Of a DNA stretch of 64,000 nucleotides, positions 1 through 64,000 are shown piece after piece. The translations under genes were made by a program, and so were the position numbers. The stretch lies in contig CAIXKE010000010.1 in NCBI GenBank assembly GCA_903919975.1, forward strand, positions 28,114 to 92,113. The letters run 5' to 3'. How positions within the stretch are numbered: the first letter of the stretch is position 1; each line of letters starts with the position of its first letter. Origin of the DNA: Akkermansiaceae bacterium. Lineage in GTDB: Bacteria; Verrucomicrobiota; Verrucomicrobiia; Verrucomicrobiales; Akkermansiaceae. Below the pieces are notes generated by a model that worked only from the letters and a program-made list of their open reading frames with translations, did not search any database and was not told the DNA's origin.

Positions 1-285
1 ATCGCGGGCAGCCTCGCAGACGAGGGCGGCGAGAAACGCGTGGGACGCCTCGGCGGAGTGATCGAGTACGAGTTCGCGATCACCGGTGGCTAGAGGGGCC
101 AGGCGTGCGGCGAAATCCGGGTGGGTGACGGCGCGGCGGAGCCAGCCGTGTGTGGGAAGGTCCGTGCGGGACACGGGAGGAGTGTGGAGCGGGAAGGGGA
201 GAGTGAGAAGCGAGAAGTGAGAGAAGCTCTATGTGGGCTGGATGTGATTTCTGTGTTGGCTACGACGAGATGCAGCAGGAAATGA

Positions 286-702
286 TCACCCGGCTTGGTC
301 GGGCCAAACCCGAAAGCCCATGGATTCGAAGTGACGGTCGAAGCCAAATACACGCTTCAATCCAGAGCGTTTCATCAGGACCGCCGACAGGCAGTCGGTA
401 AATGAAACTCCCTGATCCGCAAACTTTCGCATCAAGACCAACGCCTTTGCCCAGTCCTCTTCGCCGGCCCGGAGCCACTCAATGCCCGAAGCCATGACGT
501 CTTGCCCCCATTGCGCTGCAAAAGCGTAATGGCTGCGCCGTGCAATTAGCGTGACGGACTCGTCGAGGATGTGTTCCGAGGAAACGAGTCGATATCCGCG
601 TTGCTCCACCTCGCTCCAAGATTGCCGCGCGCTCGCGTGAAATTGATCTCCGGCAATTTCCTTGGCTACAAAAGCTCCGGTGTCCACATACAAAGCAATC
701 AT
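286..702 (-). CDS. vapC: PIN-domain ribonuclease toxin, VapC family
   Basis: 138-aa ORF. N-terminal MIALYVDTGAF with the PIN acidic Asp, plus later SEHILDE and FTDC..GFDRHF motifs. Its ATG overlaps the upstream antitoxin stop by 4 nt. Confidence 0.8.
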   Translation of the reverse strand: MIALYVDTGAFVAKEIAGDQFHASARQSWSEVEQRGYRLVSSEHILDESVTLIARRSHYAFAAQWGQDVMASGIEWLRAGEEDWAKALVLMRKFADQGVSFTDCLSAVLMKRSGLKRVFGFDRHFESMGFRVWPDQAG

Positions 703-923
703 GGCCCGTAGAGATAGGTGTCGTGATTGGCCGCCGTGTCAACTGGCCCCGGCCCAGTCCATGGCTGGCGGGCAAAGAAGCGCGGGCGTTCTGGATTCGA
801 CGGTCCGTCATCCGACGCCAGACGACGACGGATCAGCTCGCTTAGCGAAATACCGAGTGCCTTGGCCTCGCGATCCGCGCGTCGGCGCAATTCATTAGGA
901 AGTAGGATGGTGGTTCTATGCAT
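699..923 (-). CDS. vapB: Ribbon-helix-helix (CopG/Arc-type) antitoxin, VapB-like
   Basis: 74-aa ORF. TILLPNELRRRADREAKALGISLSELIRRRL is a typical RHH beta-alpha-alpha signature. Translationally coupled to the PIN gene. Confidence 0.75.
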   Translation of the reverse strand: MHRTTILLPNELRRRADREAKALGISLSELIRRRLASDDGPSNPERPRFFARQPWTGPGPVDTAANHDTYLYGP

Positions 924-950
924 ATGGCACTCTTAGCTTTGGCATATGGC
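920..950. promoter_or_regulatory. Candidate VapB operator: two copies of GCATATGGC (palindromic CATATG core) 21 bp apart
   Basis: GCATATGGC at 920-928 (overlapping the vapB start codon) and GGCATATGGC at 941-950. A TTGACG hexamer on the sense strand lies just upstream. Confidence 0.35.
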
Positions 951-1320
951 TGCGTCAATCTCGGACTGGAAAAAATTTTGTTTGCAGTGGCTAGTGGGGC
1001 CAAGTGTTTGCTTGTCGAGTCAGTGGCTCACTTGAATTTTATTCATGTCTCACTTTGCTCGCCGAGTTATTTGGTGGCAAGCGGCAAGGGCGTGCCAGGA
1101 AGGATTCAGGTTTATACCAAACGAATGAAACGCGAAGCACCTCAAGGAGCGGCGGAATGTGTCCGCCGATGGCCATGATGGGGCCAATGAGGTGAGTGAA
1201 GCGCGTTTCATTGGCACTTCATTGGCAGGGCGATTCGGAACGGTAGCGCAGCGGACATAGCCGGAGGCAAATCGCCCCTCCATGCGGAATGATCCGCGCT
1301 CCAGTTTGGAGAATGGTCTA

Positions 1321-2505
<1,185 letters not shown>

Positions 2506-2508
2506 TCA

Positions 2509-2528
2509 TTGACGGGAATTGTCGTCAA
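2509..2528. promoter_or_regulatory. Inverted repeat TTGACG-N8-CGTCAA upstream of the DUF1778/GNAT pair (candidate promoter -35 and operator)
   Basis: Perfect 6-bp arms at 2509-2514 and 2523-2528, 16 nt upstream of the antitoxin ATG at 2544. Confidence 0.35.
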
Positions 2529-2543
2529 GTCCACCGTGCTGGC

Positions 2544-2867
2544 ATGAAATCAGCAAAATCCACGGGTCGGCGGGGTCGCCCGCATTCTGAAGAGGCTGGC
2601 ACGGTTCGGATCAGCCCGCGGTTTCCGTCGTCCACTGCCGCTTTGTTGGAAAAAGCTTCGGCGTTTCGAGGTCTGACCGTCACAGGCTTTGTCCTAGAGG
2701 CGGCACGAGTCGCGGCCGAGCGGGTCATCGCCGAGGAGACCCGCTGGCAACTCGATGAGGCGGAAACACGGACGCTGCTCGGGTTGCTGTCCAATCCACC
2801 CAAACCCAGCGCCGCAGCCCGCAAGGCTGCCGCACTCGCGGATGCCGATGTCACGATTCGCTCTTGA
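2544..2867 (+). CDS. DUF1778-family antitoxin (TacA-like, RHH C-terminal region)
   Basis: RISPRFPSSTAALLEKASAFRGLTVTGFVLEAARVAAERVI matches the DUF1778 pattern (one strand plus helices; 'tvs.Fv..aA...A..vi'). Overlaps the downstream GNAT gene. Confidence 0.7.
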   Translation: MKSAKSTGRRGRPHSEEAGTVRISPRFPSSTAALLEKASAFRGLTVTGFVLEAARVAAERVIAEETRWQLDEAETRTLLGLLSNPPKPSAAARKAAALADADVTIRS

Positions 2868-3345
2868 GTTACTCGACGCATTCCACGACCGGAGGAATTT
2901 TGAATCGGGCTTGGAAAGTATCGACCGTTACCTGCGCGAAACCGCCCGCGGACATACCGACAAGGGCGTGAGTCTGACGCGCGTTTTGGTTCATGCCGAT
3001 GCAGCGCCACCAAAGCCGGTCCTCGGATACTTCACTCTGACACCCTGCATGGTGGAAGCCGCCGGATGGCCCGAGGTGCCAAAGGCGCTGCCGCGAAATC
3101 CGGTTGGGGCGGTTTTGTTGGGCAGGCTTGGTGTTGCTACGGGCATGCAAGGCGCTGGCATCGGAAGCCGGTTGCTGTCACTGGCCCGGCGTATTTCCCA
3201 CGATTCTCTTACCTCCACCGGCGGCATCGGCTTGGTCGTTGATGCGGCAACCGACCATCTTGTGGTATTCTACGAACGCTACGGGTTCGTCAGGATATCA
3301 CCGGATTCGCTGCGGTTGTTTCTTCCCGCGCGATCACTGGTCTGA
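2842..3345 (+). CDS. GNAT-family acetyltransferase toxin (TacT/AtaT-like)
   Basis: VLLGRLGVATGMQGAGIGSRLLSLA is the acetyl-CoA binding motif A, and the C-terminus has YERYGF. Start (ATG 2842 or 2848) overlaps the antitoxin stop, the classic DUF1778-GNAT type II TA architecture. Confidence 0.7.
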   Translation: MPMSRFALELLDAFHDRRNFESGLESIDRYLRETARGHTDKGVSLTRVLVHADAAPPKPVLGYFTLTPCMVEAAGWPEVPKALPRNPVGAVLLGRLGVATGMQGAGIGSRLLSLARRISHDSLTSTGGIGLVVDAATDHLVVFYERYGFVRISPDSLRLFLPARSLV

Positions 3346-3590
3346 GCCTGAAATCCGCAGTTGAAGGCCGAGTTCGACGATTTTTTGCCAAGGATTACAC
3401 AGAAGGGATTTTGGGGCGAGGTCGGCCACCTCATTTCACCTAATGGGTCAAATCATAAATTCATATAACTCTTTGATAATCCGTAAAATCCATGTAATTC
3501 GTGGTTTTAATTGCGGAATTTAGAGTGAGTTTGGTTGCCAGCTGCTGGATAGTAGTCGTGGCTTGCGATTCGTTCGTTCGTCAGATTTTG

Positions 3591-4487
3591 TTATTTATCG
3601 GTGGATTTCGAGGGCTTGACGGCGGTGCGCTCGATGAACTCGATGATGGTTCCGGCGACGTCTTTTTTCGACGATTGTTCGATGCCTTCGAGGCCGGGGG
3701 AGGAATTCACTTCCATCACGACCGGGCCGTGATTTGAGCGGAGGAGATCGACGCCAGCGACGTTGAGGCCCATGGCCTTGGCGGCGGCGATGGCGACGGT
3801 CCGTTCTTGCGGGGTGATTTTGACTTTTTCGGAGGATCCGCCGCGATGGAGGTTGGAGCGGAATTCGCCTTTGGCGGCTTGGCGTTTCATCGATGCGACG
3901 ACCTTGCCGCCGACGACGATGCAGCGGATGTCAGCACCCTCGGCTTCCTTGATAAATTCTTGGACGAGGATGTTGGCGTTGAGGCCTTTGAATGCCTCGA
4001 TGACGGATTCTGCGGCGTTAGTGGTTTCCGCGAGCACGACGCCGACGCCTTGGGTGCCTTCGAGCAATTTGATGACGAGGGGGGCGCCGCCGCACATTTT
4101 GATCAACTCGCCGGTGGCGTCCGTGTGGTGGGCGAAGCCGGTGATGGGCAGGCCGATGCCTCGTTTCGCGAGGATTTGCAATGAACGGAGTTTGTCGCGC
4201 GAGCGGGCGATGGCCACGGAATCGTTGAGCGAGAAGACGTTCATCATTTCAAATTGGCGGACGACGGCATTGCCGTAAAACGTGTGTCTGGCGGCGATCC
4301 GCGGAATCACCGCGTCCGCCACGAGTTCCTCGCCATCCACGTAGATCCGTGGCTTGCGGGAGGTGATGTTCATGTAACAGCGGAGGTAGTCGACCACGCG
4401 GACTTCATGGCCGCGGGTCTCGGCGGCGGTCACGAGAGCGGAGGTGCTGTAGAGCTGCGAGTTACGGGAGAGGATGAGAATTTTCAT
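3591..4487 (-). CDS. rimK: Ribosomal protein S6 L-glutamate ligase (ATP-grasp)
   Basis: Full-length similarity to RimK recognisable by eye: MKILILSRN..., [70 protein letters not shown]. Confidence 0.9.
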
Positions 4488-4597
4488 GTGCTACAATGCG
4501 CGAATGCGTCCAATAGCCGATGGACCGGGTGGTCAATCAGAAAAGCAATCGATAACCGAGACTTGCCTGGAGGACTCTTACGCTCCATGGTCCGAGC

Positions 4598-4900
4598 ATG
4601 AACCCCGTCACCGAACGATTGAGAAATTTTCTGCAGTATGTGGCTGTGAAATTGATCGACGATCCCTCGCAGGCGCAATTGAAAGTGGCCGAGCTTGGGC
4701 CGAAAAAACTGCGTTTCAAGCTGGTGCTCGCTAGTGCGGATGTTGCGATGATGATTGGCCGCAATGGATTCACGGCATCGGCGATCCGAAATGTGCTGAA
4801 GGCTGCGGCGGACAAGGAAGGCGTGCAGGTTGCGTTGCAAATTCACTCGCATGAGGAGGAAGCGGAGTTGTTAGCGCGTGAGGGAGGGGGCGGAGCGTGA
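4598..4900 (+). CDS. KH-domain RNA-binding protein (UPF0109/YlqC-like)
   Basis: 100-aa ORF. The motif VAMMIGRNGFTASAIRNVL contains the GxxG KH loop typical of the UPF0109 family. Confidence 0.6.
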   Translation: MNPVTERLRNFLQYVAVKLIDDPSQAQLKVAELGPKKLRFKLVLASADVAMMIGRNGFTASAIRNVLKAAADKEGVQVALQIHSHEEEAELLAREGGGGA

Positions 4901-4946
4901 TGCTAATGATGGTTGCTAATCTCCGTCCTAGCCAAAATGCTGGCCT

Positions 4947-6572
4947 ATGAGTGAAACGCTGACACATCAAGAGATGCCGCCGGTGAATCCGGGATTTGAG
5001 TTCTTCAAGTTGGTCCTGCTCATCCTTATCAGCGTGGGAGTCGGCTGGGCTTCGTCGGCGAAGCTCGGGATCGGTCTCTGGCCCGGTGTGGTCATCGCCG
5101 CGTGCATCTTCGGGGTTTGTCTGTTTTCAATGATCAATCTCCGCGGTGCGCCGCCTGAGATAGGATACACCTTCGGGCTGAAGTTTTTCAGTGTGATGGC
5201 CTACAAGGTTATGAATTTCACGTTGGTGATGTGGTTAGCCAATGACATCGGGATTCCGAAGGAATACGGACTCACAGTGGTCTTTTGCTGGGCCATCGTC
5301 ATGTCTATCTCCACGCTGCTCGCTGGCTCGCTATCGGACGCGCTCGGCTTGCGGAAGACATTATTATTAGGCGTGAGCATTTGCGTGTTGGCGCGCTTGG
5401 TGATGGTGGCGACGTCCAATCAGGTGATTGCCTTGGGGGCCGGCCTTCTGCCGTTGGCGATTGGTGAAGCACTCTGCACTCCGGTGCTGGTGGTAGCGTT
5501 GCGTAAGTTCTCTACGGCGAGCCAGCGATCGGTGGCGTTTTCGGTATTTTACGCGATCATGAACTTTGGTTTCATGGTGGGATATTTTGTTTCCGACGGG
5601 GTGCAGAAGGCGGCGGGGGACGACAAGATGTTCACTCTAGATTTCGCCTTTTTATCGGGGGATTTCAGTGTCTATCGGATGATGCTGCTGGCGAGTATGG
5701 GAGTGGAGTTATTGATGTTTCCGTTGATTCTGATGCTCCGGCGTGGTGCGGAGATGACGGCAAACGGAATGGTGATCACTCCTGAGGAGGACAAGCATCC
5801 GGGGTATGGATTTGTGGAGGCCTCATGGCTGACGGTGAAGGAGGCTGCGGACCAGACGCTGAGTCTTTTCAGCGGATTGGTCCGGACTCCGGGGTTTCAC
5901 AGGTTGATTATTTTCCTGTTGTTGATCGGTTTTCTCAAGGTGGTCTTCAATGTGATGGACTACGTCTTGCCTCCATTCGCGGTCAAGGAGCTTGGCTCGA
6001 TGGAAACCGTCGGCCGACTTAATGCTATCAACGGAGTGCTGATCCTCGTGCTGGCCCCGGCGATCGGGATCCTGACGCAAAAGTATTCCGCGTATTCGAT
6101 GGTGATTATGGGTGGTCTTGTCACGGCGGGATCGTTTGTTTTCATGTTTCTTCCAAGCTCGGCTTTCCAAGGAATGGCCGATGGATGGGTGGGTAATGTG
6201 ATTGGACATCACTATCTGAAATTGGTGGGAGCGGTGAGTCCGTGGTATGTGATGATCGCGTTCTGGCAGGTCATGTTTTCGGTTGGCGAGGCGTTCTATT
6301 CACCGCGAGTGTATGAGTATGCATCGTCGATTGCTCCGAGAGGGCAGGAGGCTTCCTATGCATCGCTCTCATATGTTCCGCTGTTGATTGGAAAACTGAT
6401 TACCGCGTTGTTGGGCTTCCTCGGTGTGATGGCGTGGATGTGCCCCGAGGAGGGCCCGGGGAATCCTCAACTCGCATGGTTGATGATTGGCCTGATGGTG
6501 CTGGTGGCTCCGGTGGGTCTGCTGGTCTTCAAGCGCTTCATCCAAGTGAAGGAAGAAGGACGGAGCAGTTAG
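4947..6572 (+). CDS. Polytopic membrane transporter, MFS-like
   Basis: 541 aa with about 12-14 hydrophobic segments and a central hydrophilic loop. No substrate-specific motif recognised. Confidence 0.5.
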   Translation: MSETLTHQEMPPVNPGFEFFKLVLLILISVGVGWASSAKLGIGLWPGVVIAACIFGVCLFSMINLRGAPPEIGYTFGLKFFSVMAYKVMNFTLVMWLANDIGIPKEYGLTVVFCWAIVMSISTLLAGSLSDALGLRKTLLLGVSICVLARLVMVATSNQVIALGAGLLPLAIGEALCTPVLVVALRKFSTASQRSVAFSVFYAIMNFGFMVGYFVSDGVQKAAGDDKMFTLDFAFLSGDFSVYRMMLLASMGVELLMFPLILMLRRGAEMTANGMVITPEEDKHPGYGFVEASWLTVKEAADQTLSLFSGLVRTPGFHRLIIFLLLIGFLKVVFNVMDYVLPPFAVKELGSMETVGRLNAINGVLILVLAPAIGILTQKYSAYSMVIMGGLVTAGSFVFMFLPSSAFQGMADGWVGNVIGHHYLKLVGAVSPWYVMIAFWQVMFSVGEAFYSPRVYEYASSIAPRGQEASYASLSYVPLLIGKLITALLGFLGVMAWMCPEEGPGNPQLAWLMIGLMVLVAPVGLLVFKRFIQVKEEGRSS

Positions 6573-6692
6573 CTCAGAAGTGAAATGGCTTTGGTTGATA
6601 TTTTCAGATCCCTTTGTCCGTGGACAGCAGGCTGTCTCACGGAAAGCGGCAGCAGGCCGCGCGCAGTCCATGGCCTTCGGTGGCTTCTGGTT

Positions 6693-7188
6693 TCAGGTGA
6701 GGGGGGATTCCAGCTTGGCTACGGTGCCGCCTTCGTCCGCAGGATTGAGGGTGATGGAGCCGCCGTGAAGTTCGGCGGCTTCGCGGACGAGGGTGAGTCC
6801 GAGGCCGGTGCCTTTGCGGCCGGAGCCGGGGTGGCGTAAGGAGTAAAAGCGTTCAAAAATCTTTTCGCGGGCTTAGTTGGGGATGCCTTCGCCATGGTCG
6901 CGGATGCTGAGTTCAAGGCCGAGGATGCGATCGACCTCGCCGTCGCGGGCGGTTAGGAAGAGCACGGGGGATGGATGAGGTTTCGCGTAGGCGGCGGCAG
7001 ACATCGAGTCCGGTCATGTCAGGCAGGTCGATGTTGAGGATGGCGAAGTCATGCGGTTCGCGGGAGGCTGCGGCGAGGGCATCGGCACCGGTGAGGGCGT
7101 GGGTGACCGTGAAACATTCGGTTTCCAACGCATACACCAAGGCATCGGCGATGGCCGACTCGTCTTCTACCAACAGGACTCGTGGCAT
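6693..7188 (-). pseudogene. Decayed two-component system: OmpR-type receiver domain fused by deletion to the HATPase_c end of a histidine kinase
   Basis: The N-terminal region is a receiver domain (RVLLVEDE...ILNIDLPDMTGLDV). After a 1-nt C-run frameshift (plus-strand G5 at 6966-6970) it reads IPVLFLTARDGEVDRILGLEL. It then joins directly to SIRDHGEGIPN-TAA(6873-6875)-AREKIFERFYSLRHPGSGRKGTGLGLTLVREAAELHGGSITL, which carries the kinase G1/G2 boxes. Confidence 0.75.
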
Positions 7189-7439
7189 GGAGGGATTTCA
7201 ACGAGTCTCTGTGAAATGCCAATGAAGAAAGGATGAAATCGCGAGGAAAGGTAGGATGCCTGCTACCAAAACTGAGTTTGCACTACAGCAGGATTTGCCG
7301 TAAAAAAATCGCAAAAATCGCAAAAAAGCCTGGTTGTGTTAATTTTTTTGAGGGTTTTTGCGCCGCTTTGCGGCTGACCGAATGGATTCTATTTTGAGAC
7401 TGGTCGGTAACGATGCTGGATCAAGAATAATTGTTAGGG

Positions 7440-8495
7440 TTAGTCGAGGCAACGTTTGACTGCTTCGCGTTTCAGGCGGAGTTCGCGCCATTCGTTGACG
7501 AGGCGGCTGGCCTCGATAATCCCGCAGCCGGCCGGGATTTTGAGTTGGGTGCCTTCCCACCATACGCCGCGGATGGCGACGATGGCATCGAAGCGGCCTT
7601 GGTCCCAAAGTCCGAAGGGTGAGCCGAAGTGTGGCGGGCACCCGAGGCGGTCGCGCCATTTCAACAAGCTCGCCATGGTTCCATCCGTCCGTGGAAGAGG
7701 ACCGAGCGCGGGTGTCGGATGAAGCCGGCGTAGCAGGCTTTGCGGATCCATTTCCGCGTGCAGGTCCACCTCGATGCGGGTGAGGAAATGGACGATGGAC
7801 CCTAATTCGAGGATTTGGCGTGAGTGACGCGTGAGGTTGCCGAGGTCGAGGAGTTTTGAGACCAGGGTTTGGGCGACGTATTCGTGTTCGCGGATTTCCT
7901 TTTGATCGACTGCGAAAACATCAAGGTCGTCGATTCTTGCGGTGCCGGCGAGTGCCATGGTTTCGAGTTTTTTGCCATCCAGGGAAAACAGCAACTCCGG
8001 GGTGGCACCGGCAAAACCCGCGCCCGGGTGCACCCACCCGTATGATTGGAGGGGAGGCTTCCGGCGGGCCATGGCCGCGATGATGGTTTTTTCCGGGGCT
8101 TGGCTGGCGTGACCGGTTTCGGTGACGACCGGGACGGTTTTTTCGAAAACTCCGCTATGAATCGACGCCAAGATTTCCTGAAAGACCTCGGAAAAAGGAG
8201 CCGCACCGAGTGGATCCCATTCGTAACTCAAGTTAGGGACGTCAGTGAATCGCGCTGAAAATTCTGCCAGATTGGTGCGTTCGATGCGATGCGGAATCTG
8301 CCATGGTTGGCTTTCCCCTGGGGCGAAATTCTGCACGTAAAACGCCACTCCTCCGGGTGGTGGGGTGTTGGATGCTTGAAACGGGCCGTGACCGATCAGG
8401 ACGCTGCCATCCCGCCGAGCCAGCCATGCCATTGATTGGGAGGTGCTTTCCATGTGAGCGGCGCATAGGGTGGCTTGCATCCGATGAATGTGCAA
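7440..8495 (-). CDS. menF: Isochorismate synthase (chorismate-binding enzyme, MenF-like)
   Basis: ATPELLF, LAGT, DQKEIREHEYV, LHPTPALGPLPR and AGCGIIEASRLVNEWRELRLK match the chorismate-utilising enzyme C-terminal domain. The exact start is uncertain. Confidence 0.7.
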   Translation of the reverse strand: MHIHRMQATLCAAHMESTSQSMAWLARRDGSVLIGHGPFQASNTPPPGGVAFYVQNFAPGESQPWQIPHRIERTNLAEFSARFTDVPNLSYEWDPLGAAPFSEVFQEILASIHSGVFEKTVPVVTETGHASQAPEKTIIAAMARRKPPLQSYGWVHPGAGFAGATPELLFSLDGKKLETMALAGTARIDDLDVFAVDQKEIREHEYVAQTLVSKLLDLGNLTRHSRQILELGSIVHFLTRIEVDLHAEMDPQSLLRRLHPTPALGPLPRTDGTMASLLKWRDRLGCPPHFGSPFGLWDQGRFDAIVAIRGVWWEGTQLKIPAGCGIIEASRLVNEWRELRLKREAVKRCLD

Positions 8496-8521
8496 GTTTC
8501 ATCAGGCATCGTGTGCATTCG

Positions 8522-8998
8522 TTAGAATGCGTCCTTTACGTGATTCAGGCGCGGTTTTTTCCCCTCTTCCACGTAAATTTCGATCACGTCGAAGCGCCAT
8601 GGCAGATTGCGGGTGCCGAGGCGCTTGAGCCAGGCATTCGCGCCGCGTTCGATCAGGACCTGTTTTGGCTTATCTACGGCATCCAGTGGCCGAATTTTAC
8701 TTCCTTCGCGCCGCGTTTTGACTTCCACGAAGAGCAGCAACTTGCGATTCCGTGCGATGATGTCGACTTCGCCTTTTTTGGGTCCCCTGAAATTCCGCAT
8801 GAGGATCCGGGCACCTTTGGAGCGTAGGTAATCGACTGCGACCCGTTCGCCATAATCGCCCAGCCATTTGCGGCTGCGCAGCGAGCCATCAGGCGCCGTC
8901 AAACGGCAAGGTGCATTGAGCGACCGGCTGAAACGAGCGACGATGATGGCGACAAGGGCCGTGATTCCGAAGCGCTTCAAGATGGGCTTTGGTGCCAT
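8522..8998 (-). CDS. yraN: YraN-family (UPF0102) endonuclease-like protein
   Basis: GERVAVDYLRSKGARILMRNFR...GEVDIIA......FVEVKTR matches the YraN/restriction-endonuclease-like core. The only canonical starts (8998, 9016) overlap rnhB by over 100 nt. Confidence 0.7.
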   Translation of the reverse strand: MAPKPILKRFGITALVAIIVARFSRSLNAPCRLTAPDGSLRSRKWLGDYGERVAVDYLRSKGARILMRNFRGPKKGEVDIIARNRKLLLFVEVKTRREGSKIRPLDAVDKPKQVLIERGANAWLKRLGTRNLPWRFDVIEIYVEEGKKPRLNHVKDAF

Positions 8999-9512
8999 AT
9001 CCTTGGTGTTTCGCAAAGCCGAATTGAGGGAATTCGCGGTCGATTACCGCCATCAGGCGATCGCGGGTGATCTTGGCGATGATACTGGCCGCGGCGATGG
9101 AGAGTGACAGGCCGTCGCCTTTGACGATTGCATCGTAGGGAAACGGGAAATCGCGCAATGGTAGCCCGTCGATCAGGCAGTGGTCGGGGAGCGGGTTGAG
9201 GGCTTCCGCCGCCCTGCGCATGGCCAGATGGGTGGCGCGAAGAATGTTGAGGCGGTCGATTTCTTCACGGCTGGCGGTAGCAACCGCCCAAATGAGACCC
9301 GGTTCGCCGGTCAGTCGCTCGTAGATGGTTTGGCGTTTGGCGGCGCTGATTTTTTTAGAATCGTCCAGGCCGGGGCAGGAGAAACCGTGAGGAAAGATGA
9401 CTGCCGCCGCTGTGACAGGACCGGCCAATGGTCCTCTACCGGCCTCATCGATGCCGGCGATTCGTTGATAACCGCGAGTGTGTAGGGCGGTTTCGAAGGC
9501 CAGATCCGGCAC
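8889..9512 (-). CDS. rnhB: Ribonuclease HII
   Basis: IAGIDEAGRGPLAGPV, DSKK, ASIIAK..RD and the HRRSF.PV C-terminal motif. Confidence 0.9.
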   Translation of the reverse strand: MPDLAFETALHTRGYQRIAGIDEAGRGPLAGPVTAAAVIFPHGFSCPGLDDSKKISAAKRQTIYERLTGEPGLIWAVATASREEIDRLNILRATHLAMRRAAEALNPLPDHCLIDGLPLRDFPFPYDAIVKGDGLSLSIAAASIIAKITRDRLMAVIDREFPQFGFAKHQGYGTKAHLEALRNHGPCRHHRRSFQPVAQCTLPFDGA

Positions 9513-9515
9513 AGA

Positions 9516-10064
9516 TTAAAAGCGGTTGAAGCGTTCCCGCGTCGAGCGATGGGATAAATTGGGTGTGGAGAATATCTGGGTGGCGAAGATCATTCCATCC
9601 GAGTCCACAACCACTCCGATTCCAGAGTAGATCCAATTATCGAGCATGTTTTTATGGTGATCCTTTGATAATTTCCAGAGTGGGAGGATATCCCGAGCGT
9701 TGGGGCTGGCAGCAACGTTTTCGCTGACGTTGGACATATTAAGATGTTCGCGTGCAACGATGGTTCGTGCGTCGAAGCCGAAATGGCTGACGTTTTTTCC
9801 ATTGATGCTGAAGTTGCCGCGGTGTTTGCGGAGATATTCAGAATGAGATTGAGCGAGTTTATCCAAACCGCTGTGGCGTTGGAGGTCTTGGCCGCCCTGG
9901 CTGCGGCGGTAGGCATTGATGTCACTGAACAGGCGTGAGGAGAGGGAGTTGTCGGCACTTGAAGATGCCGAAACAGGAATGTGGGATGGTCCGGCAGGCG
10001 GATTGGCGCAAGATGCCAAGCTGGCAACGCAAACCACGGTCATAACTCGAATTTTAGTATTCAT
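9516..10064 (-). CDS. Secreted CAP/SCP-domain lipoprotein (YkwD-like)
   Basis: Signal peptide with lipobox LASC. INAYRRSQGG..L.....L...AQSHSEYL, SENVAAS and W..S..HHKNML....YSGIGV match the CAP domain pattern. Confidence 0.7.
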   Translation of the reverse strand: MNTKIRVMTVVCVASLASCANPPAGPSHIPVSASSSADNSLSSRLFSDINAYRRSQGGQDLQRHSGLDKLAQSHSEYLRKHRGNFSINGKNVSHFGFDARTIVAREHLNMSNVSENVAASPNARDILPLWKLSKDHHKNMLDNWIYSGIGVVVDSDGMIFATQIFSTPNLSHRSTRERFNRF

Positions 10065-10215
10065 TTTCTCTAAAAGTTAATTTTTAAAATCCACAAATTC
10101 ACAATTCTGTAAAGAAGAATTCAAAATAATCATGGTTGAATGGCTTGAAAAGTGAGGGCATTGAGAAATCCGCTTGCCCTCCGGGGCGGGAGTTTGCAGA
10201 TTGCCGCGCACCAAG

Positions 10216-10294
10216 GCGGCTTGGCGGAATTGGTAGACGCGCTCGACTCAAAATCGAGTTCTAACGAGTGTGGGTTCGAGTCCCACAGCCGCTA
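10216..10294 (+). tRNA. tRNA-Leu, anticodon CAA
   Basis: D-arm GCGGAATTGGTAGACGC, anticodon stem-loop CTCGA-CTCAAAA-TCGAG, long variable arm, T-arm GTGGG-TTCGAGT-CCCAC and a 7-bp acceptor stem. Closely parallels E. coli tRNA-Leu(CAA). No CCA is encoded. Ends are accurate to within a few nt. Confidence 0.85.
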
Positions 10295-10341
10295 CTTCCC
10301 GTATTTCGCGGGGCAGCCGATTTTTTTCAGGATAAAACGGC

Positions 10342-11160
10342 ATGACTCAACCTCGCATCATTGGAATCATCGCAGGCAGCGGAGTGTATCCGGAGACCTT
10401 CATGGTTTCCGCCCGGAAGAATTCGCCGGGTGTGAAGCTTGTAGTTGCGGCATTTCATGGTGAAACCAAGGCGGAGCTGGCGGATCAGGCGGATGCCATC
10501 GACTGGTTTCGGGTCGCGCAACTTGGGAAGGTGATTAAATTTTTCCGGAGCGAGGGGGTGACCGAGGCGGTGATGATGGGGCAGATTTCGCCGAGGAATT
10601 TGTTTGATTTGCGGCCGGATTTTCGGGTTTTGATGATTCTTGCCCGGGTTAGGGAGCGGAATGCCGAGACGCTTTTTGGAGCTATCGCGGATGAGTTGGG
10701 TAAGGATGGGATCGTTGTTCTTCCGGCCACCACGTTTTTGGAGGATCATCTTCCTGGGCTTGGGTATGTGTGCGGGCCGGTCTTTAAGAAACGCCAGCTT
10801 AGCGATGCGGAGTTTGGCTTTCGGATTGCAAAGCAAACGAGCGCCTTGGACATCGGCCAGAGTGTGGTGGTGCGCCACGGCACGGTCTTGGCGGTGGAGG
10901 CTTTCGAGGGGACCAATGCCTGCATCCGTCGCGGCGGGGACTTGGGCAATGGCAAGGACGTGATGCTGGTGAAGGTGTCCAAACCCAATCAGGACTTTCG
11001 TTTCGACGTGCCGGTGATCGGCCCGCAAACCATCGAGACCTGCGCGGCTGCGGGAATCTCGGGGATCGCCATCGAGGCTGGAAAAACGTTGTTGCTCGAA
11101 AAAACGGCCGTGGCGGAGCTTTGCGCGCGGCATAAGATCGGGATTCACGCGGTGGCGTGA
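10342..11160 (+). CDS. lpxI: UDP-2,3-diacylglucosamine pyrophosphatase LpxI (DUF1009)
   Basis: IGIIAGSGVYP N-terminus, DIGQSVVVRHGTVLAVEAFEGTN.CIRRGG and DFRFDVPVIGPQTIE are LpxI family signatures. Confidence 0.75.
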   Translation: MTQPRIIGIIAGSGVYPETFMVSARKNSPGVKLVVAAFHGETKAELADQADAIDWFRVAQLGKVIKFFRSEGVTEAVMMGQISPRNLFDLRPDFRVLMILARVRERNAETLFGAIADELGKDGIVVLPATTFLEDHLPGLGYVCGPVFKKRQLSDAEFGFRIAKQTSALDIGQSVVVRHGTVLAVEAFEGTNACIRRGGDLGNGKDVMLVKVSKPNQDFRFDVPVIGPQTIETCAAAGISGIAIEAGKTLLLEKTAVAELCARHKIGIHAVA

Positions 11161-11217
11161 TGGATTTTGAAGGTGTTCGCGCTTGGCGGGCGCGGGGGCA
11201 AGTGGCTTGATGCGGAG

Positions 11218-12426
11218 ATGAACGAAACGGGTGGTCGATTGCGCATTGAATTGTTTCCGCGGGCGGAGGCGGCGGTGAGGCGTGGGCATCCGTGGGTGTA
11301 TGGCGAGAGCATCAAAGGGCAAAACCGTGAAGGTGAAGTGGGGGAGTTGGCGGTAATGTATGATCGGAATAATCGATTTATGGCGGTGGGGCTGTATGAT
11401 CCCACTTCGCCGATCCGGGTGCGGATCGTGCATTGCGGGAAGCCGGCGATGATTGATCGGGCTTGGTGGTTAGAGAAAGTGCGGAGCTGTGTTGAACGGC
11501 GCGAGGGATCGGTGGTGAACGCCGGAACAAATGGTGCGCGCTTGATCAATGGGGAGAGCGAGGGTTTTCCCGGGTTGGTGCTGGATCGTTATGCGGGGAC
11601 CTTGGTGGCGAAACTTTACACGGCGGCGTGGTTGCCGCGTTGGGAAGAGATGGAGGGAGTGATTCGGGAGGTGCTGGAACCGCAACATTTGGTGTTGAGG
11701 CTGAGCCGGAATATTCAGGAGGATGCGGCGAAACACTGGGGCCTGGAAGAAGGTTTCCGTGGCGAGGCGGGAGATGAAATCGTGGTGTTTTCGGAGAACG
11801 GCATTCGTTTCGAGGCCGCGGTCATCAACGGGCAGAAGACTGGATTTTTCCTCGATCAACGCGACAACCGCACACGGGTGGAAACGCTGGCGGCCGGGCG
11901 TGAGGTGTTGAATGTGTTCAGTTTTTCGGGTGGTTTTTCGCTGTATGCGGCGCGGGGTGGTGCGAAGTCGGTGACGGATTTGGATATCAGCGGGCACGCG
12001 TTGGAAAGTGCGGATCGGAATTACCAGTTGAACGAGGGTGATGCCCGGATTGCGGGGGTTTCCCGGGAAACCGTGCGTGCGGATGCGTTCAAGTGGATGG
12101 ATGAAGATCCGCGGACTTATGACATGATCATCGTCGATCCTCCATCGCTGGCGAAGCGGGAGAAGGAACGGGAGGGTGCGATCCGCGCCTATCAACGGCT
12201 CAACGGACGGGCGATCGAGCGATTGCCGCCGGGTGGGATTTTGGTGGCGGCCTCATGTTCCGCGCACGTCTCGGAAGTGGAGTTTTATGATATCGTTAGA
12301 TCGGCGGCCATGCGCAGTGGTAGATCCTGGCGGGAGCTGTGGACGAGCGGTCACGCGGAGGATCATCCGGCGGGTTTTGCCGAGGCTCGGTATCTCAAGG
12401 CGCTTTGTCTAGAGTTTGAATGCTAG
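11218..12426 (+). CDS. rlmI: SAM-dependent 23S rRNA (cytosine-C5) methyltransferase, RlmI-like
   Basis: RRGHPWVY (PUA/EVE N-terminus), GFPGLVLDRYAGTLV, GQKTGFFLDQRDNR, VLNVFSFSGGFSLYA and IIVDPPS. ATG at 11218 chosen over the TTG at 11167. Confidence 0.7.
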   Translation: MNETGGRLRIELFPRAEAAVRRGHPWVYGESIKGQNREGEVGELAVMYDRNNRFMAVGLYDPTSPIRVRIVHCGKPAMIDRAWWLEKVRSCVERREGSVVNAGTNGARLINGESEGFPGLVLDRYAGTLVAKLYTAAWLPRWEEMEGVIREVLEPQHLVLRLSRNIQEDAAKHWGLEEGFRGEAGDEIVVFSENGIRFEAAVINGQKTGFFLDQRDNRTRVETLAAGREVLNVFSFSGGFSLYAARGGAKSVTDLDISGHALESADRNYQLNEGDARIAGVSRETVRADAFKWMDEDPRTYDMIIVDPPSLAKREKEREGAIRAYQRLNGRAIERLPPGGILVAASCSAHVSEVEFYDIVRSAAMRSGRSWRELWTSGHAEDHPAGFAEARYLKALCLEFEC

Positions 12427-12554
12427 GAATTTGCTTTTGGGATGATGGCCGGTGAGAATGCTCATTTGGGGACAGAAGGGCGGGGAAAAAGGGGTTGGTG
12501 TGCCGTGGGGGTCCTACGGATTCAATTCAGGGGTCACACAAGAAGACGTAAGCC

Positions 12555-13004
12555 TTGAGGAAGCTCGAAAACTTGGCTTTAGCGTTGCTGTCATTGACGC
12601 CCGAGGAAGAGAAGATCGATGATGACACCTGGGCGTCCGTGCGCAACATGAACCCAGCCATCAAGCACAAGCTCATTGCCGAGATCGAGGCTGGCCCCAA
12701 GCCGCGAGACATCCGAGAGGTGGCGCGAGAAGCTGCCGCCGAAACCCGCCGCATTATGCTGAATCGTGGCCTTGCCGATGCTGAAGTGCGGGGAGATGCG
12801 TCAAAGGCAGCGAAATACCGGAAAGCAATTGTTGAGCTTCCGACTCCCGGCCTGAAAGTCTGGCGGGACGATGGCGGCAAGAGCGTGCTTGAGATCGTGC
12901 GCCAAACGGCTATTGTCGCGGTGTTGCCAGATGACTTCCGAAGAGTTTTACACCCAGATGGAGAAATCTCTGGGCAAGAAGACTACCTTGATCGATCCGA
13001 GTAA
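12555..13004 (+). pseudogene. Orphan ORF fragment, possibly from a mobile-element polyvalent protein; no recognisable domain
   Basis: Opens at a TTG immediately after an in-frame TAA (12549-12551) and has no ATG start. Composition is charged and helical. Lies in a lower-GC islet between rlmI and the dehydrogenase gene. Confidence 0.3.
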
Positions 13005-13040
13005 ATCCAGATCATTGAAGGCGAAGCGCGTAGGCTAGGA

Positions 13041-13434
13041 TTGTTATATGACGGATTGGAGCTACGGGTTGAAGGCGGGCGTGAGCACGATTGGGCTTAT
13101 GATGATGCCAGCGGAACCTTGCTGAAATTCACCAAGCCTTCGAGTGCTGCATACGTTGTGGAAATCCTGAATGGAAAGCCTCGGTTATCCAATGGAGATC
13201 CGCTTGAATACCTCGACCGGCTGATTCTTCATAACGAAGTTTTCGGAGAATTCACCCGTTTCGTGGGAATCGGCGGTCTGCCAAATAATCGCCGGATAAT
13301 CACAAGGCAGGAAAGAATCAAAGGTCGCGAGGCTCGATGGGACGAAATTGTCCGGCTAATGGTAGATGATCTTGGATTCACTAAGTTGAGGCACAATTTT
13401 GGCATCGGTTACGAGGATTCATATGGTTTTATCA
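13041..13434 (+). pseudogene. C-terminally truncated kinase-like domain of the type found in phage/plasmid polyvalent proteins (recollection-level call)
   Basis: GREHDWAYDDASGTLLKFTKP ... EYLDRLILHNEVFGEFTRFVGI ... IITRQERIKG...EIVRLMVDDLGF resembles, from memory, the polyvalent-protein kinase-like domain. The expected catalytic DxxxxN part is missing. The ORF runs into the 3' end of the convergent gene and starts at TTG. Confidence 0.35.
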
Positions 13435-16023
13435 TTATTTTTGGAAAGCCTTGTCCTTGGGGTTGCCGGCGGATTGGAGGTAGGCGATGAGATTGAGAAG
13501 CTCCTCTTGGTTTAGGGCATTGATGAGTCCGGCTGGCATCATCGAGATGTTGAATGGTTGGCGCTGCTGGACTTGTTCCGCATCCAAGGTGGTCAGCACG
13601 TCGGGGGCGAAAGCGCTCGTCATCACGAAGATTTTGCCGTTTTCCTCGACGATGACCCGACCGATCACGGTGGATCCGTCTTTGAGTCCGATTTGCTCTG
13701 TGCCGTATTGGTCGCTGATGACTTTGGAGGGTTCGATGATGTTATCCATCAAGTCGGAAACGGTATAGCGTTTGCCAGATGCGGTTAGATCGGGGCCGAT
13801 GTTTCCGCCATCGCCATTCATCTTGTGGCAATTGATACAAAGTGTGCTCGAATACATTGCTTTGCCTTGTTCGAAGTTGCGGCCTTTGAGTCCATTGGCG
13901 ACGAGGGCGACAACGTCTGCGGTGGTGTAGTTTTTTCCCGGGCCTTTGGGGGCGACGAGATTGGCGGGCGGGGCGGGCAGGGCTTGTTTGGAAAGTTGAT
14001 CGAGGGCCGCGCGTTCGGTGGCGTCGGGGACTATGTTGGTGAGAGCTTCGGCACGGATGTTGTTGATGAACTTGGTGAAGCTGTTGCCGCCGCGCCACTT
14101 GGTTGTGGTCGGAAACCAGCTGAAGAATGTCTTCCGGAGTTCTGGGGTCCAACCAGTTTTAGCTTCGCGGAGCGAATAGGCATAGGAGATGGCTTGGCGG
14201 TTGGGTTGGCTGTTGTTCATGCCTTCCACCGCTTTGCTGTATCGGCCGTTGCGTGAGAGAATTTCCGCGCTGGAAATGGTGATGTCGGTATCTTTGGCGG
14301 TGCCGAGCATGGGCACTGTTTTTGCAACGATGCTAGTGGAACCCAGATAGCTGAGGAGTGAAACGAGTTCGCGGTTGGCAAACGGATCGGTGGCTGGAAA
14401 TAGCGGATCGAGCTTGGCGGCGATCTGTGCGCAAACTTCGGGAGAGGGCCGTCCCATGCGGGTGAAGGTCAGTTCCCAGACGCGTAGCAATGGCAGGCGA
14501 AGATCGGTGGGTAGTTTCTGATAGTTCAGCTTATCCAATGCGACGATGAGGCGTGGTTGAAGTGATTTGTCGCCGATGCGAGCCAAGGCCATGAGTGCTT
14601 CCAGCGAAGCTTGCGGATTTTTCTCGGCGAGGGCGTTTTCCGCCCAGAGAGTGGATGGCTGGCGTTCGATGGCGGCGCGGGCGGCCCATCGGATGAAACG
14701 GTCGGTGTGGCTGAGATTTGGCCATGCTTTGGCAATCGCCTCGGGACCAGTGCCCTCGGCGTGGAGGGCTTCCAGTTGGTGCCGCAATTTCGCCTCGGGC
14801 GTTATCGCGACGGGAGGGGCGGCTTTGCTGCTTTCTTTTCCGTTGTAGGTGATGCGGTAGAGACCGGATTGGTTGCCGCGTCCACCGATGGTCACATAGA
14901 GGGCTCCGTCGGTTTTTGAGATCACGGCATCCGTCACGGAGAAACCGTTTCCGGAAAGGAAGTCTTCTTTCTCGCCGGTGAAGCTTGCGCCATCGGGCTT
15001 GAGGTGGATCGCCCAGATTGTGCCGAATGTCCAGTCGAGGGCGAATAAGGCCCGTTGGTATTTTGTCGGAAACTTCGCGCCCGTGCCAAACACCGTGCCG
15101 GTGGGTGAACCGGGGCCGATGTCCACCGTTTCAGGCAGTGAATCCGCATAATAACTGGGCCAGCGACCCGCACCGGAGCGCCATCCATAGTCGCCACTGC
15201 TGACGATATGGTTGATGCGGGTGGGTATAAACCAGGGGGTGCCCATGTCCCATTCCATGTCGGAGTCGAAGGTAAAAAGTTCACCGTTGGCGTCGAAGGC
15301 GATGTCATACTGGTTGCGGAAGCCGCCTGCGATGAGTTCGACGCGTTTGCCCTCGGGGTCGGTTTTGCAGACATAGCCGCCGGGTGCGAGGATGCCTCTG
15401 GCATGGCCGTTGGCGTCCCATAGGCGGGTGATCAGGTGATCTTCTCCGATGGCCACGGGGCGTGAGTATTCGAGGTTGTCCGGCAATTTCGTATGGTTGC
15501 CATTGGCGAAGTAGAGAGACTTTCCATCGGGTGAGAGAGCGATCCCATGAGTGCCGTGCTCGCCGCTACCTTGGCATTTGCGGAGTTGTTCGCCTTTGTC
15601 GTATTGATCATCGTTATCCGTATCGTGCAAACGCCAGAGCCCCTTGGCACCTTTTTCGTTGGTCATCACATAGAGGCTATCGAAGGCATAAAGTAGGCCG
15701 TGAGCGCCACCGATCGTCTGAATATTGAGATCTTTTGGGAGTTGGAGCGGTTCTACCAGTGCTCCATCGGTTTTGCCGATCGGGGGAACGGTCACGCGGA
15801 AGAAGCCTCCGCCTTGATCGCCCGTGATGAGGCGGCCTTTGGCATCTTCAGTCATGGAAACCCACGAGCCTTGTTGTTCTTTGGGAACGGTGTAAATGAG
15901 CTCAACCTTGAAGCCAGGAGCGATTTTGAGCGTAGCAGGGTCGGTTGCTGGCCCCGCATGGGCAAGTTGCGGCGCGATGAGAGACAATGCTGGGAGCAAG
16001 AAGGTAGGGATAATGAATTTCAT
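13435..16023 (-). CDS. PVC-type membrane-bound dehydrogenase-domain protein with HEAT-like middle region and C-terminal cytochrome c (CxxCH) domain
   Basis: Signal peptide MKFIIPTFLLPALSLIAPQLAHA. N-terminal beta-propeller-like region (PGFKVELIYTVPKEQQGSWVSMT). C-terminal CINCHKMNGDGGNIGPDL heme-binding motif typical of the Pirellula/Verrucomicrobium heme-binding domain families. Start set at ATG 16023. Confidence 0.75.
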   Translation of the reverse strand: MKFIIPTFLLPALSLIAPQLAHAGPATDPATLKIAPGFKVELIYTVPKEQQGSWVSMTEDAKGRLITGDQGGGFFRVTVPPIGKTDGALVEPLQLPKDLNIQTIGGAHGLLYAFDSLYVMTNEKGAKGLWRLHDTDNDDQYDKGEQLRKCQGSGEHGTHGIALSPDGKSLYFANGNHTKLPDNLEYSRPVAIGEDHLITRLWDANGHARGILAPGGYVCKTDPEGKRVELIAGGFRNQYDIAFDANGELFTFDSDMEWDMGTPWFIPTRINHIVSSGDYGWRSGAGRWPSYYADSLPETVDIGPGSPTGTVFGTGAKFPTKYQRALFALDWTFGTIWAIHLKPDGASFTGEKEDFLSGNGFSVTDAVISKTDGALYVTIGGRGNQSGLYRITYNGKESSKAAPPVAITPEAKLRHQLEALHAEGTGPEAIAKAWPNLSHTDRFIRWAARAAIERQPSTLWAENALAEKNPQASLEALMALARIGDKSLQPRLIVALDKLNYQKLPTDLRLPLLRVWELTFTRMGRPSPEVCAQIAAKLDPLFPATDPFANRELVSLLSYLGSTSIVAKTVPMLGTAKDTDITISSAEILSRNGRYSKAVEGMNNSQPNRQAISYAYSLREAKTGWTPELRKTFFSWFPTTTKWRGGNSFTKFINNIRAEALTNIVPDATERAALDQLSKQALPAPPANLVAPKGPGKNYTTADVVALVANGLKGRNFEQGKAMYSSTLCINCHKMNGDGGNIGPDLTASGKRYTVSDLMDNIIEPSKVISDQYGTEQIGLKDGSTVIGRVIVEENGKIFVMTSAFAPDVLTTLDAEQVQQRQPFNISMMPAGLINALNQEELLNLIAYLQSAGNPKDKAFQK

Positions 16024-16290
16024 CGGAGGATGGTGGCAGGCTTGCGTCATACTCCGACATGCGGGCCGCCTTTTCAAAAATCGAGAGATTCGGGATAATT
16101 CTCAAGGATTTCTGCAAATCCCTGATTTTCCATGTCGGAGTAGGATTTCCCCTTGCCAAGTCGCTGGGATTTCCATACCCCGTGCGCCCCTTCACGCCGC
16201 ACACACACCAACGAAGACCCGGGGAAATCCACATGCGGCGGGTCTTTAAGAATCGCCCGACCTGAATCAAGGCGGGAAACCAAAGTATCC

Positions 16291-16974
16291 ATGATTAACG
16301 AACTCATCAATGAAATGGTGGACGCAGGCGTCCATTACGGTCACCAAACGAAAAAATGGAATCCACGCATGAAGCCCTTCCTTATGAAGGACAAAGGCGG
16401 GATCTACATCATCGACCTCGAGAAAACCGTCCAACAGCTCGATAAAGCTTCGACATTTCTCGGCGAACTCGTCGGCAAGGGCAAAAAAGTCCTTTTCGTC
16501 GGCTGCAAGCGCCAAGCCCAAGACGCGATCCGCGAAGCGGCTGAAGCGACCGGCCAGCACTACGTCAACCATCGTTGGCTCGGCGGCATGCTCACGAACA
16601 GCCTCACCGTCCGCAAGAGCGTGGAGCGGCTCAAGTATCTTGAAACCATCGAGAAACAACCGGAATTTAAGGCCATGTCCAAGAAGGAACTCGCCGCCCT
16701 CGGCCGTGAGCGCGAAAAACTTCTGCGCAACCTCCGCGGTGTGCGTGACATGGACTCCAAGCCGGATGCCGTGGTGATCGTGGACTCCGCTCGCGAAACC
16801 ATCGCCGTCGCCGAAGCCCGCCGCTTGAATATTCCAATTGTCGCCCTTGTGGACACCAATGCCGATCCGGCTCTCGTGCAATACCCGATCCCGGGTAATG
16901 ACGACGCGATCCGCTCGATCCGTCTCATCCTCCAAAATTTGGTGGATGCTATGGTCGCCGCCCGCAAGAACTGA
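16291..16974 (+). CDS. rpsB: 30S ribosomal protein S2
   Basis: MINELINEMVDAGVHYGHQTKKWNPRM and the later NADP..V.YPIPGNDDAIRSI motif. Start set at ATG 16291. Confidence 0.95.
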   Translation: MINELINEMVDAGVHYGHQTKKWNPRMKPFLMKDKGGIYIIDLEKTVQQLDKASTFLGELVGKGKKVLFVGCKRQAQDAIREAAEATGQHYVNHRWLGGMLTNSLTVRKSVERLKYLETIEKQPEFKAMSKKELAALGREREKLLRNLRGVRDMDSKPDAVVIVDSARETIAVAEARRLNIPIVALVDTNADPALVQYPIPGNDDAIRSIRLILQNLVDAMVAARKN

Positions 16975-16990
16975 TCTTTTGATTTCCTCC

Positions 16991-17018
16991 GGGTGGCTTG
17001 TCTGACGACAGGCCACCC
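16991..17018 (+). terminator. Hairpin in the rpsB-tsf spacer (possible attenuator)
   Basis: GGGTGGCTTGTC-TGAC-GACAGGCCACCC (12-bp stem, one mismatch) followed by a T-rich CTTCTTTTCCC. Confidence 0.4.
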
Positions 17019-17054
17019 TTCTTTTCCCACACCACCTATCACTTTATTTCTACT

Positions 17055-17921
17055 ATGATCACTGCTGCCATTGTCAAAGAACTCCGCGACAAAACCAACG
17101 CCGGCATGATGGACTGCAAGAAAGTCCTGACTGAAACCAACGGCGACATCGAAGCGTCCATCAAGCTCCTCCGCGAGCGTGGAATCGCCAAGGCTGGTGC
17201 CAAGGCTGACCGCGCTGCTAACGAAGGCGTCATCACCGCCCGCGTCAACGCTGCTGCCACCGCAGGCATCCTGCTCGAAGTCAACTGCGAGACCGACTTT
17301 GTTTCCAAGAATGATAACTTCCAGGCGTTTGTCGCGAAAATCGCCGACACCCTTGCCGCCACCAACGCGGTGGACCACGCTGCCGCTCTTGTGGTGAGCA
17401 TGGGCGAATACAACCTCGAGGACACCGTCAAATCGAAGGTGCTCGAAGTCGGAGAAAACCTTCAGTTCCGCAAATACGTGCGTTATGACGCGGCTCCTGG
17501 CGGTGTTGTTGCCGCTTACATTCACCCTCCGGGTAAAGTGGGTGTGTTGATCGAAGTGGGCACCACCAAGCCGGAAACGGCTGGCACGGATTCCTTCAAG
17601 GAACTCATCAAGGATCTCACCCTGCACATCGCCGCCTGCGCGCCGAAGGGACTTTCCCGCGACGACATTCCGCAATCGGTGGTGGACACGGAATTGGATA
17701 TCTTCCGCGCCCGCCTTGCTGCTGAAGGCAAGCCTGCCAACATCATCGAGAACATCCTGAAGGGGCAGATCGGCAAGTTCTTTGCTGAAAGCTGCTTCCT
17801 TGAGCAAGCATTCGTGAAGGACTCCGACATCAAGGTCGCGTCTCTTCTCGAAGCGAAGGGCAAGGAACTCGGCGACACCCTCACGGTGACCCGCTTCGTG
17901 CGCTTCGGCCTCGGCGAGTAA
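17055..17921 (+). CDS. tsf: Translation elongation factor Ts
   Basis: MITAAIVKELRDKTNAGMMDCKKVLTETNGDIEASIKLLRERG (UBA-like N-terminus) and CETDFV motif. Start set at ATG 17055. Confidence 0.95.
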   Translation: MITAAIVKELRDKTNAGMMDCKKVLTETNGDIEASIKLLRERGIAKAGAKADRAANEGVITARVNAAATAGILLEVNCETDFVSKNDNFQAFVAKIADTLAATNAVDHAAALVVSMGEYNLEDTVKSKVLEVGENLQFRKYVRYDAAPGGVVAAYIHPPGKVGVLIEVGTTKPETAGTDSFKELIKDLTLHIAACAPKGLSRDDIPQSVVDTELDIFRARLAAEGKPANIIENILKGQIGKFFAESCFLEQAFVKDSDIKVASLLEAKGKELGDTLTVTRFVRFGLGE

Positions 17922-17942
17922 TCACACTGCCTAACTATTCTA

Positions 17943-17979
17943 AAACGCCCGTCTCCCTCGTGGAGACGGGCGTTTTTTT
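17943..17979 (+). terminator. Rho-independent terminator of rpsB-tsf
   Basis: ACGCCCGTCTCC-CTCGT-GGAGACGGGCGT 12-bp GC-rich stem followed by T7. Confidence 0.85.
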
Positions 17980-18045
17980 GTGTTATACGATGAAATAGGG
18001 ATTCGGATTGACGGAGGCGGATCGTGGAGGAAGATCACTTCCGCT

Positions 18046-18435
18046 ATGCTCAAATCCGGAATTCTCAACCCGCATATTCTTGATCTCATCGCCCGAGTTC
18101 GTCATACCAACACCTTGGTGATTGCCGACTGGGCGTTTCCCTTCTGGCCGGAAATCGAAACGGTCGACATCTCGCTCACCCATGGCATCCCGACGGTTCT
18201 TGATGTGCTCGATTTGCTAACACCCGTTTTTAAAATCGGCCGTATCTGGCAAGCTGAGGAATTTGTGGCGACCAACACACCGGGAAATATCGCGCGTTTC
18301 GCGAAATCATTCGGTGATATTCCGTTGACGCGTGAGGCGCACATCGATTTCAAAAAGCGCGTGCCGCTCGCCATCGGCCTGATCCGCACTGGAGATCCGA
18401 CGCCTTATGGCAATGTGATTTTGGAATCGGCTTGA
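18046..18435 (+). CDS. RbsD/FucU-family sugar mutarotase/pyranase
   Basis: MLKSGILNPHILDLIARVRHTNTLVIADWAFPF matches the RbsD/FucU pattern (L.......l...GH.d.ivI.Da.fP). Start set at ATG 18046. Confidence 0.65.
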   Translation: MLKSGILNPHILDLIARVRHTNTLVIADWAFPFWPEIETVDISLTHGIPTVLDVLDLLTPVFKIGRIWQAEEFVATNTPGNIARFAKSFGDIPLTREAHIDFKKRVPLAIGLIRTGDPTPYGNVILESA

Positions 18436-18619
18436 AGGGCGTAGTCACCTCGTTCAGGTCACGCTGTGCCGGGCGGTGAGTGCGTGAATGTGCCTGTGGT
18501 GGAATTTTACGAAATCTTAACAAACCTGCGAGGAACCCTTCTTCGTTTGCGGAGTTTCAATGGATGTCGCGACACTGCCAGTTGCAGTATCGTGGCAACC
18601 AACCAAGAAACCAAACATT

Positions 18620-19000
18620 ATGAAAACCTGCATTTACACACTCGGTGCGTTGGCGATCGCCGCCTCGCTGTGCTTCGGACAAGACGGACAAGCCCCCAAG
18701 GCTCCCGGCGTTCCGGATGGCTCTGGCAAAAAGCACCCGAAGCCCGAGGCTGTCTTCAAGAAGCTCGATTCCAATGGCGATTCCTCTCTGAGTCTTGACG
18801 AGTTCAAGGCTGGTCCCCGCGGGCAGAAGGATCCGACTAAGGCGGAGGAAATCTTCAAGAAGATAGATTCCGACTCCAACGGCAGCGTGAGCTTGGAAGA
18901 ATTTAAGGCCCATCGCCCTCCAAATCCTCCCGGTAAAGGCAAAGGCAAAGGCAAAGGCAAGGCTGGAGATAGCGCCCCGTCACAAGCGCCGGCCAATTGA
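18620..19000 (+). CDS. Secreted EF-hand calcium-binding protein with C-terminal (GK)n tail
   Basis: Signal peptide MKTCIYTLGALAIAASLCFG. Two canonical EF-hand loops, DSNGDSSLSLDEF and DSDSNGSVSLEEF, followed by GKGKGKGKGK. Confidence 0.75.
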   Translation: MKTCIYTLGALAIAASLCFGQDGQAPKAPGVPDGSGKKHPKPEAVFKKLDSNGDSSLSLDEFKAGPRGQKDPTKAEEIFKKIDSDSNGSVSLEEFKAHRPPNPPGKGKGKGKGKAGDSAPSQAPAN

Positions 19001-19010
19001 TTAATCGGCC

Positions 19011-19271
19011 TCACAGTGAATGCCCCAACCGGTTCGACCGGTTGGGGCGTGTCACAAAAATCACCAGTGGTGATCCGATTTTGTTGGGCTTCCAGTAGTC
19101 GAGTTTCTGGAGCGTGTCCTTGCCATAACTCAGTTCGACTGCGCCGAGATCCCGTGACTCTGTGATGCGCTCACGCAAGCGCCCGACTCGCGGGTCTTGG
19201 GCGATGGCGCAGGCTGTCAGGCAGGTGGATGCCACCAGAAGGACGATCGAATAGAGGTTTGGATTGGTCAT
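19011..19271 (-). pseudogene. N-terminal stub of a secreted alpha/beta-hydrolase (esterase/lipase)
   Basis: Lipoprotein signal (LTAC), then YGKDTLQKLDYWKPNKIGSPLVIFV, the segment that normally precedes the HGGG oxyanion motif. The reading frame instead runs through the 19022-19048 hairpin and stops. Confidence 0.4.
19022..19048. terminator. Strong hairpin between the EF-hand gene end and the esterase stub (no U-tract)
   Basis: GCCCCAACCGGT-TCG-ACCGGTTGGGGC, perfect 12-bp arms. Confidence 0.4.
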
Positions 19272-19520
19272 AACGCGATGAGGTAATTCGCCCTATTAAA
19301 CACCAACCGGACCCTTTTGTTATGAAATTAACTTACGTTAGCTTGCCGGCCGCTCAGAAAATTCAATCGGTGAAGATCAAGAAATAATGAGGCGCGACAC
19401 TCTTGTCGTGGGTGCGGATGGAGAGCCTTTGGGGAAGAGCTTCGCGCTGTTCAAAGACCACACATCCGCTTGCACCACAAGAGTGTGGTGCCTCCTTATT
19501 TGGATTTCAGAATGTTTGCG

Positions 19521-21014
19521 TTACGGCAAATGGGTGACGCCCATGAGGAAGCGGTCGCATTCACGTGCGGCGGCGCGGCCTTCGTTGATGGCCCAGACGA
19601 CGAGAGATTGGCCACGGCGCATGTCGCCGGCGGCGAAGACGCCGGGGAGATTGGTGGTGAATTTCCCGTGTTCGGCTTTCACGTTCGAGCGGGCGTCGGT
19701 TTCGAGGGCGAATTGTTGGACGATGTCTTGTTCCGGACCCATGAAGCCCATGGCGAGCAGGGCGATTTGAGCGGGGATGATGCGGGCGCTGCCTTCTTTT
19801 TCCTTGGGAATGAAGCGGCCTTGGTCGTTGGTCCATTCGATATCGCAGATTTCGAGGCCTGATAGATTGCCGGCCTCATCCTTGATGAAGCGTTTGGTCT
19901 GCACCAAGTATTGGCGGGGATCCTGGCCTTGGACGGCGGCGGCTTCTTCTTGGCCGTAGTCCATCTTGTAAACCTTCGGCCATTCGGGCCATGGGTTGTT
20001 AGGCGCGCGCTCAAGCGGCGGTTGCGGCATGATTTCGAGTTGGACCACGCTATTGCAGCCGTGGCGGAGGCTGGTGCCCACGCAGTCGGTGCCGGTATCA
20101 CCGCCGCCGATGACGACGACGTCTTTGCCGGTGGCATTGAGAGCGGGGTTGCTGCCATCGAAACTATGGTCGAGTTGATAGCGGGTGTTCGAGGTGAGGA
20201 AATCCATAGCGAGATAGACGCCCTTGGCATCGCGGTTTTCGACCGGGAGGTCGCGGCCGAGAGTGGCACCGCAGCAGAGGACGATCGAGTCGAAGTCATT
20301 GCGAAGTTTTTCAGCGGTCCATTCAGCGTCTTTGCCGATGTGGACGCGGGTTTTGAAAACGATGCCTTCCTCGGCAAGCAGATTGACGCGGCGTTGCACG
20401 ACTTGCTCTTTATCGAGTTTCATGTTGGGGATGCCATACATGAGGAGTCCGCCGATGCGGTCTTCGCGTTCGAAAACGGTGACGCTGTGGCCGGCTTGGT
20501 TGAGTTGGTCGGCGCAGGCGAGACCGGCCGGGCCGGAGCCGATGATGGCGACTTTTTTACCGGTGCGGGTGGCGGGGATTTTTGGGACGACCCAACCTTC
20601 TTCCCAGCCTTTATCGATGATGGCGCACTCGTTGTTTTTGATGGTAACGGGTGGCTCGATGATGCCGAGCACGCAGGAACCTTCGCAGGGAGCGGGGCAA
20701 ACGCGACCGGTGAATTCCGGGAAGTTGTTGGTTTTGTGGAGACGTTCGAGGGCTTCCTTCCAGCGACCGCGGAAGATGAGGTCGTTCCATTCGGGAATCA
20801 GATTGTTGACCGGGCAACCGCTGGCCATTCCGGCGACGATGTGGCCGGTGTGGCAGAAGGGCGTGCCGCAGTCCATGCAGCGGGCACCTTGGGCACGGCG
20901 ATCTTTATCATCGCCGTGATTCTTGAATTCCCGCCAGTTTTTGAGGCGTTCGATTGGTGCGGTTTCCGAATCGGTCTTGCGATCGATTTCCATGAATCCT
21001 GTTGGCTTGCCCAT
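19521..21014 (-). CDS. gltD: Glutamate synthase (NADPH) small subunit
   Basis: Cys clusters CMDCGTPFC and CPAPCEGSC, an FAD/NAD Rossmann [14 protein letters not shown], and [18 protein letters not shown]. Confidence 0.95.
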
Positions 21015-21021
21015 ATAATTA

Positions 21022-21034
21022 GAAATTTGAGATT
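21022..21034 (-). repeat. Copy 1 of intercistronic core motif (sense AATCTCAAATTTC) in the gltB-gltD spacer
   Basis: Plus-strand GAAATTTGAGATT. A one-mismatch second copy, GAAATTTGTGATT, lies at 21036-21048. Confidence 0.9.
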
Positions 21035-21060
21035 AGAAATTTGTGATTTGAAATGATCGA

Positions 21061-24000
21061 TCAATTACCGCCGACGCGGGAGAGGTCGTTGATGTTTTGC
21101 TCGAAGGCGGCCATGGCGGCTTCGTCGCCGGAGAGGCCGGATTCTTCGACTTTGCGGAAGCATTCCAGCATGCGTTCGTAGTCGCGGGGGAAGACTTTGG
21201 AGAACTTCGGTAACTCGGCATCCCAATTTTCGAGCAGATATTTGCCGCGGGCGGAATTCGTCAGTTCGACGTGATTTTCGATTTCCGCCTTGAGGATGGC
21301 GATGTCCGAATCCCCGCACTCGACGAGTGGATAGAGATTGACCATTTCCTTGTTGAGGCGTTTTTCAAACATTCCGTCGATATCATAGACGTAGGCGATG
21401 CCGCCGGACATGCCTGCGGCGAAGTTGCGTCCGGTTGCGCCGAGCACGACGACTTGGCCGCCGGTCATGTATTCGCAGCCGTGGTCGCCGACGCCTTCGA
21501 CGACGGTTCTGGCGCCGGAGTTGCGGACGCAGAAGCGTTCGCCGGCGATGCCGTTGATGTAGGCCTCGCCGGAGGTGGCGCCGTAGAAGGCGACGTTTCC
21601 GATGAGGACGTTATCCTCGGCTTTGAAGAGCGATCCGGCGGGCGGATAGATGACGATTTTCGCGCCTGAGAGTCCTTTCCCGACGTAGTCATTGGCATCG
21701 CCTTCCAGCACGAAGGTCATGCCCGGGGGAGTGAATGCGGCGAACGATTGGCCGGCGCTGCCATTGAACTTCAGATAGATCGTGTCTTCCGGGAGGCCCT
21801 TGCCACCATGTTTGCGGGTGACTTCGCTGCCGGTGATGGTGCCGACGACGCGGTTGACGTTGATGATCGGGAGTTCGGCACGGACTTTTTCGCCGCGTTC
21901 GATGGCGGGTTTGCAGAGCGCGAGCAGGTGGGTGTTGTCGAGTGCGAGCTTGAGGCCGTGATCTTGCGCTTTCTGGCAATAGGCACCGACATCATCGCCG
22001 ACATCCGGTTTGTGGAAGATGGTGGTGAGGTCCACGCCTTTGGCTTTCCAGTGATTGGTGGCTTCGGCGGTTTCGAGGCATTCCACGTGACCGACCATTT
22101 CATTGACCGTGCGGAATCCGCATTCGGCCATGATTTCGCGCATTTCCATGGCGATGAAGGTCATGAAATTGACGACATGCTCGGGTTTGCCTTCGAAGTT
22201 TTTGCGGAGGACGGGATCTTGGGTGGCGATGCCGACCGGGCAGGTGTTTTTCTGACAGACGCGCATCATCAGGCAGCCGACGGTGACGAGCGGGGCGGAT
22301 GCGAAACCGTATTCCTCGGCACCGAGCAAGGCGGCGATGGCGACGTCGCGGCCGGTTTTGAGTTGGCCGTCGGTTTCGAGGACCACGCGGCTGCGGAGAT
22401 CGTTGAGCAGGAGGATTTGGTTCGTTTCCGCGAGGCCGAGTTCCCATGGGGCGCCGGCATTGTAGATCGAGGACGATGGGGAGGCGCCGGTGCCGCCATC
22501 ATGACCTGCGATGAGGATGACATCGGCATGAGCCTTGGCCACGCCGGCGGCGATGGTGCCGACGCCGACTTCCGCCACGAGCTTCACATTGATGCGTGCG
22601 CGTGGGTTGGCATTTTTCAAGTCATGAATGAGCTCGGCGAGGTCTTCGATCGAGTAGATGTCATGGTGCGGAGGAGGGGAGACGAGGCCAACGCCGGGGG
22701 TCGAGTAGCGGACCTTGGCGATCCATGGATAGACCTTGGAGCCTGGGAGTTCGCCGCCTTCACCGGGTTTAGCACCTTGTGAAATCTTGATTTGGATTTC
22801 ATCGGCGTTGACGAGGTATTCGCTGGTGACGCCGAAGCGGCCGGAGGCGACCTGTTTGATGGCGGAGCGTTTGCTATCGCCGTTAGGCATCGTGACGTAG
22901 CGTTCCGGATCTTCGCCGCCTTCGCCGGTGTTCGATTTACCGCCGATGCGGTTCATCGCGATGGCGAGGGTTTCGTGAGCTTCTTGAGAGATCGATCCGT
23001 AAGACATGGCGCCGGTTTTGAATCGGCGGGTGATGGCTTCGATCGGCTCGACTTCATCGATGGAGATCGGTTTGCGACTGCTGCGGAAACGCATCAGGCC
23101 ACGCAGGGTCGAGAGGTTCTCGCTCTGCGTGTTGACCTTGGCGGCGTATTGTTTGTAGATCTCATAGCTGCCGGTGCGTGTTGCTTTTTGGAGCAGGTGG
23201 ATGGTTTCCGGGTTGAAGAGGTGGTATTCGCCATCGCTGCGCCATTGATAGAGGCCGCCGGAATCGAGTGCGCGTTCTTCGGTCTCGATGTGGCGGTCCG
23301 GGAATGCGTCGCGGTGGCGGATGAGGGTTTCCTCGGCGATTTTTTCGATGTTGGAGCCTTCGCAACGGCTGGAGGTGCCGCTGAAGAATTTGTTCACCAG
23401 ATCGGTGCTGAGGCCGATGGTCTCGAAGATCTGTGCTCCGCGGTAGGAGGCGACGGTCGAGATGCCCATCTTCGCCATGGTTTTGACGACTCCTTTGATC
23501 GATCCTTTGAGGAAGTTGTAGACCGCCTTGTCGAAATCCATGTCCAGCATCTGATCGTTGATCATTTGATGGATGGAATCGAAAGCCATGTAGGGGTTGA
23601 TGGCGTCCGCGCCATAGCCGATGAGGGTGGAGAAGTGGTGGACTTCGCGTGCCTCGCCGGTTTCCAAGATGATCGAGACCAAGGCGCGTGTGCCGGAGCG
23701 CACGAGGTGGTGATGCAGACCGCCCATGGCGAGCAATGTTGGCATCGCGGCGTTAGCGGCGTCGAGGTTGCGGTCCGAAACGATCAAGAGGTTGAAGCCA
23801 TCGGCGATCGCTTGGTCGGCGGCGGCGCAGAGGGAGTCGAAGGCCTTGTTGAGTCCTTCGCCACCTTGATCGGCGGGGAAGAGTGCATCGAGCGTGGTGG
23901 CTTTGAAACCGGTGAGCGAAACCTCGCGTAGTTGGGCGAGTTGTTTGTTATCGAGCAGCGGGCTGTCGAGGCGGATCATGCGGCAGCTTTGCGGGCCGGG

Positions 24001-25731
24001 ATCGAGGAGATTTCCCTCGGAGCCAAGGAAGGTTTCGGTGGCGGTGACGAGTTCCTCGCGGATGCAATCGAGGGCCGGGTTGGTGACCTGGGCGAAGATC
24101 TGTTTGAAATACTGATAGATCAGCTTCGATTTGTTCGAGAGCACGGCGAGCGGCGTATCGTTGCCCATCGAGGCGATCGGTTGGACGCCGGATGAGGCCG
24201 TGGGTCCGAGCAACATGCGCAGATCTTCATAGGTGTAGCCGAACGCGAGTTGGCGTTCGATGATGCGGGATTCCTCGATTTTTTCGGGGGTTTTGGGTTG
24301 CGGCAGGTCCTTGAGGAACACGCGGTTTTCATCTAGCCATTTTTGATAGGGTTTGGCGGAATAGACGCGTTGTTTGACTTCCTCGTCGGGGACGATGCGG
24401 CCTTCTTTCATGTCCACGAGGAACATACGGCCGGGGCGGAGTCGGCCTTTTTCGATAACGGTTAGAGGGTCGAGATCCGGGATGACGCCGACTTCGGAGG
24501 CCATGATGACGAGGTCATCCTGGGTGACGTAGTAGCGGCTTGGGCGGAGGCCGTTGCGGTCGAGCACGGCGCCGATTTGTTGGCCATCGGAGAAGGTGAT
24601 GGATGCCGGGCCGTCCCAAGGTTCCATCATGCAGGCGTGGAATTCGTAGAAAGCTTTCTTTTCCGCATCCATCATGGTGTGGCGTTCCCAAGGCTCGGGA
24701 ATCATCATCATCATGGCGTGGACGAGGTCATAGCCGCCGAAGTGCATGAATTCGAGGGCGTTGTCAAAGCGAGCGGAGTCCGAGCCATCCTCGTTGATGA
24801 CCGGAAAGATGCGCGAGATGTCTTTGCCGAACTTATCGCTCTGGCAAAGCGCTTGGCGGGCTTTCATGAAATTGGCATTGCCCATGACCGTGTTGATTTC
24901 GCCGTTGTGGGCGATGAAACGGTTTGGATGGGCGCGTGACCAACTCGGGAAGGTATTGGTCGAGAAGCGAGTGTGCATCAGGGCCAGGGCGGACTCGAAG
25001 TCCGGGTCATGAAGATCCGGGAAATACTCGGCGAGTTGACATGGGGTGAGCATGCCTTTGTAGACCATGGTGCGCGCGGAAAGATTGGTGACGTAATGGT
25101 AATCACCACCGGGGAAATTGTTCGACTTGTTGCCGTGGACATCGGCGTATTTCGAGGGCACTTCGTTGTCACGAATCCATGCGGCGACGCGTTTGCGGAT
25201 GATGAAGAGCACGCGCTCGAATTCCATCGGATCGGTGATGCTCGGGTTTTTGCCGATGAACACCTGTTTGATGGAGGGTTCGTAGTGGCCCGAGGTTTTG
25301 CCGAGGATTTCGCTTTTGGTGGGGACGGTGCGCCAACCGATGAATTTTTGGCCTTCCTCGCGGATGACGTGTTCGAAGACCTGCATGGCGGCCTCGCGCT
25401 CGCTGGTATCGGGCGACATGAAGACGAGGCCTGAGCCGTAATCGCCTTCGACGGGCAATTCGATGTCTTTTTTTGCCATTTCCTTGCGCAGGAATTTATC
25501 GGGCATTTGGACGAAAATTCCGGCGCCGTCACCGGTGGCGGGATCGGATCCACTGGCACCGCGGTGATCCATTTGGGCGTTCATCGTGAGAGTTTTCACG
25601 ATGATATCATGGGAGCGTTTGCCTTTGAGGTGGGCAATGAATCCGACGCCGCACGAATCCTTTTCGCGCGAAGGATGCCAAAGGCCCTGAGGTTCGGGCC
25701 AGCCAAGTGGGGATTTCTGAGAAGCGGGCAT
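21061..25731 (-). CDS. gltB: Glutamate synthase large subunit
   Basis: Amidotransferase N-terminus [17 protein letters not shown] plus FMN and GXGXG domains over roughly 1550 aa. ATG at 25731 preferred over the TTG at 25740. Confidence 0.95.
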
Positions 25732-26264
25732 GGGAATCAATTTCTGGAGGATTGGAGTGTGCTGAATGATGTTGAGCTCGGTGAAGAGAGCATGGGCGAA
25801 GATGTTGAGAATCCAAGGGATCCGGCCGCCGGGAGGCTCGCGAAAGTCGGGAAACGCAGGAAACCCATGACGACCGGGCGGGGAATCTGCTTTTCGGCAT
25901 CAACCCTGTCAAGACTCGGAGACCCCATGCGGGTGAATTTGCCGAATTCCGGGCAGGCGGGAAAAAGCGCAATGGTTTCTTTGAGATTCGGTGTCGCCGA
26001 TCGGCGGATTTACGCGGTGAAATAGTATTTACTGAGTAATTTTACGAGGTTTTTTGGAGGGTGGCTTATAACCGTTAGAACACGCAGACAGCCAATGAGT
26101 TATGGATTTTTGGAAGAGTGTATTTTTTATTTGCAAATTTTAAAAGTTCTACGTTGCTTCGTTGTTTGTTTGAGATGTGGAAGGTCTGCCGATTCGGCTC
26201 CTCCTAGGCATGAAGCGTCGAAAACCCCAACCCCATATTAAAAACCACTGAAAAAGCACGTTTC

Positions 26265-27356
26265 ATGCCATCCCCTGTATTGCGAAGCAAGTTCCCCCCA
26301 TTCCTTTTTTCAACAATTCACCGTTTATTCGACTCCGGAAATCCGGAGTTATCCGCCGCAGGTTGGTCGTTGCGCCGATGGTGCCTGATTGCCTTGGTGG
26401 TTCTCGGATTGCCGTTCGCGTTTGCGACATCGGCCATGGCCCAGAGTTCGCCAATCTTGACGTGGAATTCCAATCCGGAATCCGACATTGCCGGATACAT
26501 CGTCCATCTTGGAACGGCGAGTGGTAACTATTCGGTGGTGCAGGATGTTGGAATGCTGACGAGTTACACCTTTTCCGGGCTTTCATCCTCCACGGTTTAT
26601 TATTGTGCGGTTCAGGCTTATAACACTGCTGGAATGACCAGCGGTATTTCCTCTGAGCTCTCGTTTACGCCCCAATCGACCACCGTGGTTCCGTGGTCGT
26701 CTTCGCCAATTTTGTCATGGAGTTCCAACCCTGAATCCGACATTGCCGGCTACATCGTCCATCTTGGGACCGTGAGAGGCAACTATCCGGTGGTTCAGGA
26801 TGTTGGAAAAGTGATGAGTTACGTTTTTTCCGGGCTTTCATCCTCCACGGTTTATTATTGTGCGGTTCAAGCCTACAATGTGGCTGGATTGATGAGCGAT
26901 ATTTCCTCTGAAATCTCATTTTCGCCGCAATCGGCCGTTGCTGTTTTCAACACGTGGGCGTCTTCGAGCGGTTTGAGCGGGGCGACTGCGGCACCGTCAG
27001 CCATGCCATTTCAGGATGGGGTGAAGAATGTTTTGAAATATGCATTCAACATGAATGCTGGTGCTGCGGACACTCGAATCTTGAAGGCGGGAGTTGGCAC
27101 GGTCGGATTGCCGGTATTCAGCATGAATCAAAGCAAATCGCCGCCATCCTTCACGGTTGAGTTTATCAAGCGCAAAGGAAGTGGGCTGGTTTATAGTCCG
27201 AAGAGCTCCACCGATCTTAAGGTGTTCCAGTCGATGAATGAGACGCCGACGGTCACGAGTATCGATGCGACATGGGAGCGGGTTAAAATCGAGAGGCCCA
27301 TCAACAGCGTGACCACTCCGAAGCTCTTCGGCATCGTGGAGGTGACCCTGCCATAA
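26265..27356 (+). CDS. Secreted protein with two tandem fibronectin-type-III-like repeats and an uncharacterised C-terminal domain
   Basis: Signal/TM segment. Two 85-aa repeats (SSPIL.W.SNPESDIAGYIVHLGT..GNY.VVQDVG...SY.FSGLSSSTVYYCAVQAYN.AG) with an FN3-like pattern. The C-terminal roughly 140 aa are unassigned. Confidence 0.65.
   Translation: MPSPVLRSKFPPFLFSTIHRLFDSGNPELSAAGWSLRRWCLIALVVLGLPFAFATSAMAQSSPILTWNSNPESDIAGYIVHLGTASGNYSVVQDVGMLTSYTFSGLSSSTVYYCAVQAYNTAGMTSGISSELSFTPQSTTVVPWSSSPILSWSSNPESDIAGYIVHLGTVRGNYPVVQDVGKVMSYVFSGLSSSTVYYCAVQAYNVAGLMSDISSEISFSPQSAVAVFNTWASSSGLSGATAAPSAMPFQDGVKNVLKYAFNMNAGAADTRILKAGVGTVGLPVFSMNQSKSPPSFTVEFIKRKGSGLVYSPKSSTDLKVFQSMNETPTVTSIDATWERVKIERPINSVTTPKLFGIVEVTLP
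26445..26954 (+). repeat. Tandem 255-bp coding duplication (2 copies, roughly 85% identical by eye)
   Basis: AGTTCGCCAATCTTGACGTGG at 26445 versus TCTTCGCCAATTTTGTCATGG at 26700. Includes an identical stretch, TTTTCCGGGCTTTCATCCTCCACGGTTTATTATTGTGCGGTTCA. Confidence 0.9.
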
Positions 27357-27417
27357 TTCTGGGGGATATGTGGTCTTGCACCGGTCCGGTATCACACTAT
27401 GGTGCCGGACCTTCGCC

Positions 27418-28632
27418 ATGGCTACCATCACTCCATTCGCCGCCCTTCGTCCAGATCCCGCGCTTGCCGCCAATGTTTGTGAGCTTCCCTACGACGTGAT
27501 GTCGTCTGATGAAGCTCGCGTCATGGCTGCTGGGAATCCCCTCAGTTTCCTCCGCGTCAGCAAACCGGAAATCGACCTGCCGGAGGGCATTGGTCTCTAT
27601 TCTGAAGCGGTCTATGCGAAGGGTCGTGAGAATTTTGAAAAACTCATCGCGGATGGGGTATTGCGGCGTGATCCGGCACCGATGTTTCACCTTTACCGGC
27701 AGGTGATGGGTGGCCATAGCCAGATTGGATTGGTCGGGTTGGCGAGTTGCCAAGAGTATTTGGATAACATCGTAAAAAAGCATGAGTTGACTCGTCCCGA
27801 CAAGGAGGATGATCGCGTGCGTCACATCGAAGCGTTGGACGCGCAGACCGGCCCGGTTTTCCTCACTTACCGTGCGGATTCCGCCATTGATGCCTTGGTT
27901 TCTCGGATCACGGCTGGCGCGCCGGAGATCGATTTCACAGCGCCAGACGGGGTGCGTCACAGTTCTTGGCCGGTGGCGGATGCGGCGGACATCGCGTTTT
28001 TGGAAGCGGCATTTGCAGCTATGCCGGCATTGTATATTGCGGACGGCCACCATCGCAGTGCGGCGGCGGGCCGGATCTATCAAAGCCGCAAGGGTGCGGG
28101 TGGTAGCGCAGGCTTCCTGACGGTGATTTTCCCGCACAACCAGATGAATATTCTGGCCTACAACCGTGTGCTCAAGGATCTGCATGGCAAGACCTCGGAG
28201 GAGTTGCTGAGCGCGCTCGGCCAGGTGTTTGAGATCCGCGAAAAAGGTGCACCGGTGCCTTCCGAAAAACATCAACTCGGTTTTTATATGGCGGGCAAAT
28301 GGTATGGGCTGGTCTTCAAACCGGAGCTTACGAGTGCGGGATCGGCGATTGATTTGCTCGATGTCTCGCTGCTGCAAACCACGGTTCTCGCGCCGCTTTT
28401 CGATATCCAAGACCCGAGGACGAGTAAGCGCATCGCATTCGTGGGCGGCATCCGTGGCACGGACGAGCTCGAGAAACTGGTGGATTCCGGCGAATTCGCT
28501 TGTGCGTTTTCCATGTTTCCAACCGGGATCGAAGACCTGATGGAGATAGCCGACGCCGGTGGCATCATGCCGCCCAAGAGCACTTGGTTCGAACCGAAGC
28601 TCAGGGATGCGATGTTCTCGCATCTGCTGTGA
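27418..28632 (+). CDS. DUF1015-family protein
   Basis: MATITPFAALRPDPALAANVCELPYDVMSSDEAR and ALYIADGHHRSAAA match the DUF1015 signature. Start set at ATG 27418. Confidence 0.7.
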   Translation: MATITPFAALRPDPALAANVCELPYDVMSSDEARVMAAGNPLSFLRVSKPEIDLPEGIGLYSEAVYAKGRENFEKLIADGVLRRDPAPMFHLYRQVMGGHSQIGLVGLASCQEYLDNIVKKHELTRPDKEDDRVRHIEALDAQTGPVFLTYRADSAIDALVSRITAGAPEIDFTAPDGVRHSSWPVADAADIAFLEAAFAAMPALYIADGHHRSAAAGRIYQSRKGAGGSAGFLTVIFPHNQMNILAYNRVLKDLHGKTSEELLSALGQVFEIREKGAPVPSEKHQLGFYMAGKWYGLVFKPELTSAGSAIDLLDVSLLQTTVLAPLFDIQDPRTSKRIAFVGGIRGTDELEKLVDSGEFACAFSMFPTGIEDLMEIADAGGIMPPKSTWFEPKLRDAMFSHLL

Positions 28633-28705
28633 GCTGCTGCGTTATTTCGCTGGTCAGGAGGGGGATGAAGTGCTTTGACGGGCGCGCGATAATCCGTTCG
28701 CAACG

Positions 28706-30604
28706 ATGAGCACATCACACTCCGGCCACCGCGGCCATCAACCGAAGCTGGCGGCCACTACCTTGGCTGCGCTTGGAATTGTTTTCGGAGATATCGGCAC
28801 CAGCCCGCTCTATGCGTTCCGCGAGTGCTTCCACGGTCCCCATGCGGCACCGATCGATCCGCGGAATCTAACGGGAGCAGCGTCGTTAATTGTCTGGTCG
28901 TTGCTGCTGGTGGTTTCGGTGAAATATTTATTCATCATCCTGAAATTGGATAACCGCGGCGAGGGCGGCATTCTCGCGTTGTCCGCTTTGATCCGCGGGG
29001 CGATGACTCGCAGTGGAGGCAAGGTTTCCGGCAGAATCCTGATGTTTGGGCTAGCGGGCTCGGCCTTGATTTATGCCGATGGCATGCTCACTCCGGCGAT
29101 TTCGGTACTCAGTGCGGTGGAAGGGTTGTCGGTCAGTGCGCCGATGCTTTCTCAGTGGGCGGTTCCGATCTCCGTAATGATTTTGGCGGGGCTTTTCACG
29201 ATTCAACAATTCGGCACGGGAAAAGTCGGCGTGTTGTTTGGCCCGGTGGTTCTACTGTGGTTTGCCACGCTCGCGGCGCTCGGATTGAGTTCCTTGTGGG
29301 CGCACCCGCAGGTTCTGATGGCGCTGAGTCCATTGGAGGGCGTGTTGTTTTTGGTGCACGAGTGGAAGCATGCGATGCCCCTGCTTGCAGCGGTGTTTCT
29401 GGCGGTGACGGGTGGTGAAGCGTTGTATGCCGACCTCGGCCACTTCGGTGCCCGGCCGATCCGGATTGGTTGGTTCGTGGTGGTGCTGCCAGCGTTGGTG
29501 CTCAATTATCTGGGTCAAGCTGCTTTGCTCACGGCCGATCCTTCCGCGATCCGCAGCCCGTTTTTCCTGATGGCTCCCGAGGCCTTGAGGTTTCCGCTGA
29601 CTTTATTAGCCACAGCGGCGGCGATCATTGCCAGTCAGGCGCTGATTTCAGGCGCTTTCTCCCTGACGACGCAGGCGATCCAGTTGGGATGTTTGCCGAG
29701 ATTTCGCGTGCGTTATACCTCCGAGCATTCCGTGGGGCAGGTCTATGTCCCGGCGGTCAACCGGATGTTGGCTGTGGCTTGCATTATGCTGGTCATTTCC
29801 TTCGGGACCTCTACCGCCCTTGCCGGGGCTTATGGCATCGCCATCGCCCTGACGATGGCGATCACCTCGATGTTGTTTTTCTCTGCAGCGCGCTCGGTCT
29901 GGGGGTGGTCCACTATGAATGCGGCGCTTGTAACCGGATCGTTTCTCACGCTTGATGGAGCGTTTCTAGCCGCAAATTCACTGAAAATCATCCATGGCGG
30001 TTGGTTCCCGCTGGTGATTGGCGGCGGTGTCATGTCGCTGATGTTGATTTGGATCTGGGGTCGCAAAAGGTTGTTTGCCCGCATCTCGCGCGATGCGCTG
30101 CCGGTGGACGCATTGTTGAATGATCTTGGCAAGGGGCGGATCCATCGGGTGTCCGGAACCGCGATTTATATGAGTGGTAAGGGAACCCAAGTGCCCACCG
30201 CCTTGCTGCACAATCTCAAACACAACCAAGTGCTGCATGAGCGGGTCATCCTGCTGCATGTCATGACGCTCGATCAACCCTATGCCGGCAAAGATGAAAT
30301 GCTCGAGCATCATGAGTTGGGAGAAGGACTGCACCGGGTGATTCTGAAGTTCGGCTTCGCGGAAACACCGAACGTGCCCGCCGCCTTGAAGGCTCATCTG
30401 CCGGAAACCGTTCGTTTTCAACCTGGAAAGGCGACTTATTTCCTTGGCAGCGAAACTTATGGCGTCGGCAAAAAAGCGACGTTTATCGACCACCTCCGAC
30501 TCTCTCTTTTCGCGATCATGGCGCGCAATGCCTCACCGGCCACCGCATACTTCCAACTCCCGCCGGGGCGTGTTGTCGAGCTAGGCGCGCAGATCACCTT
30601 GTAA
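28706..30604 (+). CDS. kup: KUP/HAK/KT potassium uptake transporter
   Basis: LGIVFGDIGTSPLYAFRECF, GGEALYADLGHFG and about 12 TM segments plus the cytoplasmic C-terminal domain. Confidence 0.9.
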   Translation: MSTSHSGHRGHQPKLAATTLAALGIVFGDIGTSPLYAFRECFHGPHAAPIDPRNLTGAASLIVWSLLLVVSVKYLFIILKLDNRGEGGILALSALIRGAMTRSGGKVSGRILMFGLAGSALIYADGMLTPAISVLSAVEGLSVSAPMLSQWAVPISVMILAGLFTIQQFGTGKVGVLFGPVVLLWFATLAALGLSSLWAHPQVLMALSPLEGVLFLVHEWKHAMPLLAAVFLAVTGGEALYADLGHFGARPIRIGWFVVVLPALVLNYLGQAALLTADPSAIRSPFFLMAPEALRFPLTLLATAAAIIASQALISGAFSLTTQAIQLGCLPRFRVRYTSEHSVGQVYVPAVNRMLAVACIMLVISFGTSTALAGAYGIAIALTMAITSMLFFSAARSVWGWSTMNAALVTGSFLTLDGAFLAANSLKIIHGGWFPLVIGGGVMSLMLIWIWGRKRLFARISRDALPVDALLNDLGKGRIHRVSGTAIYMSGKGTQVPTALLHNLKHNQVLHERVILLHVMTLDQPYAGKDEMLEHHELGEGLHRVILKFGFAETPNVPAALKAHLPETVRFQPGKATYFLGSETYGVGKKATFIDHLRLSLFAIMARNASPATAYFQLPPGRVVELGAQITL

Positions 30605-30666
30605 TCGCTGCGTGATTTGGCATGCCTGCATTTTTGCATTGCCCGAGCCTCCCTGATTGATACGCC

Positions 30667-31821
30667 GTGGCCATCGACTTTCCACTTTCCATCATCGGCC
30701 TTGGTGCCTTGTCCGCGCTTGGAACGGATGTTGCATCCCATCACCGGGCTTTGCTGGATCGGCGAGTTCCATTCCAGCGACTCGGCAAGTTGTTGGGTGC
30801 GGATAGTCCGCACGCCATGCGTCCCGGCGCGTGGATTGAAAACCGTGATTTGCTTACGCATCGTAAATGGAGTCCGGCGACGATGGCGGCGTTGCATGTG
30901 GCGCGTGAGGCGATCCGGGACGCGGGGTGGACTGCGGAGGATCTCAAGGATGCGGCGCTGGTGGTAGGGACGAGTCGCGGCAACGCTGCGGGATGGCTTG
31001 GGCCATGGCCGGGTCGTCGGCCATTTCGTTTGATGGCGGCCAGCAATACCATTCATAGCGAGCCTGCTTCAGCGATCAGTATTGAGTTTCAGATTACCGG
31101 GCCGAATCATGTTTTGGCCAGCGGTTGTTCTGCGGGATTGGATGCGATTGGCATTGCGATGATGTTGGTTCGTTGTGGTGCCGCGCCACGGGCGTTGGCT
31201 GTTGCGGTGGATCTTCCTTTGGTGTCTTTGCTTTTGGATAACTATGCAGCATCCGGTATTCTTGCCGAAAGCATGCACTCTGATCCATATCGTCCCGGAA
31301 CCACCGGTTTCGTTCCGGCGGAGGGTGCTGCTGCGATGGCGATTGATTGCAATTCTGGAAATCACGCCCGCTTGTCGCACTATGGCTGCAATTCGGATGC
31401 GTGTGATCCGGTTGGCATTCCCAAGGATGGTGGTCGCACTCCGGAGTTGTTCAAATCGCTGGCGGATTCCGCGCGGCGTCCGGTGGCGGTATGTCCGCAT
31501 GCAACGGGAACGGCAGTTCAGGCAGCCGCGGATCCCGCCGCTCTGGAGAGGGTTTTTCCCGAGGCTCGTCCCTCACTGCATTTATTAAAACCATTTCTCG
31601 GTCATACCATCGGGGCCAGTGGAATGCTGGAGAGTGTGCTGCTCGCGCGTTTCTTGAGAGATGGGCACTTGCCACCTAATCTATCAGGTATGTATGCGCC
31701 TTCCGCATTTGTGCTTCCAGAGCATGTGATTGATGTCACGGGGCCTATCGCCAAGCTTTCGCACGGCATGGGAGGGCATAATGCGGTCCTGATTCTGACA
31801 CCTCCATGTATGAAATCATAG
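30667..31821 (+). CDS. Stand-alone beta-ketoacyl synthase family protein (Cys-His-His type)
   Basis: GPNHVLASGCSAGLDAI (active-site Cys), HATGT and GHTIGASGMLE (the two His), and a MGGHNAVLIL C-terminus. GTG start. No ACP, KR or DH genes nearby. Confidence 0.65.
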   Translation: MAIDFPLSIIGLGALSALGTDVASHHRALLDRRVPFQRLGKLLGADSPHAMRPGAWIENRDLLTHRKWSPATMAALHVAREAIRDAGWTAEDLKDAALVVGTSRGNAAGWLGPWPGRRPFRLMAASNTIHSEPASAISIEFQITGPNHVLASGCSAGLDAIGIAMMLVRCGAAPRALAVAVDLPLVSLLLDNYAASGILAESMHSDPYRPGTTGFVPAEGAAAMAIDCNSGNHARLSHYGCNSDACDPVGIPKDGGRTPELFKSLADSARRPVAVCPHATGTAVQAAADPAALERVFPEARPSLHLLKPFLGHTIGASGMLESVLLARFLRDGHLPPNLSGMYAPSAFVLPEHVIDVTGPIAKLSHGMGGHNAVLILTPPCMKS

Positions 31822-31961
31822 TTGTTGAGATGTATTTTTGAATACTCGCGCATGCGGATTTTTGATTCGTGCGATTGGCAATTCATGGGTTTGATTGTTT
31901 CATAGCAAGTAGATGACTTTGTGCTTGCGTGGTAAGTCGCTTGTTATAGCTTATCAGCGAA

Positions 31962-32678
31962 ATGAGTACCAAATCGAAGAAAAAAGCCCAAACGGGAGTT
32001 CGTTATAGCAACGAAGAAAAACAGAAGGTCGTTGATTTTGTCAGCGAATATAACTCCTCAAAAGGACGTGGCGGACAAAGCGTAGCTGCTAAGAAATTCA
32101 AAGTCACACCTCTCACGATCGCTACATGGATCAAGAGTTTGGGTAAGAAGGCCGCAACACCTGCGAAGGCTCTTAAGCCTGTGAAAGCCGCCAAGGCAGC
32201 GAAGCCTGCGAAAGCCGCAAAGCCTGCAAAAGCCGCAAAAGCCGCAAAAGCCGCAAAAGCCGCAAAGCCTGCGAAGTCAGCTGGTGCGAGCAAGATGGGC
32301 GTGCGTTATAGCCCCGAGCAAAAGCAAGAAGTTGTGAAATTCGTTCAGGATTTCAACGCTGCCAATGGTCGCGGTGGCCAAAGCCGTGCCGCTGATAAGT
32401 TCAAACTTTCCGTTCTCACTGTTTCCGCATGGCTCAAGGCCGCAGGCGTGAAGGGTGGCAAGGTTGCCAAGGCTCCGAAGGCAGCCAAGGTTAGCAAGAA
32501 GGCCGCTAAGGGCGCTGTGGTGAAGGCTGCAAAGTCCTCCGCCGCACCAACCGGTCTCGCCGCCAAGGTGGCTTCTCTGGTTAATATCAGCGAGCAAGTC
32601 AACCAAGCTGAGAAGGAACTCGAAAAGCTTTATGCCAAGCACGATGCCATCATGGCTTCGATCAAGAGCTTGGTCTGA
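31962..32678 (+). CDS. Lys/Ala-rich histone-H1-like protein with duplicated transposase-OrfA-type HTH module and C-terminal coiled coil
   Basis: Two homologous modules: GVRYSNEEKQKVVDFVSEYNSSKGRGGQSVAAKKFKVTPLTIATWIK and GVRYSPEQKQEVVKFVQDFNAANGRGGQSRAADKFKLSVLTVSAWLK. They are separated and followed by AKPAKAAK-type repeats. The end, QAEKELEKLYAKHDAIMASIKSL, is coiled-coil-like. Confidence 0.6.
   Translation: MSTKSKKKAQTGVRYSNEEKQKVVDFVSEYNSSKGRGGQSVAAKKFKVTPLTIATWIKSLGKKAATPAKALKPVKAAKAAKPAKAAKPAKAAKAAKAAKAAKPAKSAGASKMGVRYSPEQKQEVVKFVQDFNAANGRGGQSRAADKFKLSVLTVSAWLKAAGVKGGKVAKAPKAAKVSKKAAKGAVVKAAKSSAAPTGLAAKVASLVNISEQVNQAEKELEKLYAKHDAIMASIKSLV
32232..32267 (+). repeat. Perfect 9-nt tandem repeat GCCGCAAA(A/G) x4 inside the Lys/Ala region
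   Basis: Read directly from the sequence. Embedded in a longer AAG-CCT/GCC-GCA low-complexity stretch from about 32175 to 32276. Confidence 0.9.
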
Positions 32679-32702
32679 AATTAGCTTTTACCCAATCCAT
32701 TT

Positions 32703-32736
32703 AAAAGCCGCTCCGACAGGGGGCGGCTTTTTTTAT
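32703..32736. terminator. Bidirectional rho-independent terminator between convergent genes
   Basis: AAAAGCCGC...GCGGCTTTTTTT: a GC stem flanked by an A-run on one side and a T-run on the other. Lies between the stop at 32678 (+) and the stop at 32740 (-). Confidence 0.8.
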
Positions 32737-32739
32737 TCA

Positions 32740-33234
32740 TCACCAGACCAGGTTGGTAGCCATGTCCATCCAGACCATGGATTCCCCTTCGAATGCAAAG
32801 CGGCCGTGAAACGAGGTTTCATCGAGTAGCAGAGGCAACCAATGTCGGTCATCCTCCCACATCCGGTGGTAGGGGATTTCATCCACTGAAGTCCAAACGG
32901 GAACCGCTTCATCGGTCTCGCCGGGAGTGCCGATATAGTCATCCGCACGATAGACATGGCAGAGGATGTGAGGGCAATCGGACATGGCGAACCAAAGCTC
33001 ACCGAGCTTGCGCGGAGTGGAAGGGGTGATGAGTAACTCTTCTTGAGTTTCGCGGATTACGGATTGCAGTGGAGATTCGCCGGGATCGATTTTTCCGCCG
33101 GGGCCGTTGATTTTTCCTGCTCCAAGTCCGCGTTTTTTCTCGATGAGAAGAACCCGCCCTTCCTTCACGATGAACATGAGGGTGGCGTGAATCTCGCCCT
33201 GCCACTGACTCCAATCGATCGGGGAAGGTGGCAT
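32740..33234 (-). CDS. NUDIX hydrolase (MutT-like)
   Basis: Nudix box GPGGKIDPGESPLQSVIRETQEELLI. Confidence 0.8.
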   Translation of the reverse strand: MPPSPIDWSQWQGEIHATLMFIVKEGRVLLIEKKRGLGAGKINGPGGKIDPGESPLQSVIRETQEELLITPSTPRKLGELWFAMSDCPHILCHVYRADDYIGTPGETDEAVPVWTSVDEIPYHRMWEDDRHWLPLLLDETSFHGRFAFEGESMVWMDMATNLVW

Positions 33235-33243
33235 CTTAGATTT

Positions 33244-33256
33244 GAAATTTGAGATT
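33244..33256 (-). repeat. Copy 2 of intercistronic core motif (sense AATCTCAAATTTC) in the gcvP-NUDIX spacer
   Basis: Plus-strand GAAATTTGAGATT. The last T is part of the gcvP stop codon. The whole 21-nt spacer is motif sequence. Confidence 0.9.
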
Positions 33257-36084
33257 CACTGGGCTGCGGCGTAGGCCTCCACGCTGTCGCAGGTGCAGAT
33301 GAGATTGCGGTCGCCATGAACGTTGTCGATGCGGCCGATAGCTGGCCAAAACTTGTGTTGGCGGAGATAGGGCAGGGGATAAGCGGCCTGCTCGCGGGGA
33401 TACGGGTGCTGCCAGTCATTGGCGCAAATTGTTTCCGCCGGGTGCGGGGCGTTCTTGAGTGGGTTGTCGGTGGCGTCCAACTCGCCGCGGATGACGGCGG
33501 TGATTTCGCTATGGATGGAAATCATGGCGTCGCAGAAGCGGTCGAGCTCCGATTTGGATTCGGATTCGGTGGGCTCGATCATCAAAGTTCCGCCGACCGG
33601 CCAGCTCATGGTAGGAGCGTGGAAGCCGTAGTCCATCAGGCGCTTGGCGACGTCCTCGACGGTGATGCCGCTTTGGTCGGAGAGCGGGCGGACATCGATG
33701 ATGCATTCATGGGCGACGAGGCCTGCGTTGCCGGTGTAAAGAATCGGATAGAATGAAGCGAGTCGTTTGGCGATGTAGTTGGCATTCAGGATGGCGACCT
33801 CGGTGGCTTCGGTGAGTCCTTCTCCGCCCATCATGGCGATGTACATCCATGAGATGGTGTTGATGGATGCGCTGCCCCAGGGAGCCGAGCAGACGGCACC
33901 GCTGGTGATTTCCAACTCGGCATGGCCTGGCAGGAAGGGCACGAGTTGTTTTGCCACGCCGATGGGGCCGACACCGGGTCCGCCGCCGCCATGGGGGATG
34001 CAGAAGGTTTTGTGGAGATTGAGGTGGCAGACATCAGCGCCGATGAGTCCCGGGCTGGTGAGTCCGACTTGGGCGTTCATGTTCGCGCCATCCATGTAAA
34101 CTTGGCCGCCGGCATCGTGGATGATTTCACAAATCGAGCGGATCGTTTCCTCAAACACCCCGTGGGTGGATGGGTAGGTCACCATCAATGCGGCGAGGTT
34201 TTCCCGGTGCTCTTCAGTGCGTGCGGCTAGATCGTCGACATCGATGTTGCCTTTTTCATCGCATTTCACGCCGATGACTTTCATTCCGACCATTACAGCG
34301 GAGGCGGGGTTGGTGCCATGTGCGGAGACCGGGATCAGGCAGATGTTGCGGTGGGCGTCGTTGCGTGAGAGGTGATAGCGGCGGATGGCGAGCAGGCCGG
34401 CGTATTCGCCTTGTGAGCCGGCGTTCGGTTGCAGTGAGACGGCAGCGAAGCCGGTGACTTCGGCGAGCCAGTCTTCGAGGAGGCCGAGCATTTCGCGGTA
34501 GCCCGCGCTTTGGTCGGCGGGCACGAAGGGGTGAAGTGAGGCGACTTCCGGCCAGCTCAGGGGCAGCATTTCGGAAGTGGCGTTGAGCTTCATGGTGCAG
34601 GAACCGAGTGCGATCATCGACTCGTTGAGTGCGAGATCTTTCGATTCGAGGCGCTTGATATAGCGCAGCATTTCGGTTTCCGAATGATAGCTGTTGAAGA
34701 CTTTTTGCGTGAGGAAATCCGTGGTGCGTGCGACGGATGAGTGCCACGAGGATTCCTGGGTGCTGTTCATCAGCTCCGCATTGAAAAGTCGGCAGATGAT
34801 GGCGAGCTCTTCTTCGGTGGATGTTTCATCGATCGAAATGCCCAGATGATTGGGATCGATCAGGCGGAGATTGATGCCTGCATTCACGGCGAGTGCATGA
34901 ATGGTTTTTGCGGAGCCAGGGGATTTTACGGTGATAGTGTCGAAGAAAGCCCCGTTTTCAATCAGGATGCCGGCTTTGGTCAGGGAGGCGGCGAGTTTGG
35001 TTGCCTTTGCGTGAATCTCGTTGGCGATGTGCTTTAGTCCGTCCGGGCCATGATAGACGGCATACATCGAGGCCATTACGGCGAGCAGGACTTGGGCGGT
35101 GCAAATGTTAGATGTCGCCTTGTCGCGGCGGATGTGTTGCTCGCGGGTTTGGAGTGCCAAGCGGTAGGCGGGTTTGCCACGAGAATCGATGGAGACGCCG
35201 ATGAGGCGGCCGGGCATTTTGCGTTTGAGGGCGTCGGTGCAAGCCATGAACGCCGCATGTGGGCCGCCGAAGCCAATGGGCACGCCGAAGCGTTGGGAAG
35301 AGCCGATGCAGATATCCGTGCCGAAGGTTCCGGGGGCTTTCAGCACCGTGAGGGCAAGCAAGTCCGCGGCCACGATGGTGACGGCACCGGCGGCTTTGGC
35401 TTTGGCGAAGAAATTGGTGAAATCGTCGATGCGACCGCGGGTGTCCGGGTATTGCACCAACACGGCGAACACGCTGCCGTCTGCTGGGATTTCGGTGGTT
35501 TCCCAATCGCCGGTGATTACCTCGATGCCGAGGGGTTCGGCGCGGGTGATGACCACATCGAGCGTTTGCGGGTGAATGCGGTCGGAAACAAATATCGCCC
35601 GGCCTTTGGGTTTTCCGGCGAGAGCCAGACTCATCGCCTCGGCGGCAGCGGTGCCTTCATCGAGCAATGAGGCGTTGGAGACATCCAGACCGGTGAGGTC
35701 GGTGATCATCGTCTGGAAATTGAGCAAAGCCTCAAGGCGGCCTTGTGCTATTTCTGCCTGATAGGGTGTATAAGCCGTATACCAACCGGGGTTTTCGAGG
35801 ATATTTCTCAGGATGACGCCGGGCGTGTGGGTTCCATGATAGCCTTGGCCGATGAACGATTTGACCAAACGGTTTTTTCCCATGATGCCCTTCAACTTGG
35901 CTAGTGCGTCATGTTCGGATCGGGCGGTCGGCAGATTGAGGGAAGATTCCGAGCGAATACCGCCGGGCACGGCGTCGTTGATGAGGTCTGCCAGCGACGA
36001 GTATCCCGTATCGCGAAGCATTTGATCACGGTCCGGTCCGACGGGACCGAGGTGGCGGCTGCGGAAGTCAAGATGAGCGGGCAT
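33256..36084 (-). CDS. gcvP: Glycine dehydrogenase (decarboxylating), single-chain P-protein
   Basis: About 940 aa. F..RH.GP N-terminus, [12 protein letters not shown], and the PLP site [16 protein letters not shown]. Start set at ATG 36084. Confidence 0.95.
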
Positions 36085-36184
36085 TGGGATAAATTGTGAA
36101 GGGTGGTTTGTAGGAGGAAATGAACTGCCCCTCCATAGTGGAAAACGGCCCTTACGCAACACCCGGCCGCTGGAATTAGAGAAA

Positions 36185-36207
36185 TTCCGTCGGAAATCCG
36201 TCGGATT
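36185..36207. promoter_or_regulatory. Two adjacent perfect 11-bp palindromes, TTCCGTCGGAA and ATCCGTCGGAT (candidate transcription-factor site upstream of gcvP)
   Basis: 36185-36195 and 36197-36207, period 12 bp. They lie 101-123 nt upstream of the gcvP ATG and downstream of the CHAD gene stop. Confidence 0.35.
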
Positions 36208-36242
36208 TTGGTCCCGTCATCGCCGATTTGTCTGCGATTGCC

Positions 36243-37037
36243 TTAGGATGGAACTGCCGATGACAGCTTTCCCACATCTTTAATCGCACGCCGCTGCAGT
36301 TTTAAACGGGCTTCGTCGACCGTTCTGCAAAGATCCGGAGCGAACCTGTTGGTGAAGCCGTGCTGCCTCAACCATCGCGCCAGAGTGGTCAAATCGTTCT
36401 CATCGCCCAGGAGTTCCGCGAGATGCTGAAATTGTGGATCGAGCGGTGCGGTGTCTTCCGGTAGAAATCCGATTGCTCCGAGGAGTGCTTTGACGGCTTT
36501 TCGGGCTTCGTGGAAATCCTCTTCGCTGCGGTGGTCGAGTTTTCCGCATCTCTTGAGTGCGCGTTTTTTGAGTTTTTCCAGACCCTTCGTTAGCAAAGCC
36601 TCGAGATTTTTTTCGGGCAACCTCTGCAATTCCGCCAGTGCCGCATCCACCCTGGCCAAGCACCAGGCGATGGTTTCGGCGGGCGGTCGGCGGGCGGCCG
36701 AATGCGTTTGTTGCTCAAGCAGCAGGCCGATGGCGGCCGAAACCGTGGGGTCATCCTTCCAATCGAGCTTGTTCCAAGTGTTGAACCGCGAGCAGGCATC
36801 CCGCGAGTTTGAAAGCAGCCTTCCGATCGCTTGGATTTCTAGCGCCGAGGTTTTTTTCAAACCAAATAGCGCAAACCCGCCGCGCAGCGATTTCGCCAGC
36901 TTACGGATCGCATGGATTTCTTCCGACACCTTGCCTTTCGAATCCAGTAGGCCGGAGAGCAATTGTTTCAGCGTCTCGCACCCGGCAGCCAAGTGCACAC
37001 GCGTTTGTTCTGTGGCTGGTGCCTCGGGAAGATTCAT
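36243..37037 (-). CDS. CHAD-domain protein
   Basis: All-helical 264 aa with the repeated CHAD pattern: IHAIRKLAKSLRGGFALFG and FHEARKAVKALLGAIGFL. Confidence 0.65.
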   Translation of the reverse strand: MNLPEAPATEQTRVHLAAGCETLKQLLSGLLDSKGKVSEEIHAIRKLAKSLRGGFALFGLKKTSALEIQAIGRLLSNSRDACSRFNTWNKLDWKDDPTVSAAIGLLLEQQTHSAARRPPAETIAWCLARVDAALAELQRLPEKNLEALLTKGLEKLKKRALKRCGKLDHRSEEDFHEARKAVKALLGAIGFLPEDTAPLDPQFQHLAELLGDENDLTTLARWLRQHGFTNRFAPDLCRTVDEARLKLQRRAIKDVGKLSSAVPS

Positions 37038-37972
37038 GCGTAGAAATAAAGCACAGATTCAGGCACTTGTCAGTGCCGATCATGTGACAAATCGCATGAT
37101 CCAACAACTGAGCGATCCTGAAGTCTTCTTTTTGCTTCATTAGTGGAGAATATGACTAGCGGATTCCGAGATGACGGTCTTTGGGCTGATAAAAGTCTGA
37201 TATTTCCTCCAATCGCTTTTGGCCTTCCGGGAGCATGTTGATAAAAATCGGCAGCACTGCAGAATGGTCACATGAACCATGTCCCGTCTCCACTTGACCG
37301 ATACGCGTCGAAAACGCCATTCCTGCCGCTGCTAGAGCATCCTCTTGTCGATGAAGTGATGGCGGGTAAGCGTTTTGTGACTTATCCGTTTGTCGTTTTG
37401 CTTTTGGTGATGTCGTTCAATCGTAACATGGGATGAGTTCGGATGGTCGGTCGTGACCAATGGCCGATGGTTCCCTTGTTTGGTGCCACATTGGTCACGA
37501 TTCTATTCGGTTGATGGGGTTTCCGTGGGGGGATTCTTTGGAGCCCACATTCCTTGTTCCATCTCTGGAGGGGCGGACGCGATTCCAACTTGGATGTGCT
37601 CAGCAACGTGGTCTGTCAGGGAATTGGCATATGATGGCCGCGTGTGGTGGAATTTTTTCGCTGGGCTGTCTTTTCATAAAGCATTTTTTAGACCCCCATA
37701 GAGGGATTGCCAAGGTGGAAACTTGGGATGGTTTGAGATGATGGATTTTTATTTGCGTCTCACCCACTTGGGTAAGGTGCGGCGTTCATCCGTCATCACT
37801 ATGCTCAGACATCCTGACATCTGCCGGAATTCCGGGTAATGACCGTGAAATGGCGTGACGCTATTTGTCTCCGCCCGGAGCCATCTCATCGGTAGGTTAT
37901 CCCATTTTCCGGCACTTCAGGATGCCTGATTCGACATCGGGACAAGTAGACGCGCCGCTACATGTTACTGGT

Positions 37973-40150
37973 TCAGTCCTCCGCTTGCTCTAGCAGGAGT
38001 TTGAGGATTTTTCTGGCAGAGTCCGGGATGACGGTGCCGGGGCCGAAGATGGCGGCGGCTCCGTTTTGATAGAGGTAATCGTAGTCTTGGGCGGGGATGA
38101 CGCCACCGCAGACGACCATGATGTCTTCGCGGCCGAGTTTTTTGAGTTCGGCGATGAGTGTGGGGAGCAAGGTTTTGTGGCCGGCGGCGAGGGAACTCAT
38201 GGCGACGACGTGAACGTCGTTTTCGACCGCTTGTTTGGCGGTTTCCGCAGGGGTTTGGAAGAGTGGGCCGATATCGACGTCGAAGCCCATGTCGGCGTAG
38301 GCGGTGGAGACGACCTTGGCACCGCGGTCGTGGCCATCCTGGCCCATTTTGGCGACCATGATGCGTGGGCGGCGGCCTTCGGCGGCTTCGAATTGTTTGA
38401 TGAGATCGGGGATGTCTTTCATGTCGCCCTGGTGGTTGAATTCTTTGCCATAGACGCCGGAGATCGAGCGAATGACGGCGGTGTAGCGGCCGAAATGGAC
38501 TTCCATGGCGTCGGAGATTTCACCGAGTGAGGCGCGGGCTTGGGCGCACGCGATGGCGAGGGCGAGCAGATTGCCTTCGCCGCCGCCGGCGCAATCGGTG
38601 AGGGCTTTGAGGGCGGCTTGGCAGGCGGCCTCGTCGCGCTCGGCGCGGAGTTTTTTGAGGCGCTCGATTTGCGAGAGTCTAACCGCAGTGTTGTCCACAT
38701 CGAGGATGTCGATGGGGTCTTCTTTGGCCAGGCGGTATTTGTTGACGCCGACGATCGTTTCTTCGCCGGAGTCGATGCGTGCTTGACGGCGGGCGGAGGC
38801 TTCCTCGATGCGCATTTTCGGGATACCGGCTTCGACGGCCTTGGACATGCCGCCGTATTCCGCGGCTTCCATGATGTGGGCCCAGGCGCGGTGGATGAGT
38901 TCGTGGGTGAGGGATTCGAGGTAATACGAGCCGCCCCAGGGATCGATGACGCGGCAGATTGAGGTTTCGTCTTGGAGGAAGATCTGCGTGTTGCGGGCGA
39001 TGCGGGCCGAGAAATCAGTGGGCAGGGCTATTGCTTCATCGAGCGCGTTGGTGTGCAGCGATTGCGTGTGGCCGAGGGTGGCAGCCATGGCTTCGATGCA
39101 GGTGCGGGCGATGTTGTTGTAGGGGTCTTGTTCTGTTAGCGACCAACCGGACGTTTGCGAGTGGGTGCGGAGGGCGAGCGACTTCGGGTTCTTCGGGTTG
39201 AAGGTTTTGACGATTTTGGCCCAAAGCACGCGGGCGGCGCGCATTTTTGCGACTTCCATGAAGTGGTTTTTCCCTTGTGCCCAGAAGAACGAGAGACGGG
39301 GTGCGAAGGCGTCGATATCGATGCCTGCGGCGATGCCGGTGCGGAGGTATTCCCAGCCATCGGCGAGGGTGTATGCCATTTCGAGGTCGGCGGTGGCACC
39401 GGCCTCCTGCATGTGATAGCCGGAGATGGAAATTGAGTTAAACTTCGGCATCTTCTGCGAGGTGAACTCGAAGATGTCGGCGATGATTTTCATCGATGGC
39501 TCGGGCGGATAGATATACGTGTTCCGCACCATGTATTCCTTGAGGATGTCATTTTGAATGGTGCCGGCGAGTTGGTCGAGGGTTGCTCCTTGTTCGAGGG
39601 CGGTGACGATATAGAAGGCGAGGATGGGAAGCACCGCGCCGTTCATGGTCATGGAAACGGAGACCTTATCGAGCGGGATGCTATCGAAGAGGATCTTCAT
39701 ATCGAGGATCGAGTCGATGGCGACACCGGCTTTTCCGACATCTCCGACGACGCGTTCGTGGTCCGAGTCATAGCCGCGGTGGGTGGCGAGGTCGAAGGCG
39801 ACGGAGAGGCCTTTTTGGCCTGCGGCGAGGTTGCGGCGGTAGAATGCGTTGGATTCTTCGGCGGTGGAAAATCCGGCGTATTGGCGGATGGTCCAGGGTT
39901 GGAAGCAATACATCGTGGCGTAGGGGCCACGGAGGAAGGGGGCGATGCCGGCCTGGTATTTCAGGTGCTCCATGCCTGCAATGTCGTCTTCGGTGTAGAG
40001 CGGTTTGACCGGGATTTTTTCCATGGTGTCCCAGACGATTTCGCCGACGGGTTTGCCATGTTCTTTTTCGAGGGCAGCGCACCAATCGGTGAATCCGGTG
40101 TTGGATGTGGTGGTGGCGAAGGGGATTTCGGCGAAGGCTGGACGGGACAT
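37973..40150 (-). CDS. mutB: Methylmalonyl-CoA mutase large (alpha, catalytic, B12-binding) subunit
   Basis: 725 aa. [25 protein letters not shown], the [10 protein letters not shown] family signature, and the C-terminal B12 domain [10 protein letters not shown]. Confidence 0.95.
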
Positions 40151-40321
40151 GGTGGGAAGGGGTCGGAAAGTCAGAAGGTCAAAAGTCGAAGGTCTGAAGA
40201 TTAGAGGCTTCTTTTTTGAGTAGTTATTGGTTCATGAAAGAATTTAACCACTGATTGCACTGATTTACTGATTGGGTTTCTGGTTTAAAATCTTCTTCTG
40301 TGAAATCTGTGTAATCTGTGG
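40151..40321 (-). repeat. 171-nt mutA-mutB intercistronic spacer composed of three blocks of degenerate 7-9-nt tandem repeats
   Basis: Plus-strand blocks: GGTCGGAAAGTCAGAAGGTCAAAAGTCGAAGGTCTGAAG (40161-40198), CACTGATTGCACTGATTTACTGATT (40249-40272) and CTGTGAAATCTGTGTAATCTGTGGTT (40298-40323). Confidence 0.85.
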
Positions 40322-42367
40322 TTAAATGACACCCGCAATTTTAAGCAATTGCTCATTCAACTCGTAGTTGTTGCTGCGGACGTTGACGAATTCATCGACG
40401 CCGGCGGCGCGCCAGGCGGCTTCGTTTTCTCCGGGCGCGCCGGCGACTAACAGGGTGATGCTTGGTTTCGCGGCTTTCGCGGCGGTGGCGAGGGGTTCGA
40501 CGGTGGTGAGGTAGGTGGCATCGTCGGAGGTGATAACGGCGATTTCCGCCTTACTGTCGGTTAGGGCTTTGATGGCTTCCTCAATGGTTGGAAAGTCGCG
40601 TGCGCCATCGATGACGAAACCGGCGGCTTCGAAGAATGAAGCGGTCCAGTCGGCGCGGAGGCGGTAGCGGCCGGAGGGGCCGATGTTGAGTTGGAGGATT
40701 CCTGGAGCGGAACCGGTCTTATTCGTGAAGGTTGCGGATGCGTCGTGCAGGGTTTCGTATTCCTCGGCGGCGCGGTGTGGCGGCAAGGCGGTGACGGTGG
40801 GTGCGCCATCGGAGTTGGTGAGTCCGGTGGCGATGGCGAGCGAGAATTTCGACGCTCCGGCTTTGGCTGCGGCGATGGCTTCGATGACCATGGCGGCGGT
40901 GGCGGACTGAGTGCCGGCAGCGGGTTGAGCGATTGGGTAGGCGGCTGCGGCGACCTCGGCAGCTTTGCATTCCGGGGCGTGGATGGCGAGTTTTTTGCCC
41001 TTGAGATCGGGATACATGTTGGACCCAACGATCTTGTCTTTGCGGATGCGGATGTTTTTGAACTTGGCCTTGCAGACGTCTTGCACGGCTTGTTGGACTG
41101 AGCCGCTTTCGAGGGCGGCGATCATACCGCCTTGTTTTTCGATGTCTTGGAATATGGACCAGCTTTTCCCGGCGATTTGAGCGGTGAGCCACTCGATGTA
41201 GGTTGAGCCGCCGGCGGGGTCGATGACGTGATCGAGTCCACATTCTTCGCGGAGGATGGTGTGGAGGTTGCGGGCGATGCGGCGTGAGAATTCATCAGTG
41301 TGGCCGGCGATTTCATCGTAGGGGCCGATGTGGAGGCTATCGACGCCGCCGACGACGGCGGCGAAGGCTTCGGCGGTGACGCGCAACATGTTGGTATGGG
41401 CGTCGTAGGTGGTTTTATTCCACTTTGAGGTGCTGGCGTGGATGTGGATGGGGGCGTTTTGCACGCCGTAAGCTGCGGCGACCTTGCTCCAGAGCATGCG
41501 GGCGGCGCGGATTTTTGAGATTTCCATGAAATAGTCCGAACCGATCGCGAGGCGGATGCGGATGTGGGGCAGGACGGTTTCCGCAGAGATGCCGCGGGAT
41601 TTCATTTCCTCGAGGTAACACACGAGAGTGGAGATGATATACGCCAGTTCTTGGGTGGCGGTGGCCCCGGCGTTGTGATAGACATCGCCTTGGATCGAGA
41701 TGGTGCGGAGCTGTGGGGCGTTTTTGGCCGCGTAGTCGGTGAGTGCGGCCATGTGGTCGAAGCGCAGGGCGAGCGACTGGCGGAGTTTGCCCTTGGCGAC
41801 GAGTTCTGCGAGTGGGTCGTTATCGATGCCGCCACGGAGTTTGGAGGCGGGTATGCCGGCTTGTTCGGCGGCGGCGATGAAGAGCGCGGTGACCGGGACG
41901 CTGGCGGGACCGGTTTGGAGATAGGTTGAAATGGAGTCCAGAGCGACTTTGGAGAGGGCGGTGGTGAAGTCAGCGGCGGTGGTGATTTTTGCGCCGCCGG
42001 TGCAGCATTCATCGGCACCGCAGCCGACGGGGATGTTGAGTTCGGATTGGCCGCCGTTGAGTCCTTCGTGGATGAGAGAGTTGAGTGATTCCGGGGATGT
42101 CGCTCTGAGTTCTTGAGAGACTTCCCAGCCGGCTGTTAGAAATCCTGCGGCGTGGCTGCCGCGGACGAGGGATCCTGAGCCAGGGAAGTGTTTGCGTTGC
42201 TCGAGATCTGCGATGTCTTCGCGGCGGTAGATCGGCTGAATTGTGATATCCTCGTAGGTTTGGCTGACGAGGCGTTTTTCAAATGGCGCGCCTTTGAGGA
42301 GGGCCTCGGCGGCGGCGTGCCATTGTTCGTAGGTGTGCTCCGGGAATTCGGATAGAAGAAGGGACAT
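40322..42367 (-). CDS. mutA: Methylmalonyl-CoA mutase small (beta) subunit
   Basis: 681 aa, MCM-fold homolog directly upstream of the alpha subunit, with the beta-type N-terminus W......LKGAPFEKRLV..TYE.I.IQPIY. Confidence 0.85.
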   Translation of the reverse strand: MSLLLSEFPEHTYEQWHAAAEALLKGAPFEKRLVSQTYEDITIQPIYRREDIADLEQRKHFPGSGSLVRGSHAAGFLTAGWEVSQELRATSPESLNSLIHEGLNGGQSELNIPVGCGADECCTGGAKITTAADFTTALSKVALDSISTYLQTGPASVPVTALFIAAAEQAGIPASKLRGGIDNDPLAELVAKGKLRQSLALRFDHMAALTDYAAKNAPQLRTISIQGDVYHNAGATATQELAYIISTLVCYLEEMKSRGISAETVLPHIRIRLAIGSDYFMEISKIRAARMLWSKVAAAYGVQNAPIHIHASTSKWNKTTYDAHTNMLRVTAEAFAAVVGGVDSLHIGPYDEIAGHTDEFSRRIARNLHTILREECGLDHVIDPAGGSTYIEWLTAQIAGKSWSIFQDIEKQGGMIAALESGSVQQAVQDVCKAKFKNIRIRKDKIVGSNMYPDLKGKKLAIHAPECKAAEVAAAAYPIAQPAAGTQSATAAMVIEAIAAAKAGASKFSLAIATGLTNSDGAPTVTALPPHRAAEEYETLHDASATFTNKTGSAPGILQLNIGPSGRYRLRADWTASFFEAAGFVIDGARDFPTIEEAIKALTDSKAEIAVITSDDATYLTTVEPLATAAKAAKPSITLLVAGAPGENEAAWRAAGVDEFVNVRSNNYELNEQLLKIAGVI

Positions 42368-42376
42368 TTGATAGGT

Positions 42377-42389
42377 GAAATTTGAGATT
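42377..42389 (-). repeat. Copy 3 of intercistronic core motif (sense AATCTCAAATTTC) in the CoA-transferase-mutA spacer
   Basis: Plus-strand GAAATTTGAGATT. A hairpin, GTTGGC-GAGAT-GCCAAC, follows at 42402-42418. Confidence 0.9.
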
Positions 42390-42427
42390 TGGAAATCAGT
42401 GGTTGGCGAGATGCCAACGCTCCTTGA

Positions 42428-43915
42428 TTAGAACTTTGTGTTCCGCATGTCGCCGGATTCGAGGAAGGCTTCGTGGAAAGCGAAGGCGGAGCGGAACGAT
42501 TGCGGAGTGTGGCCGTTTTCGGTGAGTTGGAAGTATTTCCAGAGGAGATCCCGGTAGGATGGATCGACACAATTTTTGATGACCAATGCGGCGCGTTCGC
42601 GGGGGTCCTTCCCTCGGAAGTCGGCGACGCCGTGTTCGGTGACGAGGACTTGGACTGAGTGTTCGCTGTGGTCCATGTGCGAGCACATCGGGACGATGGC
42701 CGAGATGTTGCCATCCTTGGCGGTGGATGGGCAGGTGAAGATCGAGATGTAGGCGTTGCGGGTGAAATCTCCGGAGCCACCGATGCCGTTCATCATTTTT
42801 TGGCCGAGCACGTGGGTGGAGTTGATGTTACCGAAGATATCAGCTTCGAGCGCGGTATTGATCGAGATGATGCCGATGCGGCGGACGATTTCCGGGTTGT
42901 TGGCAATTTCCTGTGGGCGGAGGAGCAGACGACCGCGGAAGGCGTCCAGATTGTCATAGATGCTTTGCAGGACGGGATCGGTGACGGTGAGGGAAACGCC
43001 ACTGACGAAGGAGCAGCGGTCTTGTTTGACGAGGTCGATGACGGAGTCCTGGATGACTTCCGAATACATCTGGAAGGTCGGGATTTCCGGGTGGTCGCCC
43101 ATGGCGCCGAGCACAGCGTTGGCGACGTTTCCGACTCCGGATTGGATTGGCAGGAAACCTTTCGGAATGTGGCCGTTGCGGATTTCGGCGGCGAGGAATT
43201 CGGCGACGTTGAGGCCGATCTTGGTGGTGACATCGGTGACCGGGGAGAAGTCTTTGACTTCGTCGTTGCGGTTCGAGTGGACGATGCCGACGATTTTTTT
43301 GGGATCGACCCAGACGCGTTGGGTGCCGATTCGGTCATCGGCGGCGCAGATCGGGATCGGGCGGCGGTGGGGTGGTGATGCGGGTTCGTAGATATCGTGG
43401 AAGCCTAACAACTGCTTTGGATGGCGGTTGTTCACTTCGATGAGGATTTTTTTCGCTTGGGTGAGGAAAGTGGGGGTGGCACCGACGCTGGTGGTGAGGA
43501 GAATTTTTCCATCTGCGGAGACATCTGCGGCTTCGACGATGGCCCAATCGAGTTCCCCGAGGAATCCGTAGCGGACATATTGGGGGAGCAGGGAAAGGTG
43601 CATGTCGAAGAAATGCGTTTTCCCGGCGTTGATGCTGGCGCGGAGGTCCTTATCCGACTGATAGGGGGTGCGGAACTTGATGGAATCCGCTTTCGCGAGC
43701 GCGCCATCGAGTGAAGGGCCGGTGGAGGCGCCGGTGATGACACCCACTTTAAAATCCCGACCTGCGGTGTGTTCGGCGATGGCTTTTTCAGCGATGGCGG
43801 TGGGGATTACCTTGGCGGCACCGGCGGGGGTGAAGCCGCTGAAGCCGATATTTTCGTCATGATTGATGAAGGCGGCGGCTTCTTCCGGGGTGAGGACGGG
43901 ATATGGACTGTTCAT
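42428..43915 (-). CDS. Acetyl-CoA hydrolase/transferase-family succinyl-CoA:propionate (acetate) CoA-transferase
   Basis: N-terminus EEAAAFI.HDENIGFSGFTPAGAAKVIP, ITGASTGPSLDG, and FRTPYQSD..LR..IN.G...F.DMHLS, as in ScpC/AarC-type CoA transferases. Start set at ATG 43915. Confidence 0.8.
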   Translation of the reverse strand: MNSPYPVLTPEEAAAFINHDENIGFSGFTPAGAAKVIPTAIAEKAIAEHTAGRDFKVGVITGASTGPSLDGALAKADSIKFRTPYQSDKDLRASINAGKTHFFDMHLSLLPQYVRYGFLGELDWAIVEAADVSADGKILLTTSVGATPTFLTQAKKILIEVNNRHPKQLLGFHDIYEPASPPHRRPIPICAADDRIGTQRVWVDPKKIVGIVHSNRNDEVKDFSPVTDVTTKIGLNVAEFLAAEIRNGHIPKGFLPIQSGVGNVANAVLGAMGDHPEIPTFQMYSEVIQDSVIDLVKQDRCSFVSGVSLTVTDPVLQSIYDNLDAFRGRLLLRPQEIANNPEIVRRIGIISINTALEADIFGNINSTHVLGQKMMNGIGGSGDFTRNAYISIFTCPSTAKDGNISAIVPMCSHMDHSEHSVQVLVTEHGVADFRGKDPRERAALVIKNCVDPSYRDLLWKYFQLTENGHTPQSFRSAFAFHEAFLESGDMRNTKF

Positions 43916-43943
43916 GATTGGAAATTGGATGCCGGGTGGGCCT

Positions 43944-45089
43944 TCACTTGAGCATGGAGATGAAGTAACCGGCGGCAAGTGCGCTGCCGATCACTCCTGC
44001 TACGTTAGGCCCCATGGCGTGCATGAGCAAGTAGTTGGTGGGATCATACTTCTGGCCGACATCCTGCGAGACTCGTGCGGCCATTGGCACGGCGGAGACG
44101 CCGGCGGATCCGATGAGCGGGTTGATCTTATTCTCGCTAAAGACGTTCATGAGTTTGGCCATGAGTACGCCGCTGGCGGTGGCGACACCGAAGGCGACCA
44201 CTCCTAGAACGAGGATACCAAGCGTTTGTGGATTAAGGAACAGGTGCTTTGATCCTTCACCCATGCCCATTTTGAGGCCGACGCAGATGCCGAGGAAGAT
44301 GGTGACAATGTTGATGATTTCGTTTTGAGCGGCTTTGACGAGGCGTTCTGTGACTTTGCATTCGCGGAGCAGATTGCCGACGAAAAGCATGGAAAGGAGA
44401 GGTGCTGCGTCGCGGACGATGATGCAGCAGAATGACATGACTACGGCAGCAAAGATGAGTTTTTCCAATTGGCTGACTTTGCGCAGAGTTTTCATTTTGA
44501 TTCTGCGTTCTGCATGGGTGGTGAACAATTTCATGATGGGCGGCTGGATCAGTGGAACCAGTGCCATATAACTGTAAGCCGCCACCGCGATCGGTCCGAG
44601 CAGGTCCGGGGCGAGTTTCGAGGCCGTGAAGATCGAGGTGGGGCCGTCCGCACCGCCGATGACACCGATAGCACCTGACTCTGCGAGGCTAAATCCGAAT
44701 AGGGGAGCGACTAGAAATGTGGCGAAGATGCCGAATTGGGCGGCGCCGCCGAGCAAGAGCGTTCGCGGGTTGGCGATTAAGGGCCCGAAGTCCACAAGCG
44801 CTCCGACACCGAGGAAGATGAGTGGGGGATAGATCTGCAGTTTAATTCCTTGGTTGAGGTAATAGAACAAACCGCCGGGTTCATCACCGACGGGATGCTG
44901 CATGATGAAATCATGAATCGGCAGATTTGAAATGAGGGCTCCCAGCGAAATTGGCACGAGCAGGAGCGGTTCGAAGCCTTTGACGATTGCCAGATAGAGC
45001 AGGACCGCGACGACGATCCACATCACCATCATCTGCCATTGCAGATAGGGGAAGCCTGTCGTCATCCAAAGTTCGTAGAGTTTGTTCAT
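43944..45089 (-). CDS. mmdB: Na+-translocating decarboxylase beta subunit (OadB/MmdB family)
   Basis: 381 aa polytopic. [30 protein letters not shown] and [14 protein letters not shown] are family motifs. Confidence 0.85.
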
Positions 45090-45109
45090 TATTTCGTGGG
45101 AAAATCCGG

Positions 45110-45481
45110 TTAGCCGATGGTGTAGAGAATTTGGCCTTCTTCGACGGCGTCGCCGACTTTGACGTGGATGGCGGTGATGGTGCCGCTCATGGGGGCGTTG
45201 ATGGGCGTATACATTTTCATCGCTTCAAGGGTGATGACGAGGTCACCTTCGGTGACGATGCTGCCGACGGCGGCGTCGATGGCTTGGACGATGCCGGCGA
45301 GTGGGCTCGGGGCGTCGCCTGAGCCTGCGGCGACGGGTTTAGGGGCTGGAGCAGGGGCCGGGGCGGCGGCTGGGGCGGCGGATCTGACGGCAACTGGTGC
45401 GGTTGCGGATGAGTTCGAGTCGATGGTTTCGACGATGACGTCGTATGCTTTTCCTTCGACGGTGATGCGGAGATGTTCCAT
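45110..45481 (-). CDS. mmdC: Biotin carboxyl carrier subunit (MmdC-like)
   Basis: Biotinyl domain with EAMKM, an Ala/Pro linker, and the G.V..I.V..GD.V..G..L pattern. Confidence 0.85.
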
Positions 45482-45494
45482 GGCGATGATGTGG

Positions 45495-45875
45495 TTAACG
45501 GAGGCGGTGTGAGGTGAGGACGGATTGGCGGCCAGCTTTTTCCCAGCTGGTGCTCATAGGTTTGATGGAGATAATGCGGTGGGATTTGCCGGTGACGGTG
45601 GTGACGGCTGCGGCGATAACGGCGATAATTTCTATCGGGATTCCGGTGTGAGCGTCAGGAGTGGCGGTAGACGCTTCAGCGGGCTTGGCGACGGGAGACG
45701 CGATGGCTTTTGGTTCCGGCGCGAAGATTTGGATTAACTTCGCGGTGAGAGCGCAGACGCCCCAGAGGATGGTCAGGGTGATCATGACCATGAGCATGCC
45801 CGCAAGGTGGGGCACGGCATCCATGATCGAAGTGTGTGTTTTCTCTGCGGCAGCGAGAATCGGTGAAAAATGCAT
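45495..45875 (-). CDS. mmdD: OadG/MmdD-like small membrane subunit of the decarboxylase
   Basis: Single N-terminal TM helix (GMLMVMITLTILWGVCAL), an Ala/Pro-rich linker and an IIAVIAAAV segment. Position is between the carboxyltransferase and the biotin carrier. Confidence 0.55.
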   Translation of the reverse strand: MHFSPILAAAEKTHTSIMDAVPHLAGMLMVMITLTILWGVCALTAKLIQIFAPEPKAIASPVAKPAEASTATPDAHTGIPIEIIAVIAAAVTTVTGKSHRIISIKPMSTSWEKAGRQSVLTSHRLR

Positions 45876-45881
45876 ATTGTG

Positions 45882-47435
45882 TTAGAGTGGGATGTTACCG
45901 TGTTTCTTGGGTGGTCGGGATTCGCTTTTGCCCATGATGCCGCGGAAGGCGAGTGCGAGTGTGCTGCGTGAAGCTGCGGGGTTGATCACATCGGTGATCA
46001 TGCCGTTGGATGCTGCTTGATAGGGAGACGCAAATTTTTCCGAGTAGGCCTTGCGGAGTTCTTGTTCGAGGACGGCGGGGTCTTCGGCTTCTTCGAGTTC
46101 TTTTTTGTAGAGGACTTTCATGGCGCCTTGGGCACCCATGACGGCGATTTCCGCGGTGGGCCAGGCGAAAACGAAGTCCGCGCCGAGGTCGCTGGGGCAC
46201 ATGGCGAGATAGGCACCGCCATAGGCTTTGCGGCAGATGAGGGTGATTTTTGGCACGGTGCCGGACGCCCATGCAAAGAGCATTTTCGCGCCGTGGCGGA
46301 TGATGCCGCCGCGTTCCTGAGCGAGGCCGGGCATGAAGCCGGGAACATCGACAAGCGAGAGGATCGGGATCGAGTAGATGTTACAAACGCGGATGAAGCG
46401 GGCAGCTTTGTCCGATGCGTCGATATCGATGCACCCGGCCTTGACCATCGGTTGGTTGGCGATGATGCCGATGACGAGACCTTCGAGTTTGGCGAAGCCG
46501 GTGAGCATGTTCTGCGCGTAGTCCGGTTGGATTTCGAACCAAGAGCCGGGGTCCATGAGTCGGTCGATGACCTTCTGCATGTCGAGCGGCGACTTGGGAT
46601 CGGCCGGAATGATTTCGTTCATTCCGAGATCTTCGGTGAGCGGAATGTTGTCGTTCATCTTGTGCGGTGGATCGCCAAGATTGTTGGACGGCAGGTAGTC
46701 GAGGAGTTTCTTGGCAAGGTCCATCGCGTGTTGGTCGTCCTCGGCGATGAGGTGGATGTTGCCTGAGATTTGAGCGTGGGCGTCGGCGGAGGCGAATTGG
46801 TCGAGCGAGGCGGATTGGCCGGTGGCGGCGCGGATGACGTCCGGGCCGCAGATGAACATATTCGAGTTCTTCCGCGTCATGATGATGAAATCGGTGAGGG
46901 CGGGCGAGTAGGCGGCACCGCCTGCGCAGGGTCCGGCGATGATGGAGATTTGAGGGATGACGCCGGAGGCGAGCACGTTGCGGAAGAAGATCTGGCCGTA
47001 GCCTGAGAGTGCCTCGATACCTTCTTGGATGCGGGCTCCGCCGGAATCGTTGATGCCGACGACGGGCATGCCTGCCTTGATCGCAAAGTCTAACAGATCA
47101 CAGATTTTCTTGGCGTGGATGGCGCCGACGGCACCACCGCCGACGGTGAAGTCTTGGGCGAAAGCGGCGACCGGGCGGCCATCGACGTAGCCAGTGGCGC
47201 AAACGACGCCATCGCCGGGCATCTTGCGTTTTTCGAGGCCGAAGTTGATGCATGAGTGATGGGCGTGCATGCCGAACTCGATGAAGTTTCCGCCGTCGAA
47301 GAATGCCGTGAGTCGTTCACGGGCGGAGAGCAGGCCTTTTTCGTGGCGTTTTTCGATGCGGTCGATGCCGCCTCCGATGAGGGCTTCCTCGCGGCGGAGC
47401 TTGAGAGCCTCCAGTAGTGATGGGTCGATGGCCAT
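45882..47435 (-). CDS. mmdA: Methylmalonyl-CoA decarboxylase alpha subunit / acyl-CoA carboxyltransferase
   Basis: 517 aa carboxyltransferase fold. G.VDGRPV..FAQDFTV.GG, INDSGGARIQEG and RKAYGGAY. Confidence 0.9.
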   Translation of the reverse strand: MAIDPSLLEALKLRREEALIGGGIDRIEKRHEKGLLSARERLTAFFDGGNFIEFGMHAHHSCINFGLEKRKMPGDGVVCATGYVDGRPVAAFAQDFTVGGGAVGAIHAKKICDLLDFAIKAGMPVVGINDSGGARIQEGIEALSGYGQIFFRNVLASGVIPQISIIAGPCAGGAAYSPALTDFIIMTRKNSNMFICGPDVIRAATGQSASLDQFASADAHAQISGNIHLIAEDDQHAMDLAKKLLDYLPSNNLGDPPHKMNDNIPLTEDLGMNEIIPADPKSPLDMQKVIDRLMDPGSWFEIQPDYAQNMLTGFAKLEGLVIGIIANQPMVKAGCIDIDASDKAARFIRVCNIYSIPILSLVDVPGFMPGLAQERGGIIRHGAKMLFAWASGTVPKITLICRKAYGGAYLAMCPSDLGADFVFAWPTAEIAVMGAQGAMKVLYKKELEEAEDPAVLEQELRKAYSEKFASPYQAASNGMITDVINPAASRSTLALAFRGIMGKSESRPPKKHGNIPL

Positions 47436-47474
47436 AGTGTGATGTTCGGTTTAAGTGGGGAGTGGTGGGCGGGA

Positions 47475-47882
47475 TCAGTGGGCGGGTTGGCAGAACTCGG
47501 TGAGCACGCCGAAGGTGGATTTCGGGTGGAGGAAGGCGACGAGTTTGTCGCCGGCGCCTTCGAAGGGGACTTCATGGATAAGGCGGGCCCCCTTGTCTTT
47601 GGCTTGGGCGAGTTGACCAGTGATATCGTCGGTGGCGAAGGCGATGTGGTGGATGCCGCCGGAGGGGTTTTTTTCTAGAAACTTGGCGATCGGGCTGTCG
47701 GGGGAGGTGGGTTCGAGCAATTCGATGTGGACGTCACCTGCGGCGAAAAAAGCGGTGCGGACTTTTTGGGATTCGACTTCCTCACGGCCTTCGCAGGTGA
47801 GTCCGAGAATATTTTCGTAGTAGGGGATGGATTCTTCGAGGGAGTTGACGGCGATTCCCAAGTGGTCGATTTTCGTAATCAT
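47475..47882 (-). CDS. mce: Methylmalonyl-CoA epimerase (VOC/glyoxalase fold)
   Basis: MITKIDHLGIAVNSLEESIPYYENILGL and GGIHHIAF match the epimerase pattern. First gene of the propionate operon. Confidence 0.85.
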   Translation of the reverse strand: MITKIDHLGIAVNSLEESIPYYENILGLTCEGREEVESQKVRTAFFAAGDVHIELLEPTSPDSPIAKFLEKNPSGGIHHIAFATDDITGQLAQAKDKGARLIHEVPFEGAGDKLVAFLHPKSTFGVLTEFCQPAH

Positions 47883-48063
47883 TGTGAAGGGGTATGAGGC
47901 GTGTTTGAAGTGAGTATTGCAGGTAATGAGGGGCTGGCACCGCAGGAAGTTGCTAAGGCTACGCGTATTTTACCTGCTTATTTAAAGTAAGCGTATTTAG
48001 CATTCGCACGAGGTCTGTGAGAAGTCCAGACCATAGCATGATGTGCTTAATCATTCTGGGGCT

Positions 48064-48990
48064 TTACTCGGGATGCGGTTCATCCGGATCCTGATGCCAC
48101 GGGATGCCATGATTGGCATTGCGTTGGAGTTCGGCGATGACCTGGGCTCCGAGGAGAAGGATTAATGCGACGGCTTCCATTGTGAGGAGAACGATGATGA
48201 TAGTGGTCATCGAGCCATAGAGCGCATTGATTGATGAGATGTGTGTGTAATAGGCGACTAGCAAGTGGCGGGTGATTTCCCACAACACGGCGGCGGTGAA
48301 GCCACCGGCCAGCGCGCGGCCGAAAGAAACGCGGGCCACGGGCATGATCTTGTAGAGAAGTGTGAAAAGCAGGACGAGTCCCAGAATCCCGGTTAGGTAA
48401 AGGAGCGGGCCGACGTAGGGATCGACGAGTTGTTTGATTGCCGGAAAGTGCGTGAGGATGCCGACGCGGGCGTCGATGATGGCATTTACGGAGGTGATGA
48501 GGATGAGACCGGCGGCGACGATCAGGATGAATAGGTAGGGAAGCAGGGCGGAAACCCAGAACTTGCGTTTGAGTGAGGGCAGCGGGCGGTGGAAGATGAT
48601 CGCGAAGGCATCCTCCAAGACTCGGAAGGCCTTTGAACTGAAAAACATCAGTGTCACGAGGCTGATTCCTCCGACCACTCCGCGGTTGTCGAGAAATCCT
48701 TCCAGCACCTCGGACACCGTGGGTATGAGGCCCGGTGCGATGAGGGAGACCTCCGCGGTTAGCGAATTCATCAACAACTGCCGGTCGAACAGTCGTGAGA
48801 AAACCACCATCAGCACGGTGCAGAGGGGGATGAGTGAGAGCATCACATTGAAGGCCACGGAGCCGGTGAGCAGCAGTCCATGGTTTTGTAGGAAGAAATC
48901 CCTCAGCACGCGGCTGACGAAGCGGATCACTTGCGGGAGACGCCTATTCATCGTGTGGGCATTATGTGCCGGAAACGCGGGGCGAGGCAA
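48064..48990 (-). CDS. yihY: YihY/BrkB-family inner-membrane protein
   Basis: Six TM segments. GLLLTGSVAFNVMLSLIPL and INALYGSMTTIIIVLL are family-typical. Alternative start at 48951. Confidence 0.75.
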   Translation of the reverse strand: MPRPAFPAHNAHTMNRRLPQVIRFVSRVLRDFFLQNHGLLLTGSVAFNVMLSLIPLCTVLMVVFSRLFDRQLLMNSLTAEVSLIAPGLIPTVSEVLEGFLDNRGVVGGISLVTLMFFSSKAFRVLEDAFAIIFHRPLPSLKRKFWVSALLPYLFILIVAAGLILITSVNAIIDARVGILTHFPAIKQLVDPYVGPLLYLTGILGLVLLFTLLYKIMPVARVSFGRALAGGFTAAVLWEITRHLLVAYYTHISSINALYGSMTTIIIVLLTMEAVALILLLGAQVIAELQRNANHGIPWHQDPDEPHPE

Positions 48991-49039
48991 ACTGAAAGAC
49001 CTATGCGGCAGGCAGTTTGTTTTTCCTGTTGGGGAAACA

Positions 49040-49053
49040 GGGGGGGGGGGGGG
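49040..49053. repeat. G14 homopolymer in the yihY / DUF47-pit divergent intergenic region
   Basis: Counted directly from the sequence. Flanked by complementary AAACAG and CTGTTT, followed by T7. Confidence 0.95.
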
Positions 49054-49185
49054 CTGTTTTTTTCATCAAGTAAAACCGGATTTTCCGCCATCGGCGAGCC
49101 TTGCAGAGTGAGTGGGGAGCGGGAGCGTGAAGGAAAAAAAGAGAGCTGTTGCTTGGCGCTGATAAATCGTCACAATCGCCCCGCC

Positions 49186-49815
49186 ATGATCTCGCTCGCG
49201 AAACTATTTGGGAAGTCGGACCGTTTTTTTGAACTTCTAGCGGCTAGCGCCAAATCGGCGCACCAAAGCATCGAGGCGCTCGCGCGTCTTCTGAAGGAAT
49301 CCAACGGTAATGTCACGTTGGCCGAGCTAGCAGTAGCCCGCCGCAACGAGAAGAAAAATGCGGAAACCATCAGCGAAGAGCTCGTCAAGGTGTTCGTGAC
49401 GGCGCTTGAGCGTGAGGACATTGAAGCCTTGTCGCGCGCGCTTTACCGGATTCCCAAGACGGTGGAGAAATTCGGCGAGCGCTATGAAATCATGCATCAT
49501 CTGGTTGTTTCGGAGGATTTCGCACCCCAGATGGCGATTGCACAGGAAGCTTCCTTAGTGGTCGTTCGGATGGTGGATATGCTAGGTAAAAGTCCCAAGC
49601 TTGAAGACATCAAGGCGGAGAATGACAAGATGCAGGAGCTTGAGGGGCGTGCTGATCAGCTCGTGCTTGGCTACCTCAAGGAGATTTACTCGGGTCGATT
49701 GGAACCGATCAAGGCCATGGCCATGCGCGATCTCTACGACCTGTTGGAAAAGGTCATCGACCGCTGCCGCGACGCCGGTAATGTGGTGACCCAAATCGTC
49801 CTCAAAAACTCCTGA
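49186..49815 (+). CDS. DUF47-family (PhoU-like) phosphate-transport accessory protein
   Basis: MISLAKLFGKSDRFFELL..., EREDIEALSRALYRIPK and RDLYDLLEKVIDRCRDAGN match the DUF47/TIGR00153 pattern. Immediately upstream of pit. Start set at ATG 49186. Confidence 0.8.
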   Translation: MISLAKLFGKSDRFFELLAASAKSAHQSIEALARLLKESNGNVTLAELAVARRNEKKNAETISEELVKVFVTALEREDIEALSRALYRIPKTVEKFGERYEIMHHLVVSEDFAPQMAIAQEASLVVVRMVDMLGKSPKLEDIKAENDKMQELEGRADQLVLGYLKEIYSGRLEPIKAMAMRDLYDLLEKVIDRCRDAGNVVTQIVLKNS

Positions 49816-49827
49816 TCTGCCGCTTCC

Positions 49828-51306
49828 ATGACGCTCGGGATCATCTTCTTGGTTATTTTCATCGCGCTGACCTTTGAATACATCAACGGTTTCCACGATA
49901 CGGCGAATTCCATTGCCACCATTGTCGGCACCAAGGTGCTCACGCCCCGCCAGGCGATCGTGCTGGCCGCATGCACCAACTTGATAGGCGCGCTTGCCGG
50001 GCACGCGGTGGCCAAGACGGTTTCTTCCGGGCTGGTGGATGCGCAGTTCATCTCGCCGCTGGTTATCATTTGCGCGCTGGTGGGAGGTATCGTTTGGAAT
50101 CTCATCACGTGGTGGTTCGGCATGCCATCGAGCTCCACCCACGCGCTGGTGGGCGGTATTTGCGGTGCGGCTTTTGCCAGTGCCCACAACAACTGGAACG
50201 CCATCATTTGGTCGGTGGAAAAAGTCAAAGACGGCAAAGTGGTGATGGAAGGCGTTCTGCACAAGGTGGTCCTTCCGATGGTCACCTCGCCCGTGATCGG
50301 TTTTTTCGGTGGATTCATCATCATGGGTTTTCTTTATCTGATTTTGCGGGGGGCGCGCCCGCGCTTCGTCAACCGCTTTTTCGGCAAGCTTCAGATTGGC
50401 AGTGCGGCGTATATGGGATTTGCGCACGGCTTGGCCGACGCCCAGAAAACCATGGGTGTGATCACCTTGGCACTGGTCACCGCCACCGCTGCCGGTAGCT
50501 TTGAGCAGTTGCCATCATGGTTAGGCTTCCTGAAAATGGATAAGTCGGCTGCGGCCGAGCGGTGCATCGTGGAGATCGGCCTCAAGGAGGCTTCTAGCAC
50601 GGAGTTGTTAGCCGCCGCCGCCAAGCTGGAAGCCGAGGCTGTGAAAATCAAGCGCGGCGAATTCCGTGAAGCTTTCCTCACGTTGACGGCCAAGACCTAC
50701 GAGTCGCTTGGTGAAACGGACGCCAGCCAGCGCGCCGCCGCGCTGGCTGCGAGCACTCACCGTCAGGCGATCGAACGGGAAGAAGCCCGCATTCTGACCA
50801 AGGTGCCGGTGATCGGCAAGATGGTCGCCGCCAAGGTCAACGACTGGGATAAGACACTCACCAAGGAAATGGCTGCCGCCACTGAGGCTGGCAAACGTCC
50901 GCTCGCGGTCGCCTCCAAAAAGGTGGATGAGCTTTCGCCCGATGTGCCGGTGTGGATCAAGATCATCTGCTCATTGACCATGGCTGCCGGAACGGCTGCT
51001 GGCGGTTGGCGCATCATCAAAACGCTCGGTCATAAGATGGTCAAACTTCAACCGGTGCATGGTTTCGCGGCGGAAACCACTGCTGCCACGTTGCTGGCGG
51101 TCACCGGCAGTCTCGGTATGACGGTATCGACCACTCACAGCGTGACCACCGCCATCATGGGAGTGGGCTGCGCCAAGCGGTTCAACGCGCTCAAGTTATC
51201 GCTCGTTGAGCGCATTCTCTGGGCCTGGGTTCTAACTTTGCCGGCTGCAGGAGTTGTCGCCTACCTTATGGTGCGATTGTTTCAGATGTTCGGCTGGATT
51301 GCTTGA
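49828..51306 (+). CDS. pit: PiT-family inorganic phosphate transporter
   Basis: YINGFHDTANSIATIVGT and STTHSVTTAIMGVG are the duplicated PHO4 signatures. Has a long central hydrophilic loop. Confidence 0.9.
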   Translation: MTLGIIFLVIFIALTFEYINGFHDTANSIATIVGTKVLTPRQAIVLAACTNLIGALAGHAVAKTVSSGLVDAQFISPLVIICALVGGIVWNLITWWFGMPSSSTHALVGGICGAAFASAHNNWNAIIWSVEKVKDGKVVMEGVLHKVVLPMVTSPVIGFFGGFIIMGFLYLILRGARPRFVNRFFGKLQIGSAAYMGFAHGLADAQKTMGVITLALVTATAAGSFEQLPSWLGFLKMDKSAAAERCIVEIGLKEASSTELLAAAAKLEAEAVKIKRGEFREAFLTLTAKTYESLGETDASQRAAALAASTHRQAIEREEARILTKVPVIGKMVAAKVNDWDKTLTKEMAAATEAGKRPLAVASKKVDELSPDVPVWIKIICSLTMAAGTAAGGWRIIKTLGHKMVKLQPVHGFAAETTAATLLAVTGSLGMTVSTTHSVTTAIMGVGCAKRFNALKLSLVERILWAWVLTLPAAGVVAYLMVRLFQMFGWIA

Positions 51307-52078
51307 ATCGTTTGTTAGTGAGATGAACCAAGACGGGTATGAGAAATACTAACAGCGTCAGAGCCGAAGTGCCGAGGTCGAAGTATTTGCTGGCAAGAAA
51401 TGCATGGACGGGATGAGCTTCATCGAGGAAATGCCGTGGAATGCTGAGCACGAGTTTGACTCCAAGAATGCCGATCACGATGAAGGCGCAGGTTTCCAGG
51501 AAATGGAAATGGTGCATCAGTTTGACGAAGCCTTGTGCCGCGAAGCGCATGGTCAGGATGCCGAGAAATACGCCGATGCAGACGAGAATCAATTTTGAAG
51601 GCATCGGGAATTTTTGCACGTAAGCCACCGCCGCCACCACGTTGTCGATCGAAAAGGCGAGGTCCATGACTTCCACGGCGAACACGGTGGCCCAGAAGGG
51701 GCCGAGTCTTCCGATGGTGTGTCGGAAAAGCCAGTTGCCCTCGGTGGCTACGGCTTCGGCTCCCTCTTCTTCCACCGACTCATGCCGTGAGAAATGTGTC
51801 CACGCCAGCCAGAGTAGGTAAAGTCCGCCGACCGGTTCGAGCCACCAGATTTTGATGAGCCATGAGGCCAACGCGAGACAAAGGCCGCGGAATAGATAGG
51901 CACCCAGAATGCCATAGCGCAGGGCCTTGCCTCGTTGTTCCGCTGGGAGGCGCATGACCATGGTGGCCAGCACCGCGGCGTTGTCCACTGAGAGGATGCC
52001 CTCGATCAGGATTAGAATGAGCACCACCATCATCCCCGCGAAGGGATCCGGGCCGAGTATTGTGTAGGACCAATCCAT
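51266..52078 (-). CDS. TerC-family integral membrane protein
   Basis: EGILSVDNAAVLA and LAFSIDNVVAAVA are the paired TerC motifs. Confidence 0.8.
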   Translation of the reverse strand: MDWSYTILGPDPFAGMMVVLILILIEGILSVDNAAVLATMVMRLPAEQRGKALRYGILGAYLFRGLCLALASWLIKIWWLEPVGGLYLLWLAWTHFSRHESVEEEGAEAVATEGNWLFRHTIGRLGPFWATVFAVEVMDLAFSIDNVVAAVAYVQKFPMPSKLILVCIGVFLGILTMRFAAQGFVKLMHHFHFLETCAFIVIGILGVKLVLSIPRHFLDEAHPVHAFLASKYFDLGTSALTLLVFLIPVLVHLTNKRFKQSSRTSETIAP

Positions 52079-52177
52079 GAATGTTGAGGCGGAACTTGGA
52101 GGGGGCGCGGGGCTGTGGCAATTTCAATCCCAAGCGAATCGCACGCTAAGGAGAAATGGGGTTGTTGTTGGTTTCGC

Positions 52178-53413
52178 TCAGAGAGCGGAGGGATCCTGCA
52201 GGAGTTCTGCAACCCGTTTGAGCAGCAGGCCGGCCCCACCGCCATCGACGACGCGGTGGTCGAATGTGAGGAAGACCTCCGCCACTGTTGCGGGTAGGAA
52301 GACCTCCGCTTGGGCGCTCCAGATGGGTTTTTTTACTCCCGCGCCGATGCCGAGAATGAGTGTTTCATTTGGCAGCGGGATGGGTGTGCCAAGGGTGAGT
52401 CCGAAGGTGCCGAAGTTCGTGACCGTGGCAATTCCGCCGCGGCAATCGTTTTCGGAAAGCCGGCGGCGGCGCGCGCGGTCCACGAGATCATCGTATTCGG
52501 CGATGAGTTCGCGCAGGGGTTTTTGATCCACCTTGCGAACCACGGGGACGACCACGCCGTCTTCGACTTGCACGGCCACGCCGATATCGAAGGCCCGCGG
52601 GTGGACCACTTTGTCGCCGATCAGGTATCCGGCGGTGGCTGGGTTTTCGGTGAGCGCCAGCGCGAAGGCGCGCAGCATGTAGAGAGTGAGGCCGGGTTTC
52701 GGTTCGTGCGTGCGGCGATGATCGAGCACACGATCTAACGAAGTTGGCAGTCCTACGGTAGCCAGAGGACGGGTCCAACTGCGGCGCATGGCGTCGGCTA
52801 CGGCGAGGCGCATGGGTGATGCCTGGGTGCTTGGCCAGGCTTCCAGATAATCGAGGAAACGCTCGAGGTCCTCAACGGTTACGCGGCCGCCCGCGCCGGT
52901 TCCGGCGACGGCGGAGATGTCCGCCTCACGCAGGCCTAGATCATCCATGCGGGCGCGCATGCGCGGCGAGATGTAGTGGGCACCCATGGTGCCGGCGGGC
53001 ACAGGTAAGCCTTTCACGCTGGGCACCACGGCGGGGGCTTCCTCGTAGGCATCGGCATCGTCGATGGCGAAATGGAGGTTTGCTTCGGCTTGGGCGGGGC
53101 TGGTGGAGGCGTCGCTGCGTTTGGCTTCGAGTGATTCAAGGGTATCCACGCCGGTGCGGGCGACTTCCTCCGCGGCAACTTCTAACAAACCAAGCAGGCT
53201 GCCGACCGAGTAGGAGATGCCTTCTTGGGCTTTAATTTCGGAAACGATGCCATTGCAGAGCGTGGTGACACCCATGACCGCCTTGTTCGTTTCCACCTCG
53301 ATGATTTCCTGATCGGTGCGGACCGCATCGCCTACAGCGATGCCGAGGCGAATGACGGTTGCCTCGGCGATCGATTCGCCGAGTTGCGGCATGAGAATGG
53401 GGACGGTGGGCAT
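52178..53413 (-). CDS. 2-oxoacid dehydrogenase E2 (dihydrolipoyl acyltransferase)
   Basis: Lipoyl domain (IIEVETNKAVMGV), a peripheral subunit-binding domain (ISPRMRARMDDLGL) and the catalytic C-terminus DHRVVDGG. Confidence 0.9.
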   Translation of the reverse strand: MPTVPILMPQLGESIAEATVIRLGIAVGDAVRTDQEIIEVETNKAVMGVTTLCNGIVSEIKAQEGISYSVGSLLGLLEVAAEEVARTGVDTLESLEAKRSDASTSPAQAEANLHFAIDDADAYEEAPAVVPSVKGLPVPAGTMGAHYISPRMRARMDDLGLREADISAVAGTGAGGRVTVEDLERFLDYLEAWPSTQASPMRLAVADAMRRSWTRPLATVGLPTSLDRVLDHRRTHEPKPGLTLYMLRAFALALTENPATAGYLIGDKVVHPRAFDIGVAVQVEDGVVVPVVRKVDQKPLRELIAEYDDLVDRARRRRLSENDCRGGIATVTNFGTFGLTLGTPIPLPNETLILGIGAGVKKPIWSAQAEVFLPATVAEVFLTFDHRVVDGGGAGLLLKRVAELLQDPSAL

Positions 53414-53540
53414 TTTGGTAAAAGCTGAGATGCTGAAAAGCTGAGAAGCTGAAACTTAGGAGGTAAAAGCTGAGAAACTGAAAAGCTGAGAAGCTAAAAT
53501 TTGGAAGAAAGAGAGATTTGAAATTTGAGATTTGAAATCT
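53414..53540 (-). repeat. 127-nt E1beta-E2 spacer: two 38-nt direct repeats of AAGCTGAG-type octamers plus copy 4 of the core motif
   Basis: Direct repeats at 53417-53454 and 53462-53499 (35/38 identical). GAAATTTGAGATT at 53520-53532 within GAGATTTGAAATTTGAGATTTGAAATC. Confidence 0.9.
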
Positions 53541-54506
53541 TCAGAATGTTAGGAGTTTGCGGAGGGCTTCGCAGATGGACTCGGGGGTTGGGCGGTGGGC
53601 GGCCCAGAGTTTCGGGTGATAGGGGACTGGGGTGTCGCGGGCGTTGAGGCGTTGCGGCGGCGCATCGAGGAGATGAAAGCCTTCTGCGGCGACGCGTGAA
53701 ACCACTTCTGCGGTGACGCCGCCCCATGGGAATGCTTCGCCGAGGGCGAGCAGGCGGCCGGTGCGGGCGACGGAAGCGAGCACGGTATCGATGTCGAGGG
53801 GTTTCACCGAGCGGAGATCGACCACCTCGATTTCCCAGCCGTCTTGTTGGAGTCGGTCTGCGGCGCGAACGGCTTCATGAACCATGGCGCTGTAGGCGAC
53901 GACGGTGGCGTGTTTGCCGGAGCGGACGATGCGGGCTTGGCCGATGGGCAGGTGATCATCGTTGATCGATTTTGATTTCAGCCAGCGATAGAGAAACTTG
54001 TGTTCGCAGAAGATGACCGGATCATCGAGCGCGACGGCGTCGATGAGCATGTGATAGGCGTCTGAAACCGATGCGGGTGTTAGAACGACGAGACCGGGGT
54101 ATTGGGCATAGATGCCTTCCATGCTTTGGCTATGGAACGGGCCTGAGCCGGGAGTGCCGCCGGAGGGCAGGCGAATCGTGATCGGGATCGGCACGCCGGT
54201 CCGATAGAAGTGGGTGGCGGCTTGATTGACGATCTGGTTGAATGCGATTGATGAAAAATCCGCGAACTGCATTTCCACGATCGGGCGCATGCCTTCGATG
54301 GCGGCGCCGACGGCGAGTCCGATCATCGCGTCTTCGGAGATCGGGCAATCGAACACGCGGTTAGGGAATTTTTCCGCGAGGCCCTTGGTGGCTTTGAAGG
54401 CACCGCCGAAGGTGGCGATGTCTTGGCCGTAGAGGAACACGCGCGGGTCTTCGCGCAGGAGGGTTTCCTGTGCTTCGCGGATGGCATCGATATAAGTCAC
54501 GCTCAC
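53541..54506 (-). CDS. 2-oxoacid dehydrogenase E1 beta subunit
   Basis: Transketolase-like pyrimidine-binding and C-terminal domains. GQDI..FGGAFK.T.GL, D.PI.E and IEVVDLRS.KPLD. Confidence 0.9.
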   Translation of the reverse strand: MSVTYIDAIREAQETLLREDPRVFLYGQDIATFGGAFKATKGLAEKFPNRVFDCPISEDAMIGLAVGAAIEGMRPIVEMQFADFSSIAFNQIVNQAATHFYRTGVPIPITIRLPSGGTPGSGPFHSQSMEGIYAQYPGLVVLTPASVSDAYHMLIDAVALDDPVIFCEHKFLYRWLKSKSINDDHLPIGQARIVRSGKHATVVAYSAMVHEAVRAADRLQQDGWEIEVVDLRSVKPLDIDTVLASVARTGRLLALGEAFPWGGVTAEVVSRVAAEGFHLLDAPPQRLNARDTPVPYHPKLWAAHRPTPESICEALRKLLTF

Positions 54507-55558
54507 GGGAAAACGGGCTGGGCGGTGGGTTGGCTGGCGGTCAGGGGGAAGCGCGTGGCGAGGGCGGTCCAGTCCTCATGATAGGGATCGGGCGGGGCCT
54601 CCTGTTGGGCTTGGGCGACGGCGCGCTGGACTTCGTCGGAAAACTCGTTTTCCCAGGAGGAAATTTCGTCGGCGGTGGCGTGGCCGTTTTCCAGCAACTG
54701 CCGGATGGCGACCTCGATGCAATCCCGTCCGTAGTGGTCCTTGCGGATTTCATCGGGCACGTAGGATCCGTCATCATGTTCGCCGTGGCCGGAGAGGCGC
54801 AACAAGCGGGCGACGACCATTTGCGGTCCTTGTCCGGCGCGGGCGCGGCGCACGGCTTCGCCGATGACCGAGACGCAGGCTAACAAATCCGTGCCATCCA
54901 CGGAAAATCCGCCGATGCCATAGCCGCGGGCTTTTTCGACGAGATCCGCGCAAACGAATTGCCGTGAATTCGGGGTCGAGTAAGCGAACTGGTTGTTGCC
55001 GATGACGATCACGAGCGGCAATTTTTCGACGGCGGCGAGGTTGAGTCCTTCGTGGAAAGCGCCGGTCGAGGATGCGCCATCGCCGATGCAGGTGGCACCC
55101 ACGCGGCCTTCGAGCGTGCCTTGCAAGCGTTTGGCAAACAGCATGCCCGCGACGACTGGGACTTGCGCGCCGAGGTGGGAAATCATTGCCGGCATGCCCA
55201 TTTCCGGGCGTCCGCGGTGGATATTGCCATCGCGTCCGCGCATCGGGCCTTGGGCGGAGCCGAGGTAGGTGCGGGTGCAATCGAGCATCGATTCGCCAAA
55301 AGCCGTGCGGCCGGCTTGATCGCGAATCAGCGGGGCGAAGAAATCTTTTCCTTGGATGAGCGAGGTGCCGAGTGTGGCGCTGACCGCCTCCTGGCCGCGG
55401 CCGAGATAGACTCCGCCGACGATTTTGCCTGCCTTGTAGAGGCTGGAGAGCTTGTTTTCCAGAATCCTGGCACGGAGCATCGAATGGAAGACCGATCGCA
55501 GGAAATCGCGGTTCGTCACCACTCCATCGGTGTTGGTTGGCATGTCCAATTGGGGCAC
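54503..55558 (-). CDS. 2-oxoacid dehydrogenase E1 alpha subunit (TPP-binding)
   Basis: TPP motif GDGASSTGAFHEGLN.AA..KLP...VI.NN.FAYSTP. The start is GTG 55558 or ATG 55543. 4-nt overlap with the beta subunit gene. Confidence 0.9.
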   Translation of the reverse strand: MPQLDMPTNTDGVVTNRDFLRSVFHSMLRARILENKLSSLYKAGKIVGGVYLGRGQEAVSATLGTSLIQGKDFFAPLIRDQAGRTAFGESMLDCTRTYLGSAQGPMRGRDGNIHRGRPEMGMPAMISHLGAQVPVVAGMLFAKRLQGTLEGRVGATCIGDGASSTGAFHEGLNLAAVEKLPLVIVIGNNQFAYSTPNSRQFVCADLVEKARGYGIGGFSVDGTDLLACVSVIGEAVRRARAGQGPQMVVARLLRLSGHGEHDDGSYVPDEIRKDHYGRDCIEVAIRQLLENGHATADEISSWENEFSDEVQRAVAQAQQEAPPDPYHEDWTALATRFPLTASQPTAQPVFP

Positions 55559-55613
55559 GGCGGAGGATTAAAGACGGCCCGATGCAAACCTGCAACCGGA
55601 TTCCCGCAAGAGC

Positions 55614-56384
55614 TCATTCGGGGCGTCGGTTCCAAACCACCAAGTCCTTGTATGCGAGTCCCTTGCCGCCAAAAAGATCCAGCGCGCTGCCCACCGTGAC
55701 GTCCACATTTCCGCGTCCGGCGATCTCAACGAGCCGCAAGTCGGCCATTGTCGCCGCGCCGCCGGCGTAGGTGACCGGGATTTTACCCCAATTTCCTAGC
55801 AGCGAAACGAGTTCTGCATCGATCCCGCCGCAGAGTCCCTCGACGTCGGCCGCGTGGATGAGAAATTCGGCGCAATGTGGGGCGAGGCGGTCCAGCGTGG
55901 CGGCGGTGACATCGAGATTGGTGAGGGTTTGCCATCGGTTCATGGCCACCGTCCAGCCATCGGGCGTGCGGCGGCAGGACAGGTCGATGACGAGTTTCTC
56001 CGCGCCGATGGTTTTGACCAAGGCGTCGAGTGCGGGTTCGAGAAATTTTCCGTCGGCATCAAACAAGGCGGAGGTGACAATCACGTGGCTGGCTCCGGCA
56101 TCGAGCCAATCCTTGGCATTCGAGGCGGAAATCCCGCCGCCAATCTGGAGGCCGCTGGGCCAAGCGGCGAGTGCCTCGCGGGCTGCTTCGTCATTGCCCG
56201 GGCCGAGTTGGATGACGTGACCGCCGGTGAGTGCATCGTTTCGGAAGGTTTCCGCAAACCAGGCGGGCGCTTTGTCGGAAACAAAGTTTTCCACCGGCCC
56301 TGCGCCGTCATCGCGCAAGCTGCCGCCGACGATTTGTTTGACCTTTCCTTGGTGGAGGTCGATGCACGGGCGGAAGCGAGTCAT
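55614..56384 (-). CDS. hisA: ProFAR isomerase, eukaryote/His6-type HisA
   Basis: Near co-linear with yeast His6 as recalled. F.PCIDLH.G.VKQIVGG.L, VI.LGP.ND.AAREAL, DLSCR...DG...AMN.WQTLT, EFLIHAADVEGLCGGID and VTYAGGA. Start set at ATG 56384. Confidence 0.85.
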   Translation of the reverse strand: MTRFRPCIDLHQGKVKQIVGGSLRDDGAGPVENFVSDKAPAWFAETFRNDALTGGHVIQLGPGNDEAAREALAAWPSGLQIGGGISASNAKDWLDAGASHVIVTSALFDADGKFLEPALDALVKTIGAEKLVIDLSCRRTPDGWTVAMNRWQTLTNLDVTAATLDRLAPHCAEFLIHAADVEGLCGGIDAELVSLLGNWGKIPVTYAGGAATMADLRLVEIAGRGNVDVTVGSALDLFGGKGLAYKDLVVWNRRPE

Positions 56385-56568
56385 GGCGGGAGGATGGATT
56401 GCGGAAGCGGGCGAGCCAAGCGGAATGGTGGGACTCAAGGCGTGTTGGCGTCTCGCCAACAGTCATCGCTAGACGAGAATTGTGGGCGAGATGCCCAGAC
56501 TCCTTGATTTTACGCGTGACCCGCCGTTATGGGAAAGGCATTTTCGCCGCACCAATCAATACGACCCC

Positions 56569-57951
56569 ATGGTAAACTTCGACACTTTCGAACAAAAGAT
56601 GACCGCCGCCGGAATGGGCGATGCCGCGATCCGCGCGTTCCGCCGGAATTATGAGGCACTGCTCCGTCAGGAAACCGGGATGATTCCCGAGGAAACGATT
56701 GAGCCGGCGCAGCATCTGGTTTCGCTCGAAAGCATCGACGTTTCTCCTGCGGATGCGGCGCTGATTTCGCAAGCGGTGGTCATCAAGCTCAACGGCGGCC
56801 TCGGCACCGGTATGGGCTTGCAGGGGCCGAAAAGCCTGCTCGCCGTGCGCGAGGGCGTGAATTTTCTCGATCTAATGGTGCGCCAAATACTGGACCTCCG
56901 GAAGTCCAGCGGCGCGCCCGTTAGATTGCTTCTGATGAACAGCTTCAGCACCAGTGGTGACACGCTCGGTCATCTGGAGCGCTATCGCGCCGAGGGGCTT
57001 GCCAACGCCTCTGAAGTCGAGTTGATGCAAAACCAGATCCCGAAAATCGATGCGTTCACGCTGGATCCAGTGAGTTGGCCGCTTGATCCCGATCTCGAAT
57101 GGTGTCCGCCCGGCCATGGCGATCTCTATCCGGCGCTGGTCGGCAGCGGTTGGCTCGATCGGCTGCTCGCCGAGGGCGTGAATTATGCATTCATATCCAA
57201 CTCCGACAACCTCGGTGCCATTCTCGATCCGGTGATTCTCCGCTATTTTGCCGACTCCGGCGCGCCGTTTCTGATGGAAGTCACTCGCCGCACGGCAGCT
57301 GATCGCAAGGGTGGTCATCTCGCCAAGCGCAAGTCCGACGGCCGCTTGTTGCTCCGCGAAGTCGCCCAATGCCCTGAGAGCGACATCGATGCATTTCAAA
57401 ACATCGATCGCCATCAGTATTTCAATACTAACAGCCTTTGGCTGCGTTTGGATCGGCTCAAAGAGCAACTCGCCGCCGATGCCGGCGTGCTGCCATTGCC
57501 GATGATTCGGAACAACAAAACCGTCGATCCGCGCGCCAAGGATTCCAAGCCTGTCATCCAGCTTGAAACCGCGATGGGTGCCGCCATCGAGTGCTTTGAA
57601 GGCTCTGCCGCGATCGACGTTCCGCGCAGTCGTTTCGCACCGGTGAAAACCACCGGCGATCTGCTCGCCCTGCGGTCCGATGCCTACGAAGTGCTCGAAA
57701 ACGGCCAAGTCCGCCTCCATGCCTCGCGCCAGGGCAGGCCGCCCGTCATCCAGCTTTCGGACGAATACAAGCTCGTCGATTCGATCGAAACCCTTGGCGT
57801 GCCGAGTTTGATTGATTGCGCATCGCTCAAAGTCAGCGGTCCGGTGCACTTCGAGTCCGGCGTGATAATCCAGGGTGACGTGGAAGTATCGAATTCGGGT
57901 CCGGAAACCAAAATCGTGCCAGTTGGAACTTACCGAGACCAGGTGTTGTGA
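56569..57951 (+). CDS. UTP-glucose-1-phosphate uridylyltransferase, UDPGP (eukaryote-type) family
   Basis: VIKLNGGLGTGMGLQGPKSLL, LMNSFSTS.DT, PPGHGDLY, and NSDNLGA. The start is ATG 56569 or GTG 56482. Confidence 0.8.
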   Translation: MVNFDTFEQKMTAAGMGDAAIRAFRRNYEALLRQETGMIPEETIEPAQHLVSLESIDVSPADAALISQAVVIKLNGGLGTGMGLQGPKSLLAVREGVNFLDLMVRQILDLRKSSGAPVRLLLMNSFSTSGDTLGHLERYRAEGLANASEVELMQNQIPKIDAFTLDPVSWPLDPDLEWCPPGHGDLYPALVGSGWLDRLLAEGVNYAFISNSDNLGAILDPVILRYFADSGAPFLMEVTRRTAADRKGGHLAKRKSDGRLLLREVAQCPESDIDAFQNIDRHQYFNTNSLWLRLDRLKEQLAADAGVLPLPMIRNNKTVDPRAKDSKPVIQLETAMGAAIECFEGSAAIDVPRSRFAPVKTTGDLLALRSDAYEVLENGQVRLHASRQGRPPVIQLSDEYKLVDSIETLGVPSLIDCASLKVSGPVHFESGVIIQGDVEVSNSGPETKIVPVGTYRDQVL

Positions 57952-58056
57952 GTGTTTCCTCCATAAAACGGAGGAAATGATGCTGGGATGGTTTATCGAA
58001 TTTTTTTCACCGTAGGGTCTTGCCAATCGCGGGGGATACCACTAAAGACCCCGCCC

Positions 58057-58671
58057 ATGTCGAGCATCGGTTCCTTTTCCTTCCCCACGAGCGGTTTTGA
58101 CGCCGTGATTTTCGATTGTGACGGGACTTTGGTTGATTCCATGCCCGCGCATTTTGAGGCATGGTGTGAAGCCCTCGCCATTTACGGCGCGGGGGGGATT
58201 TTCAAGGAGGATGTATTCTTCGCCATGGGCGGGCGTCCGACACATGATATCGTGGTTGAAATCAACGACGAATACGATCTTCACCTGGACCCTGTGGCGG
58301 TGGCTTTCGCCAAACGCGAGGCATTTCTCAAGCGTCTACACACCATCAAACTCATCGATGAAGTGGCCGTTTTCGCCGAATCCCTGCGTGGTAAAGTCCC
58401 GATGGCGATCGCCAGCGGCGGATCGCGCATGGTGGTTGAAAAAACCCTGCATGTGGTCGGGGTTTCCGACTGGTTTGACGAAGTGGTGACCTCGGATGAC
58501 GTTGCCGAAGGTAAACCCGCGCCGGATGTGTTCCTCAAAGCCGCCCAATTGTTGGGAGTGTTGCCATCAAGGTGCTTGGTGCTGGAAGATGCACCCGCCG
58601 GAATCCTGGCGGCACAACGCGCGGGTATGCAAGTGGTGGCAGTGCCGTCGCCTTTGCTTTCTGTTGGCTAA
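58057..58671 (+). CDS. HAD-superfamily hydrolase (beta-phosphoglucomutase-like subfamily IA)
   Basis: Motif I FDCDGTLVDS, motif II ASGG, and motif III/IV KP.PD.FL.AA......C.V.EDA.AG. Start set at ATG 58057. Confidence 0.8.
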   Translation: MSSIGSFSFPTSGFDAVIFDCDGTLVDSMPAHFEAWCEALAIYGAGGIFKEDVFFAMGGRPTHDIVVEINDEYDLHLDPVAVAFAKREAFLKRLHTIKLIDEVAVFAESLRGKVPMAIASGGSRMVVEKTLHVVGVSDWFDEVVTSDDVAEGKPAPDVFLKAAQLLGVLPSRCLVLEDAPAGILAAQRAGMQVVAVPSPLLSVG

Positions 58672-58704
58672 GGAGCGCCGATATACTGTCGGCTGCCGGA
58701 CGGG

Positions 58705-58755
58705 GGACATACTGTCACCCGTCTTCCGCGGTGTGACTCGCCGGACAGTATGTCC
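58705..58755. repeat. 12-bp perfect inverted repeat GGACATACTGTC / GACAGTATGTCC with a 27-nt spacer, plus a third ATACTGTC copy at 58683-58690
   Basis: Read directly from the sequence. Lies in the 290-nt gap between the HAD gene and feoA. Confidence 0.85.
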
Positions 58756-58961
58756 GTCAGCCAGCAGCGCGCAAAATGCACGCGCTCCGAAAAGGAGAAT
58801 GCAGAACCGGAGTGCTGCGAAACCAGAACTAAGTGGAGGTAGCCGGAGGCAAATAGGTCTGACTGACTAAAATACTAAACCTCAGACAATCCGCCGCTCC
58901 TTGGGGCGCTTCGTGATTTTTGTTGTTGCAAATCAGTCTCAATTGGAGAATTTTCCTGCAG

Positions 58962-59216
58962 ATGCCAACTGCGCTAGCCAGTGATTTGAAAATCGACAGT
59001 GCGATGACCTTGAATCAGGTCGGGGTCGGTTGTGATGTTACGATTCGGATTTTGAATGGTCCGGGCTGCGATCGGTTGCGGGATCTTGGATTTTGCGAGC
59101 AATTGCAGGTCCGCAAGCTGGCGGGCGGACGGAACCTGATCTGTTCCGTGTGTGGGACCCGGATGGCCATCAGCCGCGAACTTGCCGAACAAGTTTTGGT
59201 GGCTCCATTGGACTAA
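58962..59216 (+). CDS. feoA: FeoA-family protein
   Basis: LNQVGVGCDVTIRIL and G.....R.LA.GRNLICSV.GTRMAISRELAEQVLV fit the FeoA SH3-like domain. Immediately upstream of feoB. The start is uncertain (58962 or later). Confidence 0.75.
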   Translation: MPTALASDLKIDSAMTLNQVGVGCDVTIRILNGPGCDRLRDLGFCEQLQVRKLAGGRNLICSVCGTRMAISRELAEQVLVAPLD

Positions 59217-59225
59217 CCCTCTGCC

Positions 59226-61112
59226 GTGGCCATGGATGACGCACCCTCGACCATCGCGCTGATCGGGAATCCGAATGCGGGAAAAACCACGCTTTTCAAT
59301 GCGCTGACCGGAGCAAATCAGAAGGTCGGCAATTATTCCGGCGTTACGGTGGCGCTCAAATCCGGTGAAACCTTTACGCCGCACGGGAAAAAACTTCGGG
59401 TGCTCGATTTGCCCGGATGTTATTCGCTGCGCGCACCCTCGCCGGATGAAAAAGTCGCCGTCGATGCGCTGAAGGGCGAATTGCCCGGCTTCGCAAAACC
59501 GGATCTCGTGGTTTGCGTGCTCGACGCTTCGAATTTGGAGCGTCACCTCCAACTCGCGTTGCAAGTCATTGAATTGCAGATGCCGACCGTGATCGCCTTG
59601 AACATGGTGGACATGGCGGAGAAATCCGGATTGCGCCTTGATCCGGCCAAACTTTCCGAGGAGCTCGGCGTGCCGGTGGTCCCGATGCAAGCCAGTGCGG
59701 GGAAGGGGATCATCGAGTTGAAACAGGCGCTGCGTTTTCCGTATCCTACTTCGCCTGATGTGCGGTGGGCCACCGAATCCGATGATTTGGAAAATAGCCG
59801 TCGCGGATTCATTCGGGATCTTTGCGAACTCGTGGCCCGTCGGCCGGACGCGCATCAACTGACGGTCTCGGACAAGCTCGACGGCTGGTTGCTGCACCCG
59901 GTGATCGGGTGGGTGGCGTTTCTCTCGGTGATGTTTGCGGTTTTTTGGGGGATTTTTTCGTTCGCCCAGATTCCGATGGCTTGGATTGAATCCGGTCAGG
60001 GTGTGTTTGCCGACTGGGTGGCCTCGTTGTTGCCGGAGGGCGATTTGAATTCGTTGTTAGTCGATGGAGTGATCGGCGGGGTAGGTGGAGTGTTGGTTTT
60101 CCTGCCGCAGATTCTGTTGCTGTTTTTTTTCATCGGTTTGTTGGAAAGTTCCGGTTACATGGCGCGGGCTGCGTTTCTGATGGATGGTGTGATGTCCAAG
60201 GCGGGGCTCAGTGGTAAGGCTTTTCTGCCGCTTTTCAGTTCCTATGCCTGCGCGATTCCGGGCGTGATGGCCACCCGCACGATTGATTCCGCGAAGGAAC
60301 GATTAGTCACCATTTTCATCGCGCCTTGGATGAGTTGTTCCGCTCGTCTGCCAGTCTATTTCCTGATCGTTCCGCTTTTGCTTCACGAATACGAGGGGTC
60401 TTGGAAACAGGCGCTTGTGCTGTTTGGTATTTACACGCTCGGTACGCTCAGCGCGTTCGTGGTTGCCCGCGTGCTGCGCGGGAAACTTGGGCCGGACACC
60501 AGCAAGACTCATTTCATGCTAGAACTTCCGCCCTACCGCGGGCCTCAGTGGAGTTACATTTTCCGCCATGTTCTCGAACGCGCATGGTCCTTTGTCGCCA
60601 AGGCGGGGACGATCATTCTCGGGCTTTCCATTTTGCTTTGGGCGCTCAGCACCTATCCTAAATCGGACGATGAAAACGTGGACGCACTGTCTCACAGCGC
60701 CATGGGTCGGATCGGCGCGGTGATCGAACCAGTGGTCAAACCGCTTGGATTTGATGGCCGGATTGGCACGGCCATTCTTACGTCATTCGCCGCCCGTGAG
60801 GTGTTCAATTCATCGTTGGCGGTGATTTTCCGGGTGGAAGAGGCAGAGGATGATGAAAAAACCCGCAGCAAACTGCGCGACCGGATCTCCTCCGCGACTT
60901 GGCCGGATGGCAGGTTGTTGTTCACGCCGTTGACCTTGGTGTCGGTGTTGGTGTTTTTTATCTACGCACTTCAATGCCTGCCCACTTCCGCGGTGGTGGC
61001 GAGGGAATCGGGTTCTTTGAAATGGGCGCTCGGGCAGTTTGCTTTCATGACGGGTTTCGCATATGTTGCCTCGATGCTGGTTTTTCAAATCGGCAGATTG
61101 CTAGGTTTTTAA
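59226..61112 (+). CDS. feoB: Ferrous iron transporter FeoB
   Basis: G-domain IALIGNPNAGKTTLFNALTG, DLPG.YSL and NMVD, followed by the polytopic gate domains. The start is GTG 59226 or ATG 59232. Confidence 0.95.
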   Translation: MAMDDAPSTIALIGNPNAGKTTLFNALTGANQKVGNYSGVTVALKSGETFTPHGKKLRVLDLPGCYSLRAPSPDEKVAVDALKGELPGFAKPDLVVCVLDASNLERHLQLALQVIELQMPTVIALNMVDMAEKSGLRLDPAKLSEELGVPVVPMQASAGKGIIELKQALRFPYPTSPDVRWATESDDLENSRRGFIRDLCELVARRPDAHQLTVSDKLDGWLLHPVIGWVAFLSVMFAVFWGIFSFAQIPMAWIESGQGVFADWVASLLPEGDLNSLLVDGVIGGVGGVLVFLPQILLLFFFIGLLESSGYMARAAFLMDGVMSKAGLSGKAFLPLFSSYACAIPGVMATRTIDSAKERLVTIFIAPWMSCSARLPVYFLIVPLLLHEYEGSWKQALVLFGIYTLGTLSAFVVARVLRGKLGPDTSKTHFMLELPPYRGPQWSYIFRHVLERAWSFVAKAGTIILGLSILLWALSTYPKSDDENVDALSHSAMGRIGAVIEPVVKPLGFDGRIGTAILTSFAAREVFNSSLAVIFRVEEAEDDEKTRSKLRDRISSATWPDGRLLFTPLTLVSVLVFFIYALQCLPTSAVVARESGSLKWALGQFAFMTGFAYVASMLVFQIGRLLGF

Positions 61113-61113
61113 T

Positions 61114-61257
61114 ATGGAATGGCAAACGATCATCGCCGCTGGTATTGTGATTCTAACGATCGTTTTTTTTCTAGCGAGACTTGTGCGACCGAAGAAAAAG
61201 AGCGGATGCGGGCAGAGTTGTGGCTGCGGGAAATCCTCAAGGAGCGGCGAACTCTAA
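61114..61257 (+). CDS. FeoB-associated Cys-rich small membrane protein (47 aa; below the ORF-track size cut-off)
   Basis: Manual translation gives MEWQTIIAAGIVILTIVFFLARLVRPKKKSGCGQSCGCGKSSRSGEL: one TM helix, then a CG..CGCG cluster. The ATG lies 1 nt after the feoB stop codon. Confidence 0.7.
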   Translation: MEWQTIIAAGIVILTIVFFLARLVRPKKKSGCGQSCGCGKSSRSGEL

Positions 61258-61299
61258 TTCGCCCTGATGGAATGTAGCGGCGTGTCTTTGACTGTCGCC

Positions 61300-62115
61300 T
61301 CATTTTTGGCATTTTGGGCACCAATAGGTCGAACGTTGGCCGATGACTGCTTGGCGGATGGGCGTGCCGCAGATGCGGCAGGGTTGGCCTTTGCGTTCGT
61401 AAACGAACAAGCGCTGTTTGAAATAGCCGGGTTCGCCATCGGAATGCAGGAAGTCGCGCAGGGTGGTGCCGCCTTCCGCAATCGAATCGCTGAGGACGGC
61501 GCGGATAGCTGCCATGAGTTTTGCGAGGCGTGGCTTGGTGAGTTTTTTCGCCGGGGTGCGTGGGAGGATGCCGGCGCGGAACAAGGCTTCGGAGGCATAG
61601 ATGTTTCCCACACCGACCACCACTTTTGCATCCATGATGACGAGTTTGATCGCTGCCGATCGATTTGTGCACGCCGCTTGCAGATGCGCTGCCGTGAAAT
61701 CTTCCTCAAGAGGTTCGGGGCCGAGGCTTTTGAGGAGCGGATGCGCCATCGGATCGCCGGTTAGGCGCAGCACCAGGCCGAAGCGCCGGGGATCATGGAA
61801 GCGGAGTTGTTTGCCATTCGCCAACGTGATGCCGACGTGGTCGTGCGTTTTCCAGGGATCGGCCGGTGAAATCACCCGCAGGCTGCCGGACATGCCGAGG
61901 TGGATAAGAATCGTGCTGCGGTCATCGATGGCTAACAGAAGGTATTTCGAACGCCTGGAAACAGCGGTGACACGTCGGCCTTCGATGGCCGGGAGGTCGT
62001 CGGAAATCGGTTGGCGTAGATCGTGGCGGCGGACAATCACCTCGCTGATTTTCACGCCGCGCACATGCGGTTCGATGCCGCGGCGGGTGGTTTCGACTTC
62101 GGGGAGCTCGGGCAT
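61300..62115 (-). CDS. mutM: Formamidopyrimidine-DNA glycosylase
   Basis: MPELPEVETTRRG N-terminus, H2TH region and C-terminal zinc finger CRICGTPI.......STYWCPKCQ. Start set at ATG 62115. Confidence 0.95.
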   Translation of the reverse strand: MPELPEVETTRRGIEPHVRGVKISEVIVRRHDLRQPISDDLPAIEGRRVTAVSRRSKYLLLAIDDRSTILIHLGMSGSLRVISPADPWKTHDHVGITLANGKQLRFHDPRRFGLVLRLTGDPMAHPLLKSLGPEPLEEDFTAAHLQAACTNRSAAIKLVIMDAKVVVGVGNIYASEALFRAGILPRTPAKKLTKPRLAKLMAAIRAVLSDSIAEGGTTLRDFLHSDGEPGYFKQRLFVYERKGQPCRICGTPIRQAVIGQRSTYWCPKCQK

Positions 62116-62119
62116 GGTT

Positions 62120-62788
62120 TTATTGGAAAACGAAAAGGCAGGCGGCGAGTACATGGCAGACGCTGCCGGTGAGGACAAACAGGTGCCAGATGGCATGGTT
62201 GTAGGGGAGTCGATGCCAGATGAAGAAAATCACGCCGAGCGTATAGGCGAGTCCCCCCGCAACCAGCCAAACGAGTCCTGCGGTGGGCAGTTCCAGGAAT
62301 AAGGGGCGGATTGCAAGGACAATCAACCAGCCCATGAGCAGGTAGAGCGCGGTGGAAAACCAGTGGTCTTTTTTGCCTTTCAGAAGAGTTTTCATGAGCA
62401 CCCCGCCGATGGCCATAGCCCAGACGGCAGCGAATAATGACCAACCCCAGGGGCCTTTTAAGGTGATCAGCGTGAAGGGCGTGTAGGAGCCGGCGATGAG
62501 TAGGTAGATGCAAATATGATCGAGCGTCTGGAAGCGGGATTTCCAGCGTGGCGTGGTTGAAATGTGATAGAGCGTGGACGAGGTGTATAACACCACGAGC
62601 GACATACCGAACACGGCGGCGGAGAGGGTTTCGAGGAGGTTCCCGAAGGAAAGCATCAGCATGACTGCCAGTGCGGCGAGGCTAAAGAGGATGCCAGCCG
62701 CGTGAGTCACGAGGCTGGCGATCTCTTCGCGGTGAGTGTCGCACAGGTGCGATCGGTCTAGGGCTTCGGTTTCCATCGGCGCTGGCAT
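62120..62788 (-). CDS. Hemolysin-III / PAQR-family membrane protein
   Basis: Seven TM segments. LYTSSTLYH, D...IY.LIAG(S)YTPF and HAIWHLFVL.GS..H are the HlyIII motifs. The stop lies 4 nt before the mutM start. Confidence 0.85.
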   Translation of the reverse strand: MPAPMETEALDRSHLCDTHREEIASLVTHAAGILFSLAALAVMLMLSFGNLLETLSAAVFGMSLVVLYTSSTLYHISTTPRWKSRFQTLDHICIYLLIAGSYTPFTLITLKGPWGWSLFAAVWAMAIGGVLMKTLLKGKKDHWFSTALYLLMGWLIVLAIRPLFLELPTAGLVWLVAGGLAYTLGVIFFIWHRLPYNHAIWHLFVLTGSVCHVLAACLFVFQ

Positions 62789-62871
62789 TTCAATCGCGCC
62801 GGAGAGTCCGTTTGTCCAGCAGGCGGTTTTTGTTCTTTGCTCAATCGCACTTTCCCGGGAAGATTGCCCTG

Positions 62872-64000
62872 ATGGATATGGGCTGGGGCAGTTTGGCGGT
62901 TGTGGTGACGGGCATTTCGCCGTTGTTTGCCTTGTTGACGCTTGTTCTGGTGTTTGCTGTGCTGGTTTCGCTGGTATTGGTGCGGTTCAAACAGAGTTTG
63001 CTGGTGGGTTACCTGCTGAGCGGCGTGTTGATCAGCAATGTGGGATTGTTGTGGCTGACCGGCATGGATCGGGGCGATCCGGTGATTCACAATCTGGCGG
63101 AAATCGGGGTGGTGTTGTTGATGTTTACCTTGGGCATCGAGTTTTCGCTTGGCGAGCTCAAGCATCTGTGGCGTACGGCATTGGTGGGCGGCGGATTGCA
63201 GGTGGGCATCACGGCCTCGGTCACGGGCATAGTGGCTTCGGCCTTCGGGTTTCAGTTGGTGGACAGCATCGTATTGGGGATCGCAGTGGCGCTGAGTTCG
63301 ACGGCGGTTGCCATGAAATCATTTCAGGATCACGGCCAGCAAAACAATCCGGGGGCGCGCGCGAGTTTGGGCATCGCCTTGTTTCAGGACGTGCTGGTGA
63401 TTTTGGTGTTTCTGCTTCTACCCGCGCTCTATCATCAGGGAGACGACGCGATTGGTTGGAAAGTCGGCGTATCGATGCTCAAGGGGATCGCCTTTCTTGG
63501 TGGTGCGTGGTTGCTCGGGCGCTACGGCTTGACGCCCTTGCTCCATGCGGTCGCCAAAACGCGGAGCCGCGAGTTGTTCACTCTCACCGTGGTCGGACTG
63601 TGCGCGGGGGTTGCCTTTGCGGGTGGCGCGTTGGATTTGTCGCTGGCGTTGGGGGCTTTCGCTGCGGGATTGGTGGTCAGCGAGTCGATATACAGCCACC
63701 GGATTTTATCGGACATCTTGCCGTTTAAAGATTTATTTCTGGCGATTTTTTTCGTTTCGGTGGGATTGCTGATTGATGTGTCAGCGGTGGTTGCGGAGTG
63801 GCAAAAAGTTTTGTTAGGTAGTGCGATGTTGCTGGTGTGCAAGGCGGCGGTGGTTTTCGGGGTGCTCAAGTATATGAAATTGCCCGGGCGTTCGGCGATG
63901 TTGGCGGCGGGGAGCTTGGCGAGCACGGGTGAGTTTTCATTGGTGCTGATGGGCGAGGCGGGTGGATACCGGCCATTCGATCCAGCGACCGAGCAAATGC
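62872..64000 (+). CDS. Kef-type monovalent cation:proton antiporter (CPA2), 5' partial; runs off the window and is absent from the ORF track
   Basis: Manual translation from ATG 62872 is open to the window end. MDMGWGSLAVVV..., GYLLSGVLISN, AEIGVVLLMFTLGIEFSLGEL, LGIALFQDV and GAFAAGLVVSES are CPA2/KefB-type motifs. Confidence 0.8.
   Translation, partial: MDMGWGSLAVVVTGISPLFALLTLVLVFAVLVSLVLVRFKQSLLVGYLLSGVLISNVGLLWLTGMDRGDPVIHNLAEIGVVLLMFTLGIEFSLGELKHLWRTALVGGGLQVGITASVTGIVASAFGFQLVDSIVLGIAVALSSTAVAMKSFQDHGQQNNPGARASLGIALFQDVLVILVFLLLPALYHQGDDAIGWKVGVSMLKGIAFLGGAWLLGRYGLTPLLHAVAKTRSRELFTLTVVGLCAGVAFAGGALDLSLALGAFAAGLVVSESIYSHRILSDILPFKDLFLAIFFVSVGLLIDVSAVVAEWQKVLLGSAMLLVCKAAVVFGVLKYMKLPGRSAMLAAGSLASTGEFSLVLMGEAGGYRPFDPATEQM

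Follow-up and report, generated by a model that had tools for sequence, protein, structure and literature searches.

What allows ribosomes to begin gltD, the gene for the small subunit of glutamate synthase, at a junction that carries a short repeat and no Shine-Dalgarno (SD) sequence, and is that repeat a device dedicated to glutamate synthase? We addressed this question in a 64-kb stretch of DNA (hereafter the window) by dissecting the gltB-gltD spacer, searching for its motif at other junctions and in other genomes, and following the spacer among relatives. The host is a freshwater member of the Verrucomicrobiaceae: its GltD shares 88-90% identity with those of Verrucomicrobiaceae and Luteolibacter MAGs, relatives of its E1beta include Haloferula and Rubritalea, and near-identical DNA occurs in lake and freshwater metagenomes.

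Results

The gltB-gltD spacer is built of heptads

Both genes lie on the minus strand and were identified from the list of open reading frames (ORFs) and from Pfam domains. The gene for the large subunit, gltB (21061-25740; GATase_2, Glu_syn_central, Glu_synthase and GXGXG domains), is delimited here as the longest ORF, 1559 aa from a TTG whose position as the true start is unrefined, and ends with a TGA at 21063-21061. The small-subunit gene gltD (19521-21014) encodes a GltD-like protein of 497 aa (Fer4_20/Pyr_redox_2) and opens with an ATG at 21014-21012. The sequence ATGGGNAARCC that marks this start was kept in 32 of 32 relatives' loci displayed, and a start codon stood at the position matching the gltD ATG in 79 of 80 loci, the 80th being too near a contig end.

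The intercistronic spacer (21015-21060, minus strand) is 46 nt long, contains one G and no ATG, GTG or TTG in any frame, and lacks an SD-like core (GGAG, GAGG or AGGA). Its sequence, its single G and its missing SD agree exactly with the preliminary description of this locus, and our motif search also recovered the two motif copies given there, an exact 13-mer, AATCTCAAATTTC (21022-21034, minus strand), and a copy with one mismatch, AATCACAAATTTC (21036-21048, minus strand). These copies are real; the idea that they make up the spacer gives way to a better parse, in which five tandem heptads (21019-21053, minus strand), TTTCAAA, TCACAAA, TTTCTAA, TCTCAAA and TTTCTAA, follow a leading tcgatca and are themselves followed by a partial unit, TTAT (21015-21018), that fills the gap between the fifth heptad and the gltD ATG. 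The heptad consensus is T-Y-W-C-W-A-A. Tandem Repeats Finder (TRF) reported the array with a period of 14 (21018-21054; 2.6 copies, 91% matches, score 60) because the heptads alternate, but the true repeat unit has 7 nt. Between the fifth heptad and the gltD ATG there are 4 nt, and between the TRF array and the ATG 3 nt. The array is an AT-rich island in a genome of 57% GC and, with five head-to-tail units of 7 nt plus a partial one, it is a heptanucleotide simple sequence repeat (SSR) of the LSSR/STRR type.

Coding explanations of the spacer were rejected. Readthrough or frameshifting into a GltB-GltD fusion would encounter a TAA 13 codons past the TGA, and gltD lies in another frame. A small ORF within the spacer is likewise excluded, the sense strand having no start codon and the other strand a TGA in every frame.

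The same motif at other junctions of the window

We counted four exact copies of the 13-mer in the 64-kb window and 0.00 in 100 dinucleotide-preserving shuffles, so that its recurrence is not due to chance; with up to one mismatch, the counts are five and 0.20. All four exact copies are on the minus strand, the sense strand of the co-directional genes whose spacers they occupy, and at three of the four sites the 13-mer ends 0-12 nt from a start codon, the distance being ~100 nt at the junction of E1beta and E2.

The 21-nt spacer between gcvP and a NUDIX gene (33235-33255, minus strand; motif search, Pfam) is nearly all heptad array and reads (TG)A|ATCTCAAATTTCAAATCTAAG|ATG. A further array, ATTTCCAAATCTCAAATTTCACCTATCAA (42368-42396, minus strand; motif search, Pfam), adjoins the ATG of a methylmalonyl-CoA mutase (MCM) family gene (40322-42367) whose upstream neighbour is an acetyl-CoA hydrolase/transferase gene. 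The remaining one, AGATTTCAAATCTCAAATTTCAAATCTC (53513-53540, minus strand; motif search, TRF), sits right behind the E1beta stop codon in a gene pair for 2-oxoacid dehydrogenase E1beta and E2 (Pfam) and is kept in sister strains. The second part of that spacer is a G-poor array of period 8/16, (CAGCTTYT)n (53414-53512, minus strand; TRF), which ends 6 nt before the E2 ATG; this 99-nt block is missing in the sister strains, where 6-14 nt are found instead. One more G-poor array, (GACYTTY)n with a period of 7/8 (40155-40199, minus strand; TRF), forms the 3' end of the spacer between the MCM small- and large-subunit genes, ~10 nt before the ATG, and the whole of this 171-nt spacer is a patchwork of three short tandem repeats other than the heptads.

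The repeat is thus present at four loci in 64 kb, with an additional copy ~11 kb off on a sister-strain contig, as expected of a multi-locus SSR. The motif is generic to the junctions of this lineage, and the notion that it is specific to gltBD has to be given up: the 13-mer stands at three more junctions, and the heptad family in more than 100 metagenome contigs. A mobile miniature repeat (MITE or REP) does not fit as its source, there being no complementary arm in the window, matches on one strand only, no defined ends and a unit of 7 nt.

Initiation regions in a lineage without SD sequences

Verrucomicrobiales, like Bacteroidia, are globally without SD sequences, according to a 2024 study that raised the question of how they initiate without SD pairing and gave no determinants (PMC10798248); our search of the literature on initiation determinants in Verrucomicrobiales found nothing beyond that study. 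In our data, SD-like cores preceded 2 of 15 well-delimited genes of the window and 16 of 129 independently called genes of relatives, against 9 of 27 in non-PVC control loci. Since the order lacks SD sequences and the counts here are low, the missing SD at gltD is a trait of the lineage, and its earlier reading as a peculiarity of the gltBD spacer does not hold (PMC10798248).

In SD-less Bacteroidetes, initiation needs low structure, AUG is depleted near starts and an A at position -3 is favourable (PMC6847099). The predicted MFE of the region from -40 to +20 was -2.2 kcal/mol at gltD and -0.2 to -4.5 kcal/mol at the other three sites, and random 60-mers of the same strand gave -13.3 +/- 5.2 kcal/mol; many operon-internal initiation regions without repeats were equally weakly folded. 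Across three array-rich spacers (194 nt) there was no ATG, GTG or TTG where ~7.3 would be expected. Every bacterial start codon ends in G, so a G-free leader offers no competing starts. Position -3 at gltD is T (U in the mRNA), and two of the four array sites have the A, a Kozak-like rule that stems from Bacteroidetes and E. coli, not from Verrucomicrobiales. The gltD region therefore combines an SD-less lineage, weak structure and freedom from rival starts, all features of SD-independent initiation, and departs from that pattern at -3.

Searches for other kinds of element returned little. An Rfam scan of the whole window gave no family at the array sites, its sole match being a tRNA elsewhere, and a scan of 20800-21300 for sigma-70-like promoters and intrinsic terminators gave none. 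The spacer with its flanks folds no more stably than shuffles (z = 0.05). A predicted long-range stem between GATCGATC palindromes, one at the gltB stop and one in gltD codons 9-11, was rejected and taken as chance, being absent in two relatives that keep the heptads (L002 and L004). When E. coli rrsB stood in for the 16S rRNA of the host, the longest stretch complementary to the array was 9 nt, and shuffles had a mean of 10.9. A translational coupling element of the termination-reinitiation type does not fit, given the 46-nt gap, the different frame of gltD and a gltB 3' end without an SD. Contigs from RNA runs, which represent relatives only (at most 26% of words), break off at the spacer borders.

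The spacer changes quickly among relatives

The preliminary description had said that its proposal would be undermined if spacers of close relatives lacked the motif or if the motif belonged to a mobile repeat family inserted at random. Largely, this is what we found, with a qualification on each side. The motif is retained in L002, L004 and the sister strains and is absent from the close relatives L001 and L003; it does belong to a multi-locus repeat family, yet its placement in this lineage is non-random.

In L002 and L004, whose GltD is 88% identical, the spacer reads TTTCAAATCTCAAATTTCA[AG]ATCTCTAATCAA-ATG. It comprises four heptads, which keep the register that they have in the window relative to the ATG. 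Compared with the five heptads of the window, this is a change in copy number of the sort that characterizes SSRs. Sister strains (~98% identity; X9, X12 and X15) have A, not T, at plus-strand position 21044, which makes both 13-mers exact. Compared with strain X12, the spacer differs at 1 of 46 positions and the flanks at 6 of 274. Neither indels nor copy-number polymorphism appeared at the gltBD spacer in the contigs of X1, X2, X9, X12 and X15, which showed a single substitution; rare variants are lost in assembled contigs such as these. With no repeat-number polymorphism across the contigs of five near-identical strains, the array does not behave as a phase-variable contingency SSR.

Elsewhere the sequence is replaced. 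L001 (GltD 90% identical) and L003 (81%) have unrelated spacers that are G-poor beside the ATG, and the spacers of other related metagenome lineages are also unrelated and again G-poor next to the ATG. Other short tandem arrays, G-free or G-poor, occupy the gltB-gltD junction in L008, L012, L033 and L072, with CTCAAAC-type units in L008 and CTTCCAACTCCTAG in L072, both of them more distant Verrucomicrobiota. Between E1beta and E2, the closest relatives carry other arrays (TTTCSRA, TTTCARY, CAGYWTYT) and further relatives carry repeat-free spacers of 5-30 nt, mostly with few G. In these sequences, relatives retain the composition of the spacer and not its sequence or length, and it is apparently composition rather than sequence that is under selection.

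Many arrays lie close to starts and, in this lineage, are G-poor on the sense strand

In a set of 81 GltD loci, 30-32 of 67 period-7/14 arrays lay no more than 45 nt upstream of an ATG whose ORF was 100 aa or longer. When genes were called independently in eight Verrucomicrobiaceae loci, six intergenic arrays proved to lie no farther than 12 nt from a start; every one of them was poor in G on the sense strand, and no G-rich one occurred. When leader arrays of the window and of Verrucomicrobiaceae relatives are taken together, G is rarer than C on the sense strand in 13 of 13.

Heptamer arrays were found upstream of gltD in 9 of 81 cases and upstream of other genes in 21 of 791 (Fisher p ~0.001), an excess that is a lead only, because shared ancestry leaves ~6-8 independent cases. 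Two cyanobacterial GltD loci, L015 and L063, also have heptamer arrays immediately before gltD. The leaders of 129 called genes of relatives showed no general 7-nt periodicity. Arrays are a minority solution among leaders, and because repeat-free regions are equally unstructured, the repeat per se may add nothing beyond composition.

The heptad family extends across phyla

Metagenome contigs of several phyla yielded at least 120 exact matches to a 19-mer of the array, AATCTCAAATTTCWRATCT. Among the matches listed, contigs range from 31 to 71% GC, and arrays typically have 4-5 heptads and at most 20. The metagenome unit is ARATYT plus C (C-type), and its reverse complement is the identical hexamer plus G (G-type); some arrays run on into their own complement. 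Gene context was assigned by testing the first ATG and by looking for exact matches among called proteins, since the C-strand of an array has no stop codons, so that ORFs run through it and longest-ORF calls become unreliable.

C-type arrays stand directly before adk of Cloacibacterium, ilvD of Candidatus Anammoximicrobium and, on contig L087, a gene for what we take from its sequence to be ribosomal protein L3 (rplC). Predicted starts right after C-type arrays matched called proteins exactly in all seven cases tested. G-type arrays precede rpsM (Binatia/Deltaproteobacteria), with an SD between array and ATG, as well as asnB (Ignavibacteria) and ispF (Prevotella). Relative to the downstream ORF, the metagenome matches listed show no orientation bias (21 C-type, 28 G-type). 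Because orientation is unbiased overall, the heptad family as such is a DNA-level simple sequence repeat, and we claim no universal role for it at the RNA level. Either strand of an array gives a three-letter RNA with little structure; in SD-less Verrucomicrobiaceae leaders, only the G-free strand was seen. Exact reuse of 13- to 19-mers across loci and phyla is unexplained by a purely compositional constraint. A literature search with the forms CAAATCT, AGATTTG, GAGATTT and AAATCTC found no description of the heptamer.

Discussion

Relation to known repeats and initiation regions

The closest published counterpart of the gltBD array is the TAACTGA heptamer direct repeats, which immediately precede start codons in some Cyanobacteria, in Bacteroidetes and in marine Beggiatoaceae (MacGregor 2015, PMC4679880). 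Like the gltBD array, these are direct copies of 7 nt (two to six for TAACTGA) in forward orientation, a few nucleotides before the start and in the place of the ribosome-binding site. Canonical SD sequences are rare in TAACTGA spacers, and a translational function involving S1, Csp or CsrA has been proposed for them, not proven (PMC4679880). Like the heptad family, with rplC of L087 as the example here, they precede diverse genes that include ribosomal protein genes. The gltBD array differs in its unit (TYWCWAA/ARATYTC), its phylum, its lack of G and of start codons, and its setting in a globally SD-less lineage, and its family occurs in both orientations in other phyla. The two are alike in kind but belong to different families.

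Cyanobacterial STRR heptamer repeats are tandem repeats of 7 nt found in intergenic regions at many loci, with units specific to a lineage and lengths that change. Long heptanucleotide SSRs, as far as they are characterized in the citation of Mrazek et al. 2007 in PMC4679880, resemble the gltBD family in the same ways, being tandem, intergenic, multi-locus, lineage-specific and prone to expand and contract. LSSR and STRR classes are defined by repetition alone, with no rule of position or strand, whereas the arrays described here are short (~3-5 units), mostly adjoin starts and are strand-biased within the lineage.

G-poor, AU- or CAA-rich translational enhancers that bind S1 include the TMV omega leader and the AU-rich enhancers upstream of the SD in E. 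coli. They share with the gltBD array the scarcity of G, the lack of structure, the (C)A/U-rich composition, short internal repeats and a proposed mechanism independent of rRNA pairing. There is no sequence homology, however; the E. coli enhancers act jointly with an SD, and S1 binding at the array is putative. SD-independent initiation regions of Bacteroidia and Verrucomicrobiales are like that of gltD in having no SD, low structure, few competing starts and an A/U-rich composition (PMC6847099, PMC10798248). Their published determinants are positional (A at -3, at -6 and at others), not repeats, and gltD has U at -3 (PMC6847099); initiation regions built of repeats are not described among them (PMC6847099, PMC10798248). 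Phase-variable SSRs of 5' UTRs, such as those of H. influenzae (PMC12721329) and, as cited in PMC4679880, the AGAT repeats of Moraxella uspA2, also place a tandem repeat between an upstream signal and the start, where copy number can tune expression. The gltBD spacer differs from them in lacking copy-number polymorphism in five near-identical strains, and gltD is a housekeeping metabolic gene rather than a contingency locus.

A start region for gltD and its alternatives

On balance, we think it probable that this heptanucleotide SSR serves as a structure-free, start-codon-free, AU-rich region for SD-independent initiation of gltD. Most likely, the array offers ribosomes an unstructured place to land and is no control device dedicated to glutamate synthase. 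The proposal that an element at the gltD start controls coupling is plausible insofar as it assigns a role to that place, and nothing supports the further idea of a device that balances GltB against GltD. Without SD pairing, ribosomes would need an accessible AU-rich single strand and a start codon free of competitors. The G-free array could supply both, so that ribosomes leaving gltB or binding de novo would take the first AUG, and its AU-rich single strand would presumably be bound well by an OB-fold protein such as ribosomal protein bS1. Replication slippage would create and resize such arrays, which would make spacer length and strength easy to alter.

The alternative that we take most seriously, while holding it rather unlikely, is a neutral SSR: slippage of a quasi-palindromic heptamer (ARATYT plus C) in tolerant non-coding DNA, with no effect on gltD. 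The heptanucleotide class is the most abundant among long SSRs in prokaryotes (Mrazek 2007, as cited in PMC4679880), and much of what we saw fits such turnover, from the missing array in L001 and L003 and the five versus four heptads between species to the gain or loss of entire arrays between sister strains at the E1beta-E2 junction. The metagenome matches listed have no orientation bias either, and the divergence from X12 (1/46 in the spacer, 6/274 in the flanks) points to no extra constraint. Neutral slippage does not, however, readily account for 13 of 13 leader arrays of the lineage being G-poor on the sense strand with most of them adjoining a start codon, for array-rich spacers devoid of start codons, for replacement spacers in relatives that stay G-poor beside the ATG, or for a register to the ATG common to three species. 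That shared register also speaks for a sequence-specific site at which a protein or small RNA acts in trans as a post-transcriptional regulator, with a AATCTCAAATTTC regulon of gltD, NUDIX, MCM and E2 and perhaps an influence on GltB:GltD stoichiometry. The exact 13-mer shared by four junctions and the identical 19-mer in many organisms speak for such a site, and the TAACTGA repeats have been interpreted in this way, with S1, Csp and CsrA as candidates (PMC4679880). We nevertheless regard it as improbable: the four downstream genes have no evident common pathway, orthologous junctions of relatives have other heptamers or none, and between strains there is no added constraint on the sequence. 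Moreover, the window has no complementary partner array, all matches being on one strand, and E. coli rrsB, taken in place of the host 16S rRNA, shows no significant complementarity.

Other readings concern the processing of the message or the DNA itself. RNase E prefers AU-rich single strands, and an RNase E/Y-type cut in the spacer, which is intercistronic, AU-rich and predicted to be unstructured, could give gltB and gltD mRNAs separate stabilities and so set the subunit ratio. In favour of such a cut, each of the four sites is flanked by co-directional genes, which in three cases encode subunits or partners within a single multi-enzyme pathway; but arrays precede genes in other contexts and other phyla, and on present evidence a processing site is indistinguishable from a plain initiation region. 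We consider this very improbable. Least credible of all is a DNA-level element, whether an internal promoter, a UP-like sequence or an array for a nucleoid or regulatory protein that recognizes AAATTT/AGATCT palindromic hexamers 7 bp apart. The occurrence of the heptad family in both orientations across phyla and the AT-rich island within a 57% GC genome would suit it; the strict strand bias in this lineage and the lack of a sigma-70-like promoter or terminator in 20800-21300 do not, and at gcvP-NUDIX the array fills the 21-nt gap from stop to start, so that no room is left for a promoter plus leader.

An ambitious extension of the initiation-region reading holds that three-letter heptad arrays are a modular, slippage-evolvable substitute for the SD, docking bS1 or another OB-fold protein so as to bring ribosomes to start codons, mainly at co-directional junctions such as gltB-gltD and E1beta-E2, and that the unit, which is found in Verrucomicrobiota, Planctomycetota and Bacteroidota, owes its recurrence to recognition by a conserved ribosomal component. 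We offer this as a speculation that we think unlikely to be correct, if somewhat less so than a dedicated regulator site.

Implications for the Verrucomicrobiales

If the arrays are merely neutral microsatellites, the finding is an ordinary one; if they are a genuine substitute for the SD, its interest is far higher. For annotation, our results counsel caution, in that such spacers are typical of the lineage and are not gene-specific regulators. Some intercistronic initiation regions of Verrucomicrobiales consist of G-free heptad repeats without structure or competing starts, and these repeats turn over fast between relatives while their composition is kept, which provides a concrete, testable hypothesis. 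Should the arrays indeed substitute for the SD, their apparent excess before gltD across phyla would mean that the small subunit truly requires a start of its own, open to tuning, behind an upstream gene of 1500 codons.

Heptamer arrays upstream of gltD and of other genes

Heptamer arrays were found directly upstream of gltD in 9 of 81 cases (80 GltD loci, L001-L080, plus the window) versus 21 of 791 other genes, an approximately 4-fold excess when loci are counted individually and kinship among them is ignored. The gltD genes preceded by such an array include those of the cyanobacterial loci L015 and L063, and in gltD leaders self-match was highest at lags of 7 and 14.

The 19-mer array of the gltB-gltD spacer family also occurs, in either orientation, upstream of housekeeping genes in several phyla: at L153 (3059-3097), at L124 (2749-2806), on the minus strand of L087 (upstream of 5944), and at L146, L147 and L171. 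Database names for the downstream genes are adk in Cloacibacterium, ilvD in Ca. Anammoximicrobium, rpsM in Binatia, asnB in Ignavibacteria and ispF in Prevotella; the protein downstream of the array in L087 is, judging from its sequence, rplC.

Other repeats and elements

Upstream of the gene for the 2-oxoacid dehydrogenase subunit E2, the window carries a (CAGCTTYT)n array with an 8/16-nt period (53414-53512, minus strand). This array is absent from the sister-strain contigs of sequencing runs X2, X12 and X15, which have 6-14 nt in its place. The CAGCTTYT unit is multi-copy in the sister-strain metagenomes, with contig depth up to ~40-fold higher across 53421-53459. In one relative (L202), the operon junction between E1beta and E2 is split by a two-gene cassette (4077-4798) encoding a 90-aa protein and a PIN-domain protein, a toxin-antitoxin-like arrangement.

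The 171-nt spacer separating two methylmalonyl-CoA mutase family genes (40151-40321, minus strand) is composed of three distinct short tandem repeats: CACAGATNN and AATCAGTNN, three copies each, and five of GACYTTY. A C14 homopolymer (49040-49053, minus strand) sits between the arms of an inverted repeat, AAACAG/CTGTTT, ~50 nt upstream of the minus-strand ORF 48064..48990, and could be either a slippage-prone tract or a C-loop hairpin. Two plus-strand repeats are internal to proteins, namely a 255-bp tandem duplication (26447-26933; 1.9 copies, 84% identity) within ORF 26265..27356 and ~10 copies of the 9-bp AAAGCCGCA (32184-32269) within ORF 31962..32678.

A ~33-nt element, AATCAAGGAG-NN-T(G/T)GGCATCTCGCC(A/C)AC, is present in two minus-strand copies (42396-42428 and 56478-56512), and five matches with ≤2 mismatches were found versus 0.55 expected. 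It combines a perfect Shine-Dalgarno-like AAGGAG, an unexpected hexamer for an SD-poor genome, with a TTGGC-N5-GCCAA hairpin. One copy (42396-42428) lies downstream of an acetyl-CoA transferase stop codon; the other is in a divergent region (56460-56481), where it is adjoined by a third copy of the palindrome (56445-56459, plus strand).

Predicted structures around start codons

Palindromes of GATCGATC lie at the gltB stop codon (21054-21063) and in gltD codons 9-11 (20981-20988), and RNA folding predicted that they pair in a long-range stem around the entire gltB-gltD spacer and the gltD start codon. The fold z-score was 0.05, and the stem is not kept in the relatives L002 or L004.

Three loci from other Verrucomicrobiota carry a reverse-complement array 15-80 nt upstream of the heptamer array: L033 (9889-9917/9957-9989), L032 (18558-18580/18636-18665) and L049 (18299-18336/18349-18383). 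The second array of the pair directly adjoins the start codon in L033, where the gene is gltD, and in L032. The window lacks a reverse-complement partner array. At these three loci, the paired complementary arrays could fold into long hairpins in the leader, which would shield the start region.

Follow-up and report, generated by a model that had tools for sequence, protein, structure and literature searches.

We consider it highly probable that the Akkermansiaceae genome analyzed here belongs to a lineage without Shine-Dalgarno (SD) initiation, in which selection keeps the start zone of genes poor in G and single stranded for loading of the 30S subunit. In the mechanism that we propose, selection would keep G scarce in a zone that surrounds each start codon, from about -25 to +45; the removal of G would do away with G-C and G-U pairs alike, while a GC-rich genome retains its C; and the zone, thereby single stranded, would be where the 30S subunit, presumably via protein S1, loads and finds the first AUG. 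Fewer SD-like words and fewer alternative NUG starts would be side effects of the exclusion of G. The constraint would be graded, peaking in short intraoperon spacers and in abundant housekeeping genes, where it would reach as far as fully G-free leaders, some of which would be tandem copies of short G-free units. We infer that the leaders are transcribed as 5' untranslated regions, that 30S/S1 loading benefits from them, and that SD sequences are functionally ignored at initiation.

The genome is a metagenome assembly of 3.81 Mb in 112 contigs, with 57% GC and a completeness of 97.6%, and the window referred to below is the whole 64-kb stretch of it from which the analysis started. The best matches to its gcvP gene (76 to 84% identity) are in Verrucomicrobiae, Akkermansiaceae, Luteolibacter, and Haloferula genomes, and on the evidence of these closest relatives the genome is placed in the order Verrucomicrobiales; a genome search assigned 15 genomes to the same genus. 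Genes were called with a caller of our own, a dicodon log-odds model trained on long open reading frames (ORFs) with overlaps resolved greedily, which gave 3034 genes covering 87% of the genome. We used several sets of start codons. In the set of 475 unambiguous starts, the start is the first start codon of the ORF, with no rival candidate for 25 codons and a positive coding score between. This rule bars in-frame NTG and stop triplets just upstream, making G artificially low at -1, -4, -7, and so on. The further sets relied on coding potential alone, on the longest-ORF rule, or on refinement by expectation maximization (EM; 2673 starts); the signal is diluted in the noisier sets (G of 0.20), and there is partial circularity in the EM-refined set.

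All start sets agreed that the frequency of G is 0.14 to 0.20 at -22 to -1 compared with 0.24 to 0.26 at -150 to -45, and that low G persists into the gene to about +30 to +45 before reaching 0.27 to 0.28 in the gene body. At out-of-frame positions, which are free of the bias of the start rule, G around the unambiguous starts was still ~0.16. The loss of G upstream of starts was compensated largely by A. C was favored at -1 (0.57 to 0.61), -2 (0.45 to 0.49), and -4, and A at +4 (0.46); averaged over -10 to -1, C stood at 0.34 to 0.38, and over -20 to -11 at 0.30, which is not above background. No rise in G or A such as an SD would produce was seen at any position from -15 to -5, and hence no peak at -8 to -12, with either the 475 unambiguous or the 2673 EM-refined starts. 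The original prediction had set its examples against a genome with normal leader G and an AGGAGG peak; genome-wide, the leaders were instead reduced in G and showed no AGGAGG peak. The near-zero G of those examples did not generalize, since the genome-wide mean at -20 to -1 was 0.15 to 0.20. Leaders with zero G are thus the extreme tail of a graded trait and are concentrated in abundant housekeeping genes. NTG start-like triplets dropped in proportion to G, and the start sets disagreed on any extra depletion of ATG beyond the loss of G (ATG/permutation, 1.16 against 1.56 for the EM-refined set and 1.48 against 1.42 for the unambiguous set). Relative to control and antisense sequence, the words enriched in leaders were many differing G-free hexamers and the words avoided most strongly were purine rich and SD-like; relative to a mononucleotide model, k-mer enrichment returned generic A/T-rich words only.

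The lack of SD sequences, claimed for the window, was borne out across the genome. A duplex of -4.4 kcal/mol or stronger, scored against the anti-SD core, was possible in 8 to 10% of the zones from -20 to -4 versus 15 to 22% of control windows placed upstream of and inside genes. When 50 kb of Escherichia coli DNA was put through the same simplified pipeline, SD sequences were found in 74 to 79% of translation initiation regions (TIRs) versus 21 to 26% of controls, with a G peak of 0.50. The other genomes from the phylum gave the following frequencies.

Three genomes, other classes of the phylum: SD in 34-47% of TIRs, 12-31% of controls; SD enriched
G048, other family of the same class: SD in 31-35% of TIRs, 16-23% of controls; SD enriched
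G002, same genus: SD in 8-12% of TIRs, 15-19% of controls; SD-poor and G-depleted
G020, another family of the order: SD in 11-17% of TIRs, 28-30% of controls; SD-poor and G-depleted
G045, further family of the class: SD in 11-14% of TIRs, 14-20% of controls; SD-poor and G-depleted
G024, same order, 62% GC: SD in 23-29% of TIRs, 18-25% of controls; no clear enrichment, G depletion only mild

The trait is therefore shared across the lineage, the same-genus genome and the other family of the order showing the same pattern. With leaders that are G-poor and free of SD sequences, and with a pipeline that detects the SD both in E. coli and in those members of the phylum that use it, these data support the reading of initiation as SD independent.

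Avoidance of SD sequences as a separate selective force was rejected, because shuffles that kept the composition of each leader gave the same SD frequency as the real leaders (8.0% against 8.0% and 10.3% against 9.9%). G depletion therefore fully accounts for an SD frequency below chance. A strong SD-like sequence at the right spacing was present in ~1.4 to 2% of genes (1.8 to 2.1% versus 1.2 to 1.3% in shuffles), and a minority of genes may, judging from these sequences, use an SD. Thirty-seven genes (1.4%) carry such a sequence at the correct spacing; 5 of them cluster on contig C39 at 31-62 kb, and others lie on contigs that include C9, C90, and C107. The C39 cluster might be DNA from an SD-using donor. 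In rplP (contig C14, ~68261-68290), TAGGAGGA, a canonical SD, appears to lie ~9 nt before an ATG, the start being ambiguous among two ATGs and one TTG; rplP may be an exception that has an SD.

Several signatures separate selection from other causes of G loss. At fourfold degenerate codons, the frequency of third-position G was 0.19 in codons 2 to 6, 0.22 in codons 7 to 11, 0.25 in codons 12 to 16, and 0.295 in all later codons. In coding sequences (CDSs), the final 20 nt held 3.98 G when the next gene overlapped or started within 5 nt and 5.44 G otherwise (p = 5e-23). Same-strand spacers of 6-60 nt formed the G-poorest class, with 2.8 to 3.0 G per 20 nt. The depletion is also linked to expression: leader G correlates with the C-over-G bias at third codon positions, and genes for ribosomal proteins and elongation factors averaged 2.7 G at -20 to -1. 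We concluded that the G-poor start regions are driven by selection on the mRNA, and not by mutation or an amino acid effect, because the dip is anchored at the start codon, because G falls at synonymous third positions, and because the tails of CDSs are G-poor ahead of coupled genes. The companion claim, that the leaders are unstructured, was supported by folding predictions: the mean minimum free energy of 40-nt windows was predicted to be -3.5 kcal/mol at the start, -7.2 kcal/mol upstream, and -8.2 kcal/mol in the CDS, so that the start region would fold about half as stably as its flanks. Reduced structure near starts is common to most bacteria, and an unfolded zone alone is not distinctive.

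The genes and leaders of the window that bear on the original examples are the following.

17015..17054, plus strand: tsf leader within the rpsB-tsf spacer, 0 G in 40 nt
17055..17921, plus strand: tsf (EF-Ts; Pfam PF00889)
18580..18619, plus strand: leader of a gene for an EF-hand protein, 7 G in 40 nt, with a single one among the last 20 (own gene calls, Pfam)
19521..21014, minus strand: gltD, glutamate synthase small subunit (Pfam)
21015..21060, minus strand: gltD leader, formed by the gltB-gltD spacer, no G in the 40 nt that precede the ATG
33235..33255, minus strand: NUDIX leader, formed by the gcvP-NUDIX spacer of 21 nt, a single G among its last 20 nt (own gene calls, Pfam)
33256..36084, minus strand: gcvP, glycine dehydrogenase, 942 aa, ATG start
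36085..36124, minus strand: gcvP leader, -40 to -1 (sequence read, own gene calls)
42368..42407, minus strand: mutA leader, 2 G in 40 nt, 0 in the last 20 (own gene calls, Pfam)
47436..47475, minus strand: leader of a methylmalonyl-CoA carboxyltransferase gene (mmdA-like), 2 G in 40 nt (own gene calls, Pfam)
47883..47922, minus strand: methylmalonyl-CoA epimerase leader, 2 G in 40 nt (own gene calls, Pfam)

The gcvP leader is indeed the reverse complement of positions 36085 to 36124 as it had been quoted, its only G being the most distal base, and the statement that the leaders of tsf and gltD contain no G was confirmed (0 G per 40 nt before each start, at 17055 on the plus strand and 21014 on the minus strand). 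A count of 1 to 3 G in the 21 to 44 nt examined had been given for a group of five genes. It holds for mutA and the mmdA-like gene (2 each in 40 nt) and for the NUDIX gene (1 in the last 20 nt); the EF-hand gene, which starts at 18620 on the plus strand, has 1 in the last 20 nt and 7 over the full 40. The FN3 gene of that group is probably the ORF that runs off the left end of the window, with 2 G in its 40-nt leader. The corresponding counts per 40 nt, from our own gene calls with Pfam identities, were 3 for gltB, 4 for mutB, and 4 for E2. The description of the depletion as strong "across the window" was an overstatement: the mean for the 50 called genes is 7.7 G per 40 nt (median, 8), with 9 to 17 in many leaders and none in only 3. 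Nor was the expected background of roughly 30% G found, the sense-strand background being ~0.25, and the CCTCC noted in some leaders is incidental, since it occurs in 2.1 to 2.4% of TIRs and 1.7 to 2.7% of upstream control windows. A scan of the window with Rfam returned tRNA only, with no riboswitch or leader family that would account for the G-free tracts.

The extreme of the trait is found throughout the genome. Leaders of 40 nt with 0 G precede 1.0 to 2.1% of genes, versus 0 to 0.1% among upstream and coding control windows, and there are 123 G-free runs of at least 40 nt where base composition predicts ~3. Thirty-five of these runs directly adjoin a start codon and another 30 are followed, on the same strand, by a start within 150 nt; only 3 are antisense in a CDS. 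The genes behind the longest G-free leaders (20 outside the window) encode mostly abundant housekeeping proteins; they include frr (ribosome recycling factor), groEL, rplO (L15), atpG (ATP synthase gamma), two genes for bacterial microcompartment shell proteins, gnd (6PGD), zwf (G6PD), ahcY (SAH hydrolase), and pyrG (CTP synthase), and tsf is also among the genes with the longest such leaders. A restriction S subunit gene and a Cas3-like helicase gene are exceptions among the 20. Some of the leaders are built of repeats. The longest consists of ~16 tandem TCTCCAA units, about 111 to 113 nt in all, running into the frr ATG (contig C34, 19188-19300, minus strand, outside the window), and at least 8 other contigs also carry this heptamer ahead of genes. 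The gltB-gltD spacer of the window is made of 7/14-nt repeat units (a Tandem Repeats Finder array at C10 49131-49167), and intergenic tandem arrays most often have a period of 7. Forty-seven intergenic tandem arrays are G-free on one strand; 33 are in sense orientation to a gene starting within 150 nt downstream, and 4 have only an opposite-oriented start nearby. TCTCCAATCTCCAA occurs 23 times, 21 of them in sense orientation within 200 nt upstream of a start.

The gcvP leader illustrates how little of the sequence itself is retained. It is not conserved among relatives, some of whose leaders are G rich and possibly structured; the closest orthologues have unrelated leader sequences, yet their proximal 20 nt are G-poor. 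Upstream of gcvP in three relatives (L009, L012, and L013; Akkermansiaceae, Luteolibacter, and Prosthecobacter), the ATG is immediately preceded by a G-rich segment that they have in common, GGGTTGCAGG...CCTGTTGCATGAGC...GGCGAAATC. It may form the terminal part of a structured regulatory leader, for example, the platform of a glycine riboswitch. This segment is absent from the gcvP leader of the present genome.

G-poor leaders could in principle be a passive product of strand-biased mutation or of a general C-over-G skew of transcripts, with no selection linked to initiation. Sense strands are in fact C skewed overall (mean gene GC skew, -0.05, with C exceeding G in two thirds of genes), and both leader G (rho 0.355, with C-over-G bias at third codon positions) and G in a control window at -140 to -101 (rho 0.28, with CDS GC3 skew) track the composition of the CDS, so that a regional component exists. 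Moreover, the GC skew of the plus strand of the window is positive (0.05 to 0.27) over its whole length, even where genes are on the plus strand, which implies that a replication-strand skew comes on top of the C excess seen at the level of transcripts. A passive skew, however, does not account for a dip that is anchored at the start codon with recovery on both sides, for a fall in synonymous third-position G that is confined to codons 2 to 16, for CDS tails that are G-poor only before a coupled gene, or for the strong preference of G-free arrays for the sense orientation. These position-specific profiles largely refute a passive origin, which we regard as extremely improbable.

A function other than ribosome loading would leave partly similar traces. 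The accepted hallmark of Rho utilization (rut) sites is unstructured RNA that is rich in C and poor in G, and the genome encodes two Rho homologues (C57 26637-26849 and C1 33541-33756, in open frames of 654 and 667 aa); the leaders could therefore be mainly rut-like sites at which Rho loads to abort transcription of untranslated messages, with any effect on ribosome loading secondary. The start zones are G-poor and predicted to be unstructured, as rut sites are, and C is raised near starts, but a rut site is expected to be C rich over ~60 to 90 nt and here the enrichment is confined to -10 to -1, the signal otherwise being a loss of G made up largely by A. The zone of ~70 nt, centered on the start codon and including early codons, fits the ribosome loading region, and the trait occurs in the same lineages that lack SD sequences, which ties it to initiation. 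We thus find it quite unlikely that Rho loading is the main role. The recurrence of heptamer units on many contigs, the predominance of period 7, the frr leader, and the orientation of TCTCCAATCTCCAA raise the alternative that leaders carry a specific element (TCTCCAA or AATCTCA, for example) that pairs with rRNA or is recognized by a factor of its own, G poverty being a by-product. Arrays of this kind, however, are found at tens of genes only, whereas the dip in G extends across about 2700 genes; the top hexamers each occur in <4% of leaders and are mutually unrelated and G-free; and the leaders of gcvP and tsf are G-free without repeats, that of gcvP differing in sequence from those of its orthologues. 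We consider a dedicated element very unlikely. A single leader motif was rejected as a candidate, since enrichment against control and antisense sequence gave many unrelated words, and the absence of a dominant word indicates that the constraint is compositional.

The 16S rRNA gene was not found in the assembly, and we examined the 16S genes of relatives instead. All 10, including 4 same-genus sequences, terminate in GGATCACCTCCTTTCT; the inspection of the 16S 3' end that the original prediction had proposed thus found the anti-SD intact in 10 of 10 relatives, and by extension from them, the canonical CCUCC is very likely present at the 16S 3' end in this genome. The anti-SD appears to keep at least one use, since prfB (contig C111, locus L176, ~806-895) contains a perfect SD inside the gene, as part of the classic site for programmed +1 frameshifting (AGGAGG TAT CTT TGA C). 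In Bacteroidia, exemplified by Flavobacterium johnsoniae, initiation is likewise SD independent (Baez 2019, PMC6847099; Jha 2021, PMC7797042; McNutt 2023, PMC9976891), and the anti-SD is sequestered by the C-terminal helix of bS6 (Trp100, Arg103, Lys107), Phe50 and Asn56 of bS18, and Tyr54 of bS21 at the 16S 3' end (PMC7797042). Judging from the protein sequences, these features that hide the anti-SD seem to be absent here. The bS6 protein is ~95 aa long and its alignment to solved bS6 chains stops at residue 86, leaving no C-terminal helix extension of the sort that pockets the 16S tail in Bacteroidia. In bS18, residues 48-91 of 7jil_w correspond to residues 37-80 of the query, and by coordinate offset alone Phe50 corresponds to Leu39 and Asn56 to Thr45. 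The alignment of bS21 to 7jil_z reaches residue 53 only, just short of Tyr54. The leader of rpsU is G-poor and has no upstream SD, GAGGAG lying directly after the ATG, in contrast to the strong rpsU SD (for autoregulation by bS21) in many Flavobacteriales.

In several other respects, the two groups are alike: both have no SD at starts, an intact anti-SD (here, in the 16S genes of relatives), an unstructured TIR (here, by prediction), and a retained SD in prfB, which, as far as the available part of that report goes, Bacteroidia also keep for stimulation of frameshifting (PMC10798248). A mild rise in A at -13/-14 (0.34 to 0.35) is reminiscent of A-12/A-13 of Bacteroidia. The leaders themselves differ. 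Those of Bacteroidia are A rich, with A-3 and A-6, whereas here A is 0.25 to 0.27 at -3 and 0.27 to 0.29 at -6 and the distinguishing features are the loss of G and the preference for C at -1, -2, and -4; a further difference is that AUG shows no clear depletion here apart from that expected with less G.

That Verrucomicrobiales lack SD sequences is already known, having been published in 2024, and the present finding is mostly a measured extension of it. In the available portions of McNutt et al. 2024, SD frequencies in this order are below chance in 7 of 7 species, Bacteroidia, Verrucomicrobiales, and Cyanobiaceae are listed as SD-less lineages with a retained anti-SD, and the ribosomal basis of the SD lack in Verrucomicrobiales is stated to be unknown (PMC10798248); a second report, likewise as far as it is available, lists Akkermansia as SD scarce with CCUCC conserved (PMC10783764). 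Our genome, from the same order, agrees with the portions at hand in having SD sequences at or below chance and a canonical anti-SD in the 16S genes of its relatives (PMC10798248). Those portions of the two papers report SD frequency only, and not mRNA features that replace the SD (PMC10798248, PMC10783764). What is new here is the profile of G exclusion between -25 and +45, proof that SD depletion follows from G depletion, the signatures at synonymous sites and in coupled genes, the extreme G-free and repeat-built leaders, and the contrast with the adenine-based Bacteroidia. The apparently missing Bacteroidia sequestration features and the internal SD of prfB sharpen the question raised by McNutt et al. 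2024 of how these ribosomes handle an intact anti-SD.

A more speculative picture, which we offer tentatively and think possible but doubtful, is that Verrucomicrobiales reached SD independence separately from Bacteroidia, with no anti-SD pocket, with a rule of no G from -25 to +45 replacing the adenine code, and with leaders of tandem G-free units that could grow or shrink and so adjust how strongly abundant proteins are translated. The absence of a Bacteroidia-type pocket is suggested by the missing C-terminal helix of bS6 and the nonmatching bS18 residues.

There are precedents for parts of the leader architecture. The omega leader of tobacco mosaic virus, one of several SD-independent, S1-dependent translational enhancers, is a viral element that has been studied in plants and in E. 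coli; it is tens of nucleotides long, contains nearly no G, is rich in C, A, and U, consists partly of short direct repeats, and is unstructured. It resembles the leaders described here in being nearly devoid of G, unstructured, and partly repeat built, with the role of S1 being presumed in our case, and differs in that omega is a viral element with other repeat units whereas here the property is genome-wide in a bacterial lineage. TAACTGA heptamer repeats occur near starts in marine Beggiatoaceae and in some Cyanobacteria and Bacteroidetes (PMC4679880). They share with our arrays the tandem 7-nt intergenic units near start codons and the orientation with the downstream gene; TAACTGA, however, contains G, whereas the units here are different and G-free and form a minority subset of a wider compositional trait.

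These properties have practical consequences. Expression constructs engineered for Akkermansia and related bacteria should rely on a G-free leader, with C at -1 and -2, in place of an SD. In annotation, SD-based start models fail in Verrucomicrobiales, and the longest-ORF rule over-extends genes through G-free leaders because these lack TAG and TGA stops as well as ATG, GTG, and TTG starts. The longest mechanical ORF for gcvP, for example, runs 26 codons further upstream across the G-free leader to a GTG at 36162, adding 26 false codons. Several long G-free runs that were classed as lying inside CDSs are probably cases in which the start was miscalled by such over-extension.

Follow-up and report, generated by a model that had tools for sequence, protein, structure and literature searches.

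We interpret the 171-nt spacer between the methylmalonyl-CoA mutase subunit genes mutA and mutB (positions 40151-40321, sense on the minus strand) as a composite of two modules, an ORF-less, IVS-like selfish hairpin element and a G-poor leader that would serve mutB independently of a Shine-Dalgarno sequence. This is our best model and, taken as a whole, we hold it to be somewhat better than an even bet. The hairpin is probably a miniature of a GxxExxY-type element, comparable to the intervening sequences (IVS) of 23S rRNA, that was inserted at the mutA-mutB junction. Positions refer to the window, i.e., the whole 64-kb stretch of Akkermansiaceae DNA that was analyzed (Table 1).

Table 1. Features of the mutA-mutB spacer and related repeats in the window (sequences on the strand given; TRF, Tandem Repeats Finder)
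Feature	Position	Strand	Sequence or remarks
mutA (PF01642-only mutase subunit)	40322-42367	-	assigned by domain content
mutB (PF01642 + B12-binding mutase subunit)	37973-40150	-	assigned by domain content
TRF array	40297-40320		period 9, 2.7 copies
TRF array	40249-40274		period 9, 3 copies
TRF array	40161-40199		period 8, ~5 copies
Imperfect palindrome/predicted hairpin	40242-40327	-	26 bp, 6 helices, three A.A and one A.C 1x1 mismatches, one bulge
mutA stop codon TAA	40322-40324	-	within the base of the hairpin stem; AUUUAACCAC pairs with GUGGUUAAAU
Left arm (earlier block 1)	40295-40321	-	CCACAGATT-A-CACAGATT-T-CACAGAAG, ~3 nonamer units
Loop	40274-40294	-	AAGATTTTAAACCAGAAACCC, 21 nt
Right arm (earlier block 2)	40248-40273	-	AATCAGTA-AATCAGTGC-AATCAGTGG
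A-rich linker	40200-40241	-	TCTTTCATGAACCAATAACTACTCAAAAAAGAAGCCTCTAAT; 3-nt CAC insertion in related strains
Block 3, solo (non-inverted) G-poor array, mutB leader	40161-40199	-	CTTCAGAC CTTCGAC TTTTGAC CTTCTGAC TTTCCGAC C
mutB start	40148-40160	-	CCTTCCCACC + ATG; A at -3, no Shine-Dalgarno sequence
Leader word before mutA	42371-42389	-	AATCTCAAATTTCACCTAT, same class of leader array
E1beta-E2 spacer	53414-53540	-	AAATYTC x3.5, then CAGCTTYT x ~10 in two modules, each ending TACC
Exact AATCTCAAATTTCAAATCT in the E1beta-E2 spacer	53514-53532	-	
Exact AATCTCAAATTTCAAATCT	33238-33256	-	glycine-cleavage P-protein and NUDIX genes lie 21 nt apart, with this word filling the gap
Solo arm, CCAC-N-GATT family	3478-3504	+	AATCCGTAAAATCCATGTAATTCGTGG, in a convergent spacer

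Length and Repeat Content of the Spacer

An earlier note on this DNA had drawn attention to the unusual length of the spacer. Its coordinates were confirmed, and the corresponding gap measures between -8 and +40 nt in most of some 70 other taxa. The possibility of an assembly artefact, raised in the same note, was discarded, as the spacer is present in independent metagenome assemblies: a 7.6-kb contig from another freshwater metagenome covers it with no gaps, and it was also found on contigs from four further runs and one JGI assembly. In three runs, unitig ends fell within the mutA-mutB spacer. Among related strains, the spacer is conserved to the same degree as the flanking coding sequence.

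Tandem Repeats Finder reported three weak arrays in the 171 nt (scores 30-49), compared with about 0.12 expected for this length from the 45 non-overlapping arrays of the 64-kb window. The three repeat blocks described before are thus present, but they are not three different ones, since block 2 is block 1 inverted, with 2 mismatches in 17 positions.

An intrinsic terminator was rejected, the stem being AU-rich and followed by UUAAAUUCUUUCAUG with no U tract; no terminator-like sites were found in 39900-40700. An internal promoter was likewise rejected, with none found on the sense strand of the spacer. The search of Rfam 15 at the gathering score returned a tRNA as the sole match in the window and no known RNA family in the spacer, where only sub-threshold matches to miRNA-precursor and lncRNA families were seen; the former reflect a generic long hairpin. 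No rRNA was found in the window, and a literature search with the exact repeat strings gave no paper.

Anatomy of the Hairpin Module

Blocks 1 and 2 are the inverted arms of one array of CAC-N-GATT-N nonamers. The right arm is the reverse complement of CCACTGATT-G-CACTGATT-T-ACTGATT, that is, the left-arm unit family inverted, with T replacing A at the free fourth position of every unit. Complementarity of the arms is only about 80%, and the hairpin is predicted to fold with a dG of -20.8 kcal/mol (z -3.7), none of 300 shuffled sequences being as stable. Between strains, a C>U change at 40257 converts the A.C mismatch into an A-U pair and the other changes fall in the loop; at the sequence level, this pattern fits a hairpin stem. 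Another metagenome contig aligns to 40238-40273 alone, with unlike flanks. The CAC-N-GATT-N pattern occurs four times in the window (0.32 expected), which holds one hairpin locus and one solo arm; the density was also put at about one locus per 20 kb.

The Arms Belong to a Family Dispersed across Phyla

The family was defined by at least two tandem CAC-N-GATT-N nonamers starting with CCAC, an inverted array within 200 nt, a variable loop and an intergenic position. In the window element (40248-40321) the left arm is exact, the right arm carries the 2 mismatches in 17, and the inverted intergenic arrays place it, judged by sequence, with 47 other palindromes. The exact left-arm 27-mer was retrieved from MAGs of Spirochaetota, Phycisphaerales, Anaerolineales, Anaerolineae and Sedimentisphaerales (counted as five other phyla; 7e-5 expected), as well as from two viral contigs (L211 and L249). 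Among the 135 matches of the two-unit pattern in species genomes, 57% were extended in register by a further unit (expectation about 1%), 40% had an inverted array within 200 nt and 113 were intergenic, with no orientation bias; the pattern was also present on 54 viral contigs. Within the nonamer unit, positions 4 and 9 vary freely and the other seven are conserved. The loops of the 48 full palindromes are unrelated between copies, and solo arrays of the family are common. Shared contamination is an unlikely source of the cross-phylum matches, because isolate genomes of Chryseobacterium, Flavobacterium flevense, Herpetosiphon, Asticcacaulis and Solimonas carry the arrays. Array-bearing genomes are rich in other short arrays (447 per 832 kb vs. 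117 per 705 kb in control loci), and dozens of unrelated unit sequences display the same repeat-armed architecture.

Target-site duplications were found neither at the window element nor at other copies; the flanks outside CCAC/GTGG are often complementary, here TTTAA and TTAAA. Covariation between the arms was not detected at position N4 (0.729 observed vs. 0.694 expected, reached in 154 of 2000 shuffles) or at N9 (0.49 vs. 0.40, reached in 226 of 2000), and on the sense strand G.U pairs were not in excess over A.C (28 vs. 24). It seems, therefore, that selection does not act on RNA pairing as such.

The Arrays Flank GxxExxY and Four-Helix-Bundle Genes

An all-against-all BLAST of 125 loci for a shared neighbor gene yielded only response regulators, and the link to small ORFs emerged only by targeted search. 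Of the first 12 ORFs identified as GxxExxY or four-helix-bundle, 10 have flanking arrays. A plasmid/chromid sample drawn without bias gave six GxxExxY genes, 4-5 of them flanked by arrays of the C[AG]C[AG]GAG type, for the most part inverted. The association of the arrays with both gene types is thus an observed one. CACAGATT arms enclose GxxExxY ORFs or pseudogenes in Chitinophagaceae (L191), Planctomycetota (L192) and Pyrinomonadaceae (L135), where CCACAGATTACACAGATTT... on one side and ...AATCTGTGTAATCTGTGG on the other represent the same arm family as the window element. Related arrays with other units bracket the genes of the four-helix-bundle "23S rRNA IVS protein" (TIGR02436/PF05635). 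GxxExxY proteins are PD-(D/E)XK nucleases (TIGR04256/PF13366), and for PF13366 "multiple transfers" and presence in viruses have been described. The 64-kb window contains neither a GxxExxY nor a four-helix-bundle gene, and no ORF lies between the arms, with their 21-nt loop, so the window element can be classed only as an ORF-less derivative. We know of no transposition mechanism for either protein family; the element is presumed to be mobile.

The mutA-mutB Junction in Relatives and Other Taxa

Most Luteolibacter-like relatives (L383, L386, L387, L388 and L389) have mutA-mutB spacers of 32-59 nt with no hairpin, and one of the relatives lacking it is 88% identical; the hairpin is, therefore, an insertion, and it is polymorphic. 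In L384 (85% amino-acid identity in MutA) a hairpin is present with the loop AAGATTATGAACCGGAAACCC in place of AAGATTTTAAACCAGAAACCC, and this retained loop makes the two hairpins homologous. The left arm of the close strain L382 (95%) has two units against three here, a length polymorphism among strains of the kind that the earlier note had proposed to look for, and the units within one arm change in concert. Retention of the hairpin since the split from L384 is as compatible with a host function as with a parasite that is tolerated, which counts against a selfish reading.

The same junction is occupied in other taxa: by full-length elements in L004, L009, L030, L032 and L076, by a degraded copy in L048, by ORF-less repeat-armed hairpins in L006, L021 and L037, and by a tandem array in one orientation in L069. 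Independent repeat-armed hairpins stand there in Ignavibacterium, Parabacteroides and Bacteroidales. Co-transcription of mutA, the spacer and mutB is probable; contigs from runs labelled as RNA-Seq span all three, the label being uncertain and a DNA origin possible. Metatranscriptome contigs of Phocaeicola (L030) cross both junctions of its full-length element, and some end inside the arrays, at a depth too low to speak for or against processing.

The earlier note had overlooked the inserted nature of the hairpin half of the spacer and its membership in a dispersed element family that is tied to genes of the GxxExxY and four-helix-bundle (IVS) types.

The mutB Leader and Other Leaders in the Window

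The paucity of G upstream of mutB was verified by counting (5 G in the last 48 nt, 4 in 40 nt). The start region has the sequence features of a Shine-Dalgarno-independent initiation region, with no motif between -20 and -4, A at -3, few G residues and CCCACC-ATG, and its predicted structure is weak (unpaired probability 0.65-0.70; z +0.8, not significant). The earlier proposal of a lack of structure agrees with the prediction for this region but is wrong for blocks 1 and 2, which form a long hairpin over half of the spacer.

In relatives, mutB is always preceded by a G-poor tandem array of the CAGCWTYT, AAATYTC, GACYTTY or CACTTMT unit family that ends in ..ACCACC, ACCAAA or CCCACC before the ATG; CAGCWTYT units with TACCNNN ATG precede it in L383, L387, L388 and L389. 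This variety of units agrees with a property that is conserved while the sequences bearing it are exchanged. The earlier argument that selection does not act on one sequence is contradicted by the 27-mer and 19-mer words, which are exact across phyla. A 20-mer of block 3 recurs in arrays of the same type on two non-homologous metagenome contigs, and a 19-mer leader word was found in at least 120 species genomes (about 4 expected). Leader arrays lie 0-30 nt upstream of ATG in many genomes, strictly on the sense strand. The likeness in style to the E1beta-E2 spacer that had been pointed out was upheld: both consist of G-poor sense-strand tandem 7-9-mers with no Shine-Dalgarno sequence, and other leaders of the window share these traits. 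Most ATG genes on the minus strand lack a Shine-Dalgarno sequence and count 0-5 G residues in the 40 nt concerned, so such leaders are general here.

Block 3 may act as a translation enhancer, as its composition and analogy suggest. Short direct repeats without G also characterize the omega leader of tobacco mosaic virus. For Bacteroidetes, initiation regions that lack a Shine-Dalgarno sequence, carry A at -3 and have little structure are documented (Baez et al. 2019). The mutB leader shares these features and the low G content of the Bacteroidetes initiation regions; it differs in belonging to a verrucomicrobium and in consisting of exact tandem "words" shared among phyla.

Discussion

In the model that we favor, an element with inverted CAC-N-GATT-N array ends would have inserted directly 3' of the mutA stop codon in the ancestor of a Luteolibacter-like subclade and broken the usual tight coupling of mutA and mutB. 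Full-length forms of this widespread class of elements carry a GxxExxY gene, and a sister type with other units carries the gene of the four-helix-bundle "23S rRNA IVS protein". In the co-transcribed mRNA the arms are expected to pair as an imperfect duplex of 26 bp. By analogy with the 23S rRNA IVS, RNase III most likely cuts or trims this duplex, or else it is kept as an inert or stabilizing stem; in either case the insertion would be tolerated. The A-rich linker and the G-poor, C/U-rich array down to CCCACC-AUG would make up the usual leader of this lineage, weakly structured and independent of a Shine-Dalgarno sequence, which may let mutB initiate independently of mutA.

The closest parallel is the IVS of 23S rRNA in Coxiella burnetii, Leptospira and Salmonella, also a small insertion in a transcribed region, with an inverted-repeat stem of about 26-28 bp and few mismatches; its ORF family, PF05635, or else GxxExxY, is found in full-length relatives of the window element. 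The Coxiella IVS is described as selfish, with a terminal stem of 28 bp that RNase III cleaves, an S23p ORF, and tandem GACAGAT heptamers with degenerate GACAGAA in variable copy number (PMC4990558). The degenerate last unit and copy-number variation have their counterpart here in CACAGATTA CACAGATTT CACAGAAG and the three versus two units. Horizontal transfer has been proposed for IVS elements. In contrast to them, the window copy is ORF-less, measures 86 nt rather than 100-760 nt, has imperfectly complementary arms that are presumed to be cut only by analogy, and lies between two protein-coding genes, in an mRNA spacer instead of rRNA helix 25 or 45; an IVS proper was, therefore, rejected.

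Other miniature elements resemble the hairpin less. Like REP/BIME/REPIN sequences, it belongs to short intergenic palindromes that often lie in operons, come as singlets and inverted doublets, are non-autonomous and have been proposed to stabilize mRNA. REPs are GC-rich palindromes of 20-40 bp with a GTAG or CGTC tag, species-specific, in high copy and associated with Y1 transposases; these defining features are absent here, where CCAC/GTGG stands in place of the tag, the arms are themselves tandem arrays, the sequence is common to several phyla and no RAYT link exists. MITEs are similarly ORF-less derivatives, with inverted ends, of a gene-carrying element, and their presence varies between relatives. 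A MITE was rejected, as the flanks are complementary rather than direct repeats, i.e., no target-site duplication, the loops are unrelated between copies, and no known transposase is encoded by the partner gene, whose product is either a small nuclease or a four-helix-bundle protein. In cyanobacteria, STRR arrays reportedly consist of tandem 7-nt units in intergenic and intra-operon positions, with several families per genome, and dispersed elements of only 21-27 nt that could form hairpins, with no assigned function, are also said to occur; these repeats are said to be specific to cyanobacteria. On these descriptions, short tandem units and hairpin potential would be common to the cyanobacterial repeats and the window spacer. 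To our knowledge, neither a link to GxxExxY or IVS genes nor cross-phylum identity has been noted for them.

The hairpin could instead be a host-selected intercistronic regulator that sets the subunit ratio, as a 3'-end stabilizer for mutA or as a partial barrier or processing site comparable to REP/BIME in malE-malF, with the leader tuning mutB translation and the selfish resemblance telling of origin and not of present role. This we regard as unlikely, even though the hairpin and its homologous loop have been kept across 85% MutA identity, the hairpin is no less conserved than neighboring coding sequence in strains 94-96% identical, one substitution improves stem pairing and the stem overlaps the mutA stop codon. 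The independent hairpins at the same junction in three other groups also speak for it. Most relatives, however, including the one at 88% identity, manage without the hairpin; the family has no preference for gene context or orientation and occurs in viruses too; and the arms display neither covariation nor G.U asymmetry, nor does the spacer have a terminator-like U tract or a sense-strand promoter.

The lack of covariation keeps alive another, distinctly improbable reading, in which the arrays are cooperative sites for a small DNA-binding protein (ribbon-helix-helix, nucleoid-associated, or the GxxExxY/four-helix-bundle protein of the element itself) and the inversion represents two site arrays rather than an RNA stem. 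Unspaced 7-8-bp repeats, direct or inverted, serve as sites for the omega repressor, MetJ and ParG, and the conserved seven of nine positions with free positions 4 and 9, the wobble-type mismatches with no strand asymmetry, the frequent solo arrays and the concerted change of units within an arm would all suit such binding. Dozens of unrelated units with the same architecture would, however, each need their own binding protein, no candidate for which is encoded nearby; a 9-bp period does not hold sites on one helix face, and the strictly sense-strand leader arrays beside start codons point to RNA. A neutral by-product of replication slippage and quasi-palindrome template switching in place, within intergenic DNA free of constraint, with no function or mobility, is very improbable and, as far as the sequences tell, already largely refuted: the exact 27-mer and 19-mer identities across phyla are far beyond chance, specific gene families are bracketed by arms, leader arrays keep one strand, and the spacer is conserved like flanking coding sequence in related strains. 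These observations outweigh for us the three versus two units between close strains, the concerted changes, the low TRF scores and the abundance of short arrays over control loci that such a process would explain.

A wider interpretation of the selfish-element model is offered tentatively, at rather less than even confidence. The arrays may be both the working ends and the leaders of miniature elements, mobile or propagated by copying, that make up a very large and essentially undescribed class in Bacteroidota, Verrucomicrobiota, Planctomycetota, Acidobacteriota, Chloroflexota, Spirochaetota and their viruses, with GxxExxY and four-helix-bundle (S23p/Avd-like) proteins as autonomous partners, 23S rRNA IVS as one landing site and the mutA-mutB spacer as a fossil. 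The same system would colonize intercistronic spacers of core operons and be harmless owing to the removable arm stem and a G-poor leader brought or duplicated for the next gene; the unit vocabulary (CACAGATTN, CACAGAGNN, AAATYTC, CAGCTTYT, GACYTTY and others) might reflect recognition or templating by the partner proteins. If true, this would give a context and a testable role to PF13366 and PF05635, abundant families of unknown function, would join rRNA intervening sequences to a much wider population living in mRNA spacers, and would explain the long repeat-filled intercistronic gaps in core operons of these phyla and the assembler breaks there. Exact portable leader "words" may then drive Shine-Dalgarno-free translation and supply genetic-tool parts for Bacteroidota, Verrucomicrobiota and Planctomycetota. 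In annotation, such arrays should be masked or labelled, not treated as regulatory sites of neighboring genes.

Several identities of the arrays were considered and rejected. CRP, parS, IHF and PhoB-type sites fit poorly, judged from sequence. ATTTAAC...GTTAAAT fits the RYYYAAC/GTTRRRY of integron attC, which was excluded by the single site, symmetric mismatches in place of extrahelical bases, and variable family flanks. DnaA-box arrays were considered, given the likeness of GATTNCACA to TTATNCACA and the perfect TTATCCACA at the beginning of some copies, and dismissed, the last A of the box being the freely variable fourth unit position and dozens of unrelated units being alike in architecture. 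One viral match (L230) does sit in a true DnaA-box cluster.

The Hairpin in the mutA–mutB Spacer

One half of the spacer between the two mutase subunit genes is a hairpin that was inserted there and comes from a family of dispersed elements. The spacer belongs to a complete gene set for succinate-to-propionate conversion (epimerase, carboxyltransferase, small subunits, Na+-translocating decarboxylase beta subunit, succinyl-CoA:acetate-type CoA transferase and mutase subunits). The source of the window is a Luteolibacter-like freshwater verrucomicrobium; the nearest MutA homologues carry the Luteolibacter sp. annotation, and the spacer-bearing runs are lake, freshwater and sediment metagenomes. 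The 935 nt downstream of mutB (37038-37972) contained no convincing gene, only two plus-strand ORFs of 82-93 aa without a Pfam match.

Features of the window and mutA–mutB spacers of relatives, the latter located via MutA homologues
Feature	Position	Strand	Remarks
Succinate-to-propionate gene set	42428-47882 and 37973-42367	minus	complete
mutA	40322-42367	minus	mutase subunit without B12 domain
mutB	37973-40150	minus	mutase B12-binding subunit
Spacer	40151-40321	minus	171 nt
Blocks 1, 2, 3	40295-40321, 40248-40273, 40161-40199	minus	tandem repeats
Hairpin stem	40242-40327	minus	AUUUAAC (holding mutA stop codon) to GUUAAAU
AATCTCAAATTTCAAATCT word	21016-21048, 33238-33256, 42371-42389, 53514-53532	minus	G-free heptamer array, four leaders
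255-bp tandem repeat, x1.9	26447-26933		inside ORF 26265-27356, two fibronectin type III domain matches
AAAGCCGC, x9.8	32184-32269		inside ORF 31962-32678, weak HTH-domain matches
Spacer of L382			MutA identity 95%; 165 nt; same hairpin
Spacer of L383			MutA identity 88%; 45 nt; no hairpin, one G-poor CAGCWTYT array
Spacer of L384			MutA identity 85%; 177 nt; homologous hairpin, loop AAGATTATGAACCGGAAACCC
Spacer of L385			MutA identity 79%; 79 nt; no hairpin, CACTTMT-type array
Spacer of L386			MutA identity 79%; 34 nt; no hairpin, one G-poor AAATYTC array
Spacer of L387			MutA identity 78%; 59 nt; no hairpin, one G-poor CAGCWTYT array
Spacer of L388			MutA identity 78%; 47 nt; no hairpin, one G-poor CAGCWTYT array
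Spacer of L389			MutA identity 76%; 32 nt; no hairpin, one G-poor CAGCWTYT array

On the sense strand the spacer reads TAA-CCACAGATTACACAGATTTCACAGAAG-AAGATTTTAAACCAGAAACCC-AATCAGTAAATCAGTGCAATCAGTGG-TTAAAT-TCTTTCATGAACCAATAACTACTCAAAAAAGAAGCCTCTAAT-CTTCAGACCTTCGACTTTTGACCTTCTGACTTTCCGACC-CCTTCCCACC-ATG. The three repeat blocks and the G-poor end described in the earlier note were recovered (Tandem Repeats Finder scores low, 30-49; five G in the final 48 nt), but the blocks are not three separate repeats, since block 2 is the reverse complement of block 1 (CACTGATTGCACTGATT versus CACAGATTNCACAGATT, 2 mismatches in 17) and the two make one inverted pair. The predicted hairpin has 26 bp, interrupted by a bulge and by four mismatches, three of them A.A and one A.C. 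In isolation its dG reaches -20.8 kcal/mol against -10.9 ± 2.7 for shuffled sequences (z -3.7; 0 of 300 equally stable), and the lack of structure offered earlier as a selected property fails for this half. Matches to the pattern shared by blocks 1 and 2 numbered four in the window, versus 0.32 expected.

An assembly artefact, which the earlier note named as a finding that would refute its reading, was ruled out by a 7.6-kb contig from a different freshwater metagenome, which spans 39700-40800 with 43 substitutions and no gaps; variability in the spacer did not exceed that of the coding sequence on either side. The mutA end, spacer and mutB start also occur on single contigs from four runs labelled RNA-Seq and, provided that these runs are truly RNA, both genes and the spacer are transcribed together. 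Because Logan unitigs from three runs terminate within the spacer and further contigs match block 2 alone with foreign flanks, the blocks were suspected to be dispersed repeats.

It follows from the relatives' spacers that the short leader is the ancestral state, that the hairpin was inserted within a subclade and that units inside an arm change in concert. The proposed check for length polymorphism among strains gave a positive answer in the closest of these relatives, L382 (165 versus 171 nt; left arm of two units versus three), the linker of which carries an inserted CAC. The right arm in L384 consists of AATCTGCG x3 and AATCTGTGG, and the leader AATCTCAAATTTCAAATCTCCAATCTCC stands in place of block 3. 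Immediately after the array, the relatives have a brief tail rich in C and A that leads into the ATG (..ACCACC, ACCAAA, ACCGCC, CTTCCC or TTCCCC ATG). Another repeat-armed hairpin, AGAAGAC x5 / GTCTTCT x4, precedes a TTTCAGCATCTACC leader in the CoA-transferase–mutA spacer of L387 (1070-1200).

A Cross-Phylum Family of Inverted Arrays

The exact 27-mer of block 1 was found in MAGs of Spirochaetota, Phycisphaerales, Anaerolineales, Anaerolineae and Sedimentisphaerales, always intergenic and with unrelated flanks, versus about 7e-5 chance matches expected in 596 Gb. Searching for two units of the CAC-N-GATT-N nonamer gave at least 120 loci; among the 135 matches listed, a third unit followed in register in 57% (about 1% expected), and an inverted array lay at most 200 nt away in 40%. 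The main hosts among the matches listed were Bacteroidota (about 31 loci), Chloroflexota (19), Acidobacteriota (15), Planctomycetota (15), Verrucomicrobiota (11), Pseudomonadota (8) and Spirochaetota (6); Bacillota had one locus and Actinomycetota none. Isolate genomes are among the carriers, and 54 viral contigs in IMG/VR hold the pattern, two of them the exact 27-mer. Family copies are intergenic without orientation preference, in roughly neutral proportions of divergent, convergent and tandem contexts. Among the 48 full palindromes gathered, the loops (5-100 nt) were unrelated, some with a nested GC hairpin, the flanks outside CCAC/GTGG were often complementary and no target duplications were seen.

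A solo CCAC-N-GATT arm, AATCCGTAAAATCCATGTAATTCGTGG, lies in a convergent intergenic region of the window (3478-3504, plus strand) without an inverted partner nearby. In three apparently homologous contigs of ANME-1/Methanophagales MAGs (L119, L131, L186), CCACAGATTACACAGATTT is followed by YCACGAGA; these matches may reflect a true reach of the family into archaea, chance or binning.

Several results speak against explaining the family simply by an RNA stem. Arm complementarity was only about 80% in 67 distinct hairpins, in which wobble-type mismatches showed no bias to the transcribed strand (28 versus 24), and the arms did not covary at the two free unit positions (4 and 9) beyond the base-frequency prediction. 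The conserved object therefore looks like the repeat unit itself rather than base pairing, which leaves room for protein recognition or templated copying as a possible mechanism behind the units.

Association with GxxExxY and Four-Helix-Bundle Genes

As an unbiased sample of the junction, mutB loci were compared in about 75 other taxa. Four-helix-bundle genes (PF05635 '23S rRNA IVS protein', TIGR02436) occupy it in L004, L009, L032 and L076, whereas L030 has a gene of the GxxExxY nuclease family (PF13366, TIGR04256), of which L048 carries a degraded copy. At the junction of L006, L021 and L037 there are hairpins with repeat arms and no ORF, and at that of L069 a tandem array in one orientation. 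Every gene-carrying insertion is bounded by inverted short-tandem-repeat arrays and occupies the entire spacer; in L004, L009, L030, L032, L048 and L076, all Bacteroidota, it runs from 1-10 nt past the mutA stop to 10-25 nt before the mutB ATG. In these Bacteroidota the junction is a recurrent landing site for PF05635 and PF13366 genes.

Arms of the window type, CACAGATT, surround GxxExxY ORFs in Chitinophagaceae (L191), Planctomycetota (L192) and Pyrinomonadaceae (L135). A tblastn search of finished plasmids and chromids provided a second unbiased sample, in which CACAGAG/CGCAGAG-type arrays flanked 4-5 of 6 GxxExxY genes, and the genes were co-directional within operon spacers, e.g., fabD-fabG. 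All retrieved DNA (2.96 Mb) contained 4 GxxExxY and 14 four-helix-bundle ORFs, most of them array-flanked. Annotated GxxExxY genes also sit co-directionally amid housekeeping genes in a Sphingomonas parapaucimobilis chromid (fabD-GxxExxY-fabG), a Bacteroides finegoldii plasmid (radA-GxxExxY-FAD protein) and Bernardetia (ade-GxxExxY-guanylyltransferase). Nested modules, CACAGAG-armed hairpins with the AATCTCAAATTTCAAATCT leader word as loop, were observed in two Pyrinomonadaceae loci (L283, L286).

The spacer hairpin has a precedent in the Coxiella 23S rRNA intervening sequence (IVS), which encodes the four-helix-bundle S23p and has in its 5' region a tandem run of three GACAGAT heptamers and a degenerate GACAGAA, in copy numbers differing among strains (PMC4990558). 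Horizontal spread has been proposed for IVS elements, and multiple transfers and occurrence in viruses have been noted for PF13366. In the open-access literature, we found no description of repeat arrays as a general feature of GxxExxY or four-helix-bundle genes. The hairpin was assigned to the GxxExxY-associated type of IVS-like elements, as a form lacking the ORF, and the remainder of the spacer was assigned as a Shine-Dalgarno-independent leader. RNase III processing, mobility and enhancer activity are inferred.

The Leader Half and Leader Words

Most ATG-start genes on the minus strand of the window have 0-5 G in the upstream 40 nt (about 10 expected) and lack a Shine-Dalgarno motif; the methylmalonyl-CoA pathway leaders on that strand are nearly all of this kind. 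Bacteroidetes initiate without Shine-Dalgarno sequences, tuned by low structure and an A at -3 (Baez et al. 2019), and by analogy such initiation may also operate in this verrucomicrobium. For the mutB start region, folding predicts little structure (unpaired probability 0.65-0.70), though the difference is not significant (z +0.8). The earlier view that selection acts on a property and not on one sequence is half right. It fits the G-poor, repeat-built leader, a conserved property with interchangeable units; the hairpin half is structured and inserted, and the units are by no means unconstrained in sequence.

Five copies of the word AATCTCAAATTTCAAATCT lie in the window, versus 0.03 expected, always on the sense strand of intercistronic leaders; one of these leaders precedes mutA, and another opens the E1beta-E2 spacer. 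The exact 19-mer was present in at least 120 species genomes (about 4 expected) of Verrucomicrobiota, Planctomycetota, Acidobacteriota, Bacteroidota, Nitrospirota and others, very often 0-30 nt upstream of an ATG among the matches listed. Where this unit flanks four-helix-bundle genes, its copies are direct, so that the inserted gene and the gene that follows each have a leader. A 20-mer of block 3 was also found in two non-homologous metagenome contigs, within arrays of the same type.

The E1beta-E2 spacer (53414-53540) looks like a duplicated leader module, with two CAGCTTYT-unit runs both ending in CAGCTTTTACC, the first followed by TCCTAAG and the second by AAA-ATG. As in that spacer, mutB of L383, L387, L388 and L389 is preceded by an array and a TACCNNN-ATG leader. 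Two tandem repeats of the window stand apart from the intergenic arrays: the 255-bp repeat is probably an unrelated coding domain duplication, and the AAAGCCGC repeat is a coding low-complexity repeat.

Follow-up and report, generated by a model that had tools for sequence, protein, structure and literature searches.

The spacer between the E1 beta and E2 genes

We analysed a 64,000-nt stretch of DNA (the window), which shares 83-85% nucleotide identity with Luteolibacter MAGs and whose host is a Luteolibacter-like verrucomicrobium. On its minus strand, the E1 beta gene, which overlaps the E1 alpha gene (54503-55558, PF00676) by 4 nt, is separated from the E2 gene by a spacer of 127 nt (53414-53540). 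In the direction of transcription, the region is laid out as follows.

53541..54506, minus strand: E1 beta gene, the upstream cistron (PF02779/PF02780)
53513..53540, minus strand: heptamer array AGATT-TCAAATC-TCAAATT-TCAAATC-TC, period 7, 3.3 copies, with a 14-nt repeat (53513-53524 / 53527-53538)
53462..53506, minus strand: distal 45-nt copy, four TCAGCTTY-type octamers and a TACC..AAG tail
53417..53461, minus strand: proximal 45-nt copy, homologous to the entire 41-65 nt octamer spacer of the relatives L127 and L128
52178..53413, minus strand: E2 dihydrolipoamide acyltransferase gene, the downstream cistron (PF00364, PF02817, PF00198), without an SD motif

The spacer contains 10 G (7.9%), compared with 24.5% G on the sense strand of the confident genes, and an earlier note on this DNA was right to call it G-poor and built of repeats. 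The two 38-nt direct repeats described there do exist, but they are better regarded as parts of a head-to-tail tandem duplication of 45 nt (53417-53461 and 53462-53506, 87% identical) that covers them both. Each 45-nt copy consists of four TCAGCTTY-like octamers, for which TRF gave a period of 8/16; of the eight octamers that had been assigned to the TCAGYTTY type, six fit it strictly and the remaining two are one-off variants. In BLAST, the alignment with L127 and L128 reaches window position 53454. Only 3 nt separate the octamer block from the E2 ATG (53413-53411), while the heptamer array lies about 100 nt away from this ATG and beside the E1 beta stop codon, beginning at the base directly 3' of it. 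The whole spacer is made up of a heptamer array and a duplicated octamer block.

Folding of the spacer with its flanks (187 nt) gave an MFE of -14.2 kcal/mol with z = +0.21, and the 127-nt spacer folded more weakly than all of the same-length background windows on the same strand (303/303). Searching the spacer against Rfam returned no family at the gathering score or at the E-value threshold, the best hit being a trypanosome snoRNA with E = 0.21. A structured cis-regulatory RNA (riboswitch, leader or attenuator) was rejected on account of this z value, the weakest fold against the background and the lack of an Rfam match. No pair of inverted repeats was found in 53400-53560, for which reason a REP, a MITE or another palindromic dispersed repeat was rejected as well, and since neither a sigma-70-like promoter nor an intrinsic terminator was found on the sense (minus) strand within 53414-53540, so was an internal promoter or terminator. 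The word AAATTTC fits the slippery pattern X XXY YYZ of a -1 frameshift signal, but the motif sits after stop codons, and this reading was rejected too. The spacer is also free of ATG, GTG and TTG (P ~0.02), and all 10 of its G's are preceded by A; the NTG-free state belongs to the E1beta-E2 spacer only, as upstream regions in general show no significant shortage of NTG start codons beyond composition.

Heptamer arrays at operon junctions of the window

The earlier note had singled out a 13-mer within this spacer. As read on the plus strand, GAAATTTGAGATT occurs exactly four times in the window, at 21022, 33244, 42377 and 53520, in every case on the + strand and, with gene identities assigned by Pfam, in every case (4/4) between two co-directional minus-strand genes. 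It appeared in none of 100 dinucleotide-preserving shuffles of the window, confirming that four exact copies are beyond chance. The copies are located in the gltB->gltD gap (glutamate synthase large and small subunits; 21022-21034), in the gap between gcvP (glycine dehydrogenase) and a NUDIX gene (33244-33256), in the gap between a CoA-transferase gene (acetyl-CoA hydrolase/transferase family) and the gene for the methylmalonyl-CoA mutase (MCM) small subunit (42377-42389), and in the E1beta->E2 gap, inside the array listed above (53520-53532). On the other hand, the 13-mer is not the discrete element that it had been taken for. It is the junction of the tandem heptamers TCAAATC and TCAAATT, that is, of (TCAAATY)n on the sense strand, and no stand-alone word; it beats chance because it is the junction of such an array, which numbers from 2 to 5 units depending on the site. 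The remaining arrays of the window are these.

21017..21051, minus strand: five-unit array TCAAATC ACAAATT TCTAATC TCAAATT TCTAATT, period 14, 2.6 copies
33239..33256, minus strand: array ATCTCAAATTTCAAATC (ATC-TCAAATT-TCAAATC), in the 21-nt gcvP->NUDIX spacer
42377..42392, minus strand: array CCAAATC-TCAAATT-TC, in the 60-nt spacer between the CoA-transferase and MCM small subunit genes
43916..43929, minus strand: degenerate two-unit array TCCAATTTCCAATC (TCCAATT-TCCAATC)

The last of them, a fifth site that was absent from the earlier list, abuts the ATG of the CoA-transferase gene in a 28-nt spacer after OAD beta. The gltB->gltD array ends 2 nt upstream of the gltD ATG in a spacer of 46 nt, the next one, which overlaps the gcvP stop codon, stops 4 nt short of the NUDIX-gene ATG, and the third ends about 9 nt upstream of the ATG of the MCM small subunit gene, so that the distance from array end to ATG is 0-9 nt at four sites of the window. 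All five relaxed heptamer arrays (5/5) are on one strand. A unit of 5-11 nt repeated head to tail in about three or more copies, or with clear periodicity, which is what defines the repeat class, is found at 53513-53540 and 21017-21051, and the other three sites have only 2-2.5 heptamer units.

None of the 26 confident genes of the window (0/26) has an SD motif (GGAG, GAGG or AGGA at -20..-4), and their leaders are depleted of G (~10% at -11..-1); nor does such a motif precede E2, gltD, NUDIX or MCM. Some Verrucomicrobia (Akkermansia) have been classed, together with Bacteroidota, as SD-scarce (PMC10783764). The start regions of the high-scoring central-metabolism genes are nearly free of structure, and most of the window's SD-less genes have no array in their G-poor leaders. 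Comparing the motif by eye with the textbook 16S 3' tail and 5' end gave no convincing complementarity, the host 16S lying outside the window.

Turnover in orthologues and recurrence across phyla and phages

We compared the E1beta-E2 spacer among 70 metagenomic orthologues with readable spacer boundaries and an E2 identity of 53-98%. The length of the spacer varied from 4 to 210 nt and the number of units, themselves of differing sequence, from 0 to about 10. In the closest relative (L126, 98% E2 identity), the spacer of 42 nt carries TCAAATY and TTAAATC heptamers only; those of L127 and L128 (93-94% E2 identity) carry TTTCAGCA-type octamers only; ATTTCAA/ATTTCAG arrays, reaching about 10 units, occur in others, as do units of the CTTCGAC type or ATTTCGG, and many are just 4-13 nt long and array-free. 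Therefore, the array evolves fast and is dispensable, and the array-free spacers mean that it is unnecessary for the expression of E2. Where arrays are present in these spacers, they are always in the sense orientation and usually abut the ATG, and in long spacers they are usually ATG-proximal (L163, L176, L177). The pattern is that of a fast-evolving and dispensable microsatellite which is yet constrained in orientation. Three Luteolibacter MAGs (L053, L096, L101) have arrays among their gltB-gltD, E1beta-E2 and CoAT-MCM junctions, the first at gltB-gltD and the last at CoA-transferase-MCM.

Such a pattern can be explained without any benefit to the cell, by slippage-prone microsatellites that accumulate neutrally in non-coding DNA. 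The sense bias would then arise either because antisense arrays (GATTTGA...) are purged for their G, their TTG starts and their TGA stops, or because the spacers share the G-poverty of the coding strand. Consistent with this explanation, arrays are gained, lost and swapped freely among orthologous spacers, many of which have none, and the relatives carry many unrelated heptamer units, such as CGAACAT (x17) and GTCATTC (x13). In 1.27 Mb of related loci, we counted 276 arrays of period 7, compared with 20, 28, 9, 16, 2 and 0 of periods 5, 6, 8, 9, 10 and 11, a general dominance that agrees with the polymerase-slippage explanation of Mrazek as summarised in PMC4679880. Short intercistronic gaps, moreover, bring any sequence near a start codon, although the arrays in long orthologous spacers, which stay close to the ATG, do not fit this account so easily.

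To see how far the arrays extend beyond the lineage, we scanned the GTDB representative genomes for the 18-mer AATCTCAAATTTCAAATC and obtained at least 120 stretches, where by a rough estimate ~17 matches would be expected in uniform random sequence of that size. Among the matches listed, the taxa are mostly Verrucomicrobiota, Planctomycetota, Acidobacteriota (especially Pyrinomonadaceae), Bacteroidota (especially Chitinophagaceae), Nitrospirota and Desulfobacterota, with Pseudomonadota, Bacillota and Actinomycetota nearly missing; the 18-mer is embedded there in longer heptamer arrays, often adjoining arrays of other units. Relatives, other phyla and phage contigs alike usually have it in the sense orientation 3-30 nt upstream of an ATG, generally with no SD motif between array and ATG except for weakly SD-like sequences such as gggcgga in L039. 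The genes downstream are typically housekeeping genes and later cistrons of operons (atpD, rplN, leuD, trpA, hisF, purE, murA), and many arrays stand before first genes whose neighbour on the far side is divergent or unknown.

These positions bear on the idea that the arrays are entry or cleavage zones for an endoribonuclease of the RNase E/G/Y type, giving the segments of a transcript different stabilities. Enzymes of the RNase E/Y type generally prefer A/U-rich single-stranded RNA; the RNA of the arrays is A/U-rich, single-stranded and free of G, and it lies precisely where one cistron gives way to the next, the products of which may be required in unequal amounts. However, cleavage inside an array that abuts the start codon would leave a very short leader or none, arrays are carried by phage head-protein and ribosomal-protein genes, and many are in front of first genes. 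We regard this role as very improbable.

The orientation of the matches needs some care. A strand-only census gave 25 sense-operon, 19 antisense-operon (a number inflated by shadow ORFs) and 12 convergent contexts, and the GC3-filtered version suffered from shadow ORFs in high-GC genomes as well as from ORFs reading through the stop-free array, with genes called by two home-made and imperfect callers. Therefore, we relied mainly on manual inspection and on a simpler test, in which an ORF of at least 150 aa had to start with an ATG no more than 40 nt downstream. Of the 107 usable sites among the matches listed, 32 passed in the sense and 6 in the antisense direction, and across phyla the ratio of sense to antisense is approximately 5:1 near the ATG and 2:1 overall. 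Outside the Verrucomicrobia, a substantial minority of the copies are antisense upstream of genes, genuine cases being those before ffh in L020 and recF in L076, and further copies beyond the lineage occur between convergent genes, in hairpin loops and, for a few, apparently in frame inside ORFs. The earlier note had reasoned that copies equally frequent in both orientations, and present in non-operonic or coding DNA too, would make the motif a generic dispersed repeat. This holds in part outside the lineage, where antisense, convergent, hairpin-loop and in-ORF copies are found, but within this genome the motif is sense-oriented and intercistronic. The antisense, convergent and in-ORF copies, which also favour neutral accumulation, indicate that a mutational process blind to function is at work as well.

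Across the broad data set, genes are preceded by arrays in either orientation, which would also suit a role of the DNA itself, as a promoter or operator, a site for a nucleoid protein, or a curved or easily melted segment. In other systems, heptad repeats are reported to be bound by transcription factors, as with TTTTGAT in the ctxAB promoter and the SARP heptamers. Such a role is hardly credible here, however: the sites are inside operons and directly after stop codons, the E1beta-E2 spacer lacks a sense-strand sigma-70-like promoter, transcription starting within an array would yield a leader of at most 10 nt, and the sense bias near the ATG is strong.

In the viral collection IMG/VR, the 18-mer was found in 88 stretches and two composition-matched scrambled arrays in 6 and 0; a TAACTGA array was found in at least 120 and a TTCAAAC array in 27. 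The counts of 88 versus 6 and 0 show that particular heptamer units, TCAAATY included, are specifically favoured. One family of viral contigs, with a GC content of ~0.62 and a G-poor coding strand, carries (TSAAATY/TCCAATC)n arrays in the sense orientation 4-17 nt upstream of the ATG of several genes per contig, among them those for a DnaB-like helicase (phrog_19) and the major head protein (phrog_1005). In the viral contigs L206 and L266, the array is antisense before SD-led genes.

These data speak against neutrality. Compact phage genomes retain arrays of 21-35 nt before several genes including that for the major head protein, and the TCAAATY unit, present in at least five phyla, is at least 15-fold commoner than composition-matched arrays in the viral collection. 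That compact genomes keep arrays before their most expressed gene is the best argument, albeit an indirect one, for a positive role. Neutral accumulation differs from the leader role proposed below solely in whether the array confers a positive benefit, and we consider it possible but rather unlikely.

The preference for one unit raises another possibility, namely that the array is, as the earlier note had also suggested, a docking site for an RNA-binding protein or an sRNA; such a site would be sequence-specific and would mark a post-transcriptional regulon of central-metabolism operons. An exact 13-18-mer is common to unrelated operons and phyla, TCAAATY is strongly preferred over scrambled equivalents, and multivalent repeats suit repeat-binding proteins, CspB being known to bind heptamer repeats (review in PMC4679880). 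Nevertheless, at orthologous E1beta-E2 spacers the unit is replaced by ATTTCAG, TTTCAGCA, CTTCGAC, GTCATTC or by nothing, and this swapping speaks against an essential role as well as against specific recognition of the sequence by a protein or sRNA. No functional theme unites atpD, rplN, trpA, murA and the phage head and helicase genes, no candidate factor emerged, and no complementary sRNA locus was seen in the window, where all arrays are on one strand. We therefore consider a docking site of this kind improbable.

Related repeats and a possible role in initiation

The earlier note knew of no named class of element that would fit. The (TCAAATY)n arrays, however, are heptanucleotide simple-sequence repeats of the LSSR, STRR or TAACTGA-repeat type, a class that does fit. 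The STRR were reportedly introduced by Mazel et al. in 1990 as heptamer repeats of cyanobacteria. Their units are CCCCAGT, TTGGTCA and CAACAGT, and they belong to heterocystous cyanobacteria. We rejected membership in the cyanobacterial STRR, because the unit differs and the host is Luteolibacter-like. Cyanobacterial heptamer repeats resemble the TCAAATY arrays in being intergenic tandem heptamers near starts, with several unit families per genome and a speculative role; they differ in phylum, in the G/C-containing units of the classical STRR, and in that those of Nostoc are discussed mainly in the context of promoters and transcription factors. In Nostoc PCC 7120, (TTCAAAA)3 repeats are found near start codons or promoters (bioRxiv 10.1101/2022.06.06.494920), and this unit is nearly the same as TTCAAAT.

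The LSSR, as summarised in PMC4679880 from Mrazek et al. 2007, have units of 5-11 nt, with heptanucleotides the most abundant, and are attributed to polymerase slippage. As far as that summary goes, they share with our arrays the heptanucleotide class, the intergenic location, the attribution to slippage and the phylogenetically scattered occurrence, whereas they form a descriptive class with no rule of position or orientation, and their taxa are Burkholderia, Xanthomonas, cyanobacteria and actinobacteria rather than PVC, FCB or Acidobacteriota. The turnover of copy number and of unit between related genomes that characterises LSSR is present at the E1beta-E2 spacer.

The closest likeness is to the TAACTGA repeats of Beggiatoaceae, which precede start codons in regions with few RBSs (PMC4679880). 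Both are tandem direct heptamers, in sets of 2-6 copies, intergenic and in forward orientation a few nt before starts; in both, canonical RBSs are rare, the genes are housekeeping genes including ribosomal-protein operons, and the occurrence across phyla is patchy. For both, control of translation by S1, Csp or CsrA is no more than a proposal. The positional rule of the TAACTGA type (intergenic, forward, a few nt before the start, no canonical RBS) thus describes the TCAAATY arrays too. On the other hand, the TAACTGA unit has a G as well as TGA and TAA whereas the TCAAATY unit is G-free, the hosts of the latter (Verrucomicrobiota, Planctomycetota, Acidobacteriota, Chitinophagaceae and their phages) are different, and rapid unit turnover and dispensability were seen for the TCAAATY arrays by comparing orthologues. 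Since the unit is TCAAATY and not TAACTGA, we regard the arrays as an analogue and not a member of that family. Literal strings of the TCAAAT array brought up only unrelated eukaryotic and viral primer matches in the literature, and because no paper containing them was found, the TCAAATY family with its distribution over PVC, FCB, Acidobacteriota and phages appears to be undescribed in the searchable literature.

Two further systems bear comparison. E. coli has translational enhancers that are A/U-rich and S1-binding, and others that are CA-repeats. In the SD-less Bacteroidetes, initiation is described as tuned by low structure and by upstream positions that are A-rich and Kozak-like (Baez et al. 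2019, PMC6847099), and as far as this account extends, their SD-independent leaders resemble the arrays in the SD-less host, the A-rich, G-poor and unfolded sequence and a plausible dependence on S1. The determinants in Bacteroidetes and E. coli differ in being positional base preferences or generic A/U richness, with no tandem repeats. The hmw1A and hmw2A genes of Haemophilus influenzae have phase-variable 7-bp repeats in their 5' region (PMC8262952, PMC12721329). These are likewise heptamer repeats, located in a promoter or 5'-UTR and tuning downstream expression by their copy number, although they are long and switch copy number within strains of a host-adapted pathogen while the TCAAATY arrays have just 2-5 units. 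The spacer was identical in all of four independent same-strain assemblies (4/4, 99.96-100% identity), which in this small sample gives no support for phase variation at the E1beta-E2 array.

On balance, we lean towards the explanation that the arrays are slippage-born repeats kept as structure-free, start-codon-free leaders for SD-independent initiation. Replication slippage or local duplication would give rise to them in the short gaps that are left untranslated between cistrons, where they would expand, contract and turn over fast; the octamer block of the E1beta-E2 spacer is a second repeat of the same kind. In an SD-less verrucomicrobium, we propose, sense arrays near start codons persist because a G-free, unfoldable stretch of RNA without AUG, GUG or UUG supplies what SD-independent initiation needs. 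The A/U/C-rich array could act as a standby or re-initiation track for ribosomes, and ribosomal protein S1 or cold-shock proteins, which are multi-OB-fold binders of single strands, may bind it with about one fold per heptamer. The array would then be helpful but dispensable, and would not be a sequence-specific switch. Of the three roles put forward in the earlier note, SD-independent (re)initiation fits best with the SD-less genes of the window, the proximity of the arrays to the ATG and the unfolded RNA; the benefit to translation, and which protein may bind, are inferred. Several points weigh against it: many orthologous E1beta-E2 spacers and most SD-less genes of the window do without an array, the heptamer array of the E1beta-E2 spacer is far from the E2 ATG, and antisense, convergent and in-ORF copies exist outside the Verrucomicrobia. 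A need for unstructured RNA alone leaves the strong preference for TCAAATY over units of the same composition unexplained.

A bolder and rather doubtful extension is that (TSAAATY)n heptad arrays are an enhancer of SD-independent initiation widely shared by Verrucomicrobiota, Planctomycetota, Acidobacteriota and Chitinophagaceae, copied by their phages, and read multivalently by the OB-fold domains of ribosomal protein S1 or by a cold-shock or RRM protein, one domain for each heptad. How ribosomes are loaded and starts chosen without SD pairing is partly understood, the current answers being low structure and A-rich upstream positions, and a short repeat recurring, in several phyla that are SD-poor or little studied, before the starts of highly expressed later cistrons such as atpD, rplN and the phage major head protein could offer a handle on this process. 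If the extension is true, the array would be a defined and transplantable sequence for dissecting how ribosomes that ignore SD motifs find the start codon, and it could be put to use as an off-the-shelf expression part in PVC and FCB bacteria, which are hard to manipulate genetically. Should the arrays be neutral instead, they would explain recurrences of exact words in intergenic DNA that are otherwise flagged as novel motifs, and the intercistronic spacers of these genomes would be hypervariable microsatellites. The instance in the window is ordinary, and it is the pattern at the level of the family that gives a testable handle on SD-independent initiation.

Repeats of other periods are found at a sibling junction of the window, between the genes for the MCM small and large subunits.

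40151..40321, minus strand: spacer with 9-mer arrays (CACAGATTW, AATCAGTNN) and CTTCNGAC-type 8-mers, reaching the ATG

Building intercistronic spacers from repeats is thus a habit of this genome.

Strand composition and repeat-built stretches

Throughout the window the coding strand shows a strong depletion of G and is rich in C; the plus-strand GC skew ranges from +0.1 to +0.27 wherever genes lie on the minus strand, and a Shine-Dalgarno motif was found upstream of none of the 26 confident genes. Besides the spacer between E1beta and E2, the following repeat-built stretches were observed.

26447-26933: tandem duplication with a 255-nt unit (1.9 copies, 84% matches, TRF score 715)
32184-32269, plus strand: array of a 9-nt unit, AAAGCCGC(A), in roughly 10 copies, inside ORF 31962-32678
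40151-40321, minus strand: repeat-built 171-nt spacer between the small and large subunit genes of methylmalonyl-CoA mutase (MCM)

The MCM spacer is composed of CACAGATTW 9-mers, AATCAGTNN 9-mers and CTTCNGAC 8-mers, the last of which reach the ATG, and it has ACCTTCGACC-type units in common with the E1beta-E2 spacer of a relative (L150). The array at 32184-32269 lies within a predicted gene on the plus strand and probably gives rise to an Ala/Lys-rich repeat in the predicted protein.

A hairpin-like pair of sequences

Two copies of the sequence ATCAAGGAG-NNT-GGGCATCTCGCC-AC were also present.

42399-42425, minus strand: first copy
56479-56505, minus strand: second copy

The stems of the two copies differ by a compensatory change (GTTGGC..GCCAAC vs TGGGC..GCCCA) and enclose an identical ATCTC loop. 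One copy is placed directly past the CoA-transferase stop and upstream of a heptamer array (a tandem TCAAATY repeat read on the mRNA-sense strand), and the other is found between 56460 and 56568, a divergent region. Two exact occurrences of the 11-mer core were counted; when one mismatch was allowed, the count was not above chance.

E1beta-E2 spacers of relatives

An insertion about 100 nt long is conserved in the E1beta-E2 spacers of five relatives (L153, L154, L163, L176 and L177). It precedes their heptamer arrays, at a distance of about 100-200 nt from the E2 ATG on the upstream side, and has the sequence ccgtttcccggcagcttc.ccgcaatgggtttgaccaa..gg.tg.tttggccttagaacg.... No Rfam match at the gathering score was found for this insertion, which may represent a promoter or an RNA not yet described. 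At a more distant E2 homologue (L198, 56% identity; regions 60-85 and 262-360), (GTCATTC)x13 abuts the E2 ATG and an array of the reverse complement, GAATGAC, is seen about 200 nt upstream.

TCAAATY arrays in other bacteria and in viral contigs

The sense strand of the TCAAATY array is stop-free in all frames, and in sequences from Haloferula (L113), Opitutaceae (L118) and Mucilaginibacter (L012) the array apparently lies in frame within coding regions, which by eye we take to be polA-like, dnaE-like and aminoacyl-tRNA-synthetase-like, contributing the peptide '..SQISNLK..'. Elsewhere, in Pyrinomonadaceae and Planctomycetaceae (L034, L037, L006, L083 and L112), long inverted arms enclose the array, which makes up the loop, and are sometimes heptamer arrays themselves (CACAGAG... 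/ ...CTCTGTG); such a composite hairpin was not seen in the window.

Among the IMG/VR sequences (L207-L293), one viral contig family with a GC content of about 0.6 (e.g. L216, L238, L249 and L287) carries an almost invariant leader, CTCTGAAATCTCAAATTTCAAATCTCCAAT, which is about 30 nt long and precedes several different genes. In L249, an 85-aa ORF upstream continues through the array ('...LKSQISNLQFP').
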